Assembly: GCA_043819135.1 (NCBI GenBank)
Contig: JBDRFG010000064.1
Span: 1 to 22,344 of the forward strand
Direction of reading: 5' to 3'
Source: Candidatus Eiseniibacteriota bacterium
Lineage (GTDB): Bacteria > Joyebacterota > Joyebacteria > Joyebacterales > Joyebacteraceae
DNA length: 22,344 nt
The position numbers and the translations under genes were made by a program. Shown here one piece after another: positions 1-22,344 of the stretch. Each line of letters opens with the position of its first letter. Positions within the stretch are counted from its first letter, which is position 1. A model generated the notes under the pieces. The model searched no databases. It was not told the origin of the DNA and saw nothing but the letters and a program-made list of their open reading frames with translations.

Positions 1-825
1 GTTGAGCGTCTTCCGCGAGTTGTCGATGACGCCGCGCTTCATCAGGTCGACTATGCCGTCGCTCAGGAGTTCCGTGTGCACGCCCAGGTGCTTCTTCCCG
101 GACAGGGCGGCCAGGATGGCGTTGGGCAGGCTCCCGTATCCTACCTGTATGGTGTCCCCGTCCTGGACGATGCGCGCGACGTAGTTGCCGATGCGCTCCG
201 CTATCTCGCCCGGCACGGTCGCCTCGTAGGTCAGGAGCGGCTCGTCGTGGTGGATCATGAAATCGACGTCGTCGATGTGCACGAACGCATCGCCGTGGAT
301 ACGCGGCATCTGCGAGTTGACTTGCGCGATAACGGTGGTCGCTGCCTCCACGGCCGCCTTGGTGATGTCTACGCTCACCCCGAGGCTCATGAACCCGCTC
401 GCATCCGGGCGCGAGACCTGGATGAGGGCGACGTCAATAGGCACGAGCCTTCTGCGGAAGAGGGCGGGGACCTGCGACAGGAAGATGGGGGAGTAGTCGG
501 CGAGGCCCTCGTTCACGGCATCGCGCGTGCTGTCGCTGATGAAGAACGAGTTGTGGCGGAAGTTGCTCTTGAACTTCGCGTCGGTGTAGGGCGCTACACC
601 CAGCGTCCAGACGTGCAGCACCTCGGCATCGAAGAAAGCCTTCGGGTGCGACTCAACGAACTCAATGAGCGCGCGCACGAGGTACTGGGGCTCCCCGCAC
701 GCCGTGCTGATGAATATCCTGTCGCCCCGGTGGATGTGCGAGAAGACCTCGTTTTCCGGGAGAAACTTGCCGGGGTACTGCTCGCGGAGGCCAGCGAGGA
801 TCTCCTCGGTCAGTCGCTCGTCCAC
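1..825 (-). CDS. Acetyl-CoA hydrolase / 4-hydroxybutyrate CoA-transferase family protein (N-terminal part; runs off the window)
   Basis: Absent from the ORF track because it has no stop in the window. Manual minus-strand translation from GTG at 825 (GGAG 7 nt upstream) gives MDERLTEE...GDRIFISTACGEPQYL...PIDVALIQVSRPDASGFMSLGVSVDITKAA...IAQVN.QMPRIHGD...DGDTIQVGYGSLPNA...HLGVHTELLSDG...IDNSRKTLN, which are typical motifs of this family. Confidence 0.9.
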   Translation of the reverse strand, partial: MDERLTEEILAGLREQYPGKFLPENEVFSHIHRGDRIFISTACGEPQYLVRALIEFVESHPKAFFDAEVLHVWTLGVAPYTDAKFKSNFRHNSFFISDSTRDAVNEGLADYSPIFLSQVPALFRRRLVPIDVALIQVSRPDASGFMSLGVSVDITKAAVEAATTVIAQVNSQMPRIHGDAFVHIDDVDFMIHHDEPLLTYEATVPGEIAERIGNYVARIVQDGDTIQVGYGSLPNAILAALSGKKHLGVHTELLSDGIVDLMKRGVIDNSRKTLN

Positions 826-951
826 GTCTCTTCTCCGTGTTCTTCCTGCGGTTGGGACCTGGGTGGAGAGGAAGCCGTGCGGCAGTGCACGACAACTACC
901 AATAGTCGCTCTCGCGACGGCGTAAGTCAACGCAATTGGGAGCGCCCGAGG

Positions 952-980
952 TTGAGTTTCCTCGCCCGACTCGCTATGCT
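952..980 (+). promoter_or_regulatory. Sigma70-type promoter for the MATE-dacB-lytSR run
   Basis: TTGAGT (952-957), 17-nt spacer, TATGCT (975-980) in the divergent intergenic region. Confidence 0.6.
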
Positions 981-1090
981 GGGGCCTTCATGCACGCGAC
1001 GCCTGCGTGAGCCGCAGTCGTTCGATCGCTTACTAGGGGGCATCTTGTTGAACCACAGAAGAGACACCATGGATACGAGCGGACGGCGCC

Positions 1091-2437
1091 GTGGCCGATA
1101 AGCCCGCGGTCAGCATCACAGAGGGCAACGTTCTCAAGAACGTTCTCTACATGGGCATCCCCTCGATGATCGGTTTTGGGGCGATGACCATCTACGCCCT
1201 GACCGACATCTACTGGGTGGGGCGCCTGGGCACGGCTCACGTCGCCGCGCTGACGATGTTCGGGGCGATAGCGTGGATCCTGGGCTCGACCAACCAGATC
1301 GTCGGGACGGGGTCGGTGGCCCTGATCTCCCGCAGGTACGGCGAGGGCGAGTACGAAGCGACCCGGGACGTCATTCGCCAGACCCTGCTGCTCAAGTTCT
1401 CTCTCGCGGTCATAATGGCCGTCATCGGCCTCCTTGCTGTCCCGTTCATCATCCGGTTCATGTCGGACGACCCGGATGTGCGCCGACTCGCCGTGGAATA
1501 CGGGAGCGTCTTCTTCTACGGCCTGCCGTTCATGTTCTCTTCCTACACCGTCTACACGGCGCTCCGGGGCGTGGGAGACGCGCCGAAGGCAATGTACATC
1601 ATGCTGATGTCGACGGCGCTGAACGTCGGGCTCGACCCCTTGCTCATCTTCGGGTTCAACATGGGAGTGGCGGGAGCGGCGCTCGCGACGGTCATCTCGG
1701 CGACGTGCGCGGTCCTCGTGGGCCTTGTGGTTCTGGCATCGGGCAGGTCCAACATCACGGTGTCCCTCATGCACAGGTTCCACCCGCGCCTCTCCGTCAT
1801 GATGCAGATCCTGAAGATCGGGTTGCCCGCGGGCCTGAACGGGCTCCTGCGCAGCGTCGCGCATTGGTACGTCACCACGCTCGTCGCGACGTTCGGGACG
1901 CTCGTCGTGGCGGCCTACGGACTCAGTCTCCGGATCATGGAGTTGGGCATTCTGTTCGGGGTCGGACTGGAGCTGGGCGCGAGCGCCATCGTCGGGCAGA
2001 ACCTGGGTGCGAAGAAGAAGGACAGGGCGCACGAGGCCGTTGTCAAGGCCACGCTCCTCGTAATGGTTCTGACCGGAGTGCTCGCGGTGTTCGAGGTGAT
2101 ATTCGCGCGCCAGATACTCGGGCTCTTCACGTCTGACGCCGCGGTCATAACGACCGGCGTCACGCTCGTACGGCTTCTGGTGATCGCCCAGGTGATGATA
2201 GCGATGCACATAGTCATGTCGTCGGCCTTCTACGGCTCGGGCAACACGTGGCCGCCGACGGTCATAGCCGGTATCATCGAGTGGGGCGTTCAGATCCCGC
2301 TGATCCTCTTTGCCATCCACGTTCTCCACACCACCGAGACCGGAGTGTGGTGGTCGATGTTCATAGCGGCTTCAATAGAGGTGCTCCTGACGTTTATCTG
2401 GTTCCAGCGCGGCCACTGGAAGCACCAGGAAGTGTGA
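1091..2437 (+). CDS. MATE family efflux transporter (MOP superfamily)
   Basis: 448 aa with about 12 hydrophobic segments; motifs ITEGNVLK, DIYWVGRLG...VAAL, LRGVGD.PKAM, LNVGLDPLLI.GFNMGVAGAALAT, VGQNLGAK. Confidence 0.93.
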   Translation: MADKPAVSITEGNVLKNVLYMGIPSMIGFGAMTIYALTDIYWVGRLGTAHVAALTMFGAIAWILGSTNQIVGTGSVALISRRYGEGEYEATRDVIRQTLLLKFSLAVIMAVIGLLAVPFIIRFMSDDPDVRRLAVEYGSVFFYGLPFMFSSYTVYTALRGVGDAPKAMYIMLMSTALNVGLDPLLIFGFNMGVAGAALATVISATCAVLVGLVVLASGRSNITVSLMHRFHPRLSVMMQILKIGLPAGLNGLLRSVAHWYVTTLVATFGTLVVAAYGLSLRIMELGILFGVGLELGASAIVGQNLGAKKKDRAHEAVVKATLLVMVLTGVLAVFEVIFARQILGLFTSDAAVITTGVTLVRLLVIAQVMIAMHIVMSSAFYGSGNTWPPTVIAGIIEWGVQIPLILFAIHVLHTTETGVWWSMFIAASIEVLLTFIWFQRGHWKHQEV

Positions 2438-2477
2438 CGGTCGCGCGCCGTCAGAGCCCACCGTCCGGAGGAAGACG

Positions 2478-3449
2478 TTGCTTCTCGGAATCGATGTCCC
2501 GAGCGCAGGTGAGTTCGACGTCGTGGGCTTCGGCCTGAACGCGGTCGACCACCTGTGCTTCGTTCCTCGCTTCCCGGCACCGGGTTCGAAGCCGAGGGTC
2601 TCCCGGTTCCTCCGCACACCGGGCGGGCAGGCGGCTAGCGCGATGGTCCTCTGCTCGAAACTGGGCCACAGGGCGAAGTACGTCGGCAAGGTGGGTGCGG
2701 ACGAGACGGGCGACTTCTCTCTTGCGAGCATCAAGTCCGAGGGCGTGGATGTCAGCGACGTCGTGACGGTGCCCGGAGTGACGAACCAGCTCGCCATGAT
2801 CGTCGTGGACGAGCGCGACGGCGAGCGGACCATCCTCTGGCACCGGCCCGCCGAACTTGAGACGCGCCCGGACGAGCTCACGGCCGAGAAGGTGGCCGTC
2901 GGGCGAATCCTCCTGATCGACGGGCACGACACCGCAGGCGCGGCGCGGGCGGCCGACATCGCCCACGAGCACGGCGTCCTCGTGGTGCTCGACGCCGAGT
3001 CCGTGAAGGAGGGAACCGCGGACGTGGTGGCCAGGACCGACGTGCTGCTGGCGTCGCGGGAGTTCCCGAGGCGCTTCACGGGCGATGCCAACCTGGACCG
3101 GTCGTTCGACGCCCTTCGCGAGGCCGGGCCACGGGTGATAGGAATGACGCTGGGCTCCCTGGGCTCGCTCGTTATGGGGGTCGACGGGTCCGTCGTTTCG
3201 TGCCCCGGCTACGACGTCGACGTCGTCGACACCACGGGCGCCGGAGACGTGTTCCACGGCGCGTTCCTGCACGGGCTTCTGTCCGGGTGGAGCGCCGAGC
3301 GGACCCTGAGCTTCTCGAACGCCGCCGCAGCACTGTGCTGCACGGCCCCGGGCGCGCGCGGAGGCGTCCAAGGCCTCGAGCAGATTCTTGAACTGATGGA
3401 GCGCGGGCCCCGCAGGCTGCGCGACGCGGACCATGCTCCTGGTGTATAA
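2478..3449 (+). CDS. PfkB/ribokinase family carbohydrate kinase
   Basis: TTG start with GGAGG RBS; GLNAVD, GGQAASA, GKVGAD.TG and the signature VVDTTGAGDVFHGAF. Confidence 0.92.
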   Translation: MLLGIDVPSAGEFDVVGFGLNAVDHLCFVPRFPAPGSKPRVSRFLRTPGGQAASAMVLCSKLGHRAKYVGKVGADETGDFSLASIKSEGVDVSDVVTVPGVTNQLAMIVVDERDGERTILWHRPAELETRPDELTAEKVAVGRILLIDGHDTAGAARAADIAHEHGVLVVLDAESVKEGTADVVARTDVLLASREFPRRFTGDANLDRSFDALREAGPRVIGMTLGSLGSLVMGVDGSVVSCPGYDVDVVDTTGAGDVFHGAFLHGLLSGWSAERTLSFSNAAAALCCTAPGARGGVQGLEQILELMERGPRRLRDADHAPGV

Positions 3450-3501
3450 TGCCGGCGGACCGCGCACGCGCGGAACAGACGAACATCCAGGAGGACCTCA
3501 C

Positions 3502-4173
3502 TTGCCCAGCATCGACCTCGTAGTCCTTGATCTCGACGGCACCCTCTACTCATCGAGCGCCACGACCCTCGGAGCCGTCGAACTCGCCGTCCGCGACCTG
3601 AACGCCCGCCACGGCGACGTGATCGCGCCGCCCAGCGATGACCTGGTCCTGTCGGGCGTGGGTTCCACGCGGGAGGAGTTCGCGCGGAAGGTCTTCCCGG
3701 GGTTGGCCGAGGAGTATATCGGTGAGATCGACGACCTCATCTGGCACTGGGAGCGGGTGCTCGTCGACGACGGCATGGGCGCGTTGTTCCCGGGCGCCGT
3801 CAAGGCGCTCGAGGAGATGCGCGGCATGGGGCTTCAGCTCGGTGTCGCTACCAACGCAGGCGTCGGCTACATGAATCACATCCTCAACTATTTCGACATC
3901 CGCCGCTTCTTCGACGACACTCGCTGTGCGGGTGAGGAGCGCACGTCTCACAAGGGCGAGCTCATTGACCTGATACTGAACCGCCTGTCGGTCGACCCCG
4001 GGCGGACCGTCATGGTGGGTGACAGACAAACGGACATACGAGGCGCCCGCGCTTCCGGCGCGCTGGCCGTTGGCTGCACGTGGGGGTTCGCGTCCAGGGA
4101 CGAGCTGAAGGACGCCGACAGGCTCGTCGACAACTTCGCCGAGCTCACCGACCTCTTGAAGTCGTGGCCCTGA
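3502..4173 (+). CDS. HAD-superfamily hydrolase (Gph/MupP-like phosphatase)
   Basis: Motif I DLDGTL, motif II VATN, motif III K, motif IV MVGDRQTD, and TWGF. TTG at 3502 follows GGAGG and is preferred over the ORF-track start at 3433. Confidence 0.88.
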   Translation: MPSIDLVVLDLDGTLYSSSATTLGAVELAVRDLNARHGDVIAPPSDDLVLSGVGSTREEFARKVFPGLAEEYIGEIDDLIWHWERVLVDDGMGALFPGAVKALEEMRGMGLQLGVATNAGVGYMNHILNYFDIRRFFDDTRCAGEERTSHKGELIDLILNRLSVDPGRTVMVGDRQTDIRGARASGALAVGCTWGFASRDELKDADRLVDNFAELTDLLKSWP

Positions 4174-4211
4174 CAGTCTGGCTTCATTCCGTACCCCGTG
4201 TCGGAGGTTCC

Positions 4212-4772
4212 ATGCACTGGCTGCACGACGTCTCCGCGGTTCTCCCTGTCTCCCGCGATCCCCAGCTGAGGGACGCCGCCGCGATCGACACGATAGTCCT
4301 TCACTGCACGGCGATGGCTGGATGGAACGTGTGGGAGACGGCAAGGTATCACACCGGCCCCAACCACATCTGTGAGGAGGGGTGTCCGACCATCGCCTAC
4401 GCCTACTTCGTCGAGCCCGACGGGCTCCTCTACGGGTGCATCGGGAAGGACGTCCGGGGCTGGCACGTCGGGCCCTGGAACGACAGAGCGATAGGGGTCT
4501 GCATGGCGTACGAGGCCCGGGGAGAGCCGCCCCCCAGGGTTCAGCTGGAGACGGCGGCCCGGATGTGCGCCGCACTGGCCATCGAGCTTGAGCTTCCTCC
4601 CGAACGCGTGTTCGGACACCGGGAGCTCGAGGGGACGGGCTACGTCGTCGAGGACGGCGAGGAGGTCCGGTGCAAGGAGTGTCCGGGTCTGGCCATCGAC
4701 ATGGACGGGTTCCGAAGATTGGTCGCGTCGGCGATGGAGCGTCCCGAAGGACCGGAGGTGAGGGAAGCGTGA
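4212..4772 (+). CDS. N-acetylmuramoyl-L-alanine amidase, Amidase_2 (T7 lysozyme/PGRP/AmpD-like), no signal peptide
   Basis: ATG 4212 after GGAGG; Zn-ligand motifs IVLHCTA, GHRE and KECPG, plus AYAYFV and GWHVG.WNDRAIGVC. Confidence 0.88.
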   Translation: MHWLHDVSAVLPVSRDPQLRDAAAIDTIVLHCTAMAGWNVWETARYHTGPNHICEEGCPTIAYAYFVEPDGLLYGCIGKDVRGWHVGPWNDRAIGVCMAYEARGEPPPRVQLETAARMCAALAIELELPPERVFGHRELEGTGYVVEDGEEVRCKECPGLAIDMDGFRRLVASAMERPEGPEVREA

Positions 4773-6235
4773 ATCCCATTGTCCGCCGGTTGAGATGCAC
4801 TTCAACGGTCGTGGGCCTGCTGGTCGTCGTGATGTTGCAGGCCGTCGCAGCGCCTTCCGCAGCGGCGGAGGCAGCCGACCACGAGGCCCTCGGCTGGGTC
4901 GTGGATTCGGGTCTCAGACAGCCGCACCTCAGGGGCGCTACCGCCGCCATCCTTGTCGAATACGTCGCCACCGGGGAGGTGGTCTACGAGCACGATGCCG
5001 ACCGGCCTCTGATACCCGCGTCCAACATGAAGGTCATCACCGCCGCGGCCGCGTTGTCCGTGCTCGGCCCCGACTATCGATTCGAGACCGTCGTCTCGAC
5101 GGACGCTCCCGAGCTCGGTTCCACACTTTCCGGCGACCTCTACGTCCGCGGCATGGGAGACCCGTCGCTCGTCTCCGAGGAACTCTGGAAGCTCGCGGAG
5201 TCGATCCGCACGCTCGGGATAGAACGCATCGAGGGCGACCTCGTGCTGGATGCGACGTACTTCGATTCCGCCAGCACGACCTCGCGCGTGGTCGCCGATG
5301 GGGACCGCGCCTATCACGCCCGGACGGGCGCTCTCTCACTGAACTTCAACTCCATCGCCGTGCATACGACACCGTCCGAGCGCGCCGGTTCCCCCGCCGC
5401 CGTGGCGCTCTCGCCGCGGACGTCGTTCGTGGAACTCGTGGGAGGGGTGTCGACCGGGAGGTCGCGGAGCAGCTCGAACCTGAGCGTGCAACGGACGTTC
5501 ACGGGCGGGAAGAACGTGCTCACCGTGAGCGGCAGCGTTCCGGCGGGATCGGGAACGCGCGTTCACTACCGCAGCCTGGACGACGGCCTGTGGTATTTCG
5601 GCACCGTTCTGCGGGAGTTTCTCGAATCGGCGGGCGTGGAGATCGGCGGGACGGTGGAGTCGGGCGTGGCGCCGGACAACGCGCGGACGCTCGTGGTGCA
5701 CGAGTCCAAGTCGTTGTCGCTCATCGTGCGCGACCTCAACAAGTTCAGCAACAACTTCGTGGCGGAGCAGCTTCTCAAGGCGATGGCGGCGCACGTCGAC
5801 GGCGCTCCCGGGACCACCGCCGGCGGGGTCGGGGTACTGAGCGACCATCTTCGCGCGGCCGGGGCCGACAGCGGGTCGTTCCACATAGAGGACGGGTCCG
5901 GGTTCTCGCGCAACAATCGTCTGACGCCACGCGCGATAGTCGCCGTCATTCGCCGGGCGATGTCCGAGTTCACGACCTCGTACGAGTTCGCGGCGTCACT
6001 GAGCGTCAGTGGGAGCGACGGCACGCTCGGCGATCGGATGGGATATCCCGAACTCCGAAACGTCGTGCGGGCGAAGACGGGACTCCTCGACGGCGTCACC
6101 GCGATATCGGGCATCATGGAGAACGGGTCGGGCGAGGAGGTCCTGTTCTCCATAATAGTCAACGGCTTCGAATGCGAGGCCTGGCGGGTTCACGACTTCG
6201 AGCACAGCGTTCTGGCGGTCATTCGCCGGAGCTGA
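4769..6235 (+). CDS. dacB: D-alanyl-D-alanine carboxypeptidase/endopeptidase (PBP4, peptidase S13)
   Basis: Signal peptide; SxxK (PASNMK), GMGDPSL, SxN (KFSNNF), DGSGFSR.N, KTG (AKTGLL). GTG start overlaps the amidase stop (GTGA). Confidence 0.95.
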   Translation: MNPIVRRLRCTSTVVGLLVVVMLQAVAAPSAAAEAADHEALGWVVDSGLRQPHLRGATAAILVEYVATGEVVYEHDADRPLIPASNMKVITAAAALSVLGPDYRFETVVSTDAPELGSTLSGDLYVRGMGDPSLVSEELWKLAESIRTLGIERIEGDLVLDATYFDSASTTSRVVADGDRAYHARTGALSLNFNSIAVHTTPSERAGSPAAVALSPRTSFVELVGGVSTGRSRSSSNLSVQRTFTGGKNVLTVSGSVPAGSGTRVHYRSLDDGLWYFGTVLREFLESAGVEIGGTVESGVAPDNARTLVVHESKSLSLIVRDLNKFSNNFVAEQLLKAMAAHVDGAPGTTAGGVGVLSDHLRAAGADSGSFHIEDGSGFSRNNRLTPRAIVAVIRRAMSEFTTSYEFAASLSVSGSDGTLGDRMGYPELRNVVRAKTGLLDGVTAISGIMENGSGEEVLFSIIVNGFECEAWRVHDFEHSVLAVIRRS

Positions 6236-6296
6236 TGACGGCACCGCCGTCCCGGGTTCGGTCGTGCGAGGGCGCTCAAAGGCGCCGGGGAGAGCA

Positions 6297-7439
6297 GTGG
6301 TGGGCGTTGTGCGGGCAGGGAACGTCGCGGGGCAATTCTGGACCAAGGCGCGCGGACTCGTCCTCTGGTTTCTGGCGAACTCTCTGGCCGGCGGACTTGT
6401 CGGCGCGGCCATTGCGCTCTTCTCGCAAGAAGACGGAGCGATGGCCCGATTCGTCCCGACCGGCATCCTCTTCGCCAACGCGATCGGGTTCGCGGCCGGC
6501 TTTTCCGCACGCTTCGTCCTGCCTCGCTACAGTGAGCTTCCGACCTTCATTCGTCTTCCTCTCGCCATCGTCACGCTGCTGGCCGGCGGCGCGTTCGGGT
6601 CGGCGCTCGTCATCTTCTGGAATCCGCTCGCCGTCCTGTACCAGGGGCGGCTTCTCCTTCTGCTCGTCGTGGTCTACAGCATCATCGCGGTCATCGTCGG
6701 CCTCATCATCTACAACTACGAACGACTGAGAGATCAGATAGAGGAAAGCTACGCGGCCATCGCCCGCAACAGGGTCAGGGAGGAGCGGCTCCGCGAGCTG
6801 GCGGCAAGGTCCGAACTCAAGGCGCTGAAGGCCCAGATCAACCCGCACTTTCTCTTCAACGCGCTGAACTCGATCTCTGCGCTCATCTCGACCGACCCGG
6901 ACGCCGCGCAGAAGACCCTCGAGCGACTGGCGGGGATCTTCCGCGGCACGCTGCTCGCCTCCGAGAAGGGCAGCGTGCCCTTCCGGAAGGAAATGGAGCT
7001 GGTCGACGCCTATCTGGACGTGGAGCGCGCGCGTTTCGGCACGCGTCTCAACGTCGAGGAGTCGATCGATCCCGGCGCCCGCGACGTGCCGGTCCCACCC
7101 CTGATTCTCCAGCCGCTCGTGGAGAACGCGGTGCGGCACGGGATCTCCCCTTCGGTGGAAGGAGGGACTGTCCGGATAGAGGTGAAGATCGTGGACGACT
7201 CGTTGCGGATAGTCGTTCATGACGACGGGGAGGGGACCGGTCTTATCGACCTGGAAGAGATGCTGGCGGAGGGCTACGGGCTGAGGAACGTGCGAGACCG
7301 GCTCTTCACACGGTACGGTCCGGGCGAGTGGTTCAAGTTCGAGAGCTCGCGGGAGACCGGGACGAGGGTCGAACTCGTTCTGCCGCTCTCGGGCGGGATG
7401 GGACCGGAAGGTCGGAACGGAGGGCCGAGCGAAGCATGA
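6297..7439 (+). CDS. LytS/YehU-type sensor histidine kinase with ~4-TM input domain
   Basis: ELKALKAQINPHFLFNALN (His_kinase H-box), LQPLVENAVRHG (N-box), DDGEG, GYGL.N, GT. Start GTG 6297 after GGGGAGAG is inferred. Confidence 0.93.
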   Translation: MVGVVRAGNVAGQFWTKARGLVLWFLANSLAGGLVGAAIALFSQEDGAMARFVPTGILFANAIGFAAGFSARFVLPRYSELPTFIRLPLAIVTLLAGGAFGSALVIFWNPLAVLYQGRLLLLLVVVYSIIAVIVGLIIYNYERLRDQIEESYAAIARNRVREERLRELAARSELKALKAQINPHFLFNALNSISALISTDPDAAQKTLERLAGIFRGTLLASEKGSVPFRKEMELVDAYLDVERARFGTRLNVEESIDPGARDVPVPPLILQPLVENAVRHGISPSVEGGTVRIEVKIVDDSLRIVVHDDGEGTGLIDLEEMLAEGYGLRNVRDRLFTRYGPGEWFKFESSRETGTRVELVLPLSGGMGPEGRNGGPSEA

Positions 7440-8191
7440 CGAAGTCGATGAGAGTGCTCGTGGTTGATGATGAGGAACTGGCCAGAGTGCGGATCAAGGA
7501 ACTCCTGGCCGACATTCCCGACATCGAAGTCGCGGGCGAGGCCGAGAACGGTCTCCGGGCCGTCGAGATGACGCGCGAACTCGACCCCGACGTCGTCATC
7601 CTCGACATCCAGATGCCGGGTATGGACGGTTTCGAGGTCGTGGACGCGCTGGCGAACGTTCCCCTCGTCATCTTCGCCACGGCCTTCGACGAGTACGCCA
7701 TCAAGGCCTTCGAGGTCAACTCGGTCGACTACCTGTTGAAGCCCATCTCCAGGGAACGGTTGGGCGAAGCGATGGAGCGGGCGCGGTCACTGCTGGACGA
7801 CGCCCCCGAACTCGATGACCGAATGGCCAGGCTCGCCGGGCTCATAAGGTCACGCGGGGTCCGGCGGCTTCCCGTTATGAAGGGGAAGAAGATCGTACTC
7901 GTCAACATGGACGACGTAATGTGGATCGGCGTCGAGGACGAGCTGGTCTTCGTGCACACGCGAGCCGAGAAGTACATGACGAACGCGACGATGACGGAAC
8001 TCGAGGGTCGCCTGAACACCGAGGTCTTCTTCCGAAGCCACCGCTCGTACATCGTCAATCTGAACCACGTCAAGGAGATCGTCCCGTGGTTCGGAGGCAA
8101 GTACAAGATCGTCGTCGACGATGATCCGAAGAGCGAGCTCGTGCTGTCGAGGGCGCGAGCGAAGGGACTTCGCGAGATCCTGCCCTGGTAG
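7436..8191 (+). CDS. LytTR family response regulator
   Basis: REC domain (VVDDE, LDIQMP, FATAF, YLLKP) and LytTR domain (FFRSHRSYIVNL, LSRAR). ATGA overlap with the kinase stop. Confidence 0.95.
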   Translation: MTKSMRVLVVDDEELARVRIKELLADIPDIEVAGEAENGLRAVEMTRELDPDVVILDIQMPGMDGFEVVDALANVPLVIFATAFDEYAIKAFEVNSVDYLLKPISRERLGEAMERARSLLDDAPELDDRMARLAGLIRSRGVRRLPVMKGKKIVLVNMDDVMWIGVEDELVFVHTRAEKYMTNATMTELEGRLNTEVFFRSHRSYIVNLNHVKEIVPWFGGKYKIVVDDDPKSELVLSRARAKGLREILPW

Positions 8192-8240
8192 GGGAGGCGT
8201 CCTCCGCCCGCGTGACAAACCGGCCCGATAGGCCCCTGTA

Positions 8241-8291
8241 TCTCACCCCCGCTCAGACGCAATTCACCCGTCTGATTCTACGCTTCACGGG
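8241..8291 (+). promoter_or_regulatory. Three 21-bp-periodic imperfect direct repeats, candidate LytTR binding boxes
   Basis: TCTCACCCC (8241), ATTCACCCG (8262), CTTCACGGG (8283); TCAC cores at 8243, 8264 and 8285, exactly 21 bp apart and just upstream of the predicted -35. Confidence 0.65.
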
Positions 8292-8298
8292 CCTCACA

Positions 8299-8328
8299 TT
8301 GAGGTATGGGCCGAATAACGCATACACT
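8299..8328 (+). promoter_or_regulatory. Sigma70-type promoter for the bactofilin-like gene and PP2C gene
   Basis: TTGAGG (8299-8304), 18-nt spacer, TACACT (8323-8328). Confidence 0.5.
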
Positions 8329-8375
8329 GTCAGTGTAGACACAGACGGATGGGCCACACACGCAAGGAGAGCATG

Positions 8376-9728
8376 ATGAATGCGAGGCGCATCACAGAGG
8401 CGCGACAGGTCGTCGTCGCGGTCGTTCGGGAACGCAGCATGAGTAGCCTGGCTATCAACGTGGCGATGAGCCTGCTCGTTGTGGCGGTCGCGCTTGGCAT
8501 CCTGCTGGCGCCCTCACCGGCGGGCGCGGTGGACACCGGTGAAGCCGCGCGCAGCGCAGCAGCCACCACCGTCCACGTCATGACACCCGGCCACGGTAAC
8601 ATCGACATCAAACAGACCGAATGCTACCTGGTGCCCGAGGGGGAGACCCTTGTTGCCGACCTCTACACATGGGCACAGTCCCTGGAAATCGCGGGAACGC
8701 TCGACGGTGACATCATCGCCGGCTTCAAGGAAGGCAAGATCACCGGAACCGTCACGCAGGATCTGAACGGCGCCTCCGAGACGATGCGCATAACGGGCGA
8801 GGTCGGAGACGACGTGCGGTTCGCCTGCGAGACCTTCTACCTCGACGGTCACGTCGGCGGTGACATCATCGTCGCGGCCAGGGACGTTCAGATCAGCGAA
8901 ACTGCCGTCATCGACGGCGACGCCATCATAGCGGCGGGCACGGTGACTATGGATGGAGCGATCGGCGGCAGGGCCCGCATCATGACCGGGTTCCTGGATC
9001 TGGACGGCACGATCGCGGGCAACGCTGAGATATCCACCGACGGTGGCATCAGGCTGGGTCCTAACGCCCACATCGGCGGCGATCTCGTCTACGAGGGACC
9101 GTCCAGAGTGGACATCGCAGACGGTGTGGTTGCGGGTGAAGTGACCTACAACCGGGTCGTCAAGAAGGACAGGAAAGTGGACCTCGACTTCCCCGCCGTC
9201 GGCCTCTTCTTCCACTTCCTCGGGTTCATCGCCGCTCTCGTCGCGGGCACCATCATCGTCGCGCTGACGAAAGACCACGCCAGAAAGACCGCCGAGACCA
9301 TCAGGACCAAGCCGCTCAAGAGCCTCGGTATCGGATTCGTCACCTACATCTGCATGCCTCTGATTCTACTGGTGTTGCTGGTCTTCATCCTGACGATACC
9401 GTTGATGTTCGTCGTCGGACTGGCCTACGCCATCGCGCTCTACGTCGCGAAGTTCTACTTCTCCATATGGCTCGGCAACCTGATCCTTAGAAGGGGTGGA
9501 CGGACGGACGTCTCTCCGATCCCCTCGATGCTTCTGGGTCTCACGCTTGTCTATCTCGTTACCGCCGTGCCCATCATGGGAACGCTGATCGGTATCGTCA
9601 TCATCTTCTTCGGCCTGGGCGCGCTGATGCAGCGGAAGGAGACGAGGCTGGATGCGGCTTTCGAGCCTGCGCCGGTCGTCTCGAACGGACTGCCCAACGA
9701 ATTCCCGGGTGCCGGGACCGGAGCCTAG
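8376..9728 (+). CDS. Polymer-forming (bactofilin-like) beta-helix repeat protein with N-terminal signal/TM segment and C-terminal multi-TM domain
   Basis: Repeats of the type I.G.V.GD(L/I/V) (IAGTLDGDI, ITGTVTQDL, ITGEVGDDV, LDGHVGGDI, AHIGGDLVY), a hydrophobic leader ending APSPAGA, and about 5 C-terminal TM helices. AAGGAG RBS before ATG 8376; alternative starts at 8349, 8373 and 8439. Confidence 0.85.
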   Translation: MNARRITEARQVVVAVVRERSMSSLAINVAMSLLVVAVALGILLAPSPAGAVDTGEAARSAAATTVHVMTPGHGNIDIKQTECYLVPEGETLVADLYTWAQSLEIAGTLDGDIIAGFKEGKITGTVTQDLNGASETMRITGEVGDDVRFACETFYLDGHVGGDIIVAARDVQISETAVIDGDAIIAAGTVTMDGAIGGRARIMTGFLDLDGTIAGNAEISTDGGIRLGPNAHIGGDLVYEGPSRVDIADGVVAGEVTYNRVVKKDRKVDLDFPAVGLFFHFLGFIAALVAGTIIVALTKDHARKTAETIRTKPLKSLGIGFVTYICMPLILLVLLVFILTIPLMFVVGLAYAIALYVAKFYFSIWLGNLILRRGGRTDVSPIPSMLLGLTLVYLVTAVPIMGTLIGIVIIFFGLGALMQRKETRLDAAFEPAPVVSNGLPNEFPGAGTGA

Positions 9729-9732
9729 CCCA

Positions 9733-11076
9733 ATGAGCAGAGCCAAGCGCGGAAACTCAGCTCGACCTCAGGAAGCAAGGCCGTTCAGGGCCAAGACCGT
9801 CTGGTTGTGGGCGCTGGCGAACAGCCTCGTCGGCCTTGGGGTCGGCGGTGGGATCCACCTGTTCGCCCAGGGCGACATCACGGCGCGCGGACTCGTTCCG
9901 ATGAGCATCGTGTTCGCGAACGTGATCGGTTTCGCGGCAGTTCTCACGGCGAGATTCGTGCTTCCGAAATACAGCGGGCTGCCCACGTTCCTGCGGATCC
10001 CTCTGGCGGGGCTGACGCTGGTCGCGGGGGGCGTTCTGGGAAGCGGGATCGCCATACTCGTCAACCCGCTTGTGATCCTCTACCAGCTGAGGCTCGGGTT
10101 CATGGTTCTGACGGTCAACGGCGTGCTGGCGCTGGCCGTCGGACTGATCACCTACACGTACGAGCAGATGCGGACACAGATAGAGAAGGAAGCGTCGGAA
10201 CGCGGGAAGCTGGAGCACGAGATGAACATCGCCAGGGACATCCAGATGGAACTCCTGCCCAAGACCTTCCCCAAACTCCCTGGTCTCGACATGTTCGCGT
10301 TCACCGTTCCCGCGAGACACGTCGGTGGCGACTGCTACGACGTCATCGACGTCGGTGACGGCAAGTTGGCTATCACCATAGGCGACGTCTCCGGCAAGGG
10401 AACGCCGGCCGCCATACTCATGGCGAACGTGCAGGCGGCCGTCAGGGCGCTGTCAGAGAGTCATGTGCCCCCGGTGGAACTCATCACGAGGGTGAACAGG
10501 CTCGTGCACGGCTACACGGAAGACAGCGTCTTCATCACGTTCTTCTACTCGATCCTGGATACGCGCACGGGCGAGATCGTCTACGTGAACGCGGGGCACA
10601 ACCCGCCGTGCGTGCTCAGGGCTAACGGCAACAGGGAGTATCTCGATCGTGGCGGGCTCGTCGTCGGCATCATGCCCGGTTCGGAGTACGAGGAGGGGAC
10701 GACGACACTGCGCGCGGGAGACGACCTGGTCCTCTACACCGACGGCATTACGGAAGCCGCGAACCCCGAGGACGAGATGTTCGGAGAGGAGCGGCTCGAA
10801 CAACTCCTGATCGAGCACCGTCATTCCTCAGCGCGCGAGATCGAGGAGCGGGTCTACTCGAGCATCACGAACTTCGCGGCCGGCGCGTCACAGACCGACG
10901 ATCTCACTATGGTCATCGTGAAGATGACCTCTGATGTAGTAGACGGAAACACTATCGAACTTCCGGACTCCCCCCGGATAGCCAATGGCGGGTCCCCTGC
11001 CGCGCAAGGTGCGTCTGCAACAGGCGACCTTTGGGGGCCCGCTACGGCTAACAGCCCGACGGACAGCGTGAACTGA
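9733..11076 (+). CDS. SpoIIE/RsbU-type PP2C serine phosphatase with ~4-TM input domain
   Basis: ARDIQMELLP, VGGDCYD, IGDVSGKG.PAA, FITFF, YVNAGH.PP, LYTDGITEA, FGEERL, DDLTM. Starts 4 nt after the upstream stop. Confidence 0.93.
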   Translation: MSRAKRGNSARPQEARPFRAKTVWLWALANSLVGLGVGGGIHLFAQGDITARGLVPMSIVFANVIGFAAVLTARFVLPKYSGLPTFLRIPLAGLTLVAGGVLGSGIAILVNPLVILYQLRLGFMVLTVNGVLALAVGLITYTYEQMRTQIEKEASERGKLEHEMNIARDIQMELLPKTFPKLPGLDMFAFTVPARHVGGDCYDVIDVGDGKLAITIGDVSGKGTPAAILMANVQAAVRALSESHVPPVELITRVNRLVHGYTEDSVFITFFYSILDTRTGEIVYVNAGHNPPCVLRANGNREYLDRGGLVVGIMPGSEYEEGTTTLRAGDDLVLYTDGITEAANPEDEMFGEERLEQLLIEHRHSSAREIEERVYSSITNFAAGASQTDDLTMVIVKMTSDVVDGNTIELPDSPRIANGGSPAAQGASATGDLWGPATANSPTDSVN

Positions 11077-11151
11077 CCCGCCCGGTTCCCGTCGTTCAGG
11101 ACGAGAGCAGGCAGACCGGAGACCACTCATCACTTCGGAAGGAGGTCCGCC

Positions 11152-11871
11152 ATGAGAGCAGTGGCCAGAGCGTGCACTTCGTTCGCGCTGCTCGCGCTTG
11201 TCGCCGTCGGGTTCTCCGCGACCATCAGGGTGTGTGGTCCTACCGACGCGCGGGCACGCGAGCTGCAGCGGGACGCGGGCGGCGCGCCGCTCGTTACCGC
11301 CGTGCTGAGTGCGTCGGAGCTCGTGACGGATGACGGACTTCCCGGTGGACCTACGGGGCGCCCGACGGAGCACGAACGACACGTTACATCGGATCGCGCT
11401 GCCACGAACGCGGAACGCGGGTCAGCGGATGCCGATACCGGCGGAGGCGGACTCGAAATGCACCATCTCTCCGTCTGGGACTCCGCCGCCGGCTCGCCAT
11501 ACGTCTATCTTTCGTTTACGCCGGTCTCGTTGGAGTCGTTCGCGGGTGAGGTGCGCTTTCGCAGAACGGTGGTGGAGGGTGAGGAGGTCGAGGTGGCGGA
11601 CGTCGCGCCGACCCTGGACGAGGCCCACATCCGCATACAGCTGGACAGCAAACCCGTGGATGTGGCGTCGCTTCAGTGGTACTATGCCGGGTACGGTGAC
11701 CTGGGTGGCGCCGACGTGAAGTACATGCCGGTCTGTCTGATTCGCGTCGAGCGTCCGGATCTCTCGGCCGGAGAGCACGACGTTCACGTGAGGATAGAGG
11801 ACGTCGATACCGGCGCCACTGGCGACGGAAGCGCGACGCTCACATGCGGAGCGAGGGTCAGAGAGCTCTAG
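11152..11871 (+). CDS. Hypothetical exported protein, possible C-terminal beta-sandwich domain
   Basis: AAGGAGG RBS; N-terminal hydrophobic segment; low-complexity linker; beta-rich C-terminus (LSAGEHDVHVRIEDVDTG). Confidence 0.7.
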   Translation: MRAVARACTSFALLALVAVGFSATIRVCGPTDARARELQRDAGGAPLVTAVLSASELVTDDGLPGGPTGRPTEHERHVTSDRAATNAERGSADADTGGGGLEMHHLSVWDSAAGSPYVYLSFTPVSLESFAGEVRFRRTVVEGEEVEVADVAPTLDEAHIRIQLDSKPVDVASLQWYYAGYGDLGGADVKYMPVCLIRVERPDLSAGEHDVHVRIEDVDTGATGDGSATLTCGARVREL

Positions 11872-11904
11872 GGTCTTCTTCACGACGTAACATAGGAGAA
11901 AACA

Positions 11905-13779
11905 ATGACGGGACGGACGTTTGGGAGGATCCTGACCGCGGCGGCGCTCGTGTGCGCTCTCGTGCCGGTGCCGGTCGCCGACGCCGCGTCGGACATCACG
12001 GATCCATACGAGGTGCTCTCAAGACACTATGAAGCGCTGGGAGGGCTGGACGCCCTCAGGGCCGAGGAATCTCTCCACTTCGAGGCGACGTTCTCCGTGT
12101 CCGGGCTCGAGGGGACCGTGCGCCACTGGGAGGCTCGCCCGGACCGGAGTCGCACCGAGGTCGACCTCGTCGTGTTCTCTCAGACAACGGGAGACAACGG
12201 GACGACCGCCTGGGAGGTTGACGGTAACGGCAAGCTCCGCATCGAACAGGACCCGGGCGCGCTGGCGCGCCGGGAGGTAGGCAGAAGGCTCGCCTTGTTC
12301 GAGCATCTCGACCCGGCCTCCGACGCGTTCACGGTGACGCTTTCCGGAACGGAACAGGTCGATGGCGCGGACTGCTACGTGGTGCGGGTTTCCAGCGAGT
12401 CCGACCATGTCGACCGCACCTGGTACATAGACGTCGCCGACTTCCTCCTGAGGAAGTCCGTGGACGTGCGGCCGGACATGCAGCAGCACGCGGTACACTC
12501 CGACTATCGCGAGGTCAACGGCGTGCTCCACGCGTTCAGGCAGGATATCGAGATGCTGCCGATAGGTCAGAGGCAGACGATGGTAGCGACCTTGTTCGAG
12601 ACCAACGTCGACATCGACCCGGGGCTGTTCGATCCTCCGTCCGACGAGGCACGCGACTTCGTTTTCACCGACGGGGGCAACCGGGCTGAGGTGCCTTTCC
12701 AGTTCATGGAGAGGCACATCTTCCTTCCGGTGACGGTCGACTGCAGGGAGGCGCTGTGGGTGCTCGACAGCGGCGCGAGTTCGTCAGTCATCGACCGTGA
12801 GTACGCGGAAAGACTCGGACTCGAGATGAGCGGCGAGGTCAAGGGGCAGGGGGCGGGCAATACGGTTGATGTCGCTTTCACGACGCTTCCTCCGTTCAGC
12901 ATCGATGGCATCGAGTTCGAGGAGCAGCAGATCGCCGTCATAGAACTCGTTGGCCTGTTCCGCAAGATCTCCGACCTCGAGGTCGTCGGCGTTCTCGGTT
13001 ACGACTTCCTGTCGAGGTTCGTCACCAGGGTCGACTACGCGAACAGCATGCTGACGTTCTACGACCCGGAGGAGTTCGAGTACGAGGGAGACGGGACGGT
13101 GCTCGATGCTCCGCTCAAAGAGAACCTCTTCACAGTTGCCGCGACGGTTGACGGCGTTCACGAGGGGCGCTGGATGCTGGACCTCGGGGCAGGAGGAATG
13201 ACGTTCCACGCTCCTTACGCGAAGGAGCACGACCTGGCGAGCAGGGAGGGCGTCTTCGGCGTCGGCTTCGGAGCCGGCGGGCGGCTCATGCACTACCTGT
13301 CCGAGTATGAGACGGTTGAGTTCGCCGGCTACACGCTCCCGCGGCCCCGCATCTCGATGGCGGGCCACGACGGGGAGTTGGAGGGCGCCTTCTCCGGCGG
13401 TGAGCTGGTCGGTAACCTGGGGAGCACGCTCCTCAGGCATTTCGTGCTCTATCTCGACTACGGCAAGCAGAAGGTCGTGGTCGAGAAGGGAGACGACTTC
13501 GGCGCCACGTTCCCCTGGGACGCGAGCGGACTTCAACTCTGGCGTCCCGATGAGGTCTGCGAGGTGCTCTATGTTTCACCTGGAACGCCAGCGGACGAAG
13601 CGGGGTTCCGGGAGGGCGACACGGTTCTTACGATCAACGGCATCGGCGTCGAGCACTTCGGCGGGCTCCTCGCGTTCCGGGACATGCTTCGCGGCGAGCC
13701 GGGAACGGAGTACGTGTTCGTGGTCGATCGATACGGACAGCGCAACGAACTGACGCTGGTCCTGAGGGACCTGCTGTAG
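11905..13779 (+). CDS. Exported aspartyl protease family protein: LolA-like N-terminal domain, two retropepsin-like domains and PDZ
   Basis: AGGAG RBS; signal peptide; ALGGLDAL...SDYREVNGVL; WVLDSGAS...GVLGYDFL; WMLDLGAG...GNLGSTLL; PDZ PGTPADEAGFREGDTVLTING. Confidence 0.85.
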   Translation: MTGRTFGRILTAAALVCALVPVPVADAASDITDPYEVLSRHYEALGGLDALRAEESLHFEATFSVSGLEGTVRHWEARPDRSRTEVDLVVFSQTTGDNGTTAWEVDGNGKLRIEQDPGALARREVGRRLALFEHLDPASDAFTVTLSGTEQVDGADCYVVRVSSESDHVDRTWYIDVADFLLRKSVDVRPDMQQHAVHSDYREVNGVLHAFRQDIEMLPIGQRQTMVATLFETNVDIDPGLFDPPSDEARDFVFTDGGNRAEVPFQFMERHIFLPVTVDCREALWVLDSGASSSVIDREYAERLGLEMSGEVKGQGAGNTVDVAFTTLPPFSIDGIEFEEQQIAVIELVGLFRKISDLEVVGVLGYDFLSRFVTRVDYANSMLTFYDPEEFEYEGDGTVLDAPLKENLFTVAATVDGVHEGRWMLDLGAGGMTFHAPYAKEHDLASREGVFGVGFGAGGRLMHYLSEYETVEFAGYTLPRPRISMAGHDGELEGAFSGGELVGNLGSTLLRHFVLYLDYGKQKVVVEKGDDFGATFPWDASGLQLWRPDEVCEVLYVSPGTPADEAGFREGDTVLTINGIGVEHFGGLLAFRDMLRGEPGTEYVFVVDRYGQRNELTLVLRDLL

Positions 13780-13785
13780 CGGAAC

Positions 13786-13820
13786 GAGAGGCGGGGAGCC
13801 GACGGAGGCTCCCCGCTCTC
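13786..13820. terminator. GC-rich hairpin between convergent genes (probable bidirectional terminator)
   Basis: Perfect stem GCGGGGAGCC (13791-13800) / GGCTCCCCGC (13807-13816), extendable by GAGA/TCTC. A second imperfect CCGGTC...GACCGG hairpin follows. No strong U-tract. Confidence 0.6.
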
Positions 13821-13892
13821 AACTTGTGTCCGGTCTCGAGCATTCGGACCGGTGTTGATCCTCACGATGCTGTTCCCGCGCCCCGCTCCGTT

Positions 13893-15941
13893 CTACCTGA
13901 CCAGCAGGATCTTCCGGGACGCGAAATCCGCGGCCGCAGTCAGTCTGACGAAGTAGACACCCGACGCGACCGGCTCGCCGCCCGCGCCCGTTCCGTTCCA
14001 GATCACCTCGTGCGTTCCCGCAGGCGTTTCGCGGTCCACGAGCGTCGCGACCCTTCTGCCTGCGATGTCGAACATGGCGACCTCGGCGTGTCCCGCGGTC
14101 GGCATCGAGAACGACAGCGACACGCCCCCTCCGACCAGCTCGGTCGGGGCGCCGAGCGCCACGACCGAGGGGATGCCGTCTTCAGGCACTCCGGTCGAGG
14201 TCTCGGTCACGTACTTGAGAATCCAGTTGCCCGGGTCGAACGAGACGTCGGTCACCGGGGCGCCGGCGTCGAAGAAGAAGTCCTGGCTCCACTGGTCGTT
14301 CCACGCGACGACCAGCTCGTCACCGGCGGTCGTGTGGATCTTGATGTCGATCGGCATGGTGAAGAGACCGGCGTCCGACTGGACCTGTTCGACGTGGACC
14401 ATGACTCCGTAGGGCGGTCCCTGACTGCCGGCGATCCAGGACCACCTGTAATCGGGCCGGTTCTCACCGTAGATCCAGGGCAGGAAGAACCAGTCGAGGC
14501 TGCCACCGTAGTGCGATTCCAGTATGGACTGGAGCTCGGAGGTGATCGCTGAGTCGTATGCGTAAGTGGCGCCGTACTCCGCCAGCGCGGACTGGAGACG
14601 GTCGATGGGGTAGTGGTCCACCACTCCGTCCTGCAGCGCGAGAACTCGGCGCAGCATGTGAAGCACGAGCGCGCCCTTGTCGTAGACCGTGCGGCTGAAG
14701 GTCGTCCACGGATCGTAGATGGGACCGTCGAAGTAGCCGTACGAGTCGTACGATTCGACGTAGTCGTCGTAGTCGGCCTCACCTCCGAGGTGCTCGAACC
14801 AGAGCGCCTCCGAGTAGCTTGCGAACCCCTCGTTCAGCCATATGTCTTCCCATGTGGCGCATGTGATCCAGTCGCCCCACCACTGGTGGCCCAGCTCGTG
14901 TACGAGGATCCAGTCGTAGTAGTGGTCTCCACGAATGAGCACTCTGCCGTAGCTCGTGCAGGTCTGGTGCTCCATCGCGCCGCCCCAGGGGAAGACAGCG
15001 TGGCCGTAGCGCTCATCAATGAACGGGTACTCGCCGAAGACCTCCGCCAGCGCGCCGATGGCCGCCGCCGTTATGTTGAGGTCCTCCATGGCGTTCGACA
15101 GGTGTTCAGGGTAGACGTAGTTCTCGATGGGCATCGTGTCGCGGCCGTAGGTGTAGTAGTCGGTCCAGCTGGAGTAGTTGGTGACGGCCACCGAGATGAG
15201 ATAGGTCGTGATAGGGTAACTCTCGAACCACGTGTATGTCTTCGTCGCTCCATTGTCGACCTCGGACACCAGCATTCCGTTCGAGACAGCGACGTAGGCG
15301 TCGTCGACGGTCAGGGCGATCCTGGCGGAGTCGGCCTTGTCGGCTGGCGTGTCCTTGCAGGGCCACCACTGACGCGCGCCGATGGGTTCCGAGAGGCTCG
15401 ATATTATGGGAATCGTGTTGTGCGTCGAGAAGTTGAGGGCGTCGTCGACCGGCGCACCGTGATAAGTGACCGACACCTCAAACTGGCCGCCGGTGTTCAC
15501 CGTACTGTTGAGGCTGACGCTGATGCGGTCGCTGCCGTGCGAATACGAGGCGGGAGCGCCATCGTGCGCAACCGAATCGACCGTCATGTTGTCGTACAGG
15601 TCGAGGATCACAGTAGTCAGGCCGTCGACCGTGCTCGTCGCGAGCATGGTCACCGTTCCGACCACCGTCTCCGGTCCCTCATCTATCTCGATGTCAATGT
15701 CGTAGTAGCAGGCGTCGTAGTCGTCCTGAGACGCGCGCTCCGCCGTCGGCGGCAGGACGAGCGCGGCCTGGAGCTTCTCGAACGCCGCCTGCTTGGGTTC
15801 CCACAGAATGCTCCGCGGGTCGTCGTCGGGCCGCCTGTCATCCAGGTAGGCGGGACGGGCGGTCGCGGTCGTCGTCACGGCGATCAGGCAGGTGAGGATC
15901 ACCACCGCTCCGACGAGCGTCGTGCGAAAGATCCTTGTCAT
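13893..15941 (-). CDS. Exported M1 family zinc aminopeptidase with C-terminal FlgD-Ig-like domain
   Basis: AAGGAGGAGG RBS; signal peptide; GARQWWPCKD.P.DKA, GGAMEH, HELGHQWWGD-x-WLNEGFASY (HExxH-x18-E), VYDKG; tail FDIAGRRVATL...WNG...VASGVYFVRL. Confidence 0.95.
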   Translation of the reverse strand: MTRIFRTTLVGAVVILTCLIAVTTTATARPAYLDDRRPDDDPRSILWEPKQAAFEKLQAALVLPPTAERASQDDYDACYYDIDIEIDEGPETVVGTVTMLATSTVDGLTTVILDLYDNMTVDSVAHDGAPASYSHGSDRISVSLNSTVNTGGQFEVSVTYHGAPVDDALNFSTHNTIPIISSLSEPIGARQWWPCKDTPADKADSARIALTVDDAYVAVSNGMLVSEVDNGATKTYTWFESYPITTYLISVAVTNYSSWTDYYTYGRDTMPIENYVYPEHLSNAMEDLNITAAAIGALAEVFGEYPFIDERYGHAVFPWGGAMEHQTCTSYGRVLIRGDHYYDWILVHELGHQWWGDWITCATWEDIWLNEGFASYSEALWFEHLGGEADYDDYVESYDSYGYFDGPIYDPWTTFSRTVYDKGALVLHMLRRVLALQDGVVDHYPIDRLQSALAEYGATYAYDSAITSELQSILESHYGGSLDWFFLPWIYGENRPDYRWSWIAGSQGPPYGVMVHVEQVQSDAGLFTMPIDIKIHTTAGDELVVAWNDQWSQDFFFDAGAPVTDVSFDPGNWILKYVTETSTGVPEDGIPSVVALGAPTELVGGGVSLSFSMPTAGHAEVAMFDIAGRRVATLVDRETPAGTHEVIWNGTGAGGEPVASGVYFVRLTAAADFASRKILLVR

Positions 15942-16019
15942 ATACCTCCTCCTTGAGCTCGGAGCGGAACACGCCGCCGGGCCAGTCGGGTGGTGTTGCA
16001 GGATATGTCCTTACGATTT

Positions 16020-16048
16020 ATTATACCGCAATCCGAGCACACAGTCAA
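16020..16048 (-). promoter_or_regulatory. Near-consensus sigma70 promoter for the M1 peptidase
   Basis: Minus strand reads TTGACT (16048-16043), 17-nt spacer, TATAAT (16025-16020). Confidence 0.8.
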
Positions 16049-16091
16049 GTAGCGCTCGAATCGCCTGTCAGTTCTGCCGCGGTACCGCCCC

Positions 16092-16120
16092 TTGCCACAC
16101 GTTCGTGGGGGTCCTAGAAT
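16092..16120 (+). promoter_or_regulatory. Sigma70 promoter for the 16166 gene
   Basis: TTGCCA (16092-16097), 17-nt spacer, TAGAAT (16115-16120); back-to-back with the M1 promoter. Confidence 0.7.
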
Positions 16121-16165
16121 GAGTTTCGGGCCCAGGTTCACCGGGCCAGAATAGGGAGGGTCGGA

Positions 16166-17623
16166 ATGTCCGCTGAACCCTCACGAACAGGAAGCCTGCC
16201 TGCCATTCTGCTGCTCCTCATCGCGTCGACGGGGACTCCCGCTGTCGCCATGGACGCCCGGACCGAGGACGCGCTCCTCAAGATAGAGGCCGTCCTCGAG
16301 ATGGCCGAGTTCAGCGATGACCTCTGGCCGTCCTGGGACATCTCCGAGACGCCGTTCGCGGTGCGCGGCCCCGACAGCAGCTGCTACCTCATCAACCACC
16401 CGCGACCACCGGCACACTTCCAGCGAGTCAGGGAGAAATCGTCGCTCCGCACGGCCGTCTATCGCGCGGAAGCGTGGGACGTACCACCTGGTGAGATCTG
16501 TCTCGTTGAGGGTGTTTCCACGGCGGTGCTCGGTCTCCGGGGGCTGGCGGGGGAGGTGGTCCCGTTGGCGTTCGAGGCATCGTTCCGGGCGCACGGCGCG
16601 GAAGCCTGTGCGGGGAAGATGGAGCCGATATATCTCATGTCGGGCTACCCCGTGGACGCCTGGAACCTTGTCCTCGCGGACATCGAGTGCCGTCTTCTTC
16701 ACAGAGTGGCTCTCGCGCCCGATGATTCGCTCGCCCTGTGCGTTCGCGAGTTCGTGAGCGTGCGGCGGCACCGCCGTCTGAGGATGGGCGGACGCTACGG
16801 TGAGTTCGAGCGCCGGATCGAGTTCAGCGAAGGAATTCCGGCGTACCTGGCGGAGCGGTGCAGGCGGGAGGCGGAGCCACATCTGGGCGGCAGGTTCGGC
16901 CCGCGTCTCAGTGACGCTCTCGGAGAGCCGGGCGCCCTCGAGCGGTGCTTTCCCGAGTCCCCGGGTCTCGACTGGTATCGTGGCGAGCGCTTCCGGTGGA
17001 CGGGCGCCGTGCTCTGCGGCGTGATGGACCGATTCGACCCCGACTGGAAGACGGAGGTGATGCTCGACTGCGCCGATCCGTTCGAGATCATGTTGCGGCA
17101 AGTGAAGGGTCGTTTGCCGCCGGTCCGCAGTGTGCTCGACCGATTCGGGTACGATGAACTCGTGGCCGGCATGACCACCACGATCGAGGAGTCCAAGAGC
17201 AACGCTGAGCGTCTCTTTGAGGGCATCGTGCGGAGCGGCGGCCCGACCCTGTCAGTCAGCACACATCTGCTCGCAGGCGGGGAGATCAGTTTCGACCCGT
17301 CGCGGATAGAGAGGGTCGACGCACATCGGGAGGTGCACACCGGTTTCCTCAAGATCGAGTACTCGGGGGGCACGCACCTCTACGCAATTGGGATTCCGGC
17401 CGCCGTCATCCTCGGGGATGACGAGTTCGACGTCCGCACGGTGATCATGACTGCTCCGAAGGAATGCGCGATCGTGCTGGACGGGGAGGAGTTCGAGGTC
17501 AGGAACGGCGTCCACGAGTTCACCCGGTCACTGTCGGTCGCCGCGGAGGGCCTCTCTCTGGAGGCCATGTCCGGCACCGTCATGGTGGGAGCGAGTGGAG
17601 TCTCGTTCATCCTGTTTCGATAG
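16166..17623 (+). CDS. Hypothetical exported protein, possible degenerate gluzincin-like fold
   Basis: GGGAGG RBS, own promoter, signal peptide (LPAILLLLIASTGTPAVA); contains E.SEGIPAYLAE but no HExxH. Confidence 0.75.
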   Translation: MSAEPSRTGSLPAILLLLIASTGTPAVAMDARTEDALLKIEAVLEMAEFSDDLWPSWDISETPFAVRGPDSSCYLINHPRPPAHFQRVREKSSLRTAVYRAEAWDVPPGEICLVEGVSTAVLGLRGLAGEVVPLAFEASFRAHGAEACAGKMEPIYLMSGYPVDAWNLVLADIECRLLHRVALAPDDSLALCVREFVSVRRHRRLRMGGRYGEFERRIEFSEGIPAYLAERCRREAEPHLGGRFGPRLSDALGEPGALERCFPESPGLDWYRGERFRWTGAVLCGVMDRFDPDWKTEVMLDCADPFEIMLRQVKGRLPPVRSVLDRFGYDELVAGMTTTIEESKSNAERLFEGIVRSGGPTLSVSTHLLAGGEISFDPSRIERVDAHREVHTGFLKIEYSGGTHLYAIGIPAAVILGDDEFDVRTVIMTAPKECAIVLDGEEFEVRNGVHEFTRSLSVAAEGLSLEAMSGTVMVGASGVSFILFR

Positions 17624-17629
17624 GACCAC

Positions 17630-17659
17630 CGCCGCGCGCCTTCCGTGGGGGGCGCGGCG
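17630..17659. terminator. Hairpin between convergent genes
   Basis: CGCCGCGC (17630-17637) / GCGCGGCG (17652-17659); no downstream U-tract. Confidence 0.35.
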
Positions 17660-17677
17660 CAAACAACTCCGACCCTC

Positions 17678-18382
17678 TTACCTGTCCGTTTCGTACATGT
17701 TCTTGATCGTCGTCCAGGCCACCGTCTCATCCCGCGGCACGAGCTGGCACTCGAACGTCGCGTAGGCGCTGAGGTTTCCCGGCAGGTCGAGGTCGCGCAT
17801 GTCCGTCCATCCCTTTCCGCGGTCGTTCCATGACTGCAGGGCCTCGCACGCGCCGGGGGCCGCGACCATGGCGGGAAGCTCATCGCACGTGTCGAGGAAC
17901 CGGAGGGTCGCGAAGCACGGCCCGTCGATCCTTGGTGAGTCGAGGGGCATGGCCACCGTCACGGCCCAGAGCCCGGCCGGCCTGAACGGTCCGACCGTCT
18001 TCTGCTCGGAGACGGCCACAAGACGTCCCTGCTCGTGCCTTCCCGGGCCCGCCGGGTCCGCCTCATGGATCTCCGCCTGCACGGTCAAGACGCAGTCGTT
18101 CTTCTCCTCCCAGTAGAGGTACATCGTGACACTGACGGGCTGCCATCCGCCCTCGCACCCGCCGCACTCGGCCGGACCACAGAAGACCCTGTATGATTCG
18201 TGGCCGGTGAAGCGGTCCTCGAGTGTCCAGTAGTAGTTCGTCTGCCCGTTCTTGCAGACGTCTCCAGGCTGACTGAGTGCAACGGAACCCGGCAGCTCGC
18301 CGGACGGGGCGCCGTGAGAGGCGACAGCCGGCGCGCAGACCACCAGAAACGCGATCGCGATCAGTATCTTCGTCGATGTCAT
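17678..18382 (-). CDS. Hypothetical exported Cys-rich protein with C-terminal W-x-x-I-K-x-x-Y tail
   Basis: Signal peptide MTSTKILIAIAFLVVCAPAVA; several Cys (CGPAECGGC); ends ETVAWTTIKNMYETDR. Confidence 0.78.
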   Translation of the reverse strand: MTSTKILIAIAFLVVCAPAVASHGAPSGELPGSVALSQPGDVCKNGQTNYYWTLEDRFTGHESYRVFCGPAECGGCEGGWQPVSVTMYLYWEEKNDCVLTVQAEIHEADPAGPGRHEQGRLVAVSEQKTVGPFRPAGLWAVTVAMPLDSPRIDGPCFATLRFLDTCDELPAMVAAPGACEALQSWNDRGKGWTDMRDLDLPGNLSAYATFECQLVPRDETVAWTTIKNMYETDR

Positions 18383-18605
18383 TATGCAGTACCCCCGGGT
18401 GGTGGTCTCGGTCCCGGCTGATCGTCGCGGACGCGCACGCCGCGGTGGAACAAGCCGTTCTCAGTGAAGGCGCACGACGCCGCGAGCGAGGGGCAGGATG
18501 CCCCCGCGGGACGGGTGCCGATTGCGTGATTGCGCTCGGGGTTGAAGTGCATGTACCGTTCCTCTTGGCATTGTTGCAGGCGGAATCTGAAGGGAGAGCG
18601 CGGCC

Positions 18606-19565
18606 ATGGCGGCTCCGGCGTTCGTTTCGCTGGCCGAGAGCGGAGAACTCGAGAAACGGGCGGCCGCAGCGAGGGAATCGCTCGCTGCGTGCAGGCTCTG
18701 CCCGCGGGAGTGCGGCGTGGACCGGCTTGCGGGCGAACTCGGGTACTGCGGGGCCGGGCAGGCCGCCAGGGTCTACCGGCACATGCCGCACCCCGGAGAG
18801 GAACCACCGATCTCCGGAACTCACGGTTCCGGGACCATCTTCTGGAGCCACTGCACGATGTCGTGCTGCTTTTGTCAGAACTACCGCATGAGCCAGCATG
18901 GCGACGGAGCCGACCGCACGATCGGGGAACTCGCTGCGATGATGAGCCGGTTGCGGGACGCCGGGTGCCACAACATCAACCACGTCTCTCCGACGCAGTT
19001 CCTTCCGCACGTGCTCGAGTCCCTCGTGCTTGCCTGGCGCCGCGGCCTCCTGCTGCCCACGGTCTGGAACACCTCCGGTTACGAGTCCGAGTTCGCGCTC
19101 GAACTCCTGGACGGGGTCGTCGACATCTACCTCTCCGATATTCGATACTCCTCAGACGAGGCGGCGAGGGACTACTCCGACGCCCACGACTACGTACCCG
19201 TCAGCCGGACGGCCCTGGTCGAGATGCACCGTCAGGTGGGAGATCTCATCTGCGACCGGCGTGGCGTGGCCGAGAGAGGACTCATCGTGCGGCATCTGGT
19301 TCTGCCCAACGGGCGCGCGGGCACGCGCGATGCGATGCGCTTCATTGCCCGGGAGCTTGGAGCGAGGACGCACGTTAGCCTCATGGCGCAGTACTACCCG
19401 GCCTCCCGCGCTCGGGAGTTCCCCGAGCTGGCGCGGAGGATCACACGCGAGGAATGGGCGGACGCCCGGGACTATCTGGCGAGCGCCGGGCTCGAACACG
19501 GATGGGTGCAGCAGTACCCCGCGGATCTGTCACCGATAGCAGGCACGGAAATCACGTCGGATTAG
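18606..19565 (+). CDS. Radical SAM protein, PflX-like (putative PFL-activating enzyme family)
   Basis: N-terminal CRLCPRECGVDR...GYC; GEEPPISGTHGSGTIF; CxxxCxxC (CTMSCCFCQN); GCHNINHVSPT; VDIYLSD; GLIVRHLVLPN; SLMAQYYP. Confidence 0.92.
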   Translation: MAAPAFVSLAESGELEKRAAAARESLAACRLCPRECGVDRLAGELGYCGAGQAARVYRHMPHPGEEPPISGTHGSGTIFWSHCTMSCCFCQNYRMSQHGDGADRTIGELAAMMSRLRDAGCHNINHVSPTQFLPHVLESLVLAWRRGLLLPTVWNTSGYESEFALELLDGVVDIYLSDIRYSSDEAARDYSDAHDYVPVSRTALVEMHRQVGDLICDRRGVAERGLIVRHLVLPNGRAGTRDAMRFIARELGARTHVSLMAQYYPASRAREFPELARRITREEWADARDYLASAGLEHGWVQQYPADLSPIAGTEITSD

Positions 19566-19666
19566 CCGGTCCGGCCGGTGTGACGCCGCAATATCGCCGC
19601 GGGGAGGGCCCAGTTGGCCCGGGGGCGACCCGGCTGTTGGAAATGTGTCGGAGTGCCCGGTTCCGG

Positions 19667-19695
19667 TTGACACGAGAGGGGTCTCGGAACATACT
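19667..19695 (+). promoter_or_regulatory. Sigma70 promoter for DUF4912-GH57, with a palindrome in the spacer
   Basis: TTGACA (19667-19672), 17-nt spacer, CATACT (19690-19695); spacer contains CGAGA-gggg-TCTCG. Confidence 0.65.
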
Positions 19696-19777
19696 GAGCC
19701 CATTGTTCGATGGTCCGAAGGTGGGCGTGTGGTGGACGTCTCACACGCGCAGAAGCCGCTTCGCGGCAAGGTGCAAG

Positions 19778-20701
19778 GTGAACAAGAGCGAGCTGTCCGG
19801 AAAGACCGTCCAGGAGCTGAAGGCGCTGGTGAAGGCCTCGGGGCTCAAGGGTTTCGCCACCCTCAGGAAGGCCGAACTGGTCGACCTGCTGGCCACGTCC
19901 GGGTCCGGCCGTGCCGATTCGCGAACGCCCGAGAGGGCCACGGGGAAGAAGGTGGCCGGGAAGGACGCCGGGAAGAAGCCCGTGAAGGACGCCGGGAAGA
20001 AGCCCGCGACGGACGCCAGCAAGAAGGCGGCCGGGACGCGGAAGGCCTCGAGTGAGCCGGCCTTGGCGCGCGCGGCGGACCGCGAGGAGCAGACGGGCCG
20101 CGGGCTCGCACCTCGCACTCGCAGGGCGTTCTCCATCTACCGGACCATGGGCGAGGAGCGGATCAAGGCCAGCAAGTACTACCTGGGCGCCCAGGAAGCC
20201 TCCGATATAGATGACGGGTTCACGTTCCCGCAGACTTACGGGGAAGACCTCGCTGTCCTGATGGTGCGCGATCCGTACTGGCTCTTCGCGTACTGGGAGT
20301 TCTCGCCGGACCTCAACGACAATCTTATCGCGAGGCTGGGCGAGGAGACGCTGCGGAACAGCAGGCTCGTTCTGCGCGTCTACGATGTGACGGGCACCGA
20401 CGCGGACAACCCCCTCGGGTATCACGACATAGACGTCGCCCCGGGCGCGCGCGACTGGTATATCAACGTCACGCACGTGGAGAGCGACTACTGCATCGAT
20501 ATCGGCCTGATCCTTCCGGACGGGTCGTTCGTGGTCATCGCCAGGTCCAACCGCGTGTCGCTTCCGCCCATCGGCCCGTCCGCCGAGGTTGACGAGCAAT
20601 GGGTCACTCTCGAGTCGCTCGGAGAGATCTACTCGATCGATGAGCGCGGCCCCACATCCGGCTCCGGAGGATGGGGCTCCGGCGGGTGGGGGCAAGGTTG
20701 A
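19778..20701 (+). CDS. DUF4912 domain protein with N-terminal Rho_N-like helical domain
   Basis: GTG 19778; ELSGKTVQELKALVK..GLKGFATLRKAELVDLL (Rho_N-like); FPQTYGED..VLMVRDPYWLFAYWE...LRVYDVT...WYI...IARSNRVSLP (DUF4912). Confidence 0.88.
   Translation: MNKSELSGKTVQELKALVKASGLKGFATLRKAELVDLLATSGSGRADSRTPERATGKKVAGKDAGKKPVKDAGKKPATDASKKAAGTRKASSEPALARAADREEQTGRGLAPRTRRAFSIYRTMGEERIKASKYYLGAQEASDIDDGFTFPQTYGEDLAVLMVRDPYWLFAYWEFSPDLNDNLIARLGEETLRNSRLVLRVYDVTGTDADNPLGYHDIDVAPGARDWYINVTHVESDYCIDIGLILPDGSFVVIARSNRVSLPPIGPSAEVDEQWVTLESLGEIYSIDERGPTSGSGGWGSGGWGQG
19961..20032 (+). repeat. 24-bp in-frame tandem repeat (3 copies) encoding KDAGKKPV / KDAGKKPA / TDASKKAA
   Basis: aaggacgccgggaagaagcccgtg / aaggacgccgggaagaagcccgcg / acggacgccagcaagaaggcggcc. 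Confidence 0.85.
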
Positions 20702-20760
20702 GACGTTCGAAGCGCGCCTCCGCCGGCGATTCGTTCATTCCCTGACAGAACGGGAGCACC

Positions 20761-22344
20761 ATGGAAAAGGGCTATCTGAGCCTCGTTCTGCATGCTCACC
20801 TGCCTTACGTCAGGCATCCCGAGTACCAGAGCTTCCTCGAGGAGGACTGGTTCTTCGAGGCCGTCACCGAGACGTACATTCCGCTCATCCGTGCCTTCCA
20901 GAGGCTGACGGATGACGGCGTAGACTTCAGGTTGACGATGTCGCTCTCTCCTCCGCTCGTCGCGATGCTGCAGGATCCGCTGCTCCAGGAACGCTACGTC
21001 GCGCACGTCTCGCGCCTCGTCGAACTCGCGGAGAGCGAGGTCGAGAGGAACCGGAAGAGCCCCAGGCTGCGCGCGCTCGCGGAGATGTATCACGGTCTCT
21101 TCTCCGACTGCAGGCGAATCTTCACGGAGGAATACGGTCTGGACCTTGTCCAGGCCTTCCGGGCGTTCCGCGACGCGGGGAAGCTGGACCTCGTCACCTG
21201 CGGCGCCACGCACGGCTACCTGCCTTTGATGGAGCAGTTTCCGGCCGCCGTCCGCGCCCAGATACGACTGGCGGTCGAGAGCCACAGGAACTCGCTGGGC
21301 AGTTCCCCCGCCGGCATCTGGCTGCCGGAGTGCGGCTACTTCGCGGGTGTCGACGAGTACCTGGCAGAGCAGGGCATCCGCTACACGTTCGTGGACACAC
21401 ACGGCATTCTTCACGCGGCCCCCAAGCCGAAGTTCGGGCCGTACTCGCCCGTCGTCACGCCCGCGGGAGTCGCGGTCTTCGGACGGGACTTCGAGTCGTC
21501 CAAGCAGGTGTGGAGTTCGAAGGAAGGCTACCCGGGAGATCCCTGCTACCGGGACTTCTACAAGGACTACTCGTACGAACTCGACCTCGACTACATAAGG
21601 CCGTTTCTGGGACACGACGGCATTCGCAAGGCGCTCGGACTCAAGTTCTACAGGATCACCGGTGACACCGACGACAAGGAGCTGTACGAACCCGAGGTCG
21701 CGCGCGAGCGGGTCGTCGAGCACGCCGCCAACTTCCTGTTCAATCGCGAGCAGCAGATCGAGCACCTTCACGGGGTCATGGGGAAGCGGCCCATTGTCAT
21801 CGCGCCCTACGACGCCGAGCTCTTCGGCCACTGGTGGTTCGAAGGTCCGATGTGGCTCGAGGCGTTCTTCAGGAAGGTGCACGAGGTTCAGGGCTCCGTG
21901 AGGACGTGCACGCCCATGGACTACCTGGGGAGCGAGGGGCCGTTCCAGACCGCACGACCGTTTCACTCCAGCTGGGGCTACAGGGGGTACAGTGAAGTCT
22001 GGCTGAACAGCTCGAACCACTACGTCTACCCTCATCTCCATCGGGCCGCCGCGCGGATGACCGAACTCGCAAAGTTGCACCCGCACGCCGAAGGCCTGAG
22101 ACTGCGCGCCCTGAACCAGGCCGCGCGCGAACTCCTGCTGGCTCAGGCCAGCGACGGGGCCTTCATCATAAAGACCGGCACCATGGACGACTACGCGCAC
22201 AAGCGCACCCGCGCGCACGTGTCGAGATTCACGAGGCTCTACGAGGACATCAAGGCCAACCGGATCGACGAGAAGTTCCTGGGCGAGATCGAGTGGCGCG
22301 ACCACATCTTCCAGTGGATCGACTACCGCATCTACGCTGACGAC
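20761..22344 (+). CDS. GH57 1,4-alpha-glucan branching enzyme (DUF1957 C-terminus); stop lies just beyond the window
   Basis: Absent from the ORF track because it has no stop in the window. GGGAG RBS; MEKGYLSLVLHAHLPYVRHP, EDWFFEAVTETYIPL, ATHGYLP, GIWLPECGY (nucleophile E), VWS...GYPGD..YRDFY, APYDAELFGHWWFEGP (acid/base D), SSWG..GY.EVWLN. Confidence 0.95.
   Translation, partial: MEKGYLSLVLHAHLPYVRHPEYQSFLEEDWFFEAVTETYIPLIRAFQRLTDDGVDFRLTMSLSPPLVAMLQDPLLQERYVAHVSRLVELAESEVERNRKSPRLRALAEMYHGLFSDCRRIFTEEYGLDLVQAFRAFRDAGKLDLVTCGATHGYLPLMEQFPAAVRAQIRLAVESHRNSLGSSPAGIWLPECGYFAGVDEYLAEQGIRYTFVDTHGILHAAPKPKFGPYSPVVTPAGVAVFGRDFESSKQVWSSKEGYPGDPCYRDFYKDYSYELDLDYIRPFLGHDGIRKALGLKFYRITGDTDDKELYEPEVARERVVEHAANFLFNREQQIEHLHGVMGKRPIVIAPYDAELFGHWWFEGPMWLEAFFRKVHEVQGSVRTCTPMDYLGSEGPFQTARPFHSSWGYRGYSEVWLNSSNHYVYPHLHRAAARMTELAKLHPHAEGLRLRALNQAARELLLAQASDGAFIIKTGTMDDYAHKRTRAHVSRFTRLYEDIKANRIDEKFLGEIEWRDHIFQWIDYRIYADD

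Follow-up and report, generated by a model that had tools for sequence, protein, structure and literature searches.

A membrane domain shared by a LytS-type kinase and a PP2C phosphatase in a cassette with a halofilin-B-like gene and a predicted LytTR operator

What does it mean that two nearby signalling proteins of different catalytic class carry the same membrane input domain? The window, the whole stretch of 22,344 nucleotides of bacterial DNA that was analysed, holds a cassette that runs from a kinase through a LytTR regulator and a halofilin-B-like membrane protein to a PP2C phosphatase, and both the kinase and the phosphatase begin with this domain. The features needed below are these.

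4670..6235, + strand: DacB/PBP4 D-Ala-D-Ala carboxypeptidase (PF02113), directly upstream of the kinase
6297..7439, + strand: LytS-type sensor histidine kinase of about 380 aa (PF06580 with E 1.7e-25, plus HATPase_c; boxes H, N, G1 and G2 present)
6363..6743, + strand: four-helix membrane input domain, kinase copy (no family match)
7436..8191, + strand: REC-LytTR response regulator (PF00072 and PF04397; VDDE, LDIQMP and KP motifs)
8241..8291, + strand: predicted LytTR operator, three imperfect direct repeats at 8241, 8262 and 8283 (21-bp period)
8299..8328, + strand: predicted sigma70-type promoter (TTGAGG, 18 nt, TACACT), directly behind the repeats
8349..9728, + strand (likely start 8376): halofilin-B-like protein (PF04519; predicted export signal, bactofilin beta-helix, DUF8173 membrane domain)
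9733..11076, + strand: RsbU/SpoIIE-type PP2C phosphatase, 447 aa (PF07228, E 1.3e-54), 4 nt behind the halofilin-like gene
9805..10185, + strand: four-helix membrane input domain, phosphatase copy (pairwise identity, BLASTP, AlphaFold2 model)

The genes of the cassette

The kinase has the complete LytS-type core, with His_kinase PF06580, HATPase_c and the H, N and G boxes. Its longest reading frame opens at 6264, the likely start is a GTG at 6297 or 6300, and its orthologues are 378-382 aa long. The regulator start overlaps the kinase stop (ATGA), and the regulator matches the BtsR model with E 1.6e-51, which lies below the cut-off of that model. In the PP2C the catalytic motifs GGDCYD, DVSGKG, YTDG and DDLT are intact, catalytic aspartates included.

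The product of the third gene falls with the Atlas clusters Bactofilin and DUF8173 (0.96) and has the layout of halofilin B: a signal peptide (judged by eye), a bactofilin beta-helix and a multi-pass membrane domain. HalB of Haloferax is described, in the accessible part of its report, as a beta-helix on the outer surface that is carried by a multi-pass membrane domain (10.1101/2024.01.22.576759). The third gene is likely halofilin-B-like, by the likeness of its architecture to that description and not by alignment. As far as that part of the report goes, HalB of Haloferax volcanii and the third gene share an export signal, an outer beta-helix, a multi-pass membrane domain and a disordered tail; the beta-helix of the third gene is longer, and it lies in a dedicated signalling cassette, which the same part of the report does not mention for HalB.

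Two copies of one membrane domain

The first-pass annotation had counted by hand 71 identities in a gapless match of 127 residues between 6363-6743 and 9805-10185, and the pairwise alignment that it called for gives the same figure. BLASTP between the two copies (E 4e-43) reports 70 identities, because it takes the first TTG as M. At the DNA level 233 of 381 positions are identical, and codon positions 1, 2 and 3 agree at 80, 95 and 58 of 127, so the likeness lies at the protein level and does not come from a recent DNA copy. A recent duplication or gene conversion within the genome is rejected by these third positions and by the tree of 15 genomes, where the kinase copies and the PP2C copies fall into clades of their own (100/100). 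The likeness was also said to stop where the catalytic domains begin, and outside the domain we find 0-1 identities per 10 residues. No third copy was found in the genome (next tblastn match E 0.18).

AlphaFold2 models the domain (30 sequences, pLDDT 68) as four long helices and one short one, spanning residues 2-21, 28-57, 62-87, 89-94 and 96-127. Basic residues in the N-terminus and in loop 2 suggest that it crosses the membrane four times, that its two ends lie on the inner side and that the outer loops are ~10 residues long.

We could place the domain in no named sensor family, as the first-pass annotation had supposed; Pfam, NCBIfam, PDB sequences and fold searches were all without a match. 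None of 30 copies rose above a curated Pfam cut-off (best E 0.006, to ECF-ribofla_trS, 2 members), none of five matched an NCBIfam model at E<=0.05, and no PDB sequence matched. With the domain model, Foldseek returned nothing at E<=0.001 and VIA-align reached a best Z of 8.8 on unspecific helical bundles, results that do not establish a new fold. The S-component fold has six helices, against four long ones in the model at its pLDDT of 68, and S-components appeared only at Foldseek E>2. The domain also differs from 5TM-5TMR_LYT, as had been remarked from its length and look: neither PF07694 nor GAF is found on the kinase, or on the 30 copies at E<=1. An input of BtsS type is ruled out (hhalign against the E. 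coli BtsS N-terminus, 0.2%), and a link to the four-helix LytS-type kinases of Vibrio and Plesiomonas is colinear and not significant (hhalign E 0.1-0.2). Matches in the Atlas are to unnamed clusters only (0.89-0.90), and no match was found in plasmids. Since P0143 matches at 96%, the family may extend beyond the copies found.

Distribution of the domain and cassette in three lineages

The phylum of the host is represented by 31 genomes in one family (lineage A); close relatives are labelled Candidatus Eisenbacteria by NCBI. The domain is present in 30 of the 31 genomes, with two or more matches in 27, and the three genomes with a single match are 57-77% complete. The halofilin-like gene is present in the same 30 genomes. 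The order kinase, regulator, halofilin, PP2C is seen in 18 of 20 regions of this phylum; the remaining two stop inside the halofilin gene, and in one locus a 100-N assembly gap interrupts the PP2C. Upstream of the kinase, DacB is present in 20/20 loci of this phylum and an amidase in 15/20 (the remaining loci end early), against 0/51 loci of the other lineages in both cases. Mean identity of the domain across 15 genomes is 64% for kinase copies and 64% for PP2C copies, and dN/dS is 0.04-0.37 in 16 orthologue pairs; both copies are old and evolve under purifying selection. The PP2C fusion is thus neither peculiar to one genome nor free of constraint, the two outcomes that would have told against the first-pass annotation.

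Searched with a profile of the domain, 1.84 billion representatives yielded 50 matches. Among the 49 that were scanned, His_kinase was found in 11 and SpoIIE in 7 (one with both), two had stray matches, and 30, mostly fragments, had none. Lineage B consists of metagenome loci that are Acidobacteriota-like, an assignment taken from one PP2C relative named Ca. Polarisedimenticolia. A motif scan yielded 49 metagenome loci, 47 of them with the domain and 25 with both a typed PP2C copy and a typed kinase copy. All 14 loci that reach the halofilin gene have their genes in the order PP2C, kinase, regulator, halofilin (in four lineage-B loci after correction for ORF boundaries that displaced the regulator), and the flanks vary. 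Outside the phylum the domain occurs in 2 of 370 sampled genomes, G095 and G258, both members of another phylum (lineage C). Each has one copy, on the kinase, and no PP2C copy; the order is kinase, regulator and ECF sigma, followed by halofilin in G258 and not in G095, which is a single closed contig, 96% complete, without a full-length halofilin.

The domain trees group by lineage (87/97 and 90/90), as separate duplications in each lineage would produce, but the AU test does not reject a single old one (p 0.11). The polar motifs RF.LP.YS and NP...YQ, which had been described as preserved, are kept within the phylum and mostly lost across lineages. In 32 of 32 cross-lineage rows only W2, G10, P54, L72, G79, P88 and G113 are invariant; position 39 is N (26 rows) or E (6 rows), and position 105 is mostly N or D, with D/S in kinases and N in PP2Cs. 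The lineage-B PP2C copy has E39 and W6, the lineage-B kinase copy N39. In 15 genomes the kinase and PP2C copies have a mean identity of 48% within genomes and 46% across genomes, with neither homogenisation nor covariation of the two copies found within genomes; in lineage B they are 32% identical. An identity no higher within genomes than across them, the low value in lineage B, and E39 against N39 together indicate that the specificities of the two copies may have diverged.

A predicted LytTR operator behind the regulator gene

The three repeats are kept across genera, and the positions of the -35 and -10 elements are conserved in the aligned loci; the promoter is too weak to be picked up by a consensus promoter scan. 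We built the lineage-A matrix from 14 loci of other genera, leaving out two that had no anchor. Over the whole genome this matrix ranks the operator first among 5,351,770 positions, with a score of 23.5 against 18.4 for the next, and in the genome scan a repeat spacing of 21 outscores spacings of 17-25. The candidate site thus appears as a LytS/LytR-type direct-repeat operator, its units two helical turns apart and upstream of the -35. Three direct repeats in this position are an activating LytTR arrangement in the available portion of an earlier description (PMC11347149).

A triple 21-bp direct repeat of the LytTR-operator type lies behind the regulator gene in all three lineages. The lineage-A matrix does not detect the repeats of lineages B and C, so the operator sequence varies by lineage, and the lineage-B repeat unit is related to that of lineage A, yet different. 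When a matrix is made from only the middle repeat of lineage B, its peaks lie 21 upstream and 20-21 downstream. Matrices with one locus left out rank the operator first in 16 of 16 lineage-B loci (one further locus is too short), a ranking that is partly circular because the sites were first located with a short pattern; ahead of the PP2C in these loci they find nothing comparable. In both lineage-C genomes the lineage-B matrix picks a site ahead of the ECF sigma gene.

A proposed mechanism and its alternatives

Reading of one cue by a kinase arm and a phosphatase arm in parallel, as first suggested for this locus, would fit the data. With the PP2C gene 4 nt behind the halofilin gene in the predicted LytTR-operator operon, the two arms would nevertheless stand in series here. 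The reading we favour, though with about as much reason to doubt as to accept it, is that kinase and phosphatase answer to one intramembrane cue, the kinase and regulator inducing the halofilin gene and the PP2C freeing a sigma factor. The kinase would phosphorylate the adjacent regulator, which would bind the triple repeat and activate the genes downstream, probably its sole target in this genome. The operon headed by the operator would comprise halofilin and PP2C, so that the PP2C is made after the kinase has fired and, gated by the same cue, completes a feed-forward AND gate. By partner switching it may then dephosphorylate a STAS anti-anti-sigma factor and so set a sigma factor free. The PP2C of lineage B, upstream and without an operator, would act in parallel; in lineage C the ECF sigma gene directly behind the operator would take over its job. 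As predicted from gene order and operators, the feed-forward wiring is restricted to the phylum of the host.

The link from PP2C through STAS to a sigma factor is drawn from knowledge of these families. The locus has no STAS, RsbW or sigma gene, so the substrate of the PP2C is not encoded there. Two STAS/RsbW pairs are encoded in the genome, and there are just two SpoIIE phosphatases, that of the cassette and one other. The pair on contig C43 and the RsbW-STAS-sigma cluster on contig C24 are not linked to the cassette; one pair lies beside an ECF-sized sigma, and neither adjoins a SigB-sized group-3 sigma. The other SpoIIE protein has an N-terminus that looks FHA/GAF-like by eye and could serve both pairs.

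The shared cue would probably be the state of the membrane or envelope, which is a guess. HalB localises and responds to membrane curvature in Haloferax, and halofilins are common in bacteria, according to the accessible part of the same report (10.1101/2024.01.22.576759). The DacB gene ahead of the kinase in 20 of 20 loci of the phylum counts in favour of the one-cue reading, and the lack of that neighbour in lineages B and C counts against it. A bolder version, which we consider unlikely, has the undescribed four-helix domain read membrane curvature or tension, directly or through the halofilin, with the feed-forward gate first building a scaffold and then freeing sigma.

The halofilin-like protein might itself be the shared ligand, its membrane domain binding both four-helix domains to give feedback on the kinase and to switch the PP2C. 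The co-occurrence of halofilin and domain in the same 30 of 31 genomes and their adjacency in all three lineages speak for this idea, as do a sensor domain nearly without outer loops and cross-lineage invariant residues that are mostly Gly and Pro, as expected for a packing surface. Accessory membrane proteins serve intramembrane-sensing kinases in LiaFSR and as LRS inhibitors, and the analogy points the same way. A required halofilin is, however, hard to reconcile with G095, which retains kinase, regulator, operator and sigma without the full-length protein, and halofilin-like proteins are widespread (2,304 counted in the accessible part of 10.1101/2024.01.22.576759) against a domain in 2 of 370 sampled outside genomes; we rate this proposal as rather unlikely.

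Slightly more doubtful still is that the domains diverged after the old duplication and now read different, related cues, or that the PP2C copy serves mainly to anchor the phosphatase in the membrane and co-localise it. The copy-specific conserved residues (D/S or N at position 105; E39 and W6 in the lineage-B PP2C) would be explained, as would the low identity in lineage B and the missing homogenisation, but the PP2C copy is constrained as much as the kinase copy (64% each in 15 genomes), and the two genes stay together through rearrangement. A heterodimer of kinase and phosphatase through the shared domain, the PP2C tuning the kinase or the reverse, had also been proposed. Homologous membrane domains can retain a homodimer interface, and the lineage-B PP2C and kinase genes are adjacent and apparently translationally coupled. 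This reading has lost ground and seems to us improbable: both catalytic classes function as homodimers, the copies do not covary within genomes, and the two lineage-C genomes, one a closed contig, have the kinase copy only, which makes an obligate heterodimer unlikely.

Relation to known systems

The locus resembles LytSR, BtsSR and YpdAB in its PF06580 kinase core beside a REC-LytTR regulator and in a direct-repeat operator upstream of the -35. The known targets of such systems are a carboxylate transporter or a holin-like gene, whereas the predicted target here is halofilin-like. The kinase, moreover, has no 5TM-5TMR_LYT or GAF, its input being the 127-aa four-helix domain, and it is paired with a PP2C. 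With the partner-switching PP2Cs of the RsbU/SpoIIE type the phosphatase shares the SpoIIE domain, intact metal-binding motifs, a coiled linker, and STAS/RsbW-like genes elsewhere in the genome, but STAS, RsbW and sigma are missing from the locus and the input domain is common to the neighbouring kinase.

MASE and MHYT are also membrane sensor domains with several outputs. The 5TMR-LYT domain is reported on both kinases and SpoIIE phosphatases in the part of the source that was available (PMC11109136), so the principle of a shared sensor is already known. Unlike in these three families, both fusions here share a cassette, the named outputs that turned up are nearly confined to kinase and PP2C, and one copy is predicted to govern transcription of the other. 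In the open-access literature, supplements aside, we found no description of the domain, the paired cassette or LytTR control of a halofilin-like gene. The importance of the system is limited by catalytic parts that are all of known kinds, the precedent for a shared sensor domain and the uncultured state of the hosts found.

The locus adds a new membrane sensor domain with two natural read-outs, which together with the predicted operator make a reporter screen for the cue straightforward. It also gives the halofilin-B-like proteins of bacteria, which have been little studied, a link to a signalling input; a membrane-shape sensing circuit, if true, would be the first regulator known for halofilins in bacteria. 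The three lineages can be regarded as natural rewirings, in which the PP2C would stand in series, in parallel, or be replaced by a directly induced ECF sigma.

Candidate target of the phosphatase

The source genome holds, on its contig C24, a group of genes that is a candidate for the target locus of the cassette PP2C, and, on its contig C141, a further STAS-domain gene:

C24, 14245-20632: genes for a Ser/Thr kinase that carries TPR-like repeats, RsbW, a STAS protein, a sigma factor of ECF size, a putative anti-sigma factor and a repeat-motif protein
C141, about 6994-8876 (locus L060): STAS-domain gene flanked by MraZ-like and RsmH-like genes

On C24, the putative anti-sigma factor is followed by a protein that carries many copies of the motif SPVWSQPY and extends past the contig end. 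The STAS-domain gene on C141 stands at the start of an apparent cell-division cluster, an odd location for a protein resembling an anti-anti-sigma factor. The MraZ-like and RsmH-like labels were assigned by eye from the sequence.

Neighbours and variation of the cassette

Near the cassette, the window carries the following genes:

11152-11871, plus strand: ORF without Pfam or NCBIfam match
13893-15941, minus strand: M1-type aminopeptidase with FlgD-like C-terminal tail
16166-17623, plus strand: ORF without Pfam or NCBIfam match
17678-18382, minus strand: ORF without Pfam or NCBIfam match

The last two ORFs are kept adjoining the cassette throughout the phylum; conservation of the first beside it is limited to the genus. 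The aminopeptidase gene occupies the corresponding place in some relatives only, and some cassettes of lineage B, the metagenome group with the PP2C gene first, likewise adjoin M1 peptidases (locus L109).

Among the phylum genomes, G004 (90% complete) is the only one in which neither the four-helix input domain nor the halofilin gene was found, reflecting either an unassembled region or loss. Profile searches also matched remoter domain-bearing kinases and PP2Cs from additional lineages (P0119, P0121, P0127, P0135, P0139, P0142, P0143). In genus g3 (loci L038, L042 and L045), the predicted operator in the regulator-halofilin gap has four repeats rather than three, through an additional unit of ~21 bp.
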